From an uncultured delta proteobacterium (GTDB lineage Bacteria; Desulfobacterota; Desulfobaccia; Desulfobaccales; 0-14-0-80-60-11), in assembly GCA_963812015.1 (NCBI GenBank), contig CAWETI010000003.1:1344001-1408000 (forward strand): 64,000 nucleotides of DNA, written 5' to 3'. Shown piece after piece: positions 1 through 64,000 of the stretch; positions within the stretch are counted from its first letter, which is position 1, and every line of letters starts with the position of its first letter. The position numbers were made by a program, and so were the translations under genes. The notes under the pieces are model-generated. The model was not told the origin of the DNA, did no database searches, and saw only the letters and a list, made by a program, of their open reading frames with translations.

Positions 1-519
1 GACGAAGGCCTCGGATTTGGTGCCGTCCAACTCAGGCACGGCGTGAAAATCAGGGGCGCTGATTATGGTAAACTCCGGGGCGTGCCGCTCCAGTTCGTGC
101 TCATCCTTGATCTGGACGAACAGGTTCCGGGCAAAGAGGTTTTGCCAGGCCTGGGTGGTAATGATGCGGATGGACATGCGGTAGTTAGGGTCAGCCCCGG
201 CATGGCAGTCCTGGACAAAGATATCTTTCCCCTGAAGGAAGGCCAGCAGGCGGTAGTAAAGCAGATCGAATTTTTCCTCCGTCAGGGGCTGATTCTCCGC
301 TCCCCAGGAGATGTGGTGCGCGCTGGAAGGCTCCTTCACGATGAATTTGTCCCGGGGCGACCGGCCGGTATAGACGCCGGTGCGCACCACCATCGGGCCC
401 AGATGGGCGATAAGACCCTCACCCCGGGAAACGATCTCCTCATAGAGGGCGGAGGTGGGCAATTGCCAATTAATGGTCTTGACATTACGAATGCCGTGAG
501 CTTCTAAACCTTTCTTCAT
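1..519 (-). CDS. pckA: Phosphoenolpyruvate carboxykinase (ATP), 5' part; runs off the window edge
   Basis: Not in the ORF track. Minus-strand translation from ATG at 519 gives MKKGLEAHGIRNVKTINWQLPTSALYEEIVSRGEG...VVRTGVYTGRSPRDKFIV, the conserved PckA N-terminus (TGRSPxDKFIV). Confidence 0.95.
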   Translation of the reverse strand, partial: MKKGLEAHGIRNVKTINWQLPTSALYEEIVSRGEGLIAHLGPMVVRTGVYTGRSPRDKFIVKEPSSAHHISWGAENQPLTEEKFDLLYYRLLAFLQGKDIFVQDCHAGADPNYRMSIRIITTQAWQNLFARNLFVQIKDEHELERHAPEFTIISAPDFHAVPELDGTKSEAFV

Positions 520-585
520 GCGCTACCCCCTGGTTTTCTGGCCCCGCTGGGGGGGATTATCTGCAATAGGTTCATAACCGGCCGG

Positions 586-1848
586 TCATTTAAGCCTCTG
601 GCGTTCAGTGGCCGATCTGTTTTTCTCTTGCAACTTGATAAACTTGCCTTTCAATCTATGGTCTACTGAAAGGTCTGGAGAACCTAAGCCACTCTTGATC
701 AAATAGGCATTAACAAATATTCTGTTCTTTAAGTAAATATACGCAGCAATCAAATCTCTGTTGATACTATCATGGTCTTTTATGAAGATGTTCTTGCCAA
801 GAATTCTGCGGTGCAAGTAATCTATGGTCTCTTCCTTTTGGTCGATCTGTACTCCCAGGAATCTGACCTGGAGGCCATCATGTATTCTGAGGGTTTTGTC
901 GTCGATAATTTGGGTTACCTTATACAGATCGGCCGGGTTCAACTGAAGTCCGGGAGCCTCCTCCGGGGCCGCGGCATCGCGAATTGCCGGAGTATAATCA
1001 ATTTTCGCAGGTGGTTCAATTCTTTTATCGGTCTCGATTATTTGTATTCGATTAAATAAGGGTAAACTTTCCCTGCCGCTGATTTTCGGCGGAGTGGCCT
1101 CCAGAAAATCCCGGTTGATTTCGTAGCCCATGGCATTCCGGGCCAAATCCAGAGCCGCCTTGACGGTGGTGCCGCTGCCCAAAAACGGGTCCAACACCAT
1201 ATCACCCCGGAAGGTAAACATCCGGATCAACCGCCGGGGCAGCTCTTCGGGAAACATGGCCTCGTGACCCACCTGCCGGGCTCCGCCAAAGCACCAATGA
1301 CCGGCGAAGTACTCCTTCCACTCCTCTTTGGTCAGTCTAGAGGCTTCCTTGATGTCTGTCGAGACTTTTTTGCTCTTGCCCGGCTTTTTAAAGATCTGGA
1401 TGAATTCGTAATCGATTTCCACGATGCCGTTGGGGGGAAACGGGTAGGAACCCATGACCGTGGCGCCCCCGGTGGTATTCATGGTGGTCTTCTTCTGCCA
1501 GATGATGGCGCCCATGCAGTCGAAGCCGATGTGCTCGCATTGATTGATGAACTCGGCGTGCAGGGGGATGACCTTGTAGCGGCCGTAAACCGCGGCCCGG
1601 GCGAATTGATCCCCAATGTTGATGCAGAGCCGAGCCCCCTCCCCGAGGACCCGGAAACATTCCCGCCAGACGCGGTAGAGGTCCTTGAGATAGTCGTGCA
1701 GGCTCTGGCCGTAGCCGATCTGGCCGGGGGCGCCGTAGTCTTTGATCTGCCAGTAAGGCGGCGAGGTCACCACCAGGTCGACGCTGGCGTCGCCCACTTC
1801 CGTCATGGCCCGGCTATCGCCGAGATAAATTTTGGCCCGGTTAGGCAT
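586..1848 (-). CDS. Site-specific DNA methyltransferase (N4-C/N6-A, beta class) with a C-terminal thermonuclease (SNase)-like domain
   Basis: Catalytic TSPPY precedes the SAM-binding VLDPFLGSGTT (beta order). The C-terminal ~110 aa (VTQIIDDKTL...VRFLGV...AYIYLKNRIFVNAYLIKSGL) follow the SNase pattern. Confidence 0.9.
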   Translation of the reverse strand: MPNRAKIYLGDSRAMTEVGDASVDLVVTSPPYWQIKDYGAPGQIGYGQSLHDYLKDLYRVWRECFRVLGEGARLCINIGDQFARAAVYGRYKVIPLHAEFINQCEHIGFDCMGAIIWQKKTTMNTTGGATVMGSYPFPPNGIVEIDYEFIQIFKKPGKSKKVSTDIKEASRLTKEEWKEYFAGHWCFGGARQVGHEAMFPEELPRRLIRMFTFRGDMVLDPFLGSGTTVKAALDLARNAMGYEINRDFLEATPPKISGRESLPLFNRIQIIETDKRIEPPAKIDYTPAIRDAAAPEEAPGLQLNPADLYKVTQIIDDKTLRIHDGLQVRFLGVQIDQKEETIDYLHRRILGKNIFIKDHDSINRDLIAAYIYLKNRIFVNAYLIKSGLGSPDLSVDHRLKGKFIKLQEKNRSATERQRLK

Positions 1849-1923
1849 AAGGAATGCATGTAACCCGTTGATTGCTGGGGGAAAAATTGTGGCCTCTGGC
1901 CGCGCTTCCTATACAACTCATAA

Positions 1924-1995
1924 GGGATTGGGGATGGGGGTTTGGGGGAAGGGGTAAGGGCCACTTACAAAAAAGCCCTTAGCCCCTTTCCCCAA
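1924..1995. repeat. Palindromic intergenic repeat, family A
   Basis: Hairpin GGGGAAGGGGTAAGGGC...GCCCTTAGCCCCTTTCCCC. Its reverse complement aligns to 19859-19940 and resembles 29898-29962. Confidence 0.75.
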
Positions 1996-2008
1996 GTTGC
2001 TTCCCACC

Positions 2009-2590
2009 TCACTTCGCCAGGGCCTTGAGGCTCTGGCGCAGCAGGTCTTCCAGGCTGCCGGCCCCCAGGGTTTTCGCCGCGTCCAGGGCTTTTTCCGCCA
2101 GGTTTTTGGGGTATCCCAGGTTGAGCAGGGCCGAGAGGGCGTCCTGCATCAGCTTTTCCCCGGCCGACGCCGGGCGTGGGCGCCGGGCCGGCGGCAGCTT
2201 ATCTTTGAGTTCCAGCACGATCCGGGCCGCGGATTTCTTGCCGATGCCGGGAATCCCGGCCAGGCGTTTATCATCGCCCTGGAGCAAGGCCTGGGCGAAG
2301 TCCTCGGGGTTGATGCCGCTCAGAATGTTCAGGGCCGTGCGGGCCCCGACCCGGGGAATGCCCAGGAGTTGCAGGAACAGATACTTTTCTTCCTGGGTGT
2401 TAAAACCATAGAGCTGCAGGGCGTCCTCTTGCAGGCGGGTATGAATCTGGAGGGCGACGGTGGCCGGCGGGTCGGGCAGGGCATAAAAGGTGGAGAGGGG
2501 AATCAAGATTTGATAGCCTACGCCTCCCACCTTCAGCAGGATCTGGCCCGGCAACTTGTCGATGAGTTGGCCTTCCAGGTAACCGATCAT
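2009..2590 (-). CDS. ruvA: Holliday junction branch migration protein RuvA
   Basis: Starts MIGYLEG; contains GVGY, LYGF and HhH motifs (IPRVGARTA, IPGIGKKSA); ATGA overlap with ruvC. Confidence 0.97.
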   Translation of the reverse strand: MIGYLEGQLIDKLPGQILLKVGGVGYQILIPLSTFYALPDPPATVALQIHTRLQEDALQLYGFNTQEEKYLFLQLLGIPRVGARTALNILSGINPEDFAQALLQGDDKRLAGIPGIGKKSAARIVLELKDKLPPARRPRPASAGEKLMQDALSALLNLGYPKNLAEKALDAAKTLGAGSLEDLLRQSLKALAK

Positions 2591-3075
2591 GGGGAGGCCG
2601 GGAGCCAGCGGCTGTGGAAGAGATGGCACATGCCCACCGCCAGGGCGTCGGCGGCGTGTTGGTTCTTCACCTCGACCCCTAAAAGATGCTTCACCATCAG
2701 CTGCACCTGTTCCTTGGAGGCCTGGCCGTAGCCCACCACCGATTTCTTGACCACCAGGGGCGAGTAGTGAAAGATGGGCACCGCGGCGCGGGCCGCGAGG
2801 AGCAGCACTATGCCCCGCACCTGGCCCAGGGTGAAGGCGCTGTGCACATTGGTGCCCAGAAAGATTTCTTCCACGGCGATGGCCTGGGGGGTATGTTGAC
2901 GGATTAAATCCTCCAGACCGTCAAAAATCCGACAGAGACGGGATTCCAACGGCGGCCGGGAGCCGGCATTGATGCTGCCGGAGGCCAGGTGGAGGAGTTG
3001 ATCCCCCTCCCCCTGGAGGACCCCAAAACCGGTATGCCGGGAACCGGGGTCCACCCCCAGGATAATCGGGCTCAC
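2587..3075 (-). CDS. ruvC: Crossover junction endodeoxyribonuclease RuvC
   Basis: [26 protein letters not shown] and ADALAVG motifs. Confidence 0.97.
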
Positions 3076-3821
3076 ATCAAGGCCTCAAGCAATTGATCCG
3101 GAATGTCAAAATTGGCGAAGACGTCATTGACGTCATCGTGATCTTCTAATAACTCCACCAGTTTGATCAAATTTTGGGCGGATTTTTCTTCCTCGATGTG
3201 GATGGTGGTTTGGGGGCGTAACTGGATCTCCGCCAGGATGGGCTTAAAACCCCGGCTCTCCAGGGCTTCATTGACTTCGATAAAATTGGCGGGGTCGGTG
3301 AGCACCTCGAATTGACTCTCGTCCCCTTGCAAGTCTTCGGCGCCGCATTCCAGGGCGGCCTCCATGAGGGCCTCTTCATCCACGCCTTCCCGCTCGAAGA
3401 CAATGACCCCTTTCTTGTCAAACATCCAGGCGACACAGCCGGGCTCCCCCAGGCTGCCGCCGTATTTGGTAATGAGGTGACGGACGTCGGACACCGTGCG
3501 GTTTTTGTTGTCCGTGAGGCTTTCCACCATCAGGGCCACCCCGGCCGGACCATACCCCTCCAGGGTCAGTTCTTCCAGGGCGGCGCCGCCGGCTTCCCCG
3601 GCGCCGCGCTTAATGGCCCGGGTAATATTGTCATTGGGCATGTTTTCGGCCCGGGCCGCGGCGATGGCCGCTCTGAGGCGGGGATTGCCGGTGGGGTCAC
3701 CTCCCCCCAGGCGCGCCGACACGGTAATTTCTTTGGCCAGCTTGCCGAAGAGTTTTCCCCGTTTGGCGTCCAAGGCGCCTTTCTTCCGCTTGATGGTGCT
3801 CCATTTGGAATGACCAGACAT
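3072..3821 (-). CDS. yebC: YebC/PmpR family protein
   Basis: [14 protein letters not shown] start; EGYGP and TDNKNRT motifs; usual position upstream of ruvC. Confidence 0.97.
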
Positions 3822-3872
3822 CTGGGCGTGCTCCTCTTTGACTTACTTTCACAGTGCTTATGACTGCCGAAG

Positions 3873-4490
3873 TCAAGATTTGGGGGTCCCGGAGGCCGGG
3901 GCGCCCCGTTTCCTGAGGCCGACAAAATAGATTTCCCGGCTGGCCGGACGAGACCCGGCCGGCTTCACGGGTCGGCAAAGACTGAAGTTCCTCTTCAGGA
4001 TTGCCGCCAGGGCGGGGGTGTCCGGCCCTTCGAAGACCTTGACCAGGAAGTGGCCCCCGACTCGGAGCAGCTTTTGGGCCCACTCCCAGGCCAGGAAGGC
4101 CAACTCCAGGGAGCGCTGCTGGTCCACCGCCCGCAGGCCCGTGGTTTTCGGGGCCAGATCGCTCACCACCACGTCAAACACCGGGGATATGGCCATAATG
4201 GCGGCTAAGTCTATACTTGTGACCTCGCCGTGCACAAAGTATAGGGGCGGGGCCACGGCGATGGTCACCGGCGTCACATCCACCCCTACCACCAGGCCTC
4301 CGGGGCCGATGCGGGAGGCAATATATTGCAGCCATGACCCCGGACTGCACCCCAGGTCCAGGACCCGTTGGCCTTCCTGAAAGAGATGGTATTTTTCATC
4401 CACCTCTTTGAGCTTGTAAATAGCCCGGGCCACATATCCTTCGGCCCGGGCCCGGCTCCGGTAATAGTCGGGCAGACCTGGGCGAGGCAT
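3873..4490 (-). CDS. rlmE: 23S rRNA (uridine-2'-O) methyltransferase RlmE/FtsJ
   Basis: RA-YKL-E, VLDLGCSPGSW, SDLAP, VKVFEG and SREIY motifs. Confidence 0.93.
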   Translation of the reverse strand: MPRPGLPDYYRSRARAEGYVARAIYKLKEVDEKYHLFQEGQRVLDLGCSPGSWLQYIASRIGPGGLVVGVDVTPVTIAVAPPLYFVHGEVTSIDLAAIMAISPVFDVVVSDLAPKTTGLRAVDQQRSLELAFLAWEWAQKLLRVGGHFLVKVFEGPDTPALAAILKRNFSLCRPVKPAGSRPASREIYFVGLRKRGAPASGTPKS

Positions 4491-4572
4491 AGTTTCAAAA
4501 TGTCTATCTTAGTAGATTAATTAACTTTCTTTTAGCATAGGTCCCAACTTTTGGCAATGAAAATCCTCCGTA

Positions 4573-4588
4573 TGTCAAAATCCTGACA
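4573..4588. promoter_or_regulatory. Palindrome TGTCA-N6-TGACA; candidate upstream activating sequence for a sigma54 activator
   Basis: Perfect 5-bp inverted repeat about 230 bp upstream of a sigma54 promoter. Confidence 0.5.
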
Positions 4589-4807
4589 GCCCGGGAGCTC
4601 TTTGACCGACGCTTGACGCCCCTCTTCCCGGCGCTCTCCTGGTCCTCGCGGCCGGGGACCGCCGACCAGCCGCAAGGCAGTTAGCTTAAATTAATCAATA
4701 AATCAAGCAAGTTAAACAGGAATAGTCGGTGGGGTCTAGGTAAACCGCAAAACTTGGGGCACCCCCGTTCCGACCGGTGTGCAAAGATGAACCGGGCGTT
4801 TTGAGGC

Positions 4808-4823
4808 TGGCACAATCATTGCT
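4808..4823 (+). promoter_or_regulatory. Sigma54 (-24/-12) promoter
   Basis: TGGCACAATCATTGCT is a perfect match to TGGCAC-N5-TTGCW. Confidence 0.85.
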
Positions 4824-4983
4824 GACTAGAGGAACACAGGCAAGGTTGAGCAGTGAGCCTGGGCCGAAGGGATGGTGAGACCGTGATACAGGGAATCAAA
4901 AAGCCGGGTTGGCGAAAAAACCCCGGGGCCACTGAACTTGAGGCGACGATGCCGCCATACCGACCTGGCGCCGGAGGGCGGAG

Positions 4984-5166
4984 ATGACCCAGATGTTGAC
5001 CCCGGAAGAAATGGCGGCTCTGCTTGAAGGTTTAAGGGAAGCAGAGGCCCACCTCGATTCCGAACAGTGCGCCTCTGCGAAAATCATCTCTCCAGGCCGG
5101 AGTTTTCCTGAAAGCTTAGGGTGCAAAATTCAGAGACTTATCAAACTGGTTGCTGGCGAGCCTTGA
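4984..5166 (+). CDS. Small protein with a FliM N-terminus-like motif
   Basis: GGAG RBS. MTQMLTPEEMAALLEGL resembles the FliM CheY-binding peptide LSQxEIDALL. Lies 6 bp before flhG. Confidence 0.55.
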   Translation: MTQMLTPEEMAALLEGLREAEAHLDSEQCASAKIISPGRSFPESLGCKIQRLIKLVAGEP

Positions 5167-5172
5167 GGTAAA

Positions 5173-6090
5173 GTGGCCCCACTTTATGAGGGGAATGGGA
5201 GCATGGGAACCGAAATCAGCGTGGCATCGTTCGCACCTGAACTCAATGAAGTGCCCCAGGACGGTGCCTCTCCCCAGAGATGGGCAGGGGCGACCCCCCT
5301 CAGGGTCATTTCGGTTACCTCCGGCAAGGGCGGGGTGGGCAAATCCAATGTCGTGGTCAACCTGGGACTGGCCCTGGCTCAGCGCGGACTCAAAGTGCTC
5401 CTGATTGATGCCGATTTAGGGTTGGGTAATCTGGATATCCTGTTGGGTCTGACCCCAAAATTCACTATTCAGGATGTCCTGTCCCTGCGTCTCAACCTGG
5501 CCGACGTGATCGTGGAAGGACCAGGAGGCCTTAAAATCCTGCCAGCCTCTTCCGGCATCCCCGAACTGGCGATGCTGGATGCATTTCAGCAGCTCTTTTT
5601 GCTCAACGAAATGGACCATTTCACCGCAGATGTCGATGTCGTGTTGATTGATACCGGGGCCGGCATCTCGCAAAATGTCTTGTTTTTCAATATGGGCGCC
5701 CGGGAACGCATCCTGGTGGTCAACAACCAGCCGCCCGCCATCGCTGATGCCTATGCCCTGATCAAGGTCATGGTTTCCCAGCATGGCGAGAAGAGCTTCA
5801 AGGTGTTGGTGAATGGCCTGGCTCACGACCGAGAAGCAGAATTGGTCTATCAGACCCTGCTCAGGGTGACCGAGCGTTTCTTGGGACAGGAGATCGCCTT
5901 GGATTATCTCGGCGTTATTCCTTACGATGAAGCCGTGCCCAAAGCGGTCATGAGGCAGCAGCCGGTCCTGGCCCTCTACCCCCAGGCTCCGGCCAGCCGG
6001 TCTTTCCGCATGATCGCCCAAACTTTGTGGGAATCGCCGCCCCGCGGGATTGACGGCACTATCAAATTCTTTTGGCGTCGCTTACTCTGA
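5173..6090 (+). CDS. flhG: MinD/ParA family ATPase FlhG/FleN
   Basis: Deviant Walker A SGKGGVGKS; DADLGLGN, IDTGAGIS and DAYALIK motifs; amphipathic C-terminus (FFWRRLL); adjacent to fliA. Confidence 0.9.
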   Translation: MAPLYEGNGSMGTEISVASFAPELNEVPQDGASPQRWAGATPLRVISVTSGKGGVGKSNVVVNLGLALAQRGLKVLLIDADLGLGNLDILLGLTPKFTIQDVLSLRLNLADVIVEGPGGLKILPASSGIPELAMLDAFQQLFLLNEMDHFTADVDVVLIDTGAGISQNVLFFNMGARERILVVNNQPPAIADAYALIKVMVSQHGEKSFKVLVNGLAHDREAELVYQTLLRVTERFLGQEIALDYLGVIPYDEAVPKAVMRQQPVLALYPQAPASRSFRMIAQTLWESPPRGIDGTIKFFWRRLL

Positions 6091-6121
6091 TCGCGTTCGG
6101 GCATACGAAAGCGGGGAAATC

Positions 6122-6916
6122 ATGGAAGAGCAGAGTTTGGCCCAGATCAACATGGAATCAATTCCTGGCTATGGCGCCGGGAAAGTGGATCAGGACTGGC
6201 AGGAACAGATGGTGCTGCAATACGCGCCATTAATCAAGTACATCGCCGCTCGTCTGGCCTTGCGCCTGCCATCCCACATCTCCTTAGAAGATTTGGTGAG
6301 CTCCGGCATCATTGGTTTGATTGATGCAGTCCAAAAGTTTGACTCCTCGAAGAACATCAATTTTAAAACCTATGCGGAATTCCGTATCAAGGGGGCGATG
6401 CTGGATGAACTGCGGAGCCTGGACTGGATCCCTCGTTCCGTGCGGAAAAAATCTCACCTCATCGAAAACGCCTACGTTCAATTACAAAGAAGTTTGGGAA
6501 GGCCGGCCGAAGCGGAAGAGGTGGCCGAGCTCCTGGGTCTGGAGCTGGGAGAATTCTACCAACTCCTGGATGAAACCAAGACAGTGTCCCTGGTGGCTTT
6601 AGAGGAAGGCAGAAAAGCCCTGGGAGGGCAGGTGAGCTATCTGGAGTACGAACTCCTGGAGACTATCAAGGACGATAAGGCCCGGGACTCAATGTTGGCC
6701 ATACATTTTTCCGAACTCCAGAAAATTATGGTGCGGGCCATTGAAGCCTTGCCGGATAAGGAAAAGTTGTTGATATCATTATATTATTATGAAGAGCTGA
6801 CCATGAAGGAGATCGGCCAGATCATGGGTTATACCGAGTCTCGGATCTCCCAGTTACATACTCAGGCTATGTATCGCCTGAAACATAAGCTCCGGGAATA
6901 CTCCGAAGAGGGTTAA
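6122..6916 (+). CDS. fliA: FliA/WhiG family RNA polymerase sigma factor (sigma28)
   Basis: FKTYAEFRIKGAMLDELRSLDWIPRS and YYYEELTMKEIG...ESRISQLH motifs. Confidence 0.95.
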   Translation: MEEQSLAQINMESIPGYGAGKVDQDWQEQMVLQYAPLIKYIAARLALRLPSHISLEDLVSSGIIGLIDAVQKFDSSKNINFKTYAEFRIKGAMLDELRSLDWIPRSVRKKSHLIENAYVQLQRSLGRPAEAEEVAELLGLELGEFYQLLDETKTVSLVALEEGRKALGGQVSYLEYELLETIKDDKARDSMLAIHFSELQKIMVRAIEALPDKEKLLISLYYYEELTMKEIGQIMGYTESRISQLHTQAMYRLKHKLREYSEEG

Positions 6917-7065
6917 CTGGACCTGAAAACTGCTCATTTCCCGGGAATAGAGTCCATGAGTTTTTTCGGGCGGCGTTCCTTGCAAGTCTCCCTGGGGCAG
7001 CAGGATTAGTCAATGCTTACCTGACCCATGGCAATGCGCCTGGCGGCCAGAAAAGGAGGAAGATA

Positions 7066-7290
7066 GTGTCTCTCTTGTCCTACGGGGTGCTCATCTTAGT
7101 TGTCGTATTGGGCGGGTTGGTGTTGTTAGTGATTTTTAGTCTGCTGGCCATGGCCCAACAGGGCGATAGCTACCTGGACCAACAAGAATTTAACCTGCCG
7201 CAGCAGCAAGATTGCCCCCCTGCATCGGTGGAGGAGGCAAAATCACCTAACCTCTCCGGGCTCGCCAAACAAGATCTGAAGCTGGTTTGA
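7066..7290 (+). CDS. Small hypothetical membrane protein
   Basis: AGGAGG RBS, GTG start, one N-terminal hydrophobic helix. Confidence 0.65.
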   Translation: MSLLSYGVLILVVVLGGLVLLVIFSLLAMAQQGDSYLDQQEFNLPQQQDCPPASVEEAKSPNLSGLAKQDLKLV

Positions 7291-7601
7291 TTCTGTCGCC
7301 CGCCGAATTCTCATCCGCCGTTGAGGGCGCGAGCCCTCGGCTGGTTTCCCTCTACGACGATTTCCTCTCATATTCGCAGAGACCGAGTTGCGATGACGCC
7401 CCCTTTCCCAGGGCGCTTGCCTGGGGGTGCTTAAGATCCTGAATCTAACCCCAAATAATCTGCCTTGGCATCAACCCCGCCTGCTTTAGGTCCGCGGCAT
7501 GCCGTGCCTTCCTTAATCATCATTGCGTCGGCGGCCAATTTCCACTAAACTGCCCCCAAACCAAGCTTGGTGCAATATTCCCCTGACGAATTGGGACCCT
7601 T

Positions 7602-9320
7602 ATGTGGATGGAGAGACTGCAAAAACGCCTCCAGGCGGCCCGGGGTGAAGTCCCGGCGGAAATGGTGCTCACCGGCGGTCGGCTGGCCAATGTCTATACC
7701 GGTGCGTGGCAGGACACCGATGTAGCCTTGTTCGATGGGATTATCGTCGGGTTGGGGGATTATCCCGGACCCCGGCTGAACGTCACGGGCCGCTATATTC
7801 TCCCGGGTTTCATCGATGGCCACCTCCATCTCGAGAGCAGCATGCTTACTCCCCGGGAACTGGCCCGGGCCCTGTTACCCCTGGGGACGACCACCGTGGT
7901 GGCGGACCCCCATGAGATCGCCAACGTCTGGGGTCCTGCGGGTCTGGATTATCTGCTGGAAGCCAGTGCGGCCCTGCCGGTGGATTTTTTCTTCATGCTG
8001 CCCTCCTGCGTGCCTGCCACTCCCCTGGAAACCGCCGGGGCGCTCCTGGAAGCCGCTGACCTTGCGCCATACCGGCGTCATCCCCGTATCCTGGGGTTGG
8101 CGGAGGTGATGAATTTTCCCGGTTTGGTGGCCGGAGACCAGGGACTCCTGGCCAAGCTCGCCCTTTTTCCCCAAGGCCCGCTGGATGGCCATGCCCCGCT
8201 GCTCTCCGGCAGAGCCCTCAACGCCTACCGGTTGGCCGGTATCGGCTCCGATCATGAATGCACCCGTTTAGCGGAGGCCCAGGAAAAGCTAGGTTTGGGG
8301 TTTTACCTGATGCTGCGGGAAGGGAGCCTGGCCAAAAACCTGGCTGATCTTCTCCCGACCGTGACCCCCGCCAGCCTGCGTCGCACCATGTTGGTCACCG
8401 ACGACAGCCACCCGGAAGACCTGGCCCGCAACGGACATCTCAACCATCTCCTCCGCCAGGCGGTATCCCTGGGCCTCGATCCATTGGCCGCAGTGAGCAT
8501 GGTGACCATTAATCCGGCGGAATATTTTCGCCTCCGGGACCGGGGCGCGGTGGCCCCGGGACTGGCGGCCGATCTGGTGGTGGTGGAGGACCTCAGGGAA
8601 TTCCGCATTGACAAAGTCCTGAAATGCGGCAAACTGCTGGTGGATCAGGGCAAGCTGGCGGCGGCCCCGGAAGTTTCCCCCCAGCCGCCTCCGACCTCTC
8701 CCCTGCGCGTGAAAGACTTGTGCCTGGAGGCCTTTTCACCCCCGGCGGCCGGGAGTGTGGTCAAGGTCATCGGCCTGATTCCCGACCAATTGCTCACCGA
8801 AAAGCGTCTCTTGCCCGCCCCCGTCCGGGAGGGCCGCCTGGCAACGGCCCCCGCCCAGGACCTCCTGAAGCTGGCCGTGGTGGAACGGCATCACGGCACC
8901 GGCCACCTGGGCCTGGGAATGGTCCAGGGATTCGGGTTGCCCCAGGGCGCCCTGGCCTCCTCCGTGGCCCATGATTCCCATAATATCGTGGTGGTGGGAG
9001 CCAGCGAGGCGGATATGCTCCAGGCGGTTCGCCATCTGCTGGACCTGGGGGGCGGGCTGGCGGTGGTGGCCGGCGGCCGGGTAGTGGCCGACCTGGCGCT
9101 CCCCATCGCCGGTTTGATCAGCCCTTGGCCCCTGGAACGAGTGGCTGCCGCCTATGCCCGCCTCAAGGCCGCCTACCACGCTTTAGGGGGAGTGCTCCCC
9201 GATCCTTTCATGGCCTTGTCTTTTTTGGCCCTGCCGGTCATCCCGGCCTTGAAACTCACGGACCTGGGGCTGGTGGACGTGGACCGCTTCCAGATCGTGC
9301 CCCTCTTTGGCCCGGATTGA
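7602..9320 (+). CDS. ade: Adenine deaminase
   Basis: PGFIDGHLHLESS, DPHEIANV, LAEVMN, DGHAP, SDHEC and HDSHN motifs. The start may be 7608. Confidence 0.95.
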   Translation: MWMERLQKRLQAARGEVPAEMVLTGGRLANVYTGAWQDTDVALFDGIIVGLGDYPGPRLNVTGRYILPGFIDGHLHLESSMLTPRELARALLPLGTTTVVADPHEIANVWGPAGLDYLLEASAALPVDFFFMLPSCVPATPLETAGALLEAADLAPYRRHPRILGLAEVMNFPGLVAGDQGLLAKLALFPQGPLDGHAPLLSGRALNAYRLAGIGSDHECTRLAEAQEKLGLGFYLMLREGSLAKNLADLLPTVTPASLRRTMLVTDDSHPEDLARNGHLNHLLRQAVSLGLDPLAAVSMVTINPAEYFRLRDRGAVAPGLAADLVVVEDLREFRIDKVLKCGKLLVDQGKLAAAPEVSPQPPPTSPLRVKDLCLEAFSPPAAGSVVKVIGLIPDQLLTEKRLLPAPVREGRLATAPAQDLLKLAVVERHHGTGHLGLGMVQGFGLPQGALASSVAHDSHNIVVVGASEADMLQAVRHLLDLGGGLAVVAGGRVVADLALPIAGLISPWPLERVAAAYARLKAAYHALGGVLPDPFMALSFLALPVIPALKLTDLGLVDVDRFQIVPLFGPD

Positions 9321-9520
9321 GGCGGATAATTCCCCCGGGGCTTTGGGGCTGCCCTGGTCAAGGGGGTTCCCATGCCTATAGTCAGAAAACTCGAACGTCT
9401 GGCAGCAGTTGAGGGCTGGGGCAGATGAAGGATTTTATACGATAAACTGGTCTTGGCCAGTCCGGATCGCGTTTGCTGATGCCTGGCCCCCGACCCCTGA
9501 TCCCTGCTGATGGAGGGCTT

Positions 9521-10504
9521 ATGAGTTTAGTGCTGACGGGTTCCGAGGTGATGCAGGTGCTGGATATGGACCTGGCCCTGACCGCGGTTGAGGCTGCCTT
9601 TCGGGCTTATGGCGAAGGCCGGGTGAACATGCCGCCCAAGGCCTATTTAACCCTGGCGCAAGGTGACTTCCGGGCCATGTACGGCGAGATCTTTCTTCCC
9701 AACGACCATATCTGCGGTTTGAAGTGGGTCAATGTTCATCCCGGGAACCCGGCCAAAGCCTTGTTGACGGTGATGGCCAAGATCCTCCTGAATGATCCGG
9801 ACACGGGCCTGGAGTTCGCCGACCTGGACGGCACCCATATCACCGACTTTCGCACCGGCGCGGCGGGAGGGGTGGCTGCCAGGCATCTGGCCCGCCCCGA
9901 CGCCACCCGGTTGGGGCTGATAGGCGCCGGGGCTCAGGCTCGCACCCAGGTCGCAGCCATCTTAAAGGTGCGGTCCATCCAGGAAATCGTGGTGTTCGAC
10001 CGGCACCGGGAACACTCTGAGGCTTTTGCGGCCGAAGTGGCGGCGGCCTACGGGCTGAAAGCCCGGGCCGCCACCGAAGCAGCCGAGGCGGTGACCGGTC
10101 AGGACATCGTGGTTACCACCACCCCCACCCGGACCCCGGTGGTGGCCCGGGAGTGGGTGTCGCCGGGGACCCATATCAACGCCATCGGCGCGGATGCCGC
10201 CGGCAAACAGGAACTGGACCCGGCGATTCTTAGCGCGGGCAAGGTGGTGGTGGACGACTGGGCCCAGGCGTCCCACTCCGGGGAGATCAATGTGGCCCTG
10301 GCCCGGGGCGAGCTGACCCCGGAGCAGATCTATGGCTCTTTGGGGGAGATTGTGGCCGGGAAGAGGCCGGGGCGGAAGAATCCCGAGGAGATTACGGTGT
10401 TTGACTCCACCGGCCTCATCATTCAGGACCTGGCCCTGGGGCTGGCGGTTTACCAGCGCGCCAAGGAAAGGGGCCTGGGGGAGGAGAAGGATTTTTTGAG
10501 ATAA
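9521..10504 (+). CDS. Ornithine cyclodeaminase/mu-crystallin family protein, probably archaeal-type alanine dehydrogenase
   Basis: MPPK-Y, GDFRAM, GLKWVNVHPGNP, RTGAAG, GAGAQA, INAIGAD and FDSTG motifs; GGAGG RBS before ATG 9521. Confidence 0.85.
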   Translation: MSLVLTGSEVMQVLDMDLALTAVEAAFRAYGEGRVNMPPKAYLTLAQGDFRAMYGEIFLPNDHICGLKWVNVHPGNPAKALLTVMAKILLNDPDTGLEFADLDGTHITDFRTGAAGGVAARHLARPDATRLGLIGAGAQARTQVAAILKVRSIQEIVVFDRHREHSEAFAAEVAAAYGLKARAATEAAEAVTGQDIVVTTTPTRTPVVAREWVSPGTHINAIGADAAGKQELDPAILSAGKVVVDDWAQASHSGEINVALARGELTPEQIYGSLGEIVAGKRPGRKNPEEITVFDSTGLIIQDLALGLAVYQRAKERGLGEEKDFLR

Positions 10505-10644
10505 GGGAATTAAGCAAGGAGCTCAGGGAACCCCCTTCCCCTTTGGCTTCCAAGGGCATTCGCTGTCTCATAAACCTTCCTCGCCCTGGGGCCAGAACCG
10601 TTCATTTTATATTGCCGAACAGCTCCTTAGGTCCGATGTCATCT

Positions 10645-10998
10645 TTAAGATGACAAGCCCAGAAAGGTTTTAACTTTCTCCAACACTATCGGCCTTTCGG
10701 CCGGGTCGAACTCCCACAGGGTGGTCTGCTGGGGGGCGTCCTTGTCGTCATCCTGGCAGTCGCCGAAGCCGCAGACCGATGGGGTGGCCTTGGGAGGGCC
10801 CAGGATTTGAGCCAGGTGGTCGGTCACCTGAGCCAGCTCCCCCCGGACCGGCCAGACGCTTAGGACCAGATGATCCCGGGCGATGCGCAGGTGGAGATTG
10901 AGGGCCCCCTCCGGGTCGGCGGGCCCGGCTTCGACGCCCTCGAAGTTCGTCCCCCTGCGGTCTTCACTTACCTTGAAATCAAATTTCACCGGTAACAT
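10645..10998 (-). CDS. Hypothetical protein
   Basis: 117-aa ORF with an AAGGA RBS, starting 6 bp after the upstream small ORF. Confidence 0.7.
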   Translation of the reverse strand: MLPVKFDFKVSEDRRGTNFEGVEAGPADPEGALNLHLRIARDHLVLSVWPVRGELAQVTDHLAQILGPPKATPSVCGFGDCQDDDKDAPQQTTLWEFDPAERPIVLEKVKTFLGLSS

Positions 10999-11004
10999 GA
11001 GTCA

Positions 11005-11205
11005 TTATCCTTTGCCGGCGCAACGCTGGCACAAGAGCCCCTCCGGGGTCTCCCGATGCCACCCTTTGAGCACCACGGCGCCACAGTGTGAGCAGATACC
11101 CAGGATGGTAGGCGATCCATGTCCCCACACCGCCTGTCCCTTGGGGCCCAGACCCAATTTCTGCAGGAAACGCTGCCACCATACCCGGAGAGATGCCAAT
11201 CCCAT
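11005..11205 (-). CDS. Small putative zinc-finger protein (CSHC...CQRC)
   Basis: Two CxxC pairs. An extended -10 (TGCTATAAT) lies 7 nt before ATG 11205, consistent with a leaderless start. Confidence 0.65.
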   Translation of the reverse strand: MGLASLRVWWQRFLQKLGLGPKGQAVWGHGSPTILGICSHCGAVVLKGWHRETPEGLLCQRCAGKG

Positions 11206-11423
11206 GGCTTGCATTATAGCAGAGTTCCTGCTATTTTCCATAACTCCGGCGCCTGGGTGGATACCCGGACCCGGGGTCGGGTCCTTGCCGAGCCGGGAGA
11301 GGGGCGGAGATGGCAGCAGCTATGAATTTGCTTTTTGAGATTTTTCACGCTAACATGGTAAATAAATCAGACCGGGAAAAAACCGACGTAATCGGGAAAT
11401 AGATAGATAAGGAGATAGGCGAC

Positions 11424-14237
11424 ATGGCCAAGGCAACGACGAAACGTTATTGCTATGCCTTCGAAGAAGGTGACGGAACCAATAAAAAACTGCTGGGAGG
11501 CAAGGGAGCCGGCCTGTGCACCATGACCCAGATTAACCTGCCGGTGCCCCCGGGGTTCGTTATCACCACCGAAGCCAACGTGGAATATTTCACCCAGGGG
11601 TCGCATTTTCCTGATGGGCTCATGAATGAGGTCCATGATTACATGTCGGCCCTGGAAGCCAAGACCGGCAAAGGTTTTGGCGACCCGGCCAAGCCCTTGC
11701 TGGTATCGGTTCGTTCCGGTTCCGCCCTCTCCATGCCGGGCATGATGGATACCATCCTCAACCTGGGACTCAATGATGATACGGCCAAAGGCATGATCGA
11801 GCTGACTCAGAATGAGCGCTTCGTCAACGACGCCTACCGCCGTTTTCTGCAACTCTTCGGCAAGATCGGCTTGGGGATGTCGGATGCCGATTTTGACAAG
11901 ATTTTTGACGACATTAAGGAAAAGCATCGCGCCACCGTTGATACCGAGCTGACCACCGAAGCCCTGGCTGAAGTGATAGATGAGTTTAAGAATCTCATCA
12001 AGAAGACCACCGGACGGCCTTTTCCCCATGACCCCTGGGCCCAATTAGTGATTGCCGTGGAAGGAGTGTTCAGATCCTGGATGGGTAAGCGGGCGGTGGA
12101 TTATCGTCGCCAGTTCAACATTACTCCCGAATTGGCCAATGGCACTGCGGTAAACATCTGCACCATGGTCTTCGGCAACATGGGCAACGATTCGGCCACC
12201 GGCGTAGGTTTTACCCGGGACCCGGGCAACGGGGAAAATGTGCTGTATGGTGATTATCTGATCAACGCCCAGGGTGAGGATGTGGTGGCGGGGATCCGCA
12301 CCCCCCGGCCCCTGCGGGAGCTGCGCACCGATATGCCGACCATCTACCGGGAACTAGAAAAGCTGCGCAGCACCCTGGAGAAGCACTATCGGGAAGTGCA
12401 GGATTTCGAGTTCACCATCGAGCGGGGCAAGCTCTACATGCTCCAGACCCGTAATGGTAAAATGAATGCCTGGGCCCTCACCAAGACCTCGGTGGACATG
12501 TACAAGGAAGGCCTGATTTCCGAAGAGGAGGCCCTGCTGCGGGTCGAGGCGGACATGCTGGAGCAGTTTCTCCACCGCCGCATCGATCCCGATGCCAAAA
12601 TCGAGCCTTTGGGCGGCGGCATCTCGGCCTCTCCCGGCGCCGCCACCGGGAAGGTGGTGTTCGATGCCGACCGGGCCGAAAGAATGGGGAATTTGGGTGA
12701 GAAAATTATCCTGACCCGTATTGAGACCAAACCGGAGGACATTCATGGGTTTTTTGTGGCCCAGGGTATTCTCACCAGCCGGGGCGGCAAGACCTCCCAC
12801 GCCGCGGTGGTGGCCCGGGGCATGGGCAAGCCCTGCGTGTCCGGGGTCGAGGGCCTGGATATCAATTATGAACTGAAAGAGGCCCGCATCGGCGGGACCG
12901 TTATCAAAGAAGGGGATATTATCACCATCGACGGCACCTCCGGCAACGTCTTTCTCGGCGCGGTCCCCATGCTGGACCCGGAGTTCGGGCAGGACCTGCC
13001 GTTGTTGTTGAAATGGGCCGATGATATCGCCCGCCTGGAGGTCTGGGCCAACGCCGACACCCCCGAGGCGGCCGCCATGGCTCGTCACCATGGGGCCAAG
13101 GGGATCGGATTGTGCCGCACCGAGCGGATGTTTAACGCCGCGGACCGCCTGCCCCTGGTGCGTAACATGATTCTATCCGACACCCCGGAAGAGCGGAAAC
13201 GCTGGTGCGATCAACTCATGCCCTTGCAGCGCCAGGACTTCCTGGAAATCTTCCGGGCCATGACCGGGCTGCCGGTGGTCGTCCGATTGTTCGACCCGCC
13301 GTTGCACGAATTTTTGCCCAGCTCCGAAGAATTGCTCAATGAGATCAACCGCCTGAAAGAATTCAATCAGGTGATGTATTCCCTGGAGCAGTTGCCCCAG
13401 ACCATGACCATGCTGGATTCGGAACTCTACAAATATGTTCCCAGCATTGAGGCGGTGACCCGGGAATTCAGCCAGTACAAGGCCAAGGGGCTGGACCAGA
13501 ATCTCCTGGCCCAGAAAGAGCGGATGCTGCGCATGGTGCGGGTGTTGACGGAAGTCAACCCCATGCTGGGCAACCGGGGAGTGCGCCTGGGGATCTCCCA
13601 TCCGGAGGTCTACGATATGCAGATCCAGGCCATCTTTGAGGCCACCGCGCTGGCCCTGCGGGAAAAGATCGACGTGCGGCCGGAAGTCATGATCCCCCAG
13701 GTCTGCACCCGGCAAGAGCTGATCTTTGTCAAGGAGCGGGCCGACCGCATCCATCAAGAGGTGGAGAAGCGCTACAACGTCAAGATCAAGTATAAATTCG
13801 GCACCATGATGGAAGTGGTGCGGGCCTGTCTCCGGGCCTCCCGGATGGCGGAAATCGCGGAGTTCTTCTCCTTCGGCACCAACGACCTGTCCCAGGCCAC
13901 CTTCTCCTTCTCCCGGGAAGATGCCGAGAACAAGTTCCTGCCCATCTACAACACTGAGGGAATACTGCGGCACAATCCCTTCGAGATCCTGGATGAATTG
14001 GGGGTAGGCCGGCTGATGGAAATCGCCGTGACCGAAGGCCGCCAGACCCGGCCCGACCTGAAGGTCGGCATCTGCGGCGAACACGGCGGCCAACCCCAGG
14101 CGGTGGAGTTCTGCCACCGCACCGGCCTGACCTACGTATCATGCTCCCCAATGCGGATCCCCATTGCCCGCATGGCCGCAGCCCACGCGGTAATCAAGGA
14201 GAAAAAGGGCGCCGGGGGCAGGTCCAAGGCGCTTTAG
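11424..14237 (+). CDS. ppdK: Pyruvate, phosphate dikinase
   Basis: LLGGKGA, PLLVSVRSG, SMPGMMDT, GGKTSHAAVVARG (phospho-His), GLCRTE, FSFGTNDL and GICGEHGG motifs. Confidence 0.98.
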   Translation: MAKATTKRYCYAFEEGDGTNKKLLGGKGAGLCTMTQINLPVPPGFVITTEANVEYFTQGSHFPDGLMNEVHDYMSALEAKTGKGFGDPAKPLLVSVRSGSALSMPGMMDTILNLGLNDDTAKGMIELTQNERFVNDAYRRFLQLFGKIGLGMSDADFDKIFDDIKEKHRATVDTELTTEALAEVIDEFKNLIKKTTGRPFPHDPWAQLVIAVEGVFRSWMGKRAVDYRRQFNITPELANGTAVNICTMVFGNMGNDSATGVGFTRDPGNGENVLYGDYLINAQGEDVVAGIRTPRPLRELRTDMPTIYRELEKLRSTLEKHYREVQDFEFTIERGKLYMLQTRNGKMNAWALTKTSVDMYKEGLISEEEALLRVEADMLEQFLHRRIDPDAKIEPLGGGISASPGAATGKVVFDADRAERMGNLGEKIILTRIETKPEDIHGFFVAQGILTSRGGKTSHAAVVARGMGKPCVSGVEGLDINYELKEARIGGTVIKEGDIITIDGTSGNVFLGAVPMLDPEFGQDLPLLLKWADDIARLEVWANADTPEAAAMARHHGAKGIGLCRTERMFNAADRLPLVRNMILSDTPEERKRWCDQLMPLQRQDFLEIFRAMTGLPVVVRLFDPPLHEFLPSSEELLNEINRLKEFNQVMYSLEQLPQTMTMLDSELYKYVPSIEAVTREFSQYKAKGLDQNLLAQKERMLRMVRVLTEVNPMLGNRGVRLGISHPEVYDMQIQAIFEATALALREKIDVRPEVMIPQVCTRQELIFVKERADRIHQEVEKRYNVKIKYKFGTMMEVVRACLRASRMAEIAEFFSFGTNDLSQATFSFSREDAENKFLPIYNTEGILRHNPFEILDELGVGRLMEIAVTEGRQTRPDLKVGICGEHGGQPQAVEFCHRTGLTYVSCSPMRIPIARMAAAHAVIKEKKGAGGRSKAL

Positions 14238-14324
14238 GGAAGGGTGGGGGGCCGGATCCCCTCCGGCCTAACCATGAAAACTGAGAAGGGGTCAGGGGCC
14301 AGGGCTCTTGACCCCGATTTTTTT

Positions 14325-15428
14325 ATGATGTTGCCCCGATCAATTAAGCGGATTGTGATGGAAAAGGAGGCCGGGGACTACGCCATGACCCGGCGGATTC
14401 TGGCGCGGTTGCCCGGCGTACCGGTGGAAGTTATCCAGGACCGGGAGGCCCTGCAGGGTGCGGCGCGGGACCGGGCCGCCTGGCTGTCCGAAGCCAAGTC
14501 CACCCTGCTGCTGGCGGTCCAGAAAGGACCTTTCTGGCGGCCTTGTCCCGGGACCAGGGACTATGTCTGCTGCGGCTACCAGGTTCTCCAGGCCACCCTC
14601 AACTGCCCCATGGACTGCACCTACTGTATACTTCAGGGCTATGTCAACGTCCCGGCCGTCACTCTCTTTGTCAACCTTGAGGATATGCTGGAAGAGCTTG
14701 AGACCCGGTGGTCGGAACATCCGGATCAGGTGTGGCGCTTGGGCACCGGGGAATTTGGCGACAGCCTGGCCCTGGACGACCTCATGGGCCTCAATGAGCG
14801 CCTGATTCCCCGGTTTGCCGGTCGGCGGCAGGCCGTCTTGGAGATCAAGAGTAAGTGGCCTCACCTGGACCATCTCCTCTCCCTGGGTCCCAACCCCCAG
14901 GTTATTTTCGCCTGGTCCCTCAATCCCCCGGAGATTATTTTAGGCGAAGAGAAATTCGCCGCTTCTTTAGAGATGCGCCTCAAGGCGGCAGCCCGGGCCG
15001 TGGGTGCGGGATTCCGGGTGGCCTTTCACTTCGATCCCTTGATCTATTTTCCGGGTTGGGAAGAGGCTTATCAGCGTACGGTTGAACGCCTCGGCGCGGC
15101 GGTCCCCTCTCAGGCCATCGCCTGGATCAGCATGGGGGGATTGCGCTTCTTACCGCCGCTGCGCCAGCTCATTTTCCGGCGCTTCCCCAGGAGCCGCATC
15201 GCCGCCCAAGAGATGGTCCTGGCCCCGGATGGCAAGCTCCGCTATTTCAAGAGTTTGCGCGTCGAGATGTACGCCCGCATGCGGGAGTGGCTGAGTCAGG
15301 CAGCCCCGGAAGCCCTCCTCTATCTCTGCATGGAAAGCCCCAGAGTCTGGACTGAGGTCTTCGGGTTCACTCCCGAGGGGGAGGGCCTGTCCAATCTACT
15401 GGACGGACGAGTCCTGTCCCGCCATTGA
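14325..15428 (+). CDS. Radical SAM protein, spore photoproduct lyase (SplB)-like family
   Basis: CPMDCTYC (CxxxCxxC); GTGEFGDSLA, WSLNP, HFDP and LYLCME motifs. Start uncertain (14274 or 14325). Confidence 0.85.
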   Translation: MMLPRSIKRIVMEKEAGDYAMTRRILARLPGVPVEVIQDREALQGAARDRAAWLSEAKSTLLLAVQKGPFWRPCPGTRDYVCCGYQVLQATLNCPMDCTYCILQGYVNVPAVTLFVNLEDMLEELETRWSEHPDQVWRLGTGEFGDSLALDDLMGLNERLIPRFAGRRQAVLEIKSKWPHLDHLLSLGPNPQVIFAWSLNPPEIILGEEKFAASLEMRLKAAARAVGAGFRVAFHFDPLIYFPGWEEAYQRTVERLGAAVPSQAIAWISMGGLRFLPPLRQLIFRRFPRSRIAAQEMVLAPDGKLRYFKSLRVEMYARMREWLSQAAPEALLYLCMESPRVWTEVFGFTPEGEGLSNLLDGRVLSRH

Positions 15429-15749
15429 GACTGGCGAACTTCGTTTACCGCGCTTGCCCTTGGCTTTGTGGACCCCAGTTCCTTCGCCTGGGGAGTCAAA
15501 GATCTCTTGCAGGCGCATGCGCACCCCGAAGGCGGTCAGGTGTTCTTGCTCCAGCAAGCGCTTGATGGCCTTGACCCGATCCAGGTCTTCCAGGGTATAC
15601 TCCCGACGGTTGGATTGAGTGCGGGCGGGTTTCAGAAAGTCATCGAAGGATTTTTCCCAATACCGCAGGGTGGATTTGCGCACCCCGGTAAGCTGGGAAA
15701 TCTGATCGATGGTTAGCATTAGCCTATGAGAAATACTCGATGTTTCCAT
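15396..15749 (-). CDS. MerR family HTH transcriptional regulator
   Basis: TIDQISQLTGVRKSTLRYWE...P-R...RREY; GGAGG RBS. Confidence 0.9.
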   Translation of the reverse strand: METSSISHRLMLTIDQISQLTGVRKSTLRYWEKSFDDFLKPARTQSNRREYTLEDLDRVKAIKRLLEQEHLTAFGVRMRLQEIFDSPGEGTGVHKAKGKRGKRSSPVSMAGQDSSVQ

Positions 15750-16461
15750 AACCCTCCTTTCTGTACTTGATCAAGTCTCTGGCTCAAGGTCTCGATGGCC
15801 CGGTCGCCCTTTCGATATAATGTTCTCCAGGCTCGCAGGGCCTCAAAGCTTTTGACGGAAAAAGCTCTCAGCTATCAGCACGGCTACTTGTGGGCACAAC
15901 GCGGCTAGCCTCTAGGGCCGGCGGAGCTCGCCATAATTCCTCTTGAAAATGACGTGTCACATATTTTCATTCTTCGTGGTGACCTCCCCGGGGTCACGGT
16001 ACGTTCGGATGAGGAAAAAGGCCCCATTTCCTGCCATAACGCCGGGTATCCTCGTCGGCGATCCTGATTTGCGCAGGTGTCCCTTTCCTGAAGATCTGCA
16101 GTTTCCCTGAAGATTCTCAACCTGCCTCAGTTCATGGGGTGAGATTTTCTCTCCCTTTCCTTTGGTCCGGGCTGGCTGCTTCCTTGGCTCTGGTTCAACT
16201 TCTTTAGCAGCCTGCTGAGCCACCTATTGCTCTTTTCGAGATTCCTGGGGAAAAACTTTAAAAAAAATATTCTTGCCCGGGGCCGGATGATCATTTGGCT
16301 TATCAGGTTGGAATGAGACAGAAAAGTCAACTTGATCCCTTGGGTGATCGGCGGGTAAGTCAAACAGAAGGGAGAACAAAACGGGAGCGTTTTTCCCAAG
16401 TTCTCCAGGTTTATCCACGTTTATGAAAAATATGAAAAATATGAAAAAAAGTTTAAGGTAA

Positions 16462-17260
16462 TCAGGCGGAACAGACCAGGCATTGGGGGTTTGGTCGGAT
16501 GGTTTTTTCAGTGAATTGGAACTGATTGCCCTTAAAAATTAAGACCCGGCCCAGAAGCGCCGGTCCTATCCCGCCCAGGATGCGCAGGACCTCAAGGGCT
16601 TGAAGCGACCCCATGATACCCGGCAGGGGACCCAGCAGGGCAGGGCGGAGGGTGGACGGGGTCTCGAGGCCCGAGCACGCCAGGCAAGGGCCATCACCCG
16701 GCCAGAAGGTGGTTAAGCGGCCGGTCATCTCCCATACCCAGGCATGTACCAGGGGGATTTTCTGCCTGGCCGCCGCCAGGTTCAGGAGGGGCCCCGTCCC
16801 GGGGCTATTACTGGCGTCGATCAGCAGGTTGCAGCCATTCGCCAGGCGGAAGACGTTGTGCTCGGAAAGGGCCTTAACCTGGCCCTCCACGCTGACAAAG
16901 GGATTGATTTCTTTGAGTCGTTGTTCGGCCACGGTGGCCTTGGCCTTGCCAAGATCACGCTCCCGGAAGAGCACCTGGTGGTTCAAATCGACGAGACTCA
17001 CCCGGGAGTCATCCACCAGGCGGATGGCGCCTAACCCCCCCGGCCAGAAGGTAAAGCGCCGTAGCCGATGCCAGGCCGCCAGCCCCGGCAATAAGAATAT
17101 GGGAGGATTTAAGGCGTTCCTGAGCTTCACGCCCCCACCCATCCAGGGTCATCTGGCGGGCGTAGCGGGTGACTTCGGCAGGGCTTAATGGAGAAATAAC
17201 GGTCCCTCTCTCCGGGCTGGCGCGCACCTGCACCCCCGGGATATTCTGCTTTGGCCGCAA
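16462..17260 (-). pseudogene. ThiF/MoeB/HesA family protein, frameshifted in a G7 run at 17035-17041
   Basis: The N-terminal part (RYARQM...QERLKSSHILIAGAGGL) is in one frame and the rest (IRLVD...DLGKAKA...CLAC...CLVC) in another. Removing one G joins them as LAGGLGAIRLVD. Start codon uncertain. Confidence 0.85.
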
Positions 17261-17389
17261 TGGCCCCTTCTGACCAGCCTGCCCCCCAACTCGCGCCCAC
17301 CTATCCTGTCGGCAAGATATCCCACAAACTTTAACTTTCCGGGTGGGGCAGGTATAATGAATAAAGCGTTAAGAACACGGAGATTCCAG

Positions 17390-18055
17390 GTGATCAAGTT
17401 AGTGGAGGTGTGCAAGGTTTACCACCGAGGGCCTGAAACGATCCAGGCCCTCGACAACCTCACCCTGGAGATCGACTCCGGGGAATTTGTGGCCATCACC
17501 GGCAAGAGCGGCTGCGGCAAGAGCACCCTCTTGCATATCATCGGTGGCCTGGAGCCCGTAAGCCGCGGCCGGGTATTCCTGGACGGCCACGACCTGGCGG
17601 TTCTGGCGGAACCCGCGCTGACTCGATTCCGGCGGGACCGGGTGGGGGTGGTATTCCAATCCTTTAACCTGCTGCCCCTTTTGACCCTGGAAGAAAACGT
17701 CGCCCTGCCCCGGGTTCTCCAGGGGGCCACTTATGAGCAGGCTCAACAAGAAGCGGCCCATTGGTTGGCGGAGGTGGATTTGAGCGCCCGCCGGAGCCAC
17801 AAGCCTCACCAGGTCTCCGGCGGCGAGATGCAGCGGGCCGCCATTGCCCGGGCCCTGATCAATCAGCCGGCGGTCATTCTGGCCGACGAACCCACCGGCA
17901 ACCTGGATTCCGTTACCGCCGCCCAGATCCTGCAACTCTTCTCTCACCTGAACCGCCGCTGGGGCAAAACCATCGTCCTGGTAAGCCATGCGCCGGAGGC
18001 CGGCCAGGTTGCCCACCGGGTGCTGCGGCTGGCGGACGGCCGGCTGCTGACATGA
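17390..18055 (+). CDS. ABC transporter ATP-binding protein (LolD/MacB-like)
   Basis: GKSGCGKS, VSGGEMQR, ADEPTGNLD and H-loop motifs; GTG start after GGAG. Confidence 0.95.
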   Translation: MIKLVEVCKVYHRGPETIQALDNLTLEIDSGEFVAITGKSGCGKSTLLHIIGGLEPVSRGRVFLDGHDLAVLAEPALTRFRRDRVGVVFQSFNLLPLLTLEENVALPRVLQGATYEQAQQEAAHWLAEVDLSARRSHKPHQVSGGEMQRAAIARALINQPAVILADEPTGNLDSVTAAQILQLFSHLNRRWGKTIVLVSHAPEAGQVAHRVLRLADGRLLT

Positions 18056-20754
18056 AACCCTGGCTCTTCCGCATTTCCTTAAGCCACCTGGCCCAATATC
18101 CCGGGCGCACCATCCTGGGAATCCTGGGTATCGCCCTGGGGACGGCGGTCTATCTGAGCATATCTTTGGCCGCGGCCAGCGATTTACAGAGCTTTCAAGC
18201 CGGGGTCCGGGCCGTGGCCGGCCAGGCCCAATGGCGCATCCAGACCCCCGGCGCTTCTCTGGATGAACCCCTGTTCACCAAAGTGCGGCGCCGTCCGGAA
18301 GTCAAGGCCGCGGCGCCCGCAGTGGAATCCGTCCTGGAACTCACCGGCCCCCACCGGGGTCCTGTCCTGCTCCTGGGGATCGATCCCTTCTCGGAGCGGC
18401 CTTTCCGGGATTACGAATTCTCCCAGGCCGCCGGCCTGAGCGACACGGCCTGGAGCGATTTTTTCACCGGACCCGACGCGGTCCTGGTAAGCCGGCGCCT
18501 GGCGTCCCGGTTAGGATTGAAGGTCGGGGACTCGCTGCCGGTGATGGTGGGGCCGCGACGGCAGGCCCTGGGGATCGTCGGCATCTTCACCTCCCGCAAC
18601 GGCCTTTATCCCTTTGACGGCGCGGTGCTGCTCATGGATATCGGCCCGGCCCAGGAACTCCTGGACCGGGTGGGGGGCCTGGACTATATCGACGTGATCG
18701 GGGCCGGGCCCGGGGCCGACGTCCAGAAGGGCCTCCAGGCAGTGGTCCCGCCCGGGGTGGAGGTGGTGCGGCCGGCCGCCCAGGGGAGCCGCACCGAGGG
18801 CCTGGTGGCCTCCTACCGCCTCAACCTGGCGGTATTGAGCGCCATCGCCCTGTTCGTCGGCATGTTCCTCATCTACCAGTCCGTCACCCTGTCGGTGGTG
18901 CGCCGCCGCCGGGAGATCGGTCTCCTCCGGACCCTAGGCATGACCCCAAGACAGGTGCTGCTCCTGTTTCTGGCCGAGGGCCTGGCCAGCGGTTTGGTGG
19001 GCGGTCTCCTGGGCCTCGTCCTGGGCCTGGGCCTGGCCCGGGGCGTGTTAGGGGTGATGACCCAGAACCTCTCTTCCCTCTATATGCCGGTGGTGGCCCA
19101 GGAGGTCGGGGTCCAGGGAGGGCTCTTACTCCAGGCCTGGGGCCTGGCCGTGCTGGCCACGCTCCTGGCGGCCATGCTGCCGGCCCGGGAGGCGGCCCGC
19201 ACCCACCTGAGGGCCGTGTGGCACCGGGAGGAACTGGAAGAAAAAATCGACAGCCGGGCCGGGCTCATCTTCGGGTGGGGGATAATAGCCCTGGTCCTGG
19301 CGGGGGCGGGGGCCGCCTGGAAAATCAACCATGGCCCGCCCTGGCCCGGATTTGCCGCGGCTTTCCTCATTCTTCTGGCCTTCGCCCTTTTCACCCCCCT
19401 GGCCGCCCGTATGCTGGGACAGGGGTTGCAGCCGGCCTTCCGGAAAATCCTGGGCCCCGCTGGTGATTTGGGCTGCCGCTACCTGGCCGGGTCCTTGAGC
19501 CGCAGCGCCGTCTCCATCGCCGCCCTGGCCTGTGCCCTGGGGATGCTCATCGCGGTGACCGTGATGATCGGCTCTTTCCGGCAGACGGTCAATGACTGGG
19601 TGACCCGGGCCATCAGCGGCGATATCTTTTTCGGGCCCGCGGTCTTCTCCACCGCGGCCTATGACCAGTACCTGCCGCCGGAAGTCCTGCCGCAATTGCG
19701 CCGGGACCCGGACGTGGAGGACATCTACCTCTACCGCTGCGTGCGCATCCCCTTTCAGGACCGCTATGTCCTGGTCATCGGCGGCAGCTTCGAGGTCTTG
19801 GCCCGCCACGGCGGCCTCTGGTTCCGCCGGGGGGATACGAAAGAGATTATGATGCAGGTTGGGGGAGGGGGCGAGGGGCTTTTTCGTAAGTTGCCCCTGC
19901 CCCAACGAAAAACTCCCCCAAACCCTCTTTCCCAACCCCCCTACAAAGAAAGTCCCCCTTTGGAAAAGGGGGATTTAGGGGGATTTCATAGGTTAGAACC
20001 GAAAACCAACCCAGGCCTGGTGGTGATTTCCGAGCCCCTGGCCGAGACCTTCCACCTGAAAGAAGGCGGCGTCATTACTCTGCCAACCCCCTCGGGGCCG
20101 CAACCGCTCACCATCGCCGGGGTGTTCTACGACTACCGCACCGACGGCCCCAGCGTCTGGATGGACATCTCCCAATTCCGGCGCTTCTGGCCCGACACCC
20201 ACCTGAACGCCGTGCGTCTCTACCTCAAGGACCCCGCCAGGGTGCCCCAGGTCCAGGAGCGGCTCCAGAAACAATACGGCGACCGCTACCGCCTCCTCAG
20301 CCTGTCCCACCGTGACCTGAGGAACGGCATCCTGAAGATCTTCGACGAGACCTTCGCCTTAACCTACGCCCTGGAAGGGGTGGCGGTGGTGGTGGCCATC
20401 TTCGCCATCATCACCACCTTCCTGGTGCTCATCATGGAGCGTGAGCGGGAACTGGCCCTGCTCCAGGCCCTGGGGGCCTCCCGTCGGCAGATTCTGGGCA
20501 TGGTCCTGGTGGAATCGGGCCTGGCCGGCTTCCTGAGCTTTTTGTTAGGGGCGATGTGTGGTTCAGTCCTGTCTCTGCTGCTGATCTTCGTCATCAACAA
20601 GCAGGCCTTCGGTTGGACCATCCAGCTCCACTGGACCCCGGCCATCTACTGGCAGACCCTGCTCCTGGTCATGTCCCTGAGCCTGGCCGCCGCGGCCTAC
20701 CCCGCCTGGCGGGCCATCAAGCCGCACCTGGCGGCGATTTTGAAGGAAGAGTGA
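18052..20754 (+). CDS. FtsX/MacB-like ABC transporter permease with duplicated domains, carrying an in-frame repeat insertion
   Basis: Two FtsX-type repeats (RRREIGLLRTLG, RERELALLQALG), many TM helices, ATGA overlap with the ATPase gene. Confidence 0.92.
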   Translation: MKPWLFRISLSHLAQYPGRTILGILGIALGTAVYLSISLAAASDLQSFQAGVRAVAGQAQWRIQTPGASLDEPLFTKVRRRPEVKAAAPAVESVLELTGPHRGPVLLLGIDPFSERPFRDYEFSQAAGLSDTAWSDFFTGPDAVLVSRRLASRLGLKVGDSLPVMVGPRRQALGIVGIFTSRNGLYPFDGAVLLMDIGPAQELLDRVGGLDYIDVIGAGPGADVQKGLQAVVPPGVEVVRPAAQGSRTEGLVASYRLNLAVLSAIALFVGMFLIYQSVTLSVVRRRREIGLLRTLGMTPRQVLLLFLAEGLASGLVGGLLGLVLGLGLARGVLGVMTQNLSSLYMPVVAQEVGVQGGLLLQAWGLAVLATLLAAMLPAREAARTHLRAVWHREELEEKIDSRAGLIFGWGIIALVLAGAGAAWKINHGPPWPGFAAAFLILLAFALFTPLAARMLGQGLQPAFRKILGPAGDLGCRYLAGSLSRSAVSIAALACALGMLIAVTVMIGSFRQTVNDWVTRAISGDIFFGPAVFSTAAYDQYLPPEVLPQLRRDPDVEDIYLYRCVRIPFQDRYVLVIGGSFEVLARHGGLWFRRGDTKEIMMQVGGGGEGLFRKLPLPQRKTPPNPLSQPPYKESPPLEKGDLGGFHRLEPKTNPGLVVISEPLAETFHLKEGGVITLPTPSGPQPLTIAGVFYDYRTDGPSVWMDISQFRRFWPDTHLNAVRLYLKDPARVPQVQERLQKQYGDRYRLLSLSHRDLRNGILKIFDETFALTYALEGVAVVVAIFAIITTFLVLIMERERELALLQALGASRRQILGMVLVESGLAGFLSFLLGAMCGSVLSLLLIFVINKQAFGWTIQLHWTPAIYWQTLLLVMSLSLAAAAYPAWRAIKPHLAAILKEE
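19859..19986. repeat. Composite palindromic repeat (families A and B) located inside the permease CDS
   Basis: 19859-19940 aligns to the reverse complement of 1924-1995. 19949-19986 matches intergenic 31465-31502 at 35/38 nt. Confidence 0.85.
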
Positions 20755-20805
20755 TGTTGGATATAAACCCAAAACAAGGGCATCCCCTATAAGTGAAGTT
20801 TTTAG

Positions 20806-22059
20806 ATGATTAATAAAAATATGCAATATCTTGACAGAAGTATAGTTATTTGTGTGATAGTCACGTCAATTATTGTATTTTTTTATAGTTATTTATTTTT
20901 CGGTGCTTGTATATTAGGAATAATATTAGTTATGTTATTTAGATATAAATGGGTTATAGATAATGAAATAAAATTAAAAAGTGCTTTAAAAAATATAACA
21001 GTAAGTGTCGTTACCATTTGCAGTTTAACTGTTTTGGGTGAAATCTGGTTACATGTATATCCGCATCGGTTCACCGGAATTGATGATGTGGATATCGTGG
21101 GAGATTTCAGTGATTACACTTTAAGGCGCTATTTAACTGAAGATATTTTTAAAAATAGATCAGACGTTGTCAGAATATTGGGGTTGGGAGATTCGTTTAG
21201 CGTGAACTTAAAGGATGAGGGGAAAAACTATAACAATTTATTGCAGCAAAAATTTATTAATAGTGGCCAGGGTGACGTGGAGATCGTCAATGCCGGTATG
21301 GAGGCGATTGTCCCCGGATACTACGGTCATATTTTAAATGAATATGGAGATTTATTCAAACCTGATCTGGTCATGGTAAGTTTTTTTGTAGGTAATGATA
21401 TTGAACAATCTGAAAATTCAATTTTCATAGGAAATATTATTTACGAACCTAAGGATTTGTTCAAAAGATATTCAAGATATTATCAATTCAGCCATGTGAG
21501 ATTATACCGGCTGCTCAAGAATCAATATACTCGTTATCGGGAAGAACAACTGAAAAAACAGGAGGCCAAACGCTACCCTCCTCAGCAGGAAGGAAGTTTT
21601 TCTGAGAAAACCTTTTTAGGAATTGAGAGAATGAGAAGTTGGATATTTGATAAGAATAATCGGGAATTGTTACAGAAAGAATGGCGAAAATGTTCTGAGG
21701 TTTTCATGAAAATGCAAGATTGGTGTGACCAGAGAAAGATAAAATTGGTAATAGCCATTCTGCCCGATCAATTCCAGGTGGACCAAGAAATAAGAGAAGC
21801 GGTTTTAACTAGATATAAAAATATTGAAGAGAACAATATGGATCTGAGCCAGCCTAATAATCTCATCGTGAATTTTTGCCGGGCCCATCATATAAATTGC
21901 CTGGACATGTTGCGGAATTTCCAAGAAAAGGCCAAAAATGAGCGATTGTATACCTTGAGAGATACGCATTGGAATGAAGCGGGCAACCGGTTGGCGGCCG
22001 ACTTGATATTCGAGTATCTTGAAGAAAATCAATTACTACCGCCCCGGCCTCTACAATAG
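20806..22059 (+). CDS. Membrane-anchored SGNH/GDSL hydrolase-like protein (AlgX/AlgJ-like), low GC
   Basis: GLGDSF (block I), NAG, GND and DTHWN (block V) motifs; N-terminal TM helices; markedly AT-rich. Confidence 0.85.
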   Translation: MINKNMQYLDRSIVICVIVTSIIVFFYSYLFFGACILGIILVMLFRYKWVIDNEIKLKSALKNITVSVVTICSLTVLGEIWLHVYPHRFTGIDDVDIVGDFSDYTLRRYLTEDIFKNRSDVVRILGLGDSFSVNLKDEGKNYNNLLQQKFINSGQGDVEIVNAGMEAIVPGYYGHILNEYGDLFKPDLVMVSFFVGNDIEQSENSIFIGNIIYEPKDLFKRYSRYYQFSHVRLYRLLKNQYTRYREEQLKKQEAKRYPPQQEGSFSEKTFLGIERMRSWIFDKNNRELLQKEWRKCSEVFMKMQDWCDQRKIKLVIAILPDQFQVDQEIREAVLTRYKNIEENNMDLSQPNNLIVNFCRAHHINCLDMLRNFQEKAKNERLYTLRDTHWNEAGNRLAADLIFEYLEENQLLPPRPLQ

Positions 22060-22248
22060 ATCAAAGGTTGATCCGGCTTTTGTCTTCGAGCATCCCTCTC
22101 CTGGTCAGGTGCGTTAGGCATCGTGCCCTCCGGTAAACCAGGGTGACCTTTATCAGGGACAAAAGTCCAGGGCCTACGACCGAGCGGCTCAAGCAAGGGA
22201 TGATTCACGTCTCGTGACAAAGGCCATTCTCAATGATATGCTTAAAAA

Positions 22249-23031
22249 ATGTTAAAGCGCACTTTCATTCATCTCCCCGGGGTGGGGCCCCGCTTCGAGA
22301 CGCATTTCTGGCGCCAAGGGGTGGCCACCTGGGAAGATTTTCTCGCCGCCAAGCGGCTCCGGGGCCTGTCCCGGCAACGCCTCGGTCTGCTTCAAGGTGA
22401 GCTGCAGGGGTCTCTTGTGCACGTGGAAGACCCCGCTTATTTCGCCGAGCGGTTGCCGGCCGGGGAGCATTGGCGCCTCTTTAACCACCTCCGGCCCCGG
22501 GTCGGCTATCTGGACATCGAGACCACCGGCACAGTTTGGCCGGGCCTCCTGGTCACCGTGGTGGGCCTCTACGACGGCCACAACATGCGCCAGTTCGTTC
22601 AGGGTTTTAACCTGCAAGAATTTCCCTCGGTCCTGTCGGAGTTCGACCTCCTGGTCACCTTCAACGGCACCCAGTTCGACCTACCGGTGCTCAAGGCCTA
22701 CTTCCCCGAGTTAAGTCTGCCGCCGGCCCACGTGGACCTGCGCTTTCTCATGGCCCGCCTGGGCTTCAAGGGGGGGCTGAAGAAGATCGAGCCCCTCTTC
22801 GGCATCCGCCGCCCCAAGGCCGTGAACGGCATGGACGGCTATATGGCGGTCCTCCTGTGGCAGCGCTACCAGCGGGGGGATAAAGGAGCCCTATATCTGC
22901 TCCTGAGCTACAACCGGGAGGACGTGGTCAACCTGGAAGTGCTCATGGACGCGGCCTTCCGCATGGAGCGGGAGCGGCTCTTTCCCACCCGCCCCGGGGA
23001 GACCGGCCTGCGCCAGGCGGCCCGGCCCTGA
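22249..23031 (+). CDS. RNase H-like/DEDD exonuclease domain protein (YprB family)
   Basis: YLDIETTG, TFNG-QFDLP, HVDL, GGLKKIE and YNREDV motifs; N-terminal HhH-like LPGVG. Confidence 0.88.
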   Translation: MLKRTFIHLPGVGPRFETHFWRQGVATWEDFLAAKRLRGLSRQRLGLLQGELQGSLVHVEDPAYFAERLPAGEHWRLFNHLRPRVGYLDIETTGTVWPGLLVTVVGLYDGHNMRQFVQGFNLQEFPSVLSEFDLLVTFNGTQFDLPVLKAYFPELSLPPAHVDLRFLMARLGFKGGLKKIEPLFGIRRPKAVNGMDGYMAVLLWQRYQRGDKGALYLLLSYNREDVVNLEVLMDAAFRMERERLFPTRPGETGLRQAARP

Positions 23032-23056
23032 CCGACAGTCTGTTTGAGAAAAGGAA

Positions 23057-23160
23057 TGGCGGGCAGTGCCCGCCCTACACTCTGCAAATACCTTGATGGC
23101 GGGCACGGAGGCCCTCCCCACCGGGAAAGAGTTGGTGGGGCGGCCGTCCCTGGCCGCCGC
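23057..23160. repeat. Cluster of GTAG-type REP palindromes
   Basis: GGCGGGCAGTGCCCGCCCTAC (reverse complement begins GTAGGGCGGGC) followed by two degenerate hairpins. Confidence 0.7.
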
Positions 23161-23428
23161 CAAATTCGCCGCATCGCCCTTGCTTAGCCGCGGTCATCAC
23201 TGAAACCCAATAGTTCAACAGCATCCGCCCCAGTCTCCCGGCAACCACCGCAGATATCGACTAACCAATTCCCATCAAACCAGTGACACGGGCGTCAGGC
23301 CAGAGCAGGTGCCGCCTGAATTTCGTAGCTATAACGAGGGCGCCCTGGCCGCTGGAAATGCAAATGGGGTTGTGGCGAAGATAGTTCGTATCGTAAAATG
23401 AATGTGATAAAATAACCCCGGGGGAAAT

Positions 23429-25144
23429 ATGCTCTTTTCGCGACTGCTAATACCGACTTTGAAAGAAAACCCGGCGGAGGCCGAGGCGGTCTCCCACCGC
23501 CTGCTGCTCCGGGCCGGGATGATCCGCAAACTGGCCTCCGGGATTTATAACTATCTGCCCCTGGGCCTCAGGGCGCTTCGCAAGGTGGAGCGCATCGTCC
23601 GGGAGGAGATGGACCGGGCCGGGGCCTTGGAGGTCTTGCTGCCGGCGGTGCAGCCGGCGGAGCTGTGGCAGGAGTCCGGCCGTTGGCAGGTTTACGGCAA
23701 GGAACTGCTGCGCTTCCAGGATCGCCACGGCCGGGACTGCTGTTTCGGGCCCACCCATGAGGAAGTGATCACCGACCTGGTGCGCAAAGAAGTGCATTCC
23801 TACCGGCAACTGCCTCTCAACCTCTACCAGATCCAGGTGAAGTTTCGCGATGAAATCCGGCCCCGCTTCGGCTTGATCCGGGGGCGGGAATTCATCATGA
23901 AGGACGCCTACAGTTTTGACGCGGATGAGGCCGGGGCCGAAGCCTGTTACGGGCGGATGTACGACGCCTACAACCGCATCTTCAGCCGCTGCGGCCTCAA
24001 CTTCAAGGTGGTGGAGGCGGATTCCGGCCCCATCGGCGGCAGCTTTTCCCATGAATTCATGGTCCTGGCGGACACGGGGGAAGATCTGTTAGCCTCGTGC
24101 ACCAGTTGCGACTATGCCGCCAACCTGGAGAAGGCCGGGGTGGCCCCGGAGCCGGGCTCGCCCGGTCCTGCGGTGGGGGGCGCCCCGGAGCCGGTGCTCA
24201 CTCCCAACGTGCGCACCGTCGAGGAAGTGGCGGCGTTTTTAAAGGTGACCCCCCAGGAAATCGTCAAGACCCTGATCTATGAGACGGACAACGGGCCGGT
24301 GGCGGTCCTGATCCGGGGGGACCACGAAGTCAACGAAGTTAAGGTGAAAAACCTCCTGGGGGTCGCCGACCTGATTCTGGCCGGACTCATCCGGGTCCAG
24401 GAGCTCACCGGGGCCGAAGTGGGCTTCGCCGGGCCGGTGGGCTTGAAGCTCCCCATCTACGCCGACCAGGCGGTGGCCCGGATGTCCGCCATGGTCACCG
24501 GGGCCAACCGGGACAACTATCACCTCAAGAACGTCCATCCCGGCCGGGACTTGAAGATCACCGAAGTGGCGGATCTCCGGTCGATATGCGCACAAGATCC
24601 CTGCCCCCGGTGCCGGGGGGCGCTGACGCTCCTCCGGGGCATCGAGGTGGGGCACATCTTCAAGCTGGGCCTCAAGTACTCCAAGGCCCTGAAGGCCACC
24701 TACCTGGACGCCGACGGCAAGGAGCAATATCTTTACATGGGCTGCTACGGCATCGGGGTGAGCCGCATCGTGGCCGCGGCCATCGAACAGGGGCACGACG
24801 ACAACGGCATCATCTTTCCCATGGCCCTGGCCCCCTTCCAGGTGGGCCTCATCCCCATCGCGGTCAATGACCCGGCGGTGTGGGGCTGCGTCGAACAACT
24901 CCACGCCGATCTCGAAGCCGCCGGGGTGGAAGTGCTGCTGGATGACCGGGACGAGCGCCCGGGCGTAAAGTTCAAGGACTGCGATCTGTTGGGGCTGCCC
25001 CTCAGGGTGGTGGTGGGGGCCAAGGCCCTGGCCCAGGGCAATGCGGAAGTGCGCCACCGGCGCGCCCCGAACAACGTCATGGTCCCCCTCCAGGACCTGA
25101 TTCCCTACCTCAAGGATCACATCGCTCAGGAGCAGCATGGCTAA
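23429..25144 (+). CDS. proS: Proline--tRNA ligase
   Basis: [17 protein letters not shown]...REF-MKDAYSF, INS editing domain, [11 protein letters not shown] and MGCYGIG motifs. Confidence 0.98.
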
Positions 25145-27296
25145 CCGGATCATCCGCCTCCAGGACATCGTGGAGGAGGTGCTGACACATCACCCGGAGT
25201 CGGATACCAGCCTCATCGAGAAGGCCTACATCTTCTCGGCCAAGGCCCATGAGGGACAGTTGCGCCTGAGCGGCGAACCTTACCTGTCCCACCCCCTGGA
25301 AGTGGCCTATCTCCTGGCCAAGATGGGCCTGGGGCCCGTCACCGTCTCCTCCGGCCTGCTCCACGACACGGTGGAGGACTCCGCCGCCTCCCTGGACGAT
25401 TTGGAAGAATACTTCGGCGAGGAAGTGGCGGATGTCGTCAACGGGGTCACCAAGATCGGCCAACTGGTCTTCGGCGACCGGCAAACCCAGCAGGCGGAAT
25501 ATATCCGCAAGATGATCCTGTCCATGTCCCATGACATCCGGGTTCTGCTGGTGAAGCTGGCCGACCGGGCGCACAACATGCGGACCCTGGAGTTCATGGA
25601 GCCCGCCAAACAGAAGCGCATCGCCCGGGAGACCCTGGATATCTATGCCCCCCTGGCCGGTCGTCTGGGCATGTTCCGCCTCAAGGCCGAGCTGGAAGAC
25701 CTGTCTTTTTATTATCTGGAGTCGGAGGCATATCAGCAGATCCAGGAAGGTTTGTCCCGGAAAAAGGGGGTTCTGGAGAAATACAACCAGGAGATGTGCC
25801 AGTACCTCCGGGACCAACTGGAAGAGCATCACATCAAGGGAGAAGTGAGCGGACGGGTAAAAAATCTCTACAGTATCTACCGCAAGCTCCAGGCCCAGCA
25901 GATCACCCTGGACGAACTCTATGACCTCCTGGCTTTTCGCATTATCGTGGACAATCTGCATGACTGTTATGAAACCCTGGGGGTGATCCACAACCTGTTT
26001 CGGCCGGTGCCGGGACGCCTCAAAGATTATATCGGCATGCCCAAGGGCAACATGTACCAGTCCATTCACACCACGGTCATCGGCCAGGGGGGCGAACGCC
26101 TGGAAATCCAGATCCGCACCCGGGAGATGCACCGGGTGGCCGAAGAAGGGATTGCGGCCCACTGGAGCTACAAGGAGCGGCGGGCTTTCCACGAAAAGGA
26201 CGCGGAGCGCTTTTCCTGGCTCAAGCAGATGGTGGACCTCCAGAAGGAGTTGAAGAGTCCCCAGGAACTCCTGGAAGGGGTGCGCCTGGAGCTCTACCCG
26301 GACGAGGTCTACGTCTTTACCCCCACCGGCGACGTCAAGGAATTGCCCCGGGGCGCCACGGTGGTGGATTTCGCCTACGCCATCCACTCGGAAGTGGGCA
26401 ATCGCTGTACCGGCGCCAAGGTCAACGGCCGCATGGTGCCGCTGCGCACGGAACTCTCGAACGGCGACACGCTGGAGATCATTACCTCGCCCCACCACCA
26501 TCCCAGCCGGGACTGGCTCCAATTCGTCAAGACCACCAAGGCCCGCCACAAGATACGCCAATGGCTCAAGGTGGCGGAGCGGGAGCAGTCCGTGGCCCTG
26601 GGCAAGGAGCTGCTGGAGCGGGAGTTGCGCAAATCTGGAACCAGCCTGCAGAGGCTGTTGAAGGACGGAGACGACCTCAAACAGGTGATCCAGGATTTGT
26701 CCTTTGTGGGGGTGGACGACCTCCTGGCGGCCATCGGGCACGGCAAGGTGTCCCCCGGGCAGGTGACCGGCCGGTTGTCTCGGCTGAACGCCCCGGCGGT
26801 GGAGGAGGAGGTCCCCCCCGAGCTGCCGGCGAAACGGGCCAAGGAAGAACCCGCCGGCCTCAAGGTCAAGGACCTGGATGATCTTTTGTTGCGCCTGGCC
26901 AACTGCTGCCAGCCCATCCCCGGGGACGCCATCATGGGCTACATTACCCGGGGCAAAGGGGTGACCATCCACCGGGCCGACTGTCCTTACCTGGCCAGCA
27001 CCGAGACCTTCCGCCACATCCCGGCGGAGTGGGACGGGGCCGGCGGGCCCCAGAAGCTCTATCCGGTTAAAATCCAGGTGGTGACGGTGGATAAGCCCGG
27101 TTTGCTGGCGGATATCACCAGCGCCTTGAAGATCGCCGAAGTCAATGTCACCAAGGCCTCGGTGGAGACCACGGCGGAAAATAAGGGGGTTGCCCAGTTC
27201 ACCATTCAGGTGGCGGACCAGCAGCACCTGGAAAAGGTTTTCGGGGCCCTCAAACGCTTAAAAGAAGTGATTTCGGTGCGGCGGCTGACGGGATGA
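25137..27296 (+). CDS. spoT: Bifunctional (p)ppGpp synthetase/hydrolase
   Basis: Intact HD motif (LLHDTVED); KLADR-HN, YQSIHT and EIQIRT motifs; TGS and ACT domains. Confidence 0.95.
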
Positions 27297-27297
27297 A

Positions 27298-27390
27298 AAA
27301 AGGGCGAGAAGGTTAAAAGGTCAAAAGGCGAAAAGGGGAGCTATTATTCTCTTTCCCTTTTCGCCCTTTCGCCTTTTTCCCTTTTCCCCC
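27298..27390. repeat. Inverted short tandem (octamer-like) repeats forming a hairpin between convergent genes
   Basis: AAAAGGCG-like units facing TTTTCGCC-like units; similar units occur at 33548-33610. Confidence 0.6.
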
Positions 27391-27438
27391 CGCCCGGAAG
27401 AGGCTTAAGAATTTTATTTAGGGAAGACATCGGACTGC

Positions 27439-27630
27439 TCAGGCCGGTTTAACCACCTTCCCGGAACGCAAGCACCGGGTGCACACCTGCATGTAGCTGA
27501 CGGACCCCTGGCTCAAGGCCCGGACCCGGCGCAGATTTGGCTTCCAGCGGCGCTTGGTGTGGTTGTTGGCATGGCTGACGTTGTTGCCCACCTGGGGGCG
27601 TTTACCGCAAATCTCACAGACATAGGACAT
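27439..27630 (-). CDS. rpmB: 50S ribosomal protein L28
   Basis: CEICGK...[17 protein letters not shown]...[11 protein letters not shown]. Confidence 0.98.
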
Positions 27631-27692
27631 GACACATCCTCCTCAAACTTTTTAAGTTTATAAAAATTTTCAGGGGAAGCAAGAGAAAAAGG

Positions 27693-28622
27693 ATGAAAAT
27701 TTCCTGGATGAGGCATTTAGGGGGTGTGGTCCTGGCGCTGCTGCTCTTCTCAGGACTGCCGGGGGTGGCGGCCCAGGCCCGGAGCCTGGACTCCCGGGAA
27801 GAGGCGGCCCTATTCTCCCTGGCCGACCTGGGGCCGGTGGACCTCTCCCCCAAGACGGTGACCGTGGAACTCTATGTCGCCCCGGATGAGGAGTTGGCCG
27901 AATGCCGCCGCATGCTGGCCCAGGTTTGGGAGCAAGTGTGGCAATTCTATGCCGGGATGGGGGTAAATCTGGAGGAGGTGGCCGGACAATCCCAGCCCGG
28001 GTCCCTGGCTCCGGCCAAACGCCTCCGGATCGAGATACTCGCCGACCGGCAGTGGCTGAACCAGAGCTTCAAGGCCTTCGACGTGGCGCCGCCTTTTCAA
28101 CTACGCTTCCTCCAGGTCTGCCTGGACAAGTGCGCCTTCGCCCACATGAACCTATCCACCGTCCACATCTCGTTCAAACGTTTTAAGAAGGCCGAATTTT
28201 CCACCGATACCAAGGACTCCAGCCTCAACCGGCACTGGCTGGCCAACCTGCTGATCCACGAACTGGGTCATCTGATGGGCCTCTACCATTCCTTCGAGTT
28301 CACCAACGACCCGGTGGCCAATGAGGTCAAGGCCACCAAGGTCCCGAACTTCATGAGCCACGACATCGCCTTCAAAACCTCCCTGGGGTTCGTGGATTTC
28401 CAGAAACGCCTGATCCACAGTTATCTGGGCGGGGGCCGGGTATTTCAGCAATACCGGCAGGTGGACTTCGATCCGTTGCGCTACCTGGAGATGATGAAAC
28501 GCTACAACGGCTTTAAGGAAACCCAACCCACCAAAACCGCCACGGCCGGCAAGATCTCCCTTCGGGTGAAATCAGACCGCATCAAGACCTTTGACGACTA
28601 CGATGAGGATGATGAGGATTAA
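27693..28622 (+). CDS. Secreted zinc-dependent metalloprotease-like protein (metzincin motif)
   Basis: Signal peptide; HELGHLMGLYH (HExxHxxGxxH); Met-turn-like NFMS; acidic tail. Confidence 0.75.
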   Translation: MKISWMRHLGGVVLALLLFSGLPGVAAQARSLDSREEAALFSLADLGPVDLSPKTVTVELYVAPDEELAECRRMLAQVWEQVWQFYAGMGVNLEEVAGQSQPGSLAPAKRLRIEILADRQWLNQSFKAFDVAPPFQLRFLQVCLDKCAFAHMNLSTVHISFKRFKKAEFSTDTKDSSLNRHWLANLLIHELGHLMGLYHSFEFTNDPVANEVKATKVPNFMSHDIAFKTSLGFVDFQKRLIHSYLGGGRVFQQYRQVDFDPLRYLEMMKRYNGFKETQPTKTATAGKISLRVKSDRIKTFDDYDEDDED

Positions 28623-28624
28623 AA

Positions 28625-28790
28625 GCAGGGGGCAGGGGCCAGGGGTCAGGGACCAGGTGGTAGGGCGGGCGTTCCCGCCCGCCACATTCAGTGCACAGGC
28701 TGGAAAGCGTGTGCCACCAATAGAAAACAGAAAATGTAGGGTGGGCATTGCCCGCCTTTTAAGCGGTTGGGCCGTGCCCACCCCACACAA
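28625..28790. repeat. Heptamer repeats plus a GTAG-type REP/BIME-like cluster
   Basis: CAGGGG(C/T)-like heptamers, then GTAGGGCGGGCGTTCCCGCCC and GTAGGGTGGGCATTGCCCGCC-TTTTAAG-GGTTGGGCCGTGCCCACCC. Confidence 0.75.
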
Positions 28791-28825
28791 GCTACAGAGC
28801 CTGAATCCCATCGGGAGGTAGGAAC

Positions 28826-29221
28826 ATGTTAGGGAAAAAAATCCTGGCCGGCCTCTTCGCCGGGCTCACCCTGATCAAGCTGGCATTTTTGCTGATCAGT
28901 CCGGGGACCTGGCTGGGAGCGACGCAAGCCTTCCTGGGGCATGCCGCCGTCGTGGTGGCTATTTACCTGGCGTTGCTGGTCATCACCGGCTATTTCGTCT
29001 TCACCAGCCTCGATCTCATCGATGTGGCCGTGGTAATTTTGTTCACCTCCTTGCTGATGGGCCTCACCCTCATGCCCTATGAGGGCTCGCTGCTGAAGGT
29101 GGGACAAGAAATCGGCACCACTGGCCTTAGCAAGGCCTGGCCGGCTCTGATAATTTGGGTAGCCATCGCGGTGACGGTGCTGTATCGGATTTTTGCAAAC
29201 AAGAAGGGACAGAAGGGATAG
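28826..29221 (+). CDS. Hypothetical integral membrane protein (about 4 TM)
   Basis: GGAGG RBS; four hydrophobic segments. Confidence 0.8.
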   Translation: MLGKKILAGLFAGLTLIKLAFLLISPGTWLGATQAFLGHAAVVVAIYLALLVITGYFVFTSLDLIDVAVVILFTSLLMGLTLMPYEGSLLKVGQEIGTTGLSKAWPALIIWVAIAVTVLYRIFANKKGQKG

Positions 29222-29286
29222 AGGGCGGCCTGGCCCGCCTTTTTAAGTGGTGCGCGGTGCCTGAACTACATGCCTAAAATGGTTTG

Positions 29287-29784
29287 TTAGGGCCTATCTT
29301 CATAGTTTTTTGTGACTTCTCTGACAAATCTCGACCAGTCTCCTTCTGAATCCAAGAAGAAGACCAACTCTTTTCCAAAAATTGATTCTGTTGTCAAACG
29401 ATAAGGATTGTAAGTCTCACTCCCAGTTAAATAACAATACACCCATCCTCTTTTCTCTACTTCAGCTTTATATCTAGTGTATTTTTCATTAGCATTTTTT
29501 CCGAAAGAACCAAGAGCTTTTATTTCAATAGCTACTTTGCCCACCAATAAATCAATTTTGGTTCTCCCATATAGAGGTACTGGCTCTTTTACAACTGGAG
29601 TGAGTCCCATTGCAATCAGTTCTTGATACAAGCAGTAGCGAATGGTCTGTTCATAAACCCATCCGCTCAATCCTTTTAGGTTCGGCTCCCTTCCCTCCGC
29701 AATAGGCAAAGAAGCAAGCAATTGGCGGGCTTCGATTAAGTTTTTCTGATAAAGTTTTTCTATGTTTCGTTCGTTGAATTTCAT
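29287..29784 (-). CDS. Low-GC hypothetical protein with a PD-(D/E)xK nuclease-like motif
   Basis: E...KIDLLVGKVAIEIK motif; strongly AT-rich compared with its flanks. Confidence 0.7.
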   Translation of the reverse strand: MKFNERNIEKLYQKNLIEARQLLASLPIAEGREPNLKGLSGWVYEQTIRYCLYQELIAMGLTPVVKEPVPLYGRTKIDLLVGKVAIEIKALGSFGKNANEKYTRYKAEVEKRGWVYCYLTGSETYNPYRLTTESIFGKELVFFLDSEGDWSRFVREVTKNYEDRP

Positions 29785-29848
29785 ATATTGCTACCGCCTT
29801 TTTATATGGTGGGCCGTGCCCACCCTACACTATTTTGGCCCAAACCCC

Positions 29849-29877
29849 GTAGGGGCGGGTTTCAAACCCGCCCCTAC
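29849..29877. repeat. GTAG-type REP palindrome (copy 1)
   Basis: GTAGGGGCGGGTTTCAAACCCGCCCCTAC; near-identical copies at 32014 and 36107. Confidence 0.9.
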
Positions 29878-29897
29878 AGTTTTTGTTATACCCTTTC

Positions 29898-29962
29898 AGG
29901 GGGTTGGGAGGGGAGTTTGAGGGGAGGGTGGGGGACTCGCGTCCCTCAGTCCTCCCCTCAAA
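29898..29962. repeat. Palindromic intergenic repeat, family A-like
   Basis: GGGGTTGGGAGGGGAGTTTGAGGGGAGG...CCTCCCCTCAAA; same layout as 1924-1995. Confidence 0.65.
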
Positions 29963-29971
29963 ATTCAATCC

Positions 29972-31261
29972 TCAATGCTTAAAACACCTCTGGCCGGTGA
30001 AGACCATGGCCACGGGGGGGTCGGCTTCGTTGCAGGCCTGGATAACTTCGTAGTCCCGGACGGAGCCGCCGGCGTGGGCCACGGTGGTGCAGCCCTGGCG
30101 GATGCCCACGTCCACCCCGTCTCGGAAGGGGAAGAAGGCGTCCGAGATCATGGCTGAGCCGATGAGGCCGCCTTTGGCTTCCTCAGTGGCGATGTCGATC
30201 CCCACCTTGTCGGAGGCGTCCCGTTTGGCCTGGAGGATTTCCAGTTCTAGGTTTTTATAGGGCATGCCGAACTGCTTGAAGCACAGGGCGTCGGCGTATT
30301 TGGTGTAGGCCTTGAAGACAGCGATTTCCGCCACCCCCACACGGTCCTGTTCGCCGGTGCCGATGCCCACGGTGCAGCCGTCCTTGACGAAGATGACGGA
30401 GTTGGAGGTGATGCCCTGCTCCACCCACCAGCCGAACAGGAGGTCGTCGTACTCCGCCTCGGTGGGCTGGCGCACGCAGCGGTACTCCTGGCCCTGGTGG
30501 GTGGCCACCGCGGGCTTAAAATCCTCTTGGCTTAAGATGGCGTTTAAGGGCGACTGCTGCGCGATGATGCCGCCGTCCACCAGGCACTTGAAATCCACAA
30601 AGCGGTTATGGATCAGGTGCTGGAGGCGGGCGAATTTGGGCACCTTGATGATCCTCAGGTCTTTGGCCTTTTTCAGGATGTCCAGGGTGCCGGCCTCGAA
30701 GTCCGGGGCGGCCAGGACCTCCAGGTAGTTCCGGGACACCAGTTCGGCGGTGGTCTTGTCCAGGGGCCGGTTGAAGACCGCGGCGCCCCCGAACGCGGCG
30801 ATGCGGTCCACCATATTGGCCTTGTCGTAAGCCTCGGCCAGGGTCCCGGCCCAGGCGGCGCCGCAGGGGTTATTGTGCTTGAGGATCACCGCCGCGGGCC
30901 GTTTCTGGAGCCACTTGATGATGTTCAGACCGTTATCCAGGTCCGTCAGGTTGGTCTTTCCCGGGTGCTTGCCGGCCTGGACCATGGCCGCTTCATCGAT
31001 GGCGCTGGTGAGACCGTTATTGGGGTCCAGAAAATGACACTCCCCCAGGGTCAGGTTGCCCCCCACCAGCTCGTAGAGGGCGGCTTCCTGTCCGGGGTTC
31101 TCCCCGTAGCGCAGCCCCATTTCGATGACTTCCCCTTTGGCATCGGGCAATTTCCAGGTGCGCTTGCGGTAGATGAGTTGCTGGTCGCCAAAGCTGATGG
31201 TCATCTCCGGGGGAAAATGGTCTGCCATCACGGTGCGGTACATGGCCTTGATATCACTCAT
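29972..31261 (-). CDS. purH: PurH-family AICAR formyltransferase (short form lacking the canonical N-terminal IMP cyclohydrolase/MGS domain)
   Basis: LRYGENPGQEAA, KHNNPCG, AFGG, GIGTGEQDRV, SDAFFPFRDG and FTGQRCFKH motifs. Confidence 0.88.
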   Translation of the reverse strand: MSDIKAMYRTVMADHFPPEMTISFGDQQLIYRKRTWKLPDAKGEVIEMGLRYGENPGQEAALYELVGGNLTLGECHFLDPNNGLTSAIDEAAMVQAGKHPGKTNLTDLDNGLNIIKWLQKRPAAVILKHNNPCGAAWAGTLAEAYDKANMVDRIAAFGGAAVFNRPLDKTTAELVSRNYLEVLAAPDFEAGTLDILKKAKDLRIIKVPKFARLQHLIHNRFVDFKCLVDGGIIAQQSPLNAILSQEDFKPAVATHQGQEYRCVRQPTEAEYDDLLFGWWVEQGITSNSVIFVKDGCTVGIGTGEQDRVGVAEIAVFKAYTKYADALCFKQFGMPYKNLELEILQAKRDASDKVGIDIATEEAKGGLIGSAMISDAFFPFRDGVDVGIRQGCTTVAHAGGSVRDYEVIQACNEADPPVAMVFTGQRCFKH

Positions 31262-31275
31262 ACGCGGTAACCTCC

Positions 31276-31729
31276 GGAAAACGGTTTTCGGTTTTCAGTT
31301 TTCGGTTTTCGGGGAAAATCGGTAAACCAAACCTGGTTGGGTTTCTTTCCGTCCCCGTGGTTAATGTTTATTAATCGTAATGCTCTAAATATTCAAGGCA
31401 GATTTCGGCCACCGGCGGGGGATGAAAAATTCCCCCACCCCCCCTTTAGTCAAGGGGGGTTTTAAAAGGCCCCCTTGGGAAAAGAGGGATTTAGGGGGAT
31501 TTGAGTGTTCTCGGTAAAAACCAGTAAGCCGATATTCTGTCAAGTAGCCCTATTGTGGCACGAGTTGCCCCTGCTTGACAAGCGCCTTTCGAGCCCTGGT
31601 CCAAATTGACATAGAGCCGGGCCAATGCTAATATTTAACAGGGGTTGAGGACAGAGATGCGGCATGCAACCGTAACTGCCTTTACAGAAAACCGAAAACC
31701 GAAAACCGAAAACTGAAAACGGTTTTTCC
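31276..31729. repeat. Inverted heptamer arrays (TTTTCGG)n / (CCGAAAA)n enclosing a family-B palindrome
   Basis: 31276-31312 and 31688-31729 are reverse complements of each other; the family-B element lies at 31430-31502. Confidence 0.75.
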
Positions 31730-32002
31730 ATGGAGATAAAGGCCCTGGACTTCGTAATCGGATTGACTCTAGGTTTGGCCCTGGGCGTCGGCGGAACCAT
31801 GCTGGTGAGCCGGATCAGGGGCTGGCTGGGGCGCTCCGAAGTCGGGCGGCTGCGCGCGGAAAACCGCGTCCTGTCGCGCCGCCTGGCGGAAAAAGACCGG
31901 CACATCGGTAAGATGCTCACCGAAACCCAGCGCCTGGCCGAGCGGCTGGGGCAGAAGGCGGTCGTGGCTTTGACGGAAGAACCAGTTGAAAAAATTGATT
32001 AA
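31730..32002 (+). CDS. Hypothetical protein (N-terminal TM helix plus coiled coil)
   Basis: One hydrophobic helix followed by a charged heptad-like segment. Confidence 0.7.
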   Translation: MEIKALDFVIGLTLGLALGVGGTMLVSRIRGWLGRSEVGRLRAENRVLSRRLAEKDRHIGKMLTETQRLAERLGQKAVVALTEEPVEKID

Positions 32003-32013
32003 AAATGGGGAAT

Positions 32014-32042
32014 GTAGGGGCGGGTTTAAAACCCGCCCCTAC
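32014..32042. repeat. GTAG-type REP palindrome (copy 2)
   Basis: GTAGGGGCGGGTTTAAAACCCGCCCCTAC. Confidence 0.9.
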
Positions 32043-32070
32043 AGCCACTCCAGCGATTAAGGAGGCAACC

Positions 32071-32394
32071 ATGCCTAAAAAAGATCTTTCCCTCAACGGG
32101 GCCCTGGTGGGCGGCATGGCCGGCTGGGTGGCCGAAGTGGCCATCCAGGAAGTCACCGGGCACCACGTCACCACGGGTCTCCTGGAGCTCTTGGGGGCCG
32201 CTGCGGGTATGTGGCGTCTGGACCGGCGCCTGTCGCGGTCCCTGGCCGAAACCCTGGACCGGGCCAAGCATGGCCAGAACCAGGACTACCAGGCGGTGAA
32301 GCGCCGCATCGAGGAGTTGACCGAGGATTTGCCGGAGCTGCGGGAGATCCTGGGGAACATGGTGGACGCGGGCATCTCGGCCCAGCAGGCCTGA
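32071..32394 (+). CDS. Hypothetical protein
   Basis: AAGGAGG RBS before ATG 32071; Gly-rich hydrophobic helices followed by a coiled coil. Confidence 0.75.
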   Translation: MPKKDLSLNGALVGGMAGWVAEVAIQEVTGHHVTTGLLELLGAAAGMWRLDRRLSRSLAETLDRAKHGQNQDYQAVKRRIEELTEDLPELREILGNMVDAGISAQQA

Positions 32395-32395
32395 C

Positions 32396-32785
32396 GTGCT
32401 GGGCCTGGGTTTGCTGGTGCGCCTGGGCCGCCAGGTCCTGGCGGGACCGGTGGCGGACTCGGGAGTGTTGCCCGCCGGCTATTACCGCCACCTGGTGCTG
32501 GCGGCCCTGGAGGCCGAGGATTTTCCCGGGGCCCTGCACCACCTGAAGTGGGTGGAGGAGCCCCTGCTGGCCCAGATCATCGTGCTCCGCCTCCGGCTCC
32601 TGAGCGCCCGGCACCGGCGCCGTCTGGAGGCGGTGCAAGACCTCTGGCGGTCGGAGTCGAGCCCGGCGCGCCGGAAGCAATACCAGGCCCTGCTCACCGA
32701 AGAAACCCGGGCCCTGGAACTCCTCCGGGATTACGAGGCCAAGGCGCTGACGCACCTGGCCGGTCCACAGGGCCTGACCGGATAG
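32396..32785 (+). CDS. Hypothetical protein
   Basis: Starts 1 bp after the upstream stop; GC3-rich codon pattern; appears helical. Confidence 0.65.
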   Translation: MLGLGLLVRLGRQVLAGPVADSGVLPAGYYRHLVLAALEAEDFPGALHHLKWVEEPLLAQIIVLRLRLLSARHRRRLEAVQDLWRSESSPARRKQYQALLTEETRALELLRDYEAKALTHLAGPQGLTG

Positions 32786-32926
32786 GAACCCTTAAGGGCC
32801 AGGCTAAGCCGAAAAAATCGTTGAGGCAATCCCTCGCAAGCTGAGACCGGCAGGGCCCCGGGTGACCCTGCCGTTTTTGTGGCCTTCAGCCCTCCCATTT
32901 TTTGGTTCTCCCTATATAATAGAAGA

Positions 32927-33379
32927 ATGGAATCAGACAGTTATTACCTGGGGCTGGCCCTGGAGGCGGCCCGGCAGGGACTGGCTGCGGACGAAGTGCC
33001 GGTGGGGGCGGTGCTGGTGGACGAGGCCGGCGTGGTCCTGGCCCGGGCCTTTAACCGCCCCATCGGTTGCCACGACCCCACGGCCCATGCCGAGATCCTG
33101 GTATTGCGGGATGGGGCCCGGCTCCGGGGGAATTACCGGTTGCCGGGGGTTAGCCTATATGTTACCATGGAGCCTTGCATCATGTGCCTGGGAGCCATGC
33201 TGCACGCCCGGGTGCGGCGCCTGGTGTTCGGCGCCCCGGACCCCAAGGGCGGCGCTTGCGTCTCGCTCTACCGCCTCCCCGAGGACACCCGCCTCAACCA
33301 CCGCCTGGAAGTCACCGGCGGGGTCCGGGAGGCCGAGTGCCGGAGCCTGCTGCAAGAGTTTTTTAAAGCGCGGCGCTAG
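32927..33379 (+). CDS. tadA: tRNA adenosine(34) deaminase
   Basis: EVPVGAV, DPTAHAE and EPCIMC motifs; adjacent to tRNA-Ser and dnaX. Confidence 0.95.
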   Translation: MESDSYYLGLALEAARQGLAADEVPVGAVLVDEAGVVLARAFNRPIGCHDPTAHAEILVLRDGARLRGNYRLPGVSLYVTMEPCIMCLGAMLHARVRRLVFGAPDPKGGACVSLYRLPEDTRLNHRLEVTGGVREAECRSLLQEFFKARR

Positions 33380-33445
33380 GGACCCATTTTTCTCCCTCCC
33401 CCATCGAGGGGTAGGGAGATTATCATGAAATACAGATTGTTAGCC

Positions 33446-33539
33446 GGAGGGGTACCGAAGAGGCCGTAACGGGGTCGACTCGAAATCGACTTGGGGGCTA
33501 ATCACCCTCACGTGGGTTCGAATCCCACCCCCTCCGCCA
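33446..33539 (+). tRNA. tRNA-Ser (anticodon CGA)
   Basis: GGAGGGG/CCCCTCC acceptor stem, anticodon arm GTCGA-CTCGAAA-TCGAC, long variable arm, GGTTCGAATCC, CCA end. Confidence 0.97.
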
Positions 33540-33632
33540 CATATTCAAGGGCGAAAAGGCGAAAAGGGGAAGAGCCTAAAAGGGTAGGGCCATTCGAGGG
33601 TTTTTCGCCGCGGTGGCCAGGAGGGCGTGCCC

Positions 33633-33809
33633 ATGGGACTGACCTATATCAGCAAGAATTGTGAGATTTATCTGGGCGAGGACAACGCCTACCGGGAAGA
33701 TATGGGCAGCCTGCCCCTGGATTGCATTATTACGGCAGAGGAGTATAATGCGCTGCCGGAGGAGAAGAAAAAGGATTACGAGGTCCTGGTGCCCAAGCCC
33801 AAGAAATAG
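33633..33809 (+). CDS. Small hypothetical protein
   Basis: AGGAGG RBS 8 nt before ATG; 58 aa; lies between two tRNA genes. Confidence 0.7.
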   Translation: MGLTYISKNCEIYLGEDNAYREDMGSLPLDCIITAEEYNALPEEKKKDYEVLVPKPKK

Positions 33810-33905
33810 TGGTCAGTGGTTAGTGGTCAGTAATGTAGGGCGGGCATTGCCCGCCAAGGCACAGGCGAGATGCCTGTGCCACCATTGATAAAAAATATAC
33901 CCGCC

Positions 33906-33998
33906 GGAGAGATGCCCGAGAGGCTGAAGGGGCACGATTGGAAATCGTGTGAGCGCCTAATAAGTGCTCCGAGGGTTCGAATCCCTCTCTCTCCGCCA
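33906..33998 (+). tRNA. tRNA-Ser (anticodon GGA)
   Basis: GGAGAGA/TCTCTCC acceptor stem, CACGA-TTGGAAA-TCGTG anticodon arm, long variable arm, CCA end. Confidence 0.97.
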
Positions 33999-34153
33999 CT
34001 GAATACGGTTTTTCGTTTTTCGTTTTTGGTTTTTTGTAAAAAAAAATCCTCGAATTGCCCGGGGATATGATCCGGGAAAGCCCACGCAAAATCAAAATAT
34101 GTTATTGTTTTATCACTAAAAACCAAAAACCAAAAACGATAAACGGTCTTTAA

Positions 34154-35776
34154 ATGGCTTACCAGGTACTGGCCAGGAAATGGCGTCCCCAAAACTTTGA
34201 GGAAGTGGTGGGCCAGGAGCCCATCACCCGCACCCTTCAGAACGCTCTGGCCGCCGGCCGGGTGGCCCACGCCTTTATCTTCAGTGGTCCCCGGGGAGTA
34301 GGCAAAACCTCGGTGGCCCGCATCCTGGCCAAGGCCCTCAACTGCGAAGCCGGCCCCACTCCCCACCCCGACAACACCTGCCAGATGTGTAAGGAGATCA
34401 CCAACGGCTCCTCTTTGGACGTGCTGGAAATCGACGGCGCCTCCAACCGGGGCATCGACGAGGTCCGGGATCTGCGGGAGAAGATCAAGTACCTGCCGGC
34501 CCAGGGCAAGTACAAGGTCTATATCATCGACGAAGTGCACATGCTCACCAAGGAAGCCTTTAACGCCCTCCTCAAGACGTTGGAGGAGCCGCCGGCCCAC
34601 GCGGTGTTTATCCTGGCCACCACCGAGCCCCACAAGGTGCCGGTGACCATCCTGTCCCGCTGCCAACGCTACGATTTCCGGCGGATTCCCACCGGGGTGA
34701 TCCAGGCGCACCTGGCCAAGCTGGCCGGCCAGGAGGGCTGGCGGATCGACCCCGAGGGGCTGGCCCTGGTGGCCCGGGCCGCGGAAGGGGGCCTCCGGGA
34801 CGCCCAGGGTTTCCTGGACCAGGTGGTGACCTTCGGGGGCGACGGCGTCACTGCCCCGGAGATCGCCCGCATCCTGGGGGTGACCGACCGGGGGGCGCTC
34901 TTGGGCGCCCTCAAAGCCATCATTGACCGCAATGGACCGGACCTCCTCAACCTCATCGAGGCGTTGTACAACCAGGGCCAGGACCTGGGCCGGTTTTACC
35001 AGGATCTGATGCTCTATGCCCGGCATCTTTTGGTGGCTGGTCTCCATCCCGAGGCCCGGCACCTGGCGGCGGTGGCCGACACGGAGTGGGACGAACTGGC
35101 CCGCCTGGCAAGCCGGACCCCGGCCGTCCACCTCCACAACCTCTTGAGCGTGCTGCTCCAGGGGGAAGAGGAGTTGAAACGGGCCCCGCAGCCCCGACTG
35201 GCCCTGGAGGTCCTGCTCCTCCGCGTGATCCACCTGGAGCCGATCCTGCCCCTGGCGGAGTGGCTGACCCGGCTGGACGCCCTGGAACGGCGCCTGGAAG
35301 CGGGACCCCGGGGGGCGCCCGCCAGCGTTCGCGCCCCAGAACCCCAGCCGCCGGTGGAGGTGAAGGGCGCCGCCGAGCCGGCCGCCCCGCCCCCCCGGGC
35401 CCTGGAGGATACCGGCCTCAACGACCGGTGGCAGGCCTTTTTACAGTTTGTCCAGGAAAAGGAAAACGGCCCGCTGTTCGGTAAACTGGCCCAGAGCCGG
35501 TTGGTGGGGATGTCGGATCACTGCTTGAAGATCGCCTTGGGGCGCCCCTGGAACGCCAACGCGGCCAGCCACCAAGCCCGCCTCCAGGAGTTGGCCCGGG
35601 CCTTCTTCGGCCCCGAGACCACCCTGGAATTTGAGGTGGAAGCGTCCAAGACCCCGAAGAAAACTCCGGCGGCCGCCAAAAAGCCCGTGGATATCAAGAA
35701 GCTTCAGCAACAGGCCCTGGAGATCTTTGGGGGCGAGTGGCTCCCGAACCCCCCGGGGAAGGAGGAACTTGAGTGA
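34154..35776 (+). CDS. dnaX: DNA polymerase III subunit gamma/tau
   Basis: LARKWRPQ, GPRGVGKTS, EIDGASN, IIDEVHML, LLKTLEEPP and SRC motifs. Confidence 0.98.
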   Translation: MAYQVLARKWRPQNFEEVVGQEPITRTLQNALAAGRVAHAFIFSGPRGVGKTSVARILAKALNCEAGPTPHPDNTCQMCKEITNGSSLDVLEIDGASNRGIDEVRDLREKIKYLPAQGKYKVYIIDEVHMLTKEAFNALLKTLEEPPAHAVFILATTEPHKVPVTILSRCQRYDFRRIPTGVIQAHLAKLAGQEGWRIDPEGLALVARAAEGGLRDAQGFLDQVVTFGGDGVTAPEIARILGVTDRGALLGALKAIIDRNGPDLLNLIEALYNQGQDLGRFYQDLMLYARHLLVAGLHPEARHLAAVADTEWDELARLASRTPAVHLHNLLSVLLQGEEELKRAPQPRLALEVLLLRVIHLEPILPLAEWLTRLDALERRLEAGPRGAPASVRAPEPQPPVEVKGAAEPAAPPPRALEDTGLNDRWQAFLQFVQEKENGPLFGKLAQSRLVGMSDHCLKIALGRPWNANAASHQARLQELARAFFGPETTLEFEVEASKTPKKTPAAAKKPVDIKKLQQQALEIFGGEWLPNPPGKEELE

Positions 35777-36084
35777 AGGATTTGAGCGGTATGATGAAGC
35801 AGGCCCAGAAGCTCCAGGCCAAGATGATGGCGATGCAGGAGGAACTGGGTAATCGCACGGTGAGCGCCCAGGCCGGCGGCGGCATGGTGGAGGCCGTGGT
35901 CAACGGCCGCCAGGAACTGCTGTCCCTGCGCATCGATCCCGAGGTGGTGGCCCCCGAGGACGTGGAGATGCTCCAGGACCTGATCCAGGCGGCGGTGAAC
36001 GAAGCCCTGAACCGGGCCCGGGACATGATGGCCCAGGAGATGAGCAAACTCACCGGCGGCATGCAGATACCGGGGTTGTTTTAG
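35773..36084 (+). CDS. ybaB: YbaB/EbfC nucleoid-associated protein
   Basis: MMKQAQ, AGGGMV and EDVEMLQDLI-AAVNEA motifs; between dnaX and recR. Confidence 0.96.
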   Translation: MKDLSGMMKQAQKLQAKMMAMQEELGNRTVSAQAGGGMVEAVVNGRQELLSLRIDPEVVAPEDVEMLQDLIQAAVNEALNRARDMMAQEMSKLTGGMQIPGLF

Positions 36085-36106
36085 CGAATTGCCAGTTCGG
36101 TGTCGC

Positions 36107-36135
36107 GTAGGGGCGGGTTTTAAACCCGCCCCTAC
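36107..36135. repeat. GTAG-type REP palindrome (copy 3)
   Basis: GTAGGGGCGGGTTTTAAACCCGCCCCTAC. Confidence 0.9.
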
Positions 36136-36179
36136 AGGCTGCAGGCAACCGCAGTATCCTTTTGAGATAAAGGAAAATT

Positions 36180-36785
36180 ATGTCAGGAAACGCCTACCCC
36201 GCAGCTCTTCGCCGGGTGATCGTGGGTTTGAGTCGATGGCCCGGGGTGGGGGAAAAGACCGCCTCCCGCCTGGCCATGCACCTCCTCCGGGCCCCGGAGG
36301 GTGAGGTGCTGGAACTGGCCAACGCCTTGCTGGAACTCAAAGACAAGATTCGACTCTGCCGGCGCTGCTTCGCCTTTGCAGACCAGGAATTGTGTCCCCT
36401 GTGCAGCAATGCGGCCCGGAGCCAGGGCCAGATCCTGGTGGTGTCGGAACCGGGAGACCTGTTGGCCATTGAAAAGGTGGGGTGGTACCAGGGCCTCTAC
36501 CACGTCCTGGGGGGGCTGATTTCGCCGTTGGAGGGGGTGGGGCCGGACGATATCCGCATCCGGGAACTGGTGGACCGCATCACGCAGGAGGGGGTAAAGG
36601 AGGTCATCCTGGGCCTCAACCCCTCCCTCGAAGGGGAGACCACCACCACCTACCTGGCCCAGGAATTGCGGCCCCTGGGGATCACGGTGACCCGCATTGC
36701 CTACGGGCTGCCCATGGGCGGCGAGATCAAGTACGCTGACCAGCAGACCTTGAGGGAGTCCCTGAGCCACCGGGTGGAGACGTAA
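36180..36785 (+). CDS. recR: Recombination mediator RecR
   Basis: PGVGEKTA, C4 zinc finger, YHVLGG and TRIAYGLPMG motifs. Confidence 0.97.
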   Translation: MSGNAYPAALRRVIVGLSRWPGVGEKTASRLAMHLLRAPEGEVLELANALLELKDKIRLCRRCFAFADQELCPLCSNAARSQGQILVVSEPGDLLAIEKVGWYQGLYHVLGGLISPLEGVGPDDIRIRELVDRITQEGVKEVILGLNPSLEGETTTTYLAQELRPLGITVTRIAYGLPMGGEIKYADQQTLRESLSHRVET

Positions 36786-37015
36786 AAACAGTTGTCAGTT
36801 GTCAGTGGCCAGTTGCCAGTTATTCTGGTTCCCAATCAACTTAGAGTATCAAAATATGAGAGTTATCCGTTTTAGATTTAGGGCAGATCGAGGTAGTCAG
36901 AAATATGGAACGTTTGAAAGAAGCAGTGCCATTGAGGCTACTATCCAAAACGAAAGCTGATATACCTATCCCATTTTCATTTTATTTACTGGCAACTGAC
37001 CACTGACTACTACCC

Positions 37016-38119
37016 ATGTTCGATCGCCGATTAGTCCAAAATTTTGACTGGGTGCTCCTGGGGTTGGTGGTGATCATCTGCGCCACGGGCATCGTCAACC
37101 TTTATAGCGCCGGCTACAATCGCCAGACCGGGGATACCCCCCTTTACGTCAAGCAGCTCTACTGGCTGGCCGTGGGGCTGGGCGTGTTGTGCGTGACCCT
37201 GATCTATGACTACCGGCACCTGGAGAAGCTGAGCTATCCCGTTTATATCCTCAGTATCCTGCTGCTGGTGGCGGTCATATTCGGGGGGAAGATGGTCTCC
37301 GGCTCCCGTCGCTGGCTGCCTCTGGGCCCCTTCTCCTTTCAACCGGCGGAGTTGGCCAAGATCGCCATCATCCTGGTGCTGGCCGCCTACTTCAACCGGC
37401 GTCCCCGGTTGGAGGCCATGCGTCTCAAGAACCTAGTCGTCCCCGGGGTCCTGGTGATGATCCCGGTGGGGTTGATCATCAAACAGCCCGACCTGGGGTC
37501 GGCGATCCTGGTGGCCCTGGTGGCCGCCAGCATGATCCTCTTTGTGGGGGTGTACTGGCGCACCCTCATGAGCTGCGCCCTGACCATGGTGATGCTCTCC
37601 CCGGTGATCTGGCATTTCCTCAAGGATTACCAGCGCCAGCGGGTCTTGACCTTCCTCGACCCGGGGAAAGACCCCCTGGGAGCCGGCTATCATATCTTGC
37701 AGTCCATGATCGCGGTGGGCTCCGGCCAGTTCTGGGGCAAAGGTTTTTTGGCAGGCACCCAGAGCCAGCTTTATTTTCTGCCGGAGCAGCACACCGACTT
37801 CGTCTTTTCCGTGTTTGCCGAGGAGTGGGGCTTCGTGGGGTCCGCGGTGCTGCTCTTGCTGTTTACGGGGCTGGCCCTCTGGGGGCTCTCCGTGGCCCGG
37901 GACTGCAAGGAGCGCTTCGGCCACCTGCTGGCGGTTGGGGTGACGGCCCTGATCTTCTGGCAGGTGTTCATCAACCTCTGCATGGTCACCGGGTTTTTGC
38001 CGGTCGTGGGCATTCCTCTGCCCTTGTTCAGCTACGGGGGCTCCTCCCTGATCACCACCCTGTTAGGAGTGGGATTTCTCCTGAATATTCGCATGCGTCG
38101 CTACCTATTCGGGGGGTGA
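37016..38119 (+). CDS. rodA: Rod shape-determining protein RodA (SEDS family)
   Basis: QPAELAK, QPDLG, FLPEQHTDF and PLFSYGGSS motifs. Confidence 0.95.
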   Translation: MFDRRLVQNFDWVLLGLVVIICATGIVNLYSAGYNRQTGDTPLYVKQLYWLAVGLGVLCVTLIYDYRHLEKLSYPVYILSILLLVAVIFGGKMVSGSRRWLPLGPFSFQPAELAKIAIILVLAAYFNRRPRLEAMRLKNLVVPGVLVMIPVGLIIKQPDLGSAILVALVAASMILFVGVYWRTLMSCALTMVMLSPVIWHFLKDYQRQRVLTFLDPGKDPLGAGYHILQSMIAVGSGQFWGKGFLAGTQSQLYFLPEQHTDFVFSVFAEEWGFVGSAVLLLLFTGLALWGLSVARDCKERFGHLLAVGVTALIFWQVFINLCMVTGFLPVVGIPLPLFSYGGSSLITTLLGVGFLLNIRMRRYLFGG

Positions 38120-38273
38120 TCATTTTTTTGCAAAAAAATTTTGACACCCCGTTGAAAATAGGCTAAAAAGGCAAATGTGAAAAGTTACACATGGCCTTAA
38201 CCTCAGGCACTACCCAGCTTAAAACCGTTAAGTCATTGATCTTAGTAAATAAAATACGAGGTGGCAGCCAGGA

Positions 38274-38702
38274 ATGATTGACATTGATTGGACTTTGTAC
38301 GCGCAGCTTATCAATTTCCTGCTCCTGGTCTTTCTCCTGAACGTGGTTTTGTTCCGTCCCATCCGTAATGTTATCAGGGAACGGCAGGCCAAACTGCTGG
38401 CCCAGGAGGCGGACATCACCCTCCTGGCGGACCAGGGTCAGAGCTTGGAGGATGAGATCAAGGAGAAACTGGCCGCGGCCCGGCGCGATGGCGCTGGGGC
38501 CCGGGAGACCCTGAAGCAGGAAGGGACCCAGGCGGAAGCTTCCCTCCTGGAAGAAGTCAAACGCCAGGTGGAAGTGGAATGGGCCACGGTGGAGAAGAAA
38601 ATCAAAAGTGACATGGCCAAGGCCCGGGGGACCCTGCAGAAGCAGGCCCAGAGCTTTGCCCAGCTGCTGGCCACCAAAATTCTGGGGAGGGAACTCTCAT
38701 GA
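38274..38702 (+). CDS. atpF: ATP synthase F0 subunit b'
   Basis: QLINFLLL-FLLN-VLFRPI followed by a coiled coil; first gene of the atp operon. Confidence 0.9.
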   Translation: MIDIDWTLYAQLINFLLLVFLLNVVLFRPIRNVIRERQAKLLAQEADITLLADQGQSLEDEIKEKLAAARRDGAGARETLKQEGTQAEASLLEEVKRQVEVEWATVEKKIKSDMAKARGTLQKQAQSFAQLLATKILGRELS

Positions 38703-39312
38703 ACGGCGGACGCAGCACTGGATGGGGACGGACCTGGGCAGTCTTGGGGGGCTAGGGGCCGGTTTGCTCCTGGCGGGCGTAGCCGTGGCCTCTGAGGCGG
38801 CGCATGGTGGCGGTCATGGGGGCGTGTCACCGGAAAAGATGAACGATCTCCTGTGGCGCACCGTCAATTTCGTGGTGTTCGCCGCGATCTTGATTAAGCT
38901 GGTGGCCAAGCCGGCAAAGAAGTTCTTCGGCCAGCGTTCTCAGGACGTGGCCACGTCCCTGGAGGAATTGGCCGCCAAGCAGGCCGCGGCCGAAGCAGCC
39001 GTGAAAGCGGCGGAAACCCGCCTGGCTGAGGTCGCCAAAGAGCGGGAGCAAGTTATCCAGCAATTTATCGCCGAAGGGGAAATGGAACGGGCCAAGATCC
39101 TGGATAAGGCCAACCAGGTGGCGGAGCGCATCAAAGAAATGGCGTCCCTCACCATTCAGCAGGAAACCAAAAAAGCCGCCCAAAGCCTGAAAGAGGAAGT
39201 CGTGGGCTTGGCCACCCAGATGGCCACGGACATGATTAAAGAGAAGGCTACCAACGCCGACCAGCAGGGTCTGGTGGAGGAATATTTGCATAAGGTGGTG
39301 CAAACCCATTGA
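38699..39312 (+). CDS. atpF: ATP synthase F0 subunit b (apparent 1-nt deletion in the G run at 38746-38751; alternative in-frame start at 38722)
   Basis: WRTVNF...KKFF-QR plus a coiled coil. The ATGA-coupled start at 38699 joins the main frame if the G6 run is really G7. Confidence 0.88.
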
Positions 39313-39860
39313 TTGACATGACCGTTGCCCGACGCTATGCTAAGGCCTTGCTGACTCTGGGCAAGGAAGATGCTCATTACAAAGAGTATGGGGAGGGGCT
39401 CAGTGGGTTCGCCCAGCTTTTGGAACGAGAACCGGAGCTGAAGGATGCCCTGCTCAACCCCATCCACAACCGGGAGGATCGCAACAAATTACTCCTTCGC
39501 ATGATCGAACTGTTGCAGCTCCCGCCCATGGTTGCCAACCTGCTTCAACTTCTCCTGGATAAACACCGCCTTAACGCAGTTGACGGAGTGGCAATAGCCT
39601 ATCAGGAAATGTTGGATGAAGTGGAGAATGTCCGCCGGGCTCGGGTGAAGACGGCGATTTTCCTGGATGAGGCCACCCAGAAGCGTCTCCGTAAGACGCT
39701 GGAGAAGTTGACCGGCAGCACCGTAGTCATGGAGGTGGAAGAAGATCCTGCCATCATCGGCGGCCTGGTCGCCAAGGTGGGGGACCTGGTGCTGGACGGC
39801 AGTGTGCGCACGCAGATCAATGCTTTGAGAGAATCCTTAATAAAAGGCGAGGTCTTATAA
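39309..39860 (+). CDS. atpH: ATP synthase F1 subunit delta
   Basis: ARRYAKAL, DPAIIGG and DGSV motifs. Confidence 0.96.
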   Translation: MIDMTVARRYAKALLTLGKEDAHYKEYGEGLSGFAQLLEREPELKDALLNPIHNREDRNKLLLRMIELLQLPPMVANLLQLLLDKHRLNAVDGVAIAYQEMLDEVENVRRARVKTAIFLDEATQKRLRKTLEKLTGSTVVMEVEEDPAIIGGLVAKVGDLVLDGSVRTQINALRESLIKGEVL

Positions 39861-41384
39861 ATGGAAATTAGAGCCGAAGAAATCAGCCAAATTATTCGCT
39901 CTCAGATCCGGGATTATGAGAAGAAGGTAGAGGTGGCCGAAACCGGCACGGTGCTGTCCGTGGGTGACGGCATCGCTCGGGTCTATGGCGTAGAGAAATG
40001 CATGGCCATGGAACTTCTGGAGTTCCCGGGGGGCATTTTTGGGATCGCCCTGAACCTGGAAGAGGACAACGTGGGTGTCGCCATCCTGGGTGAAGATACG
40101 CACATCAAAGAGGGCGACATCGTTAAACGCACCGGCCGTATCGCCGAGGTGCCCGTAGGTGACGCAGTCCTGGGCCGGGTTATGGATCCCGTGGGCGCGC
40201 CCATTGACGGCAAGGGTCCCATCGATGCCAAAGAATTCAGCCGCATCGAAGTCAAGGCCCCCGGCGTCATCGAACGCCAGCCGGTGAATGAGCCCTGTTA
40301 CACCGGGTATAAGGCCATCGACGCCATGACCCCCATCGGTCGGGGCCAACGGGAACTGATCATCGGCGACCGCCAGATCGGCAAAACCGCCCTCTGCGTC
40401 GACGCCATCATCAACCAGAAAGATTCCGGGGTCATCTGCATTTACGTGGCCATCGGTCAGAAGAAATCCACCGTGGCCCAGGTGGTGGACGCCCTGGAGC
40501 GCAACGGCGCCATGAAGCACACCATCGTGGTCAACGCCTCGGCCTCCGAGCCCGCCCCCTTGCAGTATGTCGCCGCCTTTGCCGGCTGCGCCATGGGCGA
40601 GTATTACCGGGACAACGGCCGCCACGCCCTGATCATCTATGATGATCTGACCAAGCAGGCCCAGGCCTACCGGCAGATGTCCCTGCTGCTCCGCCGCCCG
40701 CCGGGACGTGAAGCCTATCCCGGTGACATCTTCTACAACCACTCACGGTTGTTGGAGCGGGCCGCCAAGTTGAACGATTCCAAGGGTGCAGGTTCTCTCA
40801 CCGCGCTGCCCATCATCGAAACCCAGCAGGGTGACGTATCGGCCTTCATTCCCACCAACGTTATTTCCATCACCGACGGTCAGGTATACCTGGAACCGAG
40901 TCTGTTCTTCTCCGGTATCCGCCCGGCCATCAACGTCGGTCTGTCGGTCTCCCGGGTTGGCGGCGCCGCCCAGGTAAAGGCCATGAAACAGGTCGCCGGG
41001 TCTCTGCGCCTCGATTTGGCCCAGTACCGGGAACTGGCTGCCTTCGCCCAGTTCGGCTCCGAACTGGACAAGTCCACCCAGCAGCAGCTCAACCGGGGTA
41101 TCCGGCTGGTGGAAATCTTGAAGCAGCCCCAGTACCAGCCCCTTCCCCTGGAGAAGCAGGTCAGCATCCTGTACGCCGGCACCCGGGGCTTCCTGGATAA
41201 ATATCCCATTGACGTACTGGCCTCCTACGAGCAACAGCTCTACAGCTTCATGGAGTCGAAATACGCTGACGTACTGGCCGCCATCAAGGAGCAGAAGGAG
41301 TTTACTGCGGACCTCGATGCCAAGATGAAGGGTATTTTGGAAGAATTTGATGGCGTATTCCAACCTGTCGTCAGTGCGTCGTAA
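39861..41384 (+). CDS. atpA: ATP synthase F1 subunit alpha
   Basis: GDRQIGKT and [12 protein letters not shown] motifs. Confidence 0.99.
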
Positions 41385-41399
41385 GAGCGGGGGATAAGG

Positions 41400-42272
41400 A
41401 TGGCGACCCTAAGAGATATCAGACAGAAGATATCGGCGGTCAAAAAAACCCAGCAGATCACCAAGGCCATGAACATGGTCTCGGCGGCGAAACTGCGGGG
41501 CGCCCAGACGCGCATGGAAGGGTTCCGGCCTTATGCCGAGGCCTTCTCCATGATGCTGGGCAATATGGCCGGCCGGGTGGAGCCTGACATCCACCCCTTC
41601 TTCCAACAAGCCGAACCCGTGACACGCGTAGGGCTGGTGTTGATGACCGCTGACCGTGGTTTGTGCGGCAGCTTCAACGTCAACCTGATTAATACCGCGG
41701 TGAAGTTCATCCGGGAAAAAGAGGCCGCGGGCCTGGAGGTCTCCCTCATCTGCGTGGGCCGCAAAGGCCGGGATTTCTTCCGGCGGCGTAAACGGGAAAT
41801 GCTGGCCCAATACGTGGATGTCTGGAATAAGTTTGACTTCAGTAACGCCGTGGTCGTGGCCCGGGAACTCATGAGCGCCTTCCTCAGCGGGGGGGTGCAA
41901 GAAGTTCACCTGATTCACTCCACGTTTGTGAACATGGCTATACAGCGTCCGCGCCTGGTGCAGTTGCTGCCCATCCAACCCGGAGAGGCGGCAGTTGAGG
42001 CGGCGCCCTCCATGGAGTATCTTTTTGAACCGCCCATGGAGCAGTTCCTGGAGTACCTGCTGCCCAAGTATATCAACGTGCAGGTATACCATGGCTTTCT
42101 GGAGAATTCCGCCAGTGAGTATGCGGCCCGTATGACCGCCATGGACAACGCCCAGAGCAACTGCAAAGAGATGATCACGCATCTCACCCTCGTGATGAAC
42201 AAGGCCCGGCAGGCGGCCATTACCAGAGAATTGATGGATATCGTGGGCGGGGCAGAAGCCCTTAAGGGTTAA
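41400..42272 (+). CDS. atpG: ATP synthase F1 subunit gamma
   Basis: ITKAM-MVSAAK, DRGLCG and NKARQAAIT motifs. Confidence 0.98.
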   Translation: MATLRDIRQKISAVKKTQQITKAMNMVSAAKLRGAQTRMEGFRPYAEAFSMMLGNMAGRVEPDIHPFFQQAEPVTRVGLVLMTADRGLCGSFNVNLINTAVKFIREKEAAGLEVSLICVGRKGRDFFRRRKREMLAQYVDVWNKFDFSNAVVVARELMSAFLSGGVQEVHLIHSTFVNMAIQRPRLVQLLPIQPGEAAVEAAPSMEYLFEPPMEQFLEYLLPKYINVQVYHGFLENSASEYAARMTAMDNAQSNCKEMITHLTLVMNKARQAAITRELMDIVGGAEALKG

Positions 42273-42298
42273 GCCGCCCGGATGAGGAGGATTTTTAG

Positions 42299-43711
<1,413 letters not shown>

Positions 43712-43732
43712 GGGCAGGGGAGGCCAAAGCCT

Positions 43733-44140
43733 ATGGCAGAAAAAGCACTCCTGTTGGAGGTGGTTACTCCTGACCGGTTGGTCCTGTCCACCGAGGCCGA
43801 TGTGGTGGTGTGCCCCGGCGTGGAAGGCCAATTCGGCGTCCTGGTGGGCCACATCCCCTTCTTGAGCGCCCTGGATATCGGTGAGATGTACTACCGCAAG
43901 GGCGGCCAGACCGAATATCTGGCGGTGAGCGGCGGGTTTGCCGAAGTCACCGGCACTAAGGTCACCATCGTGGCTGAAGCTGCCGAGAAAGGCCGGGAGA
44001 TCGATGTGGAACGGGCTAAGCGGGCCTTGGAACGGGCCGAGAAACGTTTGGCCGCCGCCAAGACCGCCGAAATCGACTGGACCCGGGCCGAAGCCGCCCT
44101 GCGCCGCTCCATGGTGCGCGCCAAGGTGGCCAGCCGCTAA
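43733..44140 (+). CDS. atpC: ATP synthase F1 subunit epsilon
   Basis: LEVVTPD, G-FGVL-GH-P and VSGGFAEV motifs. Confidence 0.97.
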
Positions 44141-44166
44141 CCCATCATTCACGTAACTTGTTAACT

Positions 44167-44206
44167 AAAGGCAAGCCTGGAAACTCGGGCTTGCCTTTTC
44201 ATTTTT
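44167..44206 (+). terminator. Rho-independent terminator of the atp operon
   Basis: AAAGGCAAGCCTG-GAAACT-CGGGCTTGCCTTTT followed by a T tract. Confidence 0.85.
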
Positions 44207-44339
44207 AGAAAAAAGGAGTATTTTTAATGGGATTAAATCTCAGGGTGAGAATTGCATCAGGCCTTAATGATCTGGTTTTCAAGTTCCGCGTGGAAATTAA
44301 AAATGATAGAATCTTCCTTTTTGAATTTCCTTTCTTAAT

Positions 44340-44363
44340 GTGATATATAATACTGTATATCAC
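44340..44363. promoter_or_regulatory. Operator palindrome overlapping the -10 box of the toxin-antitoxin operon
   Basis: Perfect inverted repeat GTGATATA-N8-TATATCAC containing TATAAT, just before the GGAGG RBS. Confidence 0.7.
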
Positions 44364-44376
44364 GGAGGAAACGGGT

Positions 44377-44610
44377 ATGGCAACCAGACGAATAATCATT
44401 AGTCTTCCTGATGCAGATAAGCTTTGGCTGGAAGGCTATAGCAAAGTTCACAAAATTTCGGTGGCTGAGGCTATTCGCCAGGGTATCGGCGAATTGAAGA
44501 AAAGCCAGCGCCAGCAAACCTATCAACAACTCATAGAGCGTACCAGCGGTGTTTGGAAAATGGGCGACGGTCTTGAATATCAGGAAAAAGTGCGGGCTGA
44601 ATGGGGATAA
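44377..44610 (+). CDS. vapB: CopG/RHH-type antitoxin (VapB-like)
   Basis: RIIISL beta strand plus SVAEAIR helix; C-terminal GVWK...VRAEW; overlaps the PIN gene. Confidence 0.85.
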   Translation: MATRRIIISLPDADKLWLEGYSKVHKISVAEAIRQGIGELKKSQRQQTYQQLIERTSGVWKMGDGLEYQEKVRAEWG

Positions 44611-45002
44611 TCTTGCCCAGGCTTACCAGGCTGTTGGATTCGGTGATTCTCATTGACCACCTGAACGGGGTGCAGGAGGCCAAGCAATTTGTCCTTGCCG
44701 TGGAGCCGGAGCAAACCGCCATTTCCGTCATCACCCGGGCGGAGATTTTAGTCGGGGTAGAGCCGGAGGGTGCGGCGCTGGTCAAGGCCTTGTTAGACCA
44801 ATTTCATCTTCTGATTATCGACAAACCCATTGCCGATTTGGCGGCAGACCTGAGAAAAAGCCAGGGCTGGAAGCTGCCGGATGCCTTTCAAGCCGCGCTC
44901 TGCCTTTATCACAAGATTAAGCTTACTACCCGCAATACTAAAGATTTTGACCCAGACCGCTATGATTTTGTCGAGATTCCCTATGAACTGAGAAGGAAGT
45001 AA
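44601..45002 (+). CDS. vapC: VapC family PIN-domain toxin
   Basis: LLDSVILID, ISVITRAE, KLPDA and TRNTKDF motifs. Confidence 0.92.
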   Translation: MGIILPRLTRLLDSVILIDHLNGVQEAKQFVLAVEPEQTAISVITRAEILVGVEPEGAALVKALLDQFHLLIIDKPIADLAADLRKSQGWKLPDAFQAALCLYHKIKLTTRNTKDFDPDRYDFVEIPYELRRK

Positions 45003-45156
45003 CCCGCAGCTTGTTGGTACTCATCTTGCATTCTTTATGGCAAGGATGCCATGTAGGTAAACTGTGATCCCTAAGTGGACGTATTGCGAAGCAGTAGGGT
45101 TCATATTACAACACCTGCTAGTTTTTTCTGGCATGAAGAGTGCATAAAGGTAAGAT

Positions 45157-46554
45157 ATGAGCCTGATAAAGGATAAGCTCACCGCGATTATCCTGGCCGC
45201 CGGCCAGGGCACCCGCATGAAGTCGAGCCAGCCCAAGGTGCTGCACCAGATCCTGGGGCGGCCCATGATCGCTTACCTCCTGGATACCCTGAAGGAGGTG
45301 GGGATTGAGGATACCGTGGTGGTGGTGGGCCACCAGGCCAAGGCGGTAAAAGACGCCCTGAACGAGTATGGGGTGCGCTTTGTCATCCAAGAGCCCCAGT
45401 TGGGCACCGGCCACGCGGTTCAGGTGGCCATGGCCGCGGTGGCTCCCGGGGCCGGCACCGTTATGGTCCTGTGCGGCGATGCCCCGCTGATTTCGGCGGA
45501 AAGCATCGGGGAGCTTTGCCGGTTACATGCCCAGACCGACGCGGCGGTCACCGTGCAGACCATTGTCCTGCCGGACGGGGCCCACTACGGCCGGGTGGTG
45601 CGGGATGACCAGGGGCAGGTGGCCGCGGTGGTCCAGGCCAAAGACTCCAAGGACCGGCCCGACCTCCTGGCCATCCGGGAGATCAACACCGGGGCCTACT
45701 GTTTTGAGGCCTCCTTTCTGCGTGAGGGACTGACAAAAATCCCCAAAAGCCCGGTCACCGGCGAAATCTATCTCACCGACCTGATCCATATCGCCCGGCG
45801 GCAGGGCAGGGGGGTGGAAGCCCTGGTGGACCCGGATTGGGAGACCCTGCTGGGAATCAACAGCCGGGCCGAATTAGCCGAAGCCACCCGCACCATCAAA
45901 CGCCGCATTAACCACCGGCACATGGACCAGGGGGTCACCCTCATGGACCCGGAACTCACTTTTATTGAATCCCTGGTAACCATCGGCAAAGACACGGTGA
46001 TCTATCCCAATGTTTATCTCCAGGGCAAAACAGCCATCGGTGAAGATTGCGTGATCGAGGCTTCGGTCAAGATCGTCGATTCCACCCTGGAAAATAATGT
46101 CTATGTCAAAATGGGCTGCGTCATCACCGAAAGCCGGGTTGGGGCCGGGGTGGATATCGGCCCCTATGCCCATCTCCGGCCCTTAAGCGACCTTAGGCCT
46201 GGGGTGCACGTCGGCAACTTCGTGGAAGTGAAAAAGTCGGTGCTGCACGAGGGCGTCAAGGCCGGCCATCTCAGCTATCTGGGAGATGCGGATATCGGGG
46301 CCGGCACCAACGTGGGGGCCGGCACCATCACCTGCAACTACGACGGGGTGCACAAGCATCCCACCATCATCGGCGAAAAAGCCTTCATCGGCAGCAACAC
46401 CGCCCTGGTGGCGCCGGTGACCGTGGGCGCCGGGGCTTACGTCGGGGCGGGCTCCACCATCACCAAGGACGTGCCCCCGGGCCAACTGGGGGTCTCCCGG
46501 GCCCGCCAGGTTAATAAAGACCGCCGGTTGGTCGATAAGAAGAAAAAAGAATAA
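45157..46554 (+). CDS. glmU: Bifunctional UDP-GlcNAc pyrophosphorylase/glucosamine-1-P acetyltransferase
   Basis: LAAGQGTRMKS, QLGTGHAV, hexapeptide repeats, HLSYLGDA and CNYDG motifs. Confidence 0.98.
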   Translation: MSLIKDKLTAIILAAGQGTRMKSSQPKVLHQILGRPMIAYLLDTLKEVGIEDTVVVVGHQAKAVKDALNEYGVRFVIQEPQLGTGHAVQVAMAAVAPGAGTVMVLCGDAPLISAESIGELCRLHAQTDAAVTVQTIVLPDGAHYGRVVRDDQGQVAAVVQAKDSKDRPDLLAIREINTGAYCFEASFLREGLTKIPKSPVTGEIYLTDLIHIARRQGRGVEALVDPDWETLLGINSRAELAEATRTIKRRINHRHMDQGVTLMDPELTFIESLVTIGKDTVIYPNVYLQGKTAIGEDCVIEASVKIVDSTLENNVYVKMGCVITESRVGAGVDIGPYAHLRPLSDLRPGVHVGNFVEVKKSVLHEGVKAGHLSYLGDADIGAGTNVGAGTITCNYDGVHKHPTIIGEKAFIGSNTALVAPVTVGAGAYVGAGSTITKDVPPGQLGVSRARQVNKDRRLVDKKKKE

Positions 46555-46631
46555 CCAATAGTCTGTTGCCGGTAAAAGCTGACGATATAAAATTTGTCAA
46601 CTGGCCACTGACTACTCCCAAAGAGGTACCT

Positions 46632-48461
46632 ATGTGCGGCATTATCGGATATCTGGGGCCCCAGGAAGCCATGCCCATCATCCTGGATGGTCTAAAACGG
46701 CTGGAGTACCGGGGCTATGACTCGGCGGGGATGGCGGTGATCACCGATCACGGCCTGGCCATCCGCCGCAGTCTGGGTAAATTGAAGGAGCTGGAAAACC
46801 TGGTGCGGCAGGACCCCCTCCACGGCCAGGTGGGGATCGGCCACACCCGTTGGGCCACCCATGGGCGCCCTTCCGAAACCAACGCCCATCCCCATAGGGT
46901 GGGCGATATCGCGGTGGTGCACAACGGCATCATCGAAAATTACCTGGAACTCAAAGATCAGTTGATCAAGGCCGGCCATCGCTTTTCTTCGGAGACCGAC
47001 ACGGAAATCGTCTCCCATCTCATCGTCAAGCATCTGGAAGAAGGAGCCCCCTATCTGGAAGCGGTGCAGCGGACCATCCGGGAAATCAAGGGCTCATACG
47101 CCCTGGCCATCGTCAACGCCCAGGAGCCCCGTATGTTGTTGGCGGCCCGCAAGGAAAGCCCCTTGATCCTGGGCCTGGGTGAGGGCGAATACTTCCTGGC
47201 CTCGGACATTCCCGCCATCCTGCCCTACACCCGCCGAGTGATTTTTCTCGAAGACCACGATTTCGTGGTGGTGCAGGATGGGCAGTTTTACCTGTTGGAC
47301 GAGGCAGGGCGGCGCATCGAGCGCCCGGAGCACACCATCACCTGGAGCCCGGCCATGGCGGAAAAGGCCGGCTACAAGCATTTTATGCAGAAGGAGATTT
47401 TTGAACAGCCCCGGGCCCTGATTGACACCTTCCGGGGGCGCATCAACCCCGACCTGGGGGAAGTGATGCTCCAGGAGATTGCCCTCTCGGACAATGAAAT
47501 CAAGGATATCCGCAAAATCTTTCTGTTGGCCTGCGGCACCTCGTTTCATGCCGCCATGGTGGGAAAGACCCTCATAGAGAACCTCTGCCGCATCCCGGTG
47601 GAGGTGGACCTGGGCTCCGAGTTCCGCTACCGGAACCCCATGGTGGACCGCCATACCCTGCTCATCCCCATCTCCCAGTCCGGAGAAACCGCGGATACCC
47701 GGGCGGGGCTTACGGCCGGCAAGAAATTGGGGGCCAAGACCCTGGCCATCGTCAACGCGGTGGGCTCCAGCATCGCCCGGGAAGCCGACGCGGTGTTCTA
47801 TACCCACGCCGGGCCTGAGATCGGGGTGGCCTCCACCAAGGCCTTCACCACCCAGTTGGTGGCCCTGTATCTCATCGCCCTGTTTCTGGCCCAGCGGTTA
47901 GGAAAGCTCAATCAGGCGGATATCCGGCCCCGGCTGACGGATTTGCTCAAACTGCCCACCTGGGTCCAGGAGACCCTGGACCTGGACCAGGAAATCCGGG
48001 AAATCGGCCGCCGCTATATGAACGCCCACAATTTCCTCTACCTGGGGCGCGGCATCCACTATCCCATCGCCCTGGAAGGGGCCTTGAAACTCAAGGAGAT
48101 TTCCTATATCCACGCTGAAGGCTATGCCGCCGGGGAGATGAAACACGGCCCCATCGCCCTCATCGACGAAAACCTGCCGGTATTGGTGTTGGCCTCCCGC
48201 AGCCCGGTCCTGGAAAAGGTCCAGGGCAATATCGAAGAGGTGGCGGCCCGGGGCGGGCGTCTCATCGCGGTCACTGAAGCGGATAACCTCCAGGTGCGGG
48301 ACCGGGTGGAGAGCGTCATTACCGTCCCCTCGGTCCCCCTGGAACTGTCGCCCATTGTCCTGGTAACGCCGCTGCAACTGCTGGCTTACCATATCGCCGA
48401 CCTCAGGGGCACCGACGTGGACCAGCCCCGCAACCTGGCCAAGAGCGTGACGGTGGAGTAG
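46632..48461 (+). CDS. glmS: Glutamine--fructose-6-phosphate aminotransferase
   Basis: MCGIIG start; LEYRGYDSAG and GHTRWATHG motifs; ends PRNLAKSVTVE. Confidence 0.99.
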   Translation: MCGIIGYLGPQEAMPIILDGLKRLEYRGYDSAGMAVITDHGLAIRRSLGKLKELENLVRQDPLHGQVGIGHTRWATHGRPSETNAHPHRVGDIAVVHNGIIENYLELKDQLIKAGHRFSSETDTEIVSHLIVKHLEEGAPYLEAVQRTIREIKGSYALAIVNAQEPRMLLAARKESPLILGLGEGEYFLASDIPAILPYTRRVIFLEDHDFVVVQDGQFYLLDEAGRRIERPEHTITWSPAMAEKAGYKHFMQKEIFEQPRALIDTFRGRINPDLGEVMLQEIALSDNEIKDIRKIFLLACGTSFHAAMVGKTLIENLCRIPVEVDLGSEFRYRNPMVDRHTLLIPISQSGETADTRAGLTAGKKLGAKTLAIVNAVGSSIAREADAVFYTHAGPEIGVASTKAFTTQLVALYLIALFLAQRLGKLNQADIRPRLTDLLKLPTWVQETLDLDQEIREIGRRYMNAHNFLYLGRGIHYPIALEGALKLKEISYIHAEGYAAGEMKHGPIALIDENLPVLVLASRSPVLEKVQGNIEEVAARGGRLIAVTEADNLQVRDRVESVITVPSVPLELSPIVLVTPLQLLAYHIADLRGTDVDQPRNLAKSVTVE

Positions 48462-48534
48462 TCTTGGCGACTTTGCGTCTTGGCGAGAGATAATTCTCAC
48501 GCAAAGGCGCTAAGGCGCAAAGAACGCAAAGGAG

Positions 48535-48831
48535 TTACTTTTCCACCAACGCGAAGCGGGGGCGGCTGATGGATTGGTGGTGGCACAGGGGGCAGCGGCT
48601 GGGGCGCGTGAGCCGGCCCCGCTTTTTAAAGGCAAAGCCGCAGTTTTTGCACACCGCGGGGGTGATGTGGAAATGCCTCCCGGCCCCGGGGGCTCGGGCG
48701 AGGTGGGCCAGGTGGTCCAGCACTTCTTTTTCCGACAGAGACAGCAGTTGCGACAACTCCAGGCTGGAGTAGGGCTGCTCCGCCAGCAGTTCTTTCATGG
48801 CCTGGCGCGGGGTGCTCACCGGGCTTGCCAC
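48535..48831 (-). CDS. Small HTH plus Zn-ribbon transcriptional regulator
   Basis: HTH-like ELSQLLSLSEKEVLDHL-H; CKNCGF-F...PSRCPLC. Confidence 0.85.
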   Translation of the reverse strand: MASPVSTPRQAMKELLAEQPYSSLELSQLLSLSEKEVLDHLAHLARAPGAGRHFHITPAVCKNCGFAFKKRGRLTRPSRCPLCHHQSISRPRFALVEK

Positions 48832-48899
48832 ACGGGAATTTTGTGGTTTAATTTCATAATAATCTTAACCCTTTAGACTCCTAAGCGACAACTATTCTG

Positions 48900-49832
48900 A
48901 TGCGTTATCTGGTGATGGGCGCCGGGGCCCTGGGTTCGGTCTTCGGCGGACTTTTGCAACAGAGCGGCCAATCGGTGGCCTTCATCGGCCGGGGGGCGCA
49001 TTTTGACCAGATCACCTCCCGGGGTTTGACCATCGAGGGAATCTGGGGAGAATTCCCGGTGGGGCCCGTGGTCCGCCAGTCGGGTTCCGCGGGCGGCTAC
49101 GATGTCATTCTCCTCTGCGTCAAGTCGTTTCATACCCAAGAGGCTTGCCGCCGGGTCAAGGGCCTGTTGGCCCCCCAGGGTCTCATTGTTTCCGTGCAAA
49201 ACGGCCTGGGGAATCTGGAAATTATTGCCCAGGAGTTCGATCCGGAGAGCACCATCGGGGCCCGGGTCATCTTTGGGGCCCAAATCATCCGCCCCGGAGT
49301 AGCCCGGGTGACGGTGTACGCCGAGCCGGTTCTGGTGGGGGCCATGGTTCCCGGGCCCCCTCACCCCACCCTGGCCCGGATAGTGACAGACCTGAATCGG
49401 GCCGGCATCCCCACCCGGCAAGTGGATAATATCCTGACCCACCTCTGGGGAAAAGTCCTCTACAACTGTGCGTTGAATCCGTTGGGGGCCATCCTCGGGG
49501 CGCCCTATGGAGCCCTGGGAGACCATCCCCAGACCCGGGAGCTCATGCGCCGGATTATCGAAGAAATCTACCAGGTGGCCGGCGTCAAAGGCATTCCTCT
49601 CGGCCATGCCGATGCCGCCGCCTATTTCAAGTTTTTCATGGAGAACCTGGTTCCGCCCACAGCGGGTCACTGGCCCTCCATGTGGCAGGACTTGCAAGCC
49701 GGCCGCCGCACCGAGATTGAGGCCTTGAATGGCGCCATCTGCCGTTACGGCGCGGCCGCGGGGGTGGCAACCCCCTATAATGACGCCATCAGTCGCCTGG
49801 TGCGATTTTTAGAACATAAACCCGCCGGTTGA
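48900..49832 (+). CDS. panE: 2-dehydropantoate 2-reductase
   Basis: GAGALG, VKS, QNGLG, W-K--N--LN and SMWQDL-AGR-TEI--LNG motifs. Confidence 0.92.
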   Translation: MRYLVMGAGALGSVFGGLLQQSGQSVAFIGRGAHFDQITSRGLTIEGIWGEFPVGPVVRQSGSAGGYDVILLCVKSFHTQEACRRVKGLLAPQGLIVSVQNGLGNLEIIAQEFDPESTIGARVIFGAQIIRPGVARVTVYAEPVLVGAMVPGPPHPTLARIVTDLNRAGIPTRQVDNILTHLWGKVLYNCALNPLGAILGAPYGALGDHPQTRELMRRIIEEIYQVAGVKGIPLGHADAAAYFKFFMENLVPPTAGHWPSMWQDLQAGRRTEIEALNGAICRYGAAAGVATPYNDAISRLVRFLEHKPAG

Positions 49833-49938
49833 ATGCCTGAGGGCCTGGCAAAATTCGGAGTAAAGTCGGTAAGGCGGACTGGGGGCGGCGTGGGGAGGAT
49901 GAGGCGGCCCCACCCCTCCCCTAAAGTCCGCCGCTGCC

Positions 49939-50466
49939 CTATTTGGTGATTACCCCACAGGCGATGCGGGGCCCGGCGTTGCCGGCGGGGTCGCTCACAT
50001 AGTCATCCGCACCGGCGTGGATCACCAGGGAAGTTCCGCCCGGCTGGAGCAATGAATTCTTTTCCCCGTCCTTCAGGGTGACCAAATTGGCCACCACCTC
50101 GACCTTGGCCTTGCCGTCTGCGCCCACCGTGATATTGGGCAGGTCCCCGGCATGCGGTCCGGCCGGGTTCTTCAGGCCATGTTGCTTGCCGAAGGGATTG
50201 AAATGGCCGCCGGCAGCTTCAAACCCCGGGGTGGCGCAGACGCCTTTGGCATGGATATGGAAGGCGTGCTCCCCCGGAGGCAGATTCTCCACCTGCATGA
50301 CAATCTTCACCCCTTCTGGGGTCTGGGTCAAAGTGGCTTCCCCCACCTTTTGCCCCTGATTATCGACCAGCGTGGCCTTGGCCGCCGTCGGCGCGCTTTG
50401 GCCGCAACCCAGCGCCAGCGCCAGAGCCAACCCCAATCCTGCCGCTAAAATTTTCCGTAGCATCAT
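49939..50466 (-). CDS. sodC: Cu/Zn superoxide dismutase family lipoprotein
   Basis: Lipobox LALGC; HAFHIH, GGHFNP, HAGDLPN, VIHA--DD and GNAG-RIACG motifs. Confidence 0.93.
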   Translation of the reverse strand: MMLRKILAAGLGLALALALGCGQSAPTAAKATLVDNQGQKVGEATLTQTPEGVKIVMQVENLPPGEHAFHIHAKGVCATPGFEAAGGHFNPFGKQHGLKNPAGPHAGDLPNITVGADGKAKVEVVANLVTLKDGEKNSLLQPGGTSLVIHAGADDYVSDPAGNAGPRIACGVITK

Positions 50467-50713
50467 TTCACCCCTTCAGACGATGATTGGATCATGCCCC
50501 CAGGGAAGTCGCCTCTCCGGGGCATTGCTTTAAAGGTAAAACCTCCTGGGAAATAATCCAGAGCTGAATTAATTTTTGTCGACAAAAGGGGTTTGCGGAT
50601 TTTTTTTTGGGGGGGGCGGCAAAATCCCGCCCTCACCGGTGAACCAGGCTGCCGGTGAGGAGGTAAAGCAAGGCCGGCATCAGGACGCCTTTGCAGCGCA
50701 GAACCGCCATGCC

Positions 50714-51550
50714 TTAGGTAAGTTCTGTGGAGCTTTTTAATTTTATCGGGAGCTGTCTGATGTTCGTACTCTTTTTTTCGGCCTCGCCATAGGTGGTAAA
50801 AACTCGGCTGGAATTACTTAAATATAAATACCATAGGCTGAAATTTAATAATGAAGGGGTCAGGCGTTTGATGATGTCTCGGAGGATATTCTCATTGCCG
50901 CCTAAGGGTAGCGTCATAAATGGACCGATTATGACAAGAATAGATGTCAGAGACAATTGCAGGATTAAAAATGTCTTGGCGATTTTAACGGCCCTTGGTT
51001 TAACCTCCCACAGCCTCAGTCCAGCATAAAAACTGAATATGGTCAAAAAGACCATAATTCCAATGAGGAGCATATTATATAGTAAAAGTTCCTTAAACAT
51101 GAATAGGAGGATTTTATTTCTGGTAGAATTGAATAAATCCAAAGTGCAGTTGGCTTCGTAAAGACATGAGGCTGGAATGAAGATGGTAAGATTTAGACAA
51201 AGTAAGAGCAACCAGCCCTTGACCCCCTTCGGACTGCTTTTCTGCTCTAATTCCCGCAGATTGTTAAACTGAGTTATCGCATTTGGTATATATGCGCGTT
51301 TATTAAGTGGTGATTTAGAACCAATCAGCCCTATTTCTTTGAGGCCGGTTGACCGCCACTCGCCGCAACATCTGTATTTAATTGCTTTATCGTGGGTTTT
51401 TTCTGTATGCGAGCCTCTCGGGATAATTCGATTTTTTATTCTTAGCAGCGCCTTCTTCATCCTGGAAAAATATAACGCCAGGAACGGCAACCCCAGGGAA
51501 ATGAGAAATTCTCCGACGCCGCCGCATTGTCCCCCGCAGAAGATGCACAT
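50714..51550 (-). CDS. Low-GC membrane protein (DUF2569-like C-terminus, Cys-rich N-terminus)
   Basis: MCIFCGGQCGG start; GVKGWLLL followed by 4 TM helices and W-LYL--S-RV--T. Confidence 0.65.
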   Translation of the reverse strand: MCIFCGGQCGGVGEFLISLGLPFLALYFSRMKKALLRIKNRIIPRGSHTEKTHDKAIKYRCCGEWRSTGLKEIGLIGSKSPLNKRAYIPNAITQFNNLRELEQKSSPKGVKGWLLLLCLNLTIFIPASCLYEANCTLDLFNSTRNKILLFMFKELLLYNMLLIGIMVFLTIFSFYAGLRLWEVKPRAVKIAKTFLILQLSLTSILVIIGPFMTLPLGGNENILRDIIKRLTPSLLNFSLWYLYLSNSSRVFTTYGEAEKKSTNIRQLPIKLKSSTELT

Positions 51551-51707
51551 GATTTTCCCCCATTCTCGATGCGATAAATTATATCATAGTCGGAGAAAAC
51601 CGGAAGCAATCGCCGCACTCATCCTTACGACCACGGTTCGGCAACCAGGCTGATTTTGCCAGGAAAGGGCCCCAATGCCCGCCAGGGATGCCTGGCGGGA
51701 GCTTAGG

Positions 51708-52631
51708 TCAAAGGCCTTTCCGCATGGCCGCGACAATCTTGGGGACATTATTCTTAAACATATCACTATAGGTGGGAGCCGGCCCCTCCGGCTTTGATAA
51801 AGCGTCCGAATAGAGCTCTCCTCCTAAGTTCACCCCGCTTTCCTTGCCGATTTGCTCCACCAGGCGCGGATCGCTCACGTTCTCGATGAAGACCGCGGTG
51901 ATCTTTTCCTTACGGATCTGATTGATGAGCCTGGCGACCCCGCCGGCGGAGGGTTCGCTCTCCGTGCTGACGCCCATGGGGGAGAGAATGGTGACTCCGT
52001 AAGCCGCGCCGAGATAGCCGAAGGCGTCATGGGAAGTGATCATACGCCGTTTTGGCTGAGGTATGCTGGAGAATTCGGCCTTCACCCACTTGTCGAGTTC
52101 GCTGAGTTTGGCCTTATAGGCGTCGGCATTGGCCTGATAGAGGGAGGCGCCGGCCGGATCCACCGAACTGAGGGCCTTGGCGATGTCCTCCACATAAATC
52201 TGGCCGTTGGCCAAATCCTGCCAGGCATGTGGATCAATCTTATGTTGGTGTTTGGCGCCATACCGGGGTTCCTCGCCTGCCATTTCCCGAGGTTTAATCC
52301 CCTGGCTGGCCACCACGACCGGGCCCTTATAGCCGGAGGTCTTGATCAGGCGGTCCATCCAGCCCTCAAGACCCAGGCCATTGACAATGACCAGGTCGGC
52401 GGCGCTCACGGCCTTGGCATCGGCAGGAGTCGGCTCAAACACGTGGGCATCGCCATTGGGACCGACCAGGGTAGCAACCTCGACCCTAACGCCGCCGACA
52501 TTTTTAATCATATCGCCGAGGATGCTGAAGCTGGCAATAACCTTGACCTTTTTCTCGGCCCTGGCCTCAGTTCCGCCGCCAACGAGGAAGAGAGCCACGC
52601 AGAGTACGAGAATCCTGGTAATGACCGGCAT
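51708..52631 (-). CDS. Zn/Mn ABC transporter substrate-binding protein (ZnuA/AztC-like)
   Basis: SFSILGD, DAHVFEP, NGLGLEGW, DPHAWQ, HDAFGY and LYSDAL motifs; signal peptide. Confidence 0.93.
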   Translation of the reverse strand: MPVITRILVLCVALFLVGGGTEARAEKKVKVIASFSILGDMIKNVGGVRVEVATLVGPNGDAHVFEPTPADAKAVSAADLVIVNGLGLEGWMDRLIKTSGYKGPVVVASQGIKPREMAGEEPRYGAKHQHKIDPHAWQDLANGQIYVEDIAKALSSVDPAGASLYQANADAYKAKLSELDKWVKAEFSSIPQPKRRMITSHDAFGYLGAAYGVTILSPMGVSTESEPSAGGVARLINQIRKEKITAVFIENVSDPRLVEQIGKESGVNLGGELYSDALSKPEGPAPTYSDMFKNNVPKIVAAMRKGL

Positions 52632-52652
52632 AATCCTTCCTCCTGGCAAGGT

Positions 52653-53528
52653 TCAGCCCCCGAGATGAAGGCCTAACCTACGACGGCTGTAGATACTGCC
52701 GTGTACGCCAAAGATGACGGAGAAAATGTAACCAAAGCCCGCGGTGAGGATGATGGAAGGCCCGGAAGGCAGATTGACATGGAAGGAAAGCAGCAGGCCG
52801 GCATAGCCGGACAGCATGGCGATGAACACGGCCACCAAAGCCATGGACCAGGCCTGTTTGGCCCAGAAGCGGGAGGAGGCCGCCGGCAGCATCATCAGGC
52901 CCACCGCCATCAAGGTTCCCAAGGCCCGGAATCCCGCCACCAGGTTGAGGACCACCAGGACCAGGAAGATGAAATGCATCGCCCCCCCCCAGCCGCCCAC
53001 CGATCTCAAGTAGCCGGGATCGAAGCATTCGACGATGAGGGGCCGGTAGATAATCGCCAGGGTGAAAAGAGTGACGGAAGTAATGGAGGCGACCAGGACC
53101 AGGTCGGCATCATCCACCGCCAGAATGGTGCCGAACAGCACGTGGATGAGGTCGATGTTACTGCCGCGCAGGGAGACGATGAGAACGCCCATGGCCAGGG
53201 ACATGAGATACATTGCGGCAAAGCTCGCATCCTCACGTAACAGCGTGAAGCGCGCCACCGCCCCGGCCACCAGGGCCACGGCGAGGCCGGCGGCGATGCC
53301 TCCCAGGGTCATGGCATAGAGCGATAGACCGGAAACCAGGAAGCCGATCGCCACCCCGGGCAGCACCGCATGCGACAGGGCATCGCCCACCAGGCTCATG
53401 CGCTTGAGGACCAGCAGCACGCCGACGGGGCCGCACCCCAGGGCCAGGGCCATGCAGGCGACCAGGGCGTGGCGCATGAAGATGAAGTCCTGGAAGGGAG
53501 CCAGGAAGAAGCTGAAAAGATAGTTCAT
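52653..53528 (-). CDS. Zn/Mn ABC transporter permease (ZnuB/AztB-like)
   Basis: RMSLVGDALSHAVLPG, LFG-ILAV and FDP motifs. Confidence 0.93.
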   Translation of the reverse strand: MNYLFSFFLAPFQDFIFMRHALVACMALALGCGPVGVLLVLKRMSLVGDALSHAVLPGVAIGFLVSGLSLYAMTLGGIAAGLAVALVAGAVARFTLLREDASFAAMYLMSLAMGVLIVSLRGSNIDLIHVLFGTILAVDDADLVLVASITSVTLFTLAIIYRPLIVECFDPGYLRSVGGWGGAMHFIFLVLVVLNLVAGFRALGTLMAVGLMMLPAASSRFWAKQAWSMALVAVFIAMLSGYAGLLLSFHVNLPSGPSIILTAGFGYIFSVIFGVHGSIYSRRRLGLHLGG

Positions 53529-54268
53529 AACTCACTTATGCGGCAGACTTCCGCCGATTCGTCCCAGGCTTCAGACATCCGGCGGGCGCTTTGTAGATTC
53601 TCGGAAGTCAGGATCTCAGCCGTTGCTCCCCAACCGATGGGCTCCCGGGCGATCAAGAGGGTTCTGGGAAAGTAGGCTCGCACCTGCTCAAGGTTGTGAA
53701 GCACCGCGATGATCGTCCGATTTTCGGCGTGCCAGCTTTGGACCACGTCGAGGAGATCGGCCGTGGTCCGGGCATCGATCGCGGTGAAGGGTTCATCGAG
53801 AAGAATGACGGGACAGTCCTGGAGCAGCAGTCGGGCGAACAGGACCCGCTGGAACTGTCCGGCCGACAGATTACCGATGGGCCGGCGCTCGAACCCTTCC
53901 AGGCCCACTGCGGCCAGGGCCTGCCTGGCTTGCTGCCAATGTCCTGGCTTCATGCCGCCGAACATGCCGACGCGATGCCAGAGCCCCAGGGCCACGGTGT
54001 CCAGAACCGTTATCGGGAAACTCCGGTCGATCTCCGGCTGCTGCGGCAGGTAGGCGATCCGGGAAGTCTTGAGCCCCCCCCGGTCGATGCGACCGCCCAG
54101 GGGATGTAGCATGCCGGTAATTCCCTTCAGAAGGGTGCTTTTGCCTGAGCCATTCGGCCCGAATACCGCGGTCATCGATCCCGCCGCAAAAACGCCGGAC
54201 AGATGGTGTACGGCGGGATGCCCGTCATAACCCAGGGTGAGATCGTTCAGAACAATGGAATCCATCAT
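53525..54268 (-). CDS. Zn/Mn ABC transporter ATP-binding protein (ZnuC/AztA-like)
   Basis: HPAVHHLSG, GPNGSGKS, AYLPQ, LSAGQFQR and LLDEPF motifs. Confidence 0.93.
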   Translation of the reverse strand: MMDSIVLNDLTLGYDGHPAVHHLSGVFAAGSMTAVFGPNGSGKSTLLKGITGMLHPLGGRIDRGGLKTSRIAYLPQQPEIDRSFPITVLDTVALGLWHRVGMFGGMKPGHWQQARQALAAVGLEGFERRPIGNLSAGQFQRVLFARLLLQDCPVILLDEPFTAIDARTTADLLDVVQSWHAENRTIIAVLHNLEQVRAYFPRTLLIAREPIGWGATAEILTSENLQSARRMSEAWDESAEVCRISEL

Positions 54269-54274
54269 GTGGTT

Positions 54275-54463
54275 CTATGCCAGCCAGCCGACCGCCCAGG
54301 CGACCGATAGCCAAAGAAAGGCTGCGCCTGCGGCGGCAAAAATCAGACGGCCTTTGATGCTCCAACCCAGGGGAGATGCCCCAACTTTTTTAGGCGGCGG
54401 GCATGCCGTCATGATTTTCTGGACATGATCATGGTTATCAACGTGGCCAGGGTGATCGTTCAT
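54275..54463 (-). CDS. Small His-rich single-TM protein heading the zinc ABC operon
   Basis: MNDHPGHVDNHDH...RL-FAAAGAAFLWLSVAWAV; GGAAGG RBS; ends 6 bp before the ATPase gene. Confidence 0.7.
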   Translation of the reverse strand: MNDHPGHVDNHDHVQKIMTACPPPKKVGASPLGWSIKGRLIFAAAGAAFLWLSVAWAVGWLA

Positions 54464-54525
54464 CGGTCTGGCCTTCCGGTGGTGAGCAGCATCTGGACCT
54501 CCAAGTGGTCGCGGCCTCATGCCAA

Positions 54526-54542
54526 GTGCAACCGAGTTGCCT
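54526..54542. promoter_or_regulatory. Candidate Zur box
   Basis: GTGCAAC-CGA-GTTGCCT; resembles the TGCAAC-N3-GTTGCA Zur motif I recall for Desulfovibrionales. Confidence 0.7.
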
Positions 54543-54563
54543 TTAAATGCGGAGACGATCAGT

Positions 54564-54995
54564 TCAGATCGCCACCCGGCATTTGTGGCAGAGTCCTTCT
54601 ATCCGAATTTCAATGTGATCCGCCCGGTTGCCCACGGGCCCCCGCAACTCCGTCCACATCCGGGATAAGGCCACCGGGTCCAGGCACTGTACTTCCCGGC
54701 AGACCTGGCACTGGAAGTGAGGATGGGGCGGGTGATGCTCGCAGGCCAGTTCAAAGTGGCTCACCCGACCCTCCAGGGAGAGTTTGCGCACCATGCCCCG
54801 CCGGGTAAAATCCTCCAGGATACGGTACACGGTGACCTTGTTCACCCGGCGGCGGGTGCGGATCATCTCCAGGATCTCCCGGGCCCGAAGGGCCCGGCGG
54901 GCGTCACCAAGAATCTCCAGGAGCGCCAACCGCACTGGCGTGGCCCGCAGCCCCTCTTGGGAGAGCCACCGAGTAAAATTGCAATGATCACTCAT
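54564..54995 (-). CDS. zur: Fur family transcriptional regulator, probably Zur
   Basis: GLRAT--R, TVYR-L, HPHFQCQVC and GLCHKC motifs; directly upstream of the zinc ABC genes. Confidence 0.85.
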   Translation of the reverse strand: MSDHCNFTRWLSQEGLRATPVRLALLEILGDARRALRAREILEMIRTRRRVNKVTVYRILEDFTRRGMVRKLSLEGRVSHFELACEHHPPHPHFQCQVCREVQCLDPVALSRMWTELRGPVGNRADHIEIRIEGLCHKCRVAI

Positions 54996-55014
54996 GGGTA
55001 ATCTTGTACTCGAA

Positions 55015-55031
55015 AATCAACTGAGTTGCAA
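55015..55031. promoter_or_regulatory. Candidate Zur box (autoregulation)
   Basis: AATCAAC-TGA-GTTGCAA, about 20 bp upstream of the zur start; second copy of the same motif. Confidence 0.65.
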
Positions 55032-55132
55032 GTATATTGTTGGGGGAAAAGTCGGCAAGAGGGCAGGGGGATCAGGGGCATATGCTGTTGCGGTGGTGAG
55101 TTGGGGTCGATTCAACCCCCAGGGGTGAGGGG

Positions 55133-55777
55133 CTATCGGGCCAACTCGAGGGAGGGCTGGGGCGGCACCGGAACTTCGCCTGCGGTTTCCGGGGAAGCCG
55201 CAGTTGCCGGAGCGATGCGGCGCAAGACCTCGAGCTCCTTGAGAATTCGGGCCAGGCTGGCCTCGGGGTTTTCGGCGCCGGTCGTGACTTCGATATCCGG
55301 CCGCGCCGGGGTCTCAAAGACGTCGTCAATTCCGGTAAAATGAAGAATTTCACCGGCCAGAGCCTTCCGATATAGGCCTTTGGGATCGCGGCTGATGCAG
55401 ACTTCCAGGGGGCAGTTGAGGTAGACTTCGACATATTCGCCGATGATGGCCCGGACTTCTTCCCGAATCGCGTGGTAGGGACAGATCGCCGCGACGATGG
55501 TCACTACCTGTTGTCGGACCAGGGTTTGCGCCATGGTGGCAATGCGCCGCAGGTTGGTGGCCCGGTCTCCGGGGGTAAAGCCCAACCCCTTGCTCAGGGT
55601 GGTCCGCACGATATCACCGTCCAGAATCTCAACCTTGAGGCCCCGTTCCGTGAGCGCTTCGGCCAGCAGGCGGGCCAAGGTGGTTTTCCCCGAGGCGCTC
55701 AATCCCAGCAACCAGACGCAAAACGCCCCATTCCCGGCAGCCGATTGTTCAGAAACATCCCCCGATGAATTGTGCAA
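55133..55777 (-). CDS. cysC: Adenylyl-sulfate kinase
   Basis: WLLGLSASGKTT, LDGD-VR, LGFT--DR--N, RDPKGLY and FTGIDD motifs; TTG start chosen from the RBS position. Confidence 0.92.
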   Translation of the reverse strand: MHNSSGDVSEQSAAGNGAFCVWLLGLSASGKTTLARLLAEALTERGLKVEILDGDIVRTTLSKGLGFTPGDRATNLRRIATMAQTLVRQQVVTIVAAICPYHAIREEVRAIIGEYVEVYLNCPLEVCISRDPKGLYRKALAGEILHFTGIDDVFETPARPDIEVTTGAENPEASLARILKELEVLRRIAPATAASPETAGEVPVPPQPSLELAR

Positions 55778-56036
55778 ATCTCCGGTTCCTCGCTCTTTCT
55801 GAAAGTTTCTTTGCCAGCCTCTGGCGCTCTCTATTATAACCGGGGGTGGTGCGAGAAGAAAGCCTTTAAGAGCTCCCCTGCTCTTCGGGGCAGGGAGCAG
55901 GCGAGGCCAGCCGGCGTTACGGCCCGGAAGTTTGGCGAATTTACCGGCCCTCCCGGGAACCAGCTTTAACTTGGCAAGTTCGCGTGATTCGGAACAAAAA
56001 ATTGAATCTCGGGAGTAATGCACGATATTTTAGTAA

Positions 56037-56049
56037 AATCAATAAGTTA
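56037..56049 (+). promoter_or_regulatory. IHF binding site
   Basis: AATCAATAAGTTA is a perfect match to WATCAANNNNTTR, about 115 bp upstream of a sigma54 promoter. Confidence 0.7.
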
Positions 56050-56161
56050 AAAAAATCTGACTTCCAGCCGGGGGTGCCGTGGTATAAATAATTGAACCGG
56101 GGTGAAATCGCTAAAACGCTAACCTATTGGAAAATCAACTATAAAAAGGTATTGGCTTATG

Positions 56162-56177
56162 TGGCACGCTTGCTGCA
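56162..56177 (+). promoter_or_regulatory. Sigma54 (-24/-12) promoter
   Basis: TGGCACGCTTGCTGCA has GG and GC at the exact spacing, with one mismatch to consensus. Confidence 0.8.
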
Positions 56178-56188
56178 TGTATATATAA

Positions 56189-56303
56189 ACGTATATGGAC
56201 CCTATTAAGGTACCCACATCCCCCCCTTAATCAAAGTTCATATACCATTTTCTCCTTTCACCGACTGGCCGGATTCCTCCCCCATCCGGCCAGTTACTTT
56301 TTT
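56189..56303 (+). ncRNA. Candidate sigma54-dependent small RNA with C-rich loops
   Basis: Two stem-loops plus a U tract directly after the promoter; no credible ORF on this strand. Confidence 0.7.
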
Positions 56304-56369
56304 GGCCCCTCCATCGCTTCCCCGTCGAGACGACAAGGCCGGCGGCCCCCCTGGATCCCACGGCTCCGA

Positions 56370-56732
56370 TTACGGCGCCGGCGATTCTGCCTGGAGGGCC
56401 AAAACCTTCTCGCAACACTCCTCATCGCTGATGCGGCCGGCAAAAAACTCCTGCAGGGTGGTCAGGAAGGGGTTGGACGCGAAGAACTCCTGAAACCCCA
56501 CCCGGTCACCCAGGTCGGGGAACTGCAAGGGGACTTTGAAGTGGGTCGCCATTTCCCGGAACATCTCCAACTGCTGGAACTCCGCCTGGCGCATCTGGGC
56601 TTCAATCTGAAAGAGCAGCTTGCGCAGCTTTAGCAAGTAGTCTTGCCGTTCCTGGTGTTCCCGGTTCTTGTGCCGCAGAAAGTTCACGTGCTGCTGCCGC
56701 ACCAGGGTGGCGTAAGGGATAATTTTGCTCAT
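56370..56732 (-). CDS. Hypothetical coiled-coil protein
   Basis: AGGAG RBS; 120 aa; GC3-rich codon usage. Confidence 0.8.
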   Translation of the reverse strand: MSKIIPYATLVRQQHVNFLRHKNREHQERQDYLLKLRKLLFQIEAQMRQAEFQQLEMFREMATHFKVPLQFPDLGDRVGFQEFFASNPFLTTLQEFFAGRISDEECCEKVLALQAESPAP

Positions 56733-56807
56733 GGCCCGCACTTCTCCTGGGGAAAATGTATCATCTCACCTTGCGGATTCAAGCGAAAAAGGGTAATTTT
56801 TTAGTTT

Positions 56808-57197
56808 ATGAGCGAACCAGCCAAACTAGATTTCGACAAAATGGGTGGTCTTCTGCCGGCCATCGTGCAGGACGCGGCCACAGGCGACGTACTGATGCTG
56901 GCGTTTATGAACCGGGAGGCCTGGGAACGCACCCTGGCCACCGGCGAGGCCCATTACTACAGCCGCACCCGCCAGACGATCTGGCACAAGGGCGGCACCT
57001 CCGGGCACGTCCAACGGGTTCAGGAGATCTACCTGGACTGCGACCGGGACACCCTGCTCCTGAAGGTGGAGCAGGTGGGCGGGGCCGCCTGCCATACCGG
57101 GCACCGGAGCTGCTTCCACCGCCGTCGGCAGGGGGATGACTGGCAGGTGGTGGGCTCCCCAATCTTTGATCCCAAGGAGGTATATGGGGGTGGATAA
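56808..57197 (+). CDS. hisI: Phosphoribosyl-AMP cyclohydrolase
   Basis: [27 protein letters not shown] and ACHTG--SCF motifs. Confidence 0.97.
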
Positions 57198-58065
57198 GCT
57201 GCGGTTGGGCCTACCCAAGGGCAGTCTGGAGAAAGCGACCCTGGAACTCTTCCGGCGTTCCGGTTGGCATATTCAGGTCAATGGCCGAAGTTATTTTCCC
57301 GATATCGACGACCCGGAGATCACCTGCTCCATGTGCCGGGCCCAGGAGATGAGCCGCTACGTCGAAAACGGCACCCTGGACTGCGGCATCACCGGCCGGG
57401 ACTGGACCATGGAGAACGACTCCAAGGTCACGGTGGTGGCGGACCTGATGTATTCCAAAACCAGCCTCAACCCGGTGCGCTGGGTGGTGGCGGTGCCGGC
57501 GGATTCCGAGATCCGTTCCCTGCGGGACCTGGCCGGCAAGAAGATCGCCACCGAACTGGTGAACTACACCCGGCGCTATTTCGCCGAGCGCCAGATCCCG
57601 GTCACGGTGGAGTTTTCCTGGGGCGCCACCGAAGCCAAGGTGGCCGCGGGGCTGGCCGACGCCATCGTCGAGGTCACCGAGACCGGTAGCACCATCAAGG
57701 CCCACGGCCTCAAGATCGTCCACGAGCTCTTCCAGAGTAACACCCAGTTCATCGCCAACCCCCAGGTGTGGGAGTCCAGCGCCGTCAAGCGGGAGCAGAT
57801 GGAAAACCTCACCCTGCTGCTCCTGGGGGCCCTCCGGGCCGAACGGATGGTGGGCCTGAAGATGAACATCCCGGAGCAGCAGTTGAAGGACATCATCACC
57901 CTGCTTCCCAGCCTCTTGGCCCCCACCATCGCCAGCCTGTATGAGACCGACTGGTACTCGGTGGAAGTGGTGGTGAACCAGGGGGAGGTCCGGACCCTCA
58001 TCCCCCGCCTCATCCGGGCCGGGGCCCAGGGCATCGTGGAGTATCCGCTGCACAAGGTTATTTAG
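57190..58065 (+). CDS. hisG: ATP phosphoribosyltransferase (long form)
   Basis: [28 protein letters not shown] and TETGST motifs; start 57184 or 57190. Confidence 0.96.
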
Positions 58066-58138
58066 CAGACACGTTGGGATAATCGGAAGCGTTTTTTTCC
58101 GATTGACGTTAGGGCGGGAACAGTCCGGCGAGATGAGG

Positions 58139-58167
58139 AAAGGCAGGGTCTTTGGACCCTGCCTTTT
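58139..58167. terminator. Bidirectional Rho-independent terminator
   Basis: AAAGGCAGGGTC-TTTG-GACCCTGCCTTTT between convergent genes. Confidence 0.85.
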
Positions 58168-58247
58168 GTATTTCTCACAGCAAAGTTGGGGGTATTTGCC
58201 GAACCTGTGGCGGTAGCCGGCCGAATCCGAGGGACCGGGTGATGCCG

Positions 58248-58679
58248 CTACTTCCTTTCTGCCGCCTTTTTCTTCATCAGTTCGATGAAGTCCGGATCAA
58301 TACCATATCCCAGGCTCTTGGCCTTCTGCAAATCCGCGACGGCTTGGTCGAATTTCTCCTGCTTCTCGAGGATCATGGCCCGCTGGTAGTAAGCCCGCCC
58401 GAAATTGGGGTTCTGCTTGATGACTTGTTCGCACAGTTGCAGAGCTTGAGCGTTGTTGCCCTTGGCGTAATAGACGGTGGCTTTATAGGAGATGAGGGCC
58501 GGGTCGTTGGGCTTGAGCTTCAAGGCCTGATCAAAGGCCTGGAGGGCCTGGTCGTAACGTCCCGCCTGGCTGGCCTGCATCCCCTGGTCGATGTAGCTTT
58601 GGACGTTCTGGGCCGAGCTCCATTCCGGCAGCAGGAGCAGCAAGAGTAAAACCAAGACGGCATATGGCACTCGCTTCAT
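58248..58679 (-). CDS. Secreted TPR repeat protein
   Basis: Signal peptide; three TPR-like repeats; GGAGG RBS. Confidence 0.88.
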   Translation of the reverse strand: MKRVPYAVLVLLLLLLLPEWSSAQNVQSYIDQGMQASQAGRYDQALQAFDQALKLKPNDPALISYKATVYYAKGNNAQALQLCEQVIKQNPNFGRAYYQRAMILEKQEKFDQAVADLQKAKSLGYGIDPDFIELMKKKAAERK

Positions 58680-58840
58680 CGCTTGAAGTCCTCCTGTTTC
58701 GAAAAGTTCAAAGTTCAAGGTTCAAAATTCAAGGTTGGGAATATGCCCATCAGGAATTTTTCATCATTTACTGGTGGGCCGAAGGCTCATGAATTACTGT
58801 CTAAGTTAATCGCAATATTCCGAAATAATCAAGGCCTCGG

Positions 58841-60616
58841 TTACACGGAACAGAGACGGCATTCTTCGGCAAACTCGTGGGCCAGGGTGAGGGCCGCGGT
58901 CCCGGCCGGCAGGCTGAGAACCTGGCCGGCTTTGGAGCCGTACCGGTAGACGGTGATGCCTTTGAGTCCCAGGTTAAATGCCAGTTGGAAGGCGGCGGCC
59001 ACGTCCTCCCGGGTGGCCTCCGGGGCCAGGTTGATGGTCTTGGAGACGGCGTTGTCCACGTGGCGTTGAAACGCAGCCTGCATCCGCACCTGGTGTTCCA
59101 CGCTCACTTCGAAGGTGGTGGGGAAAAGCCGTCTGATCTCCTCCGGCAGCGCCGTTAGAGGGCGCACCCGCCCGGAGGCCAGCACCCGGGGCACCCATTC
59201 TGTTTCCGATAAGCCCGCCTGGGCCAGTTTCTCCAGGAACAGGGGGTGGATCTCCTCGAACTCCTCCCCTTCCAGGGCCCGGCGGCGGTAGGCCACCGCG
59301 AAGAGGGGCTCGATGCCGCTGGAGGTCCCGGCGATGATGCTGATGGTGCCGGTGGGGGCGATGGTGGTGACCGTGGCGTTTCGCCGGGGCGGCCGGCCTG
59401 ACTGGCACCAGCGGCTGCGGGAAAAATTGGGGAAGGGGCCCCGATGTTTGGCCAGAATCTGGGATTGGCTTACGGCCCGGTCCTGGATGCGGGATATGAT
59501 GGTTTCGGCGAGCGTCAGGGCCTCCGGGGAATCGTAGGCGAGGCCCAGCTTAACGAACAAGTCCGCCAGACCCATGACTCCCAGGCCGATCTTGCGGTTG
59601 GCGTGGGTGATGGCGGTGATCTCGGGGAGGGGGTAGTGGCTCTGGTCGATGACGTCGTCCAGAAAGGTCACTCCCAGGGCCACTAGGCGGTCCAGGGCGT
59701 CCCAGTCCAGACCCCCCCCTCTGACCAGGGTGGACAGGTTGATGGAACCCAGGTTACAGGATTCGTAGGCCAGGAGGGGCTGCTCGCCGCAGGGGTTGGT
59801 GGCTTCCAGTTCGCCGACCTCCGGGGTGGGGTTGGCCCGCTCCATGGCATCCAGAAAAATCAGACCCGGGTCTCCCGTGGTCAGGGCCGCGTTGCAGATG
59901 AGATCGAAAACCTCCCGGGCCTTGAGCCGCTGCACTTCCAGGCCGGTTCGGGGGTTGATCAGGGGATAGCTGTCATCCGCGGCTACACGATGCATGAAGT
60001 CGTCGGTGACGGCCACGGACAGGTTGAAATTGGTGAGCATCTTGGGGTCGGACTTGGCAGTGATGAACTCCAGGATGTCCGGGTGATCCACCCGGAGGAT
60101 GCCCATGTTGGCGCCCCGGCGGCGTCCCCCCTGTTTCACCACGTCCGTGGTGGTGTCAAAGATGCGCATGAAGCCCACCGGGCCGGAGGCCACCCGGCCG
60201 GTGCTCTTAACCTGGTCGCCCCGGGGGCGCAGGTGGCTGAAGTTGAAGCCGGTGCCCCCGCCGGTCTGGTGGATCAGGGCCATGTCCCGCACGCCCTCCA
60301 GGATGCTGCGCATGTCATCGTGGATGGGGATGACGAAGCAGGCGGCCAACTGGCCCCGGGGCAGGCCGGCGTTGGTAAGGGTCGGGGTGTTGGGGAGAAA
60401 TTGCCAGGAGGCCATGGCTTCATAAAAGGCCTCGGCCTGGCGGGCCTGCGCCTCAGGACCGCCGTAGCGCGCTTCCGCCGCGGCCACACCCTGGGCCACC
60501 CGGCGAAACAACTCATCCGGGGTCTCCACCACCCGGCCCTCGGGGTCCCGGCGCAGGTAGCGTTCGGTCAGGACCCGGGCGGCGATGGGGCGGAATTGGG
60601 GCGGCGAAATGGTCAT
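58841..60616 (-). CDS. nrdJ: Adenosylcobalamin-dependent (class II) ribonucleotide reductase
   Basis: FLPNTPTL-NAG, QLAACF, GGGTG, QGGRRRGANM, TNPCGEQ, CNLGS, TIAPTGT and SKTIN motifs; C-terminal CRLC. Confidence 0.93.
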   Translation of the reverse strand: MTISPPQFRPIAARVLTERYLRRDPEGRVVETPDELFRRVAQGVAAAEARYGGPEAQARQAEAFYEAMASWQFLPNTPTLTNAGLPRGQLAACFVIPIHDDMRSILEGVRDMALIHQTGGGTGFNFSHLRPRGDQVKSTGRVASGPVGFMRIFDTTTDVVKQGGRRRGANMGILRVDHPDILEFITAKSDPKMLTNFNLSVAVTDDFMHRVAADDSYPLINPRTGLEVQRLKAREVFDLICNAALTTGDPGLIFLDAMERANPTPEVGELEATNPCGEQPLLAYESCNLGSINLSTLVRGGGLDWDALDRLVALGVTFLDDVIDQSHYPLPEITAITHANRKIGLGVMGLADLFVKLGLAYDSPEALTLAETIISRIQDRAVSQSQILAKHRGPFPNFSRSRWCQSGRPPRRNATVTTIAPTGTISIIAGTSSGIEPLFAVAYRRRALEGEEFEEIHPLFLEKLAQAGLSETEWVPRVLASGRVRPLTALPEEIRRLFPTTFEVSVEHQVRMQAAFQRHVDNAVSKTINLAPEATREDVAAAFQLAFNLGLKGITVYRYGSKAGQVLSLPAGTAALTLAHEFAEECRLCSV

Positions 60617-60722
60617 GAACCAGACCTCAAATGATTAACCGCATAAATCGGCACTAGTCGTGGCATGGCGATGGGTTTAACCGGTTGCATTTCCCAAGGT
60701 TACGAACCGACCGAAACCGGTA

Positions 60723-61505
60723 TTATAAGATTCCCCACTTTTTGGCCCGCTCTTCATAGGCCGGCGGAAAGCTCGGGGAGAAATTCTGGTAAAAGGTGAT
60801 AGGGTAGCGGGCCCCGATCCTTTTGCCGGCCTCTTTCAGCCCCACCAGGAGCCCTTCCAGGAACTTGCCGGGAAAGGCCACCACCATCTCATCGTCCTGG
60901 GTCATGGAAAAGATGCGGTCGCCCATACCGGGAATGGCCACTTTGAACTCTCCGGTACGGTAGGGGGCGATGAGGTACTCGCTGCATTCCACCTTGCCGC
61001 CGAATTCCCCGCTGACCCGTGCTCCCAGGCTGAAGGTGGCCGCCTGGATGAGGCGCATGAGCTGGGCCGGGTTGCCGTAAACCACCACCACATCCGGGTC
61101 CAGGGCCAGGCGCTCCAGGGGACAGAGGTAGACGGCCCCAACCTCCTGGGGCTCGAAGCGGGGCAGGGCTTCCACCTCTTTGAGGGCCGGGCCCAGGGCC
61201 GAGTGAAATCCCACTTCACAGAAGAGCTGCCCCAGCTCCATTATCGGGTCGGCGGCCGGCGTAAAGCCGAAGACCAGCATACCGGGCACGCAGATGAGAT
61301 CCTCCTGGGTCAGCCCCACGGGCCAGCCATATACCCGGGCCATGGTGACCCCCTGGCAGATGGTCACTTTCTTGCCGAACACCTTGGAAGGCTGCCGCGT
61401 CTTGGGCGGCAGACCGGCGGGGTCTTTAAAAAACTTGACACCGAAGGGCTCGGTCTTAAGGCGCATGGTCTCTTTCAGTTGGACAGCCGCAGCTTTATAA
61501 TCCAT
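60723..61505 (-). CDS. DUF169 family protein
   Basis: L-L---P-GVK, CQ---AR, C--G---G, PDVVVVYGNPAQLM-L and G-GDR------DEM pattern. Confidence 0.8.
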   Translation of the reverse strand: MDYKAAAVQLKETMRLKTEPFGVKFFKDPAGLPPKTRQPSKVFGKKVTICQGVTMARVYGWPVGLTQEDLICVPGMLVFGFTPAADPIMELGQLFCEVGFHSALGPALKEVEALPRFEPQEVGAVYLCPLERLALDPDVVVVYGNPAQLMRLIQAATFSLGARVSGEFGGKVECSEYLIAPYRTGEFKVAIPGMGDRIFSMTQDDEMVVAFPGKFLEGLLVGLKEAGKRIGARYPITFYQNFSPSFPPAYEERAKKWGIL

Positions 61506-61621
61506 AGTCTTCCCTTCTCAGCGTGATGGCGCCAGGCATGTAACCCCGGTCGCATAATGTTTGATAGTAAGACCTCGACCGGCGGGATGCAAGCACACCG
61601 CTCCTTTTCCCTTGGCCTACC

Positions 61622-61670
61622 AGATGGTTAAGGATAGAATGCCAGTCTAAGCAGGAAATGCAGGGTCGTT
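61622..61670 (+). ncRNA. Candidate Na+ riboswitch (DUF1646 motif)-like leader
   Basis: GGTTAAG...TGCCAG..AAGCAGG...TGCAGG in the leader of a cation P-type ATPase; matched to the motif from memory only. Confidence 0.4.
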
Positions 61671-61789
61671 TCACGCGCCATAAGACGGCCGTGAATCGCG
61701 CCCTACTCGGCGTGATTTCAGCAGCGAACGCACCGATCTTGCCTTGCCAATCCTCAGAGAAGAGGTGTTGCCGAACTAAATCAGCCGCT

Positions 61790-64000
61790 ATGTCTACGGA
61801 ATCCCTTAATTTCCATACACTCACACCGGAACAGGTCTTTGCAGCCCTGGAGACTGGGCCTCAGGGGTTGAGCGATACCGCCGCCCTGGAGCGTTTGGAG
61901 CGCTACGGCCCCAATGAACTGGCCGCGGGCAAAACCATTTCTGCCTGGCGCATCCTGTTCCGCCAGTTTGCCAACCTTTTGATCGCCATCCTGCTGGCGG
62001 CCACGGTGATCTCCTTTTTCTTGGGGGAACGCCTGGATGCCTGGGTCATTTTGGCCATTGTGCTGGCCTGCGTGGTGCTGGGTTTTGTTCAGGAATACCG
62101 GGCCGAACAGGCGGCGGCGGCCTTAAAGAAGTTGGCGGCGCCGGCGGCCACCGTGATCCGTGGCGGCAAAGAGCGGGAAATTCATGCCCGGGAAGTGGTG
62201 CCGGGAGACGTGCTGGTTTTGCATACCGGCGACCGGGTGGCCGCCGATGCGCGTTTGCTGGAGGTGATCAACCTGAAGGCGGACGAGGCTCTCCTTACCG
62301 GGGAGTCCACGGCGGCGGGCAAGAATCTGGCCCCGATGGCCGACCCCGACAAGGCCGTAGCCGACCGGAAGTGCATGGTGTTCGGGGGCACGGTGATCAC
62401 TTATGGCCGGGGCCGGGCTGTGGTCACCGCCACCGGCATGGACACGGAGTTCGGCAAGATTGCCCGGATGCTGGAAGACGTGACCGAGGAGGCGACCCCC
62501 CTGGAAGTCCGCATGGCCGCTATCGGCCGGGTCTTGTCGATTATCTGCCTGGGGGTGGCCGCGGGGGCCACACTCCTGGGGGTCTTCCGGGGCCATGCCT
62601 GGCTGGAGATGCTGATTTGGGGGATCAGCCTGGCGGTGGCGGCGGTGCCGGAATCCTTGCCGGCGGTGGTCACCGGGGCACTGGCCATCGGCACGACCCG
62701 CATGGCCCGGAAGAACGCCATTGTCAAGCGCCTGCCGGCCGTGGAGACCATGGGCTGCACCACCGTGATCTGCACCGACAAGACCGGCACCTTGACCAAG
62801 AATGAAATGACGGCCCGTCTCCTCTTCCTGGACGGCGAGCTTATCGACGTCAGCGGCGCGGGGTATGAGCCCGTGGGGGCGTTTTACGCCGATGACGCCC
62901 CGGTGCGCGCCGGCGACTACCCCGTGCTGGCCGGGGCCGCCCGGATCGCCATCTTGTGCAATGACGCCGCCCTGGAGGAAAGCGACGGCAACTGGACGGT
63001 GCGGGGCGATCCCACGGAGGGGGCCCTCCTGGTGTTGGGACGGAAGGCGGGATTTGCCCCCGAGGCGCTTCTCACCGAAGTTCCCCGGGTGGCGGAGATC
63101 CCTTTTTCCTCGGAAGCCAAGCGCATGAGCACCTTTCACCAGGAACCGGAAGGGATACTGATGTGCGTCAAGGGGGCGCCGGAACGCCTGCTGCTCCGGG
63201 CCCGGAAGATGCTGACCGCCCAGGGCGAGCAGGCCATGAGTGCCGGGGACCGCCAGATCGTTCAGGAGCAGGCGGCCCTCATGGCCCACGAGGCGCTCAG
63301 GGTTCTGGGCCTGGCCTACTGCCGTCTTCCCGAGGTGCCCGATCTGGAATCCGTCGGCGCCGACCCGGAATTGGTTTGGGTGGGACTGGTGGGCATGATC
63401 GACCCGCCCCGGCCGGAAGCCGCCGAGGCCGTGGGCCGGTGCCGCCAAGCGGGCATCCGGGTCATCATGGTCACCGGTGACCACCCGGTCACCGCCCAGG
63501 CCATCGCCCGGGAGGTGGGCGTCATCTCCCGGGAGCACAGGTCCCGGGTGGTCCTGACCGGGGAGGAGATTAACCGCCTGAGCGACCCGGAGCTCCAGGA
63601 GGCCCTCCAAGAGGTCCGGGTGTTTGCCCGGGTGGCTCCGGAACATAAGCTCCGCCTGGTGGATATCCTCAAGGCCCAGGGAGAGGTGGTGGCCATGACC
63701 GGGGATGGGGTCAACGACGCCCCGGCCCTGAAACGGGCCGATATCGGCGTGGCCATGGGGATCACCGGCACCGAGGTCACCAAGGAGACCGCGGCCATGA
63801 TCCTGGCGGACGATAACTTCGCCACCCTGGTAGCCGCAGTGGAGGAAGGCCGGGCCATCTTCGACAACATCAAAAAATATCTCATCTTCCTGCTGAGCTG
63901 CAATATCGCCGAGATCCTGGTGCTCACCGGGGCATTTTTCCTGGGGATGCCCCTGCCCCTCATCGCCCTGCAAATCCTCTGGGTCAATCTCACCACCGAC
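61790..64000 (+). CDS. Cation-transporting P-type ATPase (type IIA Ca2+/Na+-like), 3' end runs off the window
   Basis: Not in the ORF track. From ATG 61790: YGPNEL, LTGES, VPESLP, DKTGTLT, KGAPE, DPPR, TGD and TGDGVNDAPAL motifs. Confidence 0.96.
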   Translation, partial: MSTESLNFHTLTPEQVFAALETGPQGLSDTAALERLERYGPNELAAGKTISAWRILFRQFANLLIAILLAATVISFFLGERLDAWVILAIVLACVVLGFVQEYRAEQAAAALKKLAAPAATVIRGGKEREIHAREVVPGDVLVLHTGDRVAADARLLEVINLKADEALLTGESTAAGKNLAPMADPDKAVADRKCMVFGGTVITYGRGRAVVTATGMDTEFGKIARMLEDVTEEATPLEVRMAAIGRVLSIICLGVAAGATLLGVFRGHAWLEMLIWGISLAVAAVPESLPAVVTGALAIGTTRMARKNAIVKRLPAVETMGCTTVICTDKTGTLTKNEMTARLLFLDGELIDVSGAGYEPVGAFYADDAPVRAGDYPVLAGAARIAILCNDAALEESDGNWTVRGDPTEGALLVLGRKAGFAPEALLTEVPRVAEIPFSSEAKRMSTFHQEPEGILMCVKGAPERLLLRARKMLTAQGEQAMSAGDRQIVQEQAALMAHEALRVLGLAYCRLPEVPDLESVGADPELVWVGLVGMIDPPRPEAAEAVGRCRQAGIRVIMVTGDHPVTAQAIAREVGVISREHRSRVVLTGEEINRLSDPELQEALQEVRVFARVAPEHKLRLVDILKAQGEVVAMTGDGVNDAPALKRADIGVAMGITGTEVTKETAAMILADDNFATLVAAVEEGRAIFDNIKKYLIFLLSCNIAEILVLTGAFFLGMPLPLIALQILWVNLTTD

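Follow-up and report, generated by a model that had tools for sequence, protein, structure and literature searches.

What does the non-coding stretch between cysC and a convergent gene do? The question arises near position 56188 of the window (the whole 64,000-nucleotide stretch of DNA that was analysed), where an original prediction had placed a trans-acting small RNA with exposed C-rich tracts under a sigma-54 promoter. Judged from sequence comparisons, this is quite probably a sigma-54-dependent antisense RNA, controlled by one two-component system and predicted to pair with the leader of a porin gene independently of Hfq and to block its translation.

Anatomy and control signals of the RNA locus

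The RNA (56188..56303, plus strand, ~115 nt from its predicted start) scores 129.5 bits with our model R1 and occurs in 47 of 50 genomes of the same order. Stem-loop 1 (56191..56245, plus) carries a C-rich 14-nt loop (56211-56224), whose predicted partner is the porin Shine-Dalgarno box. It is followed by a CU-rich, single-stranded seed (56242..56259, plus), which reaches the end of the linker at 56259 and is common to the long and short forms of the RNA, and by an intrinsic terminator (56264..56303, plus) with an 11-bp hairpin at 56264-56294, a C-rich loop, and a U tract to 56303. The original prediction had located stem, C-rich loop, linker, terminator hairpin, and U tract correctly. The predicted fold of a 118-nt stretch consists of two stem-loops at -36.4 kcal/mol (z -6.83), a stability that was equalled in 0 of 200 shuffles. 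In the short copies of the RNA, stem-loop 1 is reduced or missing.

Two protein genes flank the element. On one side, cysC (adenylylsulfate kinase, PF01583, E 9e-55; 55133..55744, minus strand) is the divergent neighbour; upstream neighbours vary, so it is not a conserved partner. On the other side, a convergent 123-aa gene (56370..56741, minus strand), for which neither Pfam nor NCBIfam gave a match, marks the main RNA locus: in both families of the order (Desulfobaccales) the RNA precedes this gene and hisI-hisG, and the neighbours of the other copies are unrelated. A small minus-strand ORF behind a Shine-Dalgarno-like antisense sequence was discarded, as it has 5 codons and its frame is disrupted by indels in relatives.

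The sigma-54 -24/-12 promoter (56162..56177, plus) and its predicted +1 at 56188 were found where the original prediction had put them. The promoter is recognised, at fixed spacing, in 88 of 90 copies (of the other two, one is truncated by its contig and one differs in its -24 box), which points to a sigma-54-dependent transcription unit. An IHF site claimed at 56037..56049 (plus) is also present and matches the consensus WATCAAnnnnTTR exactly.

Several signals had been overlooked. A 16-bp palindrome (56081..56098), 64 nt before the promoter, is the putative upstream activator sequence and the top match genome-wide; a weak second site (55991..56008) resembles it and falls under our 15-bit cut, so that the IHF consensus site stands between the two. 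A further IHF-like site probably lies on the minus strand between enhancer and promoter (56120..56132). When the genome was scanned at the 15-bit cut with an enhancer matrix trained on these RNA copies, 17 matches were obtained, of which the best four are the four RNA copies of the host genome and the only ones with a sigma-54 promoter. Matches 5 and 6 were rejected as lying within coding regions.

The arrangement is retained among relatives. The palindrome stands 63-100 nt upstream in 76 of 88 copies (of the rest, 10 have their best site further up and 2 have a weak one), and the distances to the promoter cluster at 63-66, 72-77, 84-91, and 97-100 nt, in steps of ~11 nt that fit the expectation for a looped enhancer. 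Many relatives have a second activator site ~75-90 nt upstream of the first. IHF-like sites with at most 2 mismatches are about twofold enriched on either side of the enhancer, being found between enhancer and promoter in 56 of 76 copies (32.6 expected) and upstream of the enhancer in 59 of 76 (30.6 expected from shuffles).

Copies, relatives, and possible transcripts

The host genome has four RNA copies, three long and one short, three of which are additional to the one first described. By blastn, the element was found in 34/36 genomes of the same family and 13/14 other genomes of the order; full copies also occur in records named Desulfobaccales and Desulfobacca, and 10 more distant genomes gave a single 28-nt match only. 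The copies stand beside many different neighbours; the element is therefore more than the terminator of the convergent gene, the sceptical reading that had accompanied the original prediction. Copy 3 is followed by mucR-like and csrA genes (L084:5149-5974, L085:5401-5673), and a cold-shock gene diverges from copy 2; the csrA and cold-shock neighbours are not conserved among relatives. A mucR gene also flanks RNA copies in genomes G001, G014, and G015.

As had been anticipated, promoter, loops, linker, and terminator are kept in relatives while the spacers vary. Covariation of the stems turned out as anticipated for one stem and less so for the other. Over 62 aligned long copies, the share of paired cells is 91.9%, and slid controls reach 43% at most. 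In the terminator stem, 8 of 12 pairs are altered on both sides and 95% of cells are paired, whereas such changes affect 4/10 pairs in the outer and 1/7 in the inner part of stem 1; RNAalifold, run on the aligned copies, predicted the terminator alone and missed stem-loop 1. Given these few two-sided changes and the RNAalifold result, stem 1 is less well supported than the terminator.

In keeping with the claim of novelty, Rfam returned nothing near a gathering score for the window stretch, the best whole-model match being LhrC (RF00616; 22.9 bits vs. 110, E 1.2), and Rfam 15 gave 0 matches at nine further loci, short and distant forms included. In the open literature we found no description of this RNA, which may yet be mentioned in closed-access papers, bioRxiv supplements or unpublished work such as sRNA catalogues of D. 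vulgaris, and the available portions of PMC11124144 and PMC5686591 mention no such RNA. Hfq (PF17209) is absent from all 51 order genomes and from the 5 others examined.

Distant forms largely escape model R1, which matched 1 of 145 genomes beyond the order. Palindrome and promoter occur together in 104 of 401 genomes of the phylum (Desulfobacterota), and 42 loci were inspected (22 returned and 20 picked for family spread). A CU tract and terminator follow enhancer matches that have a full promoter in 24 of 29 cases, against 0 of 15 where the full promoter is lacking. In family f18, the promoter and seed are found in 10/12 genomes, each with a single short RNA and the same palindrome, mostly as two sites (9/10). 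What unites the short RNAs is their signals and CU seed, not the sequence as a whole; they represent one regulon type, not one alignable family. Family f31 has enhancer matches in 8/12 genomes, with no kinase ortholog in the 4 tested and no full promoter at the one enhancer match inspected.

Is the RNA transcribed? Out of 24 sequencing runs, with a share below 0.1 in every one, four from four studies were used, and metatranscriptome contigs from all four cover 56191-56303. The flanks of this interval are uncovered, but they differ between strains. One contig enters the promoter, another continues beyond the terminator, and in one run the convergent gene is covered as well. As the contigs give neither start nor strand, and DNA may be present, they are a weak hint of transcription.

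The porin leader as predicted target

The reading of the element as a trans-acting regulator gained from the discovery of a complementary leader that is itself conserved. The leader at C2:1390328, before gene G000:C2:1390374-1391852, is complementary to seed and loop 1, with the two sites correctly ordered. The product (492 aa, with a signal peptide) has no Pfam match and groups with DcaP-like porins by features (0.97-0.99) and by predicted structure. The seed is complementary at 16 of 17 nt to the leader box at -47..-30, and the leader is the only one in the genome with three AAGG[AG]G[AG] boxes, two of which are too distant from the start codon to serve as a ribosome site. In cofolding, it ranks 1st of 3236 called genes (-20.7 vs. 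a mean of -5.3, SD 3.2 kcal/mol), in a window of -65..+15 that was chosen after the candidate had been seen; by cruder scores the porin is 5th, by the seed 4th, and by loop 1 outside the top 30 shown. A search for a two-box pattern in 61 genomes led to RNA copies, porin leaders, and 3 stray places.

Porin homologs were found in 41 of 50 genomes of the order. The leader comparison used 40 of 46 rows, after removal of 5 that lack the boxes (paralogs or divergent homologs) and 1 that is truncated. The three boxes are present in 38, 40, and 40 of the 40 leaders, with conservation of 0.86-0.93 against 0.59-0.68 for the spacers. The pairing of the real leader was equalled by no more than 3 of 200 shuffles in 31 of 36 genomes. 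As would be expected of a MicF-like RNA, the predicted pairing over the porin translation start region is conserved. Within the order there is no compensatory gain: the RNAs of genus g15 score -15.6 with their own porin leader vs. -17.0 with f1 leaders, and 5/7 g15 genomes are weak against shuffles. The palindrome exceeds 15 bits at 1 of 46 Desulfobaccales porin promoters.

Two further observations concern the search for G-rich targets. Two small beta-barrel genes in tandem (G000:C3:640695 and 641560) have poly-G ribosome sites, and the first, a possible second target, matches loop 1 over 13 nt. Such scans are confounded by an intergenic hairpin repeat, dispersed in many copies through G000 (e.g., C2:1351765, C3:71811, and C3:542166), whose core resembles CTCCCCCTTGATGGGGGAGGG.

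Family f42, which appears to be Desulfovibrio-type by its regulator end and NF033939 porins, adds a second line of evidence. The promoter-seed pattern is found in 13/61 of its genomes, and the palindrome lies upstream of DESULF_POR1 porin genes in 12 of the 14 genomes with recovered porin leaders (those of G473, G452, G492, and G467 were not recovered). Across 11 genera, seed and porin pair at -24.5 for cognate vs. -21.0 for non-cognate combinations (permutation p ~1e-5); across the 7 genera whose porins were obtained purely by family search, the values are -23.4 vs. -19.7 (exact p 6/5040). Both p values overstate the significance, because the genomes are related. G495 was excluded from these tests, having a promoter-seed match without terminator. 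The cognate RNA is the best for just 5 of 11 targets, so the covariation is real but partial. One f42 locus (G483:C161:6103-7406; L608, L620-L625) holds six promoter-RNA units in tandem, of which four are spaced at 227 nt.

In f42, f18, and f72, the seed complement is the ribosome site itself. It belongs to a porin-like gene in 3 of 5 f18 genomes (of the others, one has a match at a phosphoglycerate-mutase-like gene and one has no match) and in 2 of 5 f72 genomes, the remaining three being without a porin match. It is important to bear in mind that the porins of these lineages come from different families, so what they have in common is the logic, not the protein.

Candidate regulator, rival readings, and known systems

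Which protein would activate the RNA? Among 19 enhancer-binding proteins compared, only C3:387029-388399 has a reciprocal best hit in each of the four test genomes; for the enhancer-binding gene close to copy 4 (C2:1296551) this was so in 1/4, and it was rejected. The regulator (G000:C3:387029-388399) has REC, AAA, and HTH domains and is encoded by the last gene of an operon of pgi, a histidine kinase, and itself. In 17 genomes, belonging to 9 families (G088, G177, G124, ten inspected loci, and 4 of 11 regulator ends from 20 further regions), the ortholog of this regulator is followed immediately by the RNA cassette, while regulator and RNA are unlinked in Desulfobaccales, f18, and f42. A kinase ortholog is present in 42/151 genomes, largely of families that have cassettes. 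Orthology and linkage would therefore assign the activator role to C3:387029-388399. In its sigma-54 contact loop, the regulator here (L422:7030-8400) reads GAFTHA instead of the usual GAFTGA; the G088 ortholog reads GSFTGA.

The enhancer motif is missing beside the RNA in genomes G124, G358, G186, and G198; for G124, G358 (L334, L335), and G186 (L481), a short RNA with sigma-54 promoter, seed, and terminator has no palindrome match. In G124 and G186 this RNA adjoins the 3' side of the regulator. The palindrome in G124, G358, and G186 may have diverged together with the helix-turn-helix of the regulator.

The regulator is likely the ortholog of Desulfovibrio DVU3220. The order pgi, kinase, and a REC-AAA-HTH regulator of ~459 aa is found here, and in D. 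vulgaris, according to the accessible portions of the sources, DVU3222 is glucose-6-phosphate isomerase (PMC10920352) and DVU3221 is the cognate kinase of the 459-aa DVU3220 (PMC3333781). Moreover, in a comparison confined to that end, the C-termini of the f42 orthologs are the residues encoded by the DVU3220 reverse primer. A matching DNA-binding domain is printed under DVU3305 in the available part of PMC4641369 supplement 2; DVU3305 was rejected, as its listed sites differ from the palindrome, and we infer that the label is shifted and that the sequence fits the pgi-linked regulator (DVU3220). In the portion of PMC3333781 at hand, DVU3220 is one of two response regulators conserved across all Desulfovibrio examined, and its standing as a probable nitrogen regulator rests on one gel shift, DAP-chip having failed; the portion of PMC4641369 supplement 3 at hand lists no binding site for it. 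For DVU3220, the present analysis predicts a motif for binding, an RNA as output, and a target, each of which could be tested in a strain amenable to genetics. If true, this would give a testable job to a long-puzzling, widely conserved regulator of sulfate-reducing bacteria, and would be a clear case of Hfq-free porin riboregulation in Gram-negative anaerobes.

We infer the following mechanism. The two-component regulator (C3:387029-388399) would occupy the enhancer and reach the promoter by IHF-assisted looping, and sigma-54 RNA polymerase would transcribe the RNA. In the cell, the seed would pair first with box -47..-30 of the porin gene (G000:C2:1390374-1391852); stem-loop 1 would then unzip and loop 1 would cover the Shine-Dalgarno box, blocking porin translation. 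In Desulfovibrio-type genomes, the same regulator would probably bind the porin promoter as well, closing a feed-forward loop. As to the signal, envelope or permeability stress would be our guess, made by analogy. We also lean, narrowly, toward a wider reading, in which an ancient, Desulfobacterota-wide circuit would let the pgi-linked DVU3221/DVU3220 system set outer-membrane permeability through a sigma-54, Hfq-independent RNA directed against the lineage's major porin, with seed and ribosome site co-evolving and, in Desulfovibrionaceae, the porin promoter bound too. The RNA of the window would then be the most elaborate form, with three CU tracts facing a three-box leader.

Many strong ribosome sites, those of porins included, can pair with an anti-Shine-Dalgarno seed. 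The RNA might accordingly be a broad anti-Shine-Dalgarno regulator of many targets, with the porin merely the most visible by its strong, conserved ribosome site. Energies of -15 to -18 kcal/mol are indeed reached by many leaders, 19 leaders contain a 9-nt stretch perfectly complementary to the seed, another beta-barrel gene has a 13-nt loop 1 match at its ribosome site, and a redundant set of three CU tracts, like that of LhrC, would fit an RNA with many targets. We nevertheless regard this as rather unlikely, given that three boxes and ordered pairing with seed and loop 1 are found in the porin leader only, and that the two-box search led, 3 stray places aside, back to RNA copies and porin leaders. 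Could the RNA be a decoy for a C/U-binding protein, with the G-rich porin boxes kept for a protein such as CsrA? Decoy RNAs typically come in several copies with repeated single-stranded motifs, csrA and the cold-shock gene lie near copies 3 and 2, and the leader boxes contain GGA; but the 16/17-nt complementarity exceeds a GGA core, the seed varies in step with the porin ribosome site from one f42 genus to another, and neither neighbour is conserved, all of which makes a decoy very unlikely.

It is highly improbable that the RNA pairs with the porin leader yet activates or stabilises it, by opening a hairpin around box -47..-30. In f1 leaders that box can indeed pair with a CU stretch just downstream; the Shine-Dalgarno box, however, is covered in the cofold, and the complement in f42, f18, and f72 is the ribosome site itself. 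Barely credible, in our view, is an element that merely ends the convergent gene's transcript and has its promoter by chance, or one that is not expressed. The metatranscriptome support, being contigs without start or strand from raw reads, would allow it, but the U tract is on the RNA strand, some copies have no convergent gene, promoter and enhancer are kept in 76 of 88 copies, and as many as six units stand in tandem.

By analogy, the preferred antisense circuit would be built like LhrC, follow the logic of MicF under OmpR, and be wired like Qrr under LuxO. MicF and MicC, with OmpR, and other enterobacterial porin-repressing sRNAs need Hfq and sigma-70 or sigma-E. The likeness to MicF/OmpR lies in an antisense RNA predicted to cover a porin ribosome site, with the f42 regulator apparently acting on both RNA and porin promoter; the difference lies in the lack of Hfq, the sigma-54 promoter with an enhancer-binding regulator, and unrelated sequence and porin families. 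Qrr1-5 of Vibrio are several sigma-54 RNA copies that form the main output of the NtrC-type LuxO, one often being linked to the regulator gene; they require Hfq, and their targets are quorum regulators. The proposed wiring is alike, with multiple sigma-54 RNA copies under one NtrC-type regulator, but our regulator reaches 377 of 800 bits, far below the LuxO cut-off.

LhrC1-5 of Listeria monocytogenes are, in the accessible part of PMC4132741, multi-copy RNAs of 111-114 nt with two stem-loops and three CU-rich sites (loop, single strand, and terminator loop), controlled by LisRK, with an envelope-protein target and no need for Hfq. Our RNA is like them in length, in its several copies, two stem-loops, and three CU-rich sites, and in its lack of Hfq, and it would share with them control by one two-component system and an envelope target. 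It differs in its low LhrC bit score, phylum, and predicted porin target, and in having a sigma-54 promoter with enhancer and a candidate NtrC-type regulator instead of LisRK; there is no evidence of common descent. The alphaproteobacterial ar14/cuckoo RNA (RF02344) also presents a C-rich anti-Shine-Dalgarno loop on a hairpin, but the match is to a 31-nt hairpin only (model positions 47-77, 18.2 of 58.8 bits), and tandem equal hairpins are lacking here. The sigma-54 ncRNAs of D. vulgaris under DVU0679 (Dv_sRNA2), DVU0653, DVU1419, and DVU2359 (PMC3333781, PMC4641369, as far as these are available) share the phylum, a sigma-54 promoter, and an RNA gene near or under an enhancer-binding protein. 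In a comparison of binding sites, the published ones of DVU0679, DVU0653, and DVU1419 are unlike the palindrome, and a common activator site was rejected for these three. For DVU2359 the available portions hold no binding site, and for none of these ncRNAs do they give a target or structure.

Other loci returned by the searches are of a different kind. Five identical promoter-like stretches without enhancer or terminator (L340, at G336:C8:38307, and on four more G336 contigs) are probably a repeated mobile element. At L431 (G060) and L467 (G092), the palindrome and a full sigma-54 promoter stand before protein genes, not an RNA.
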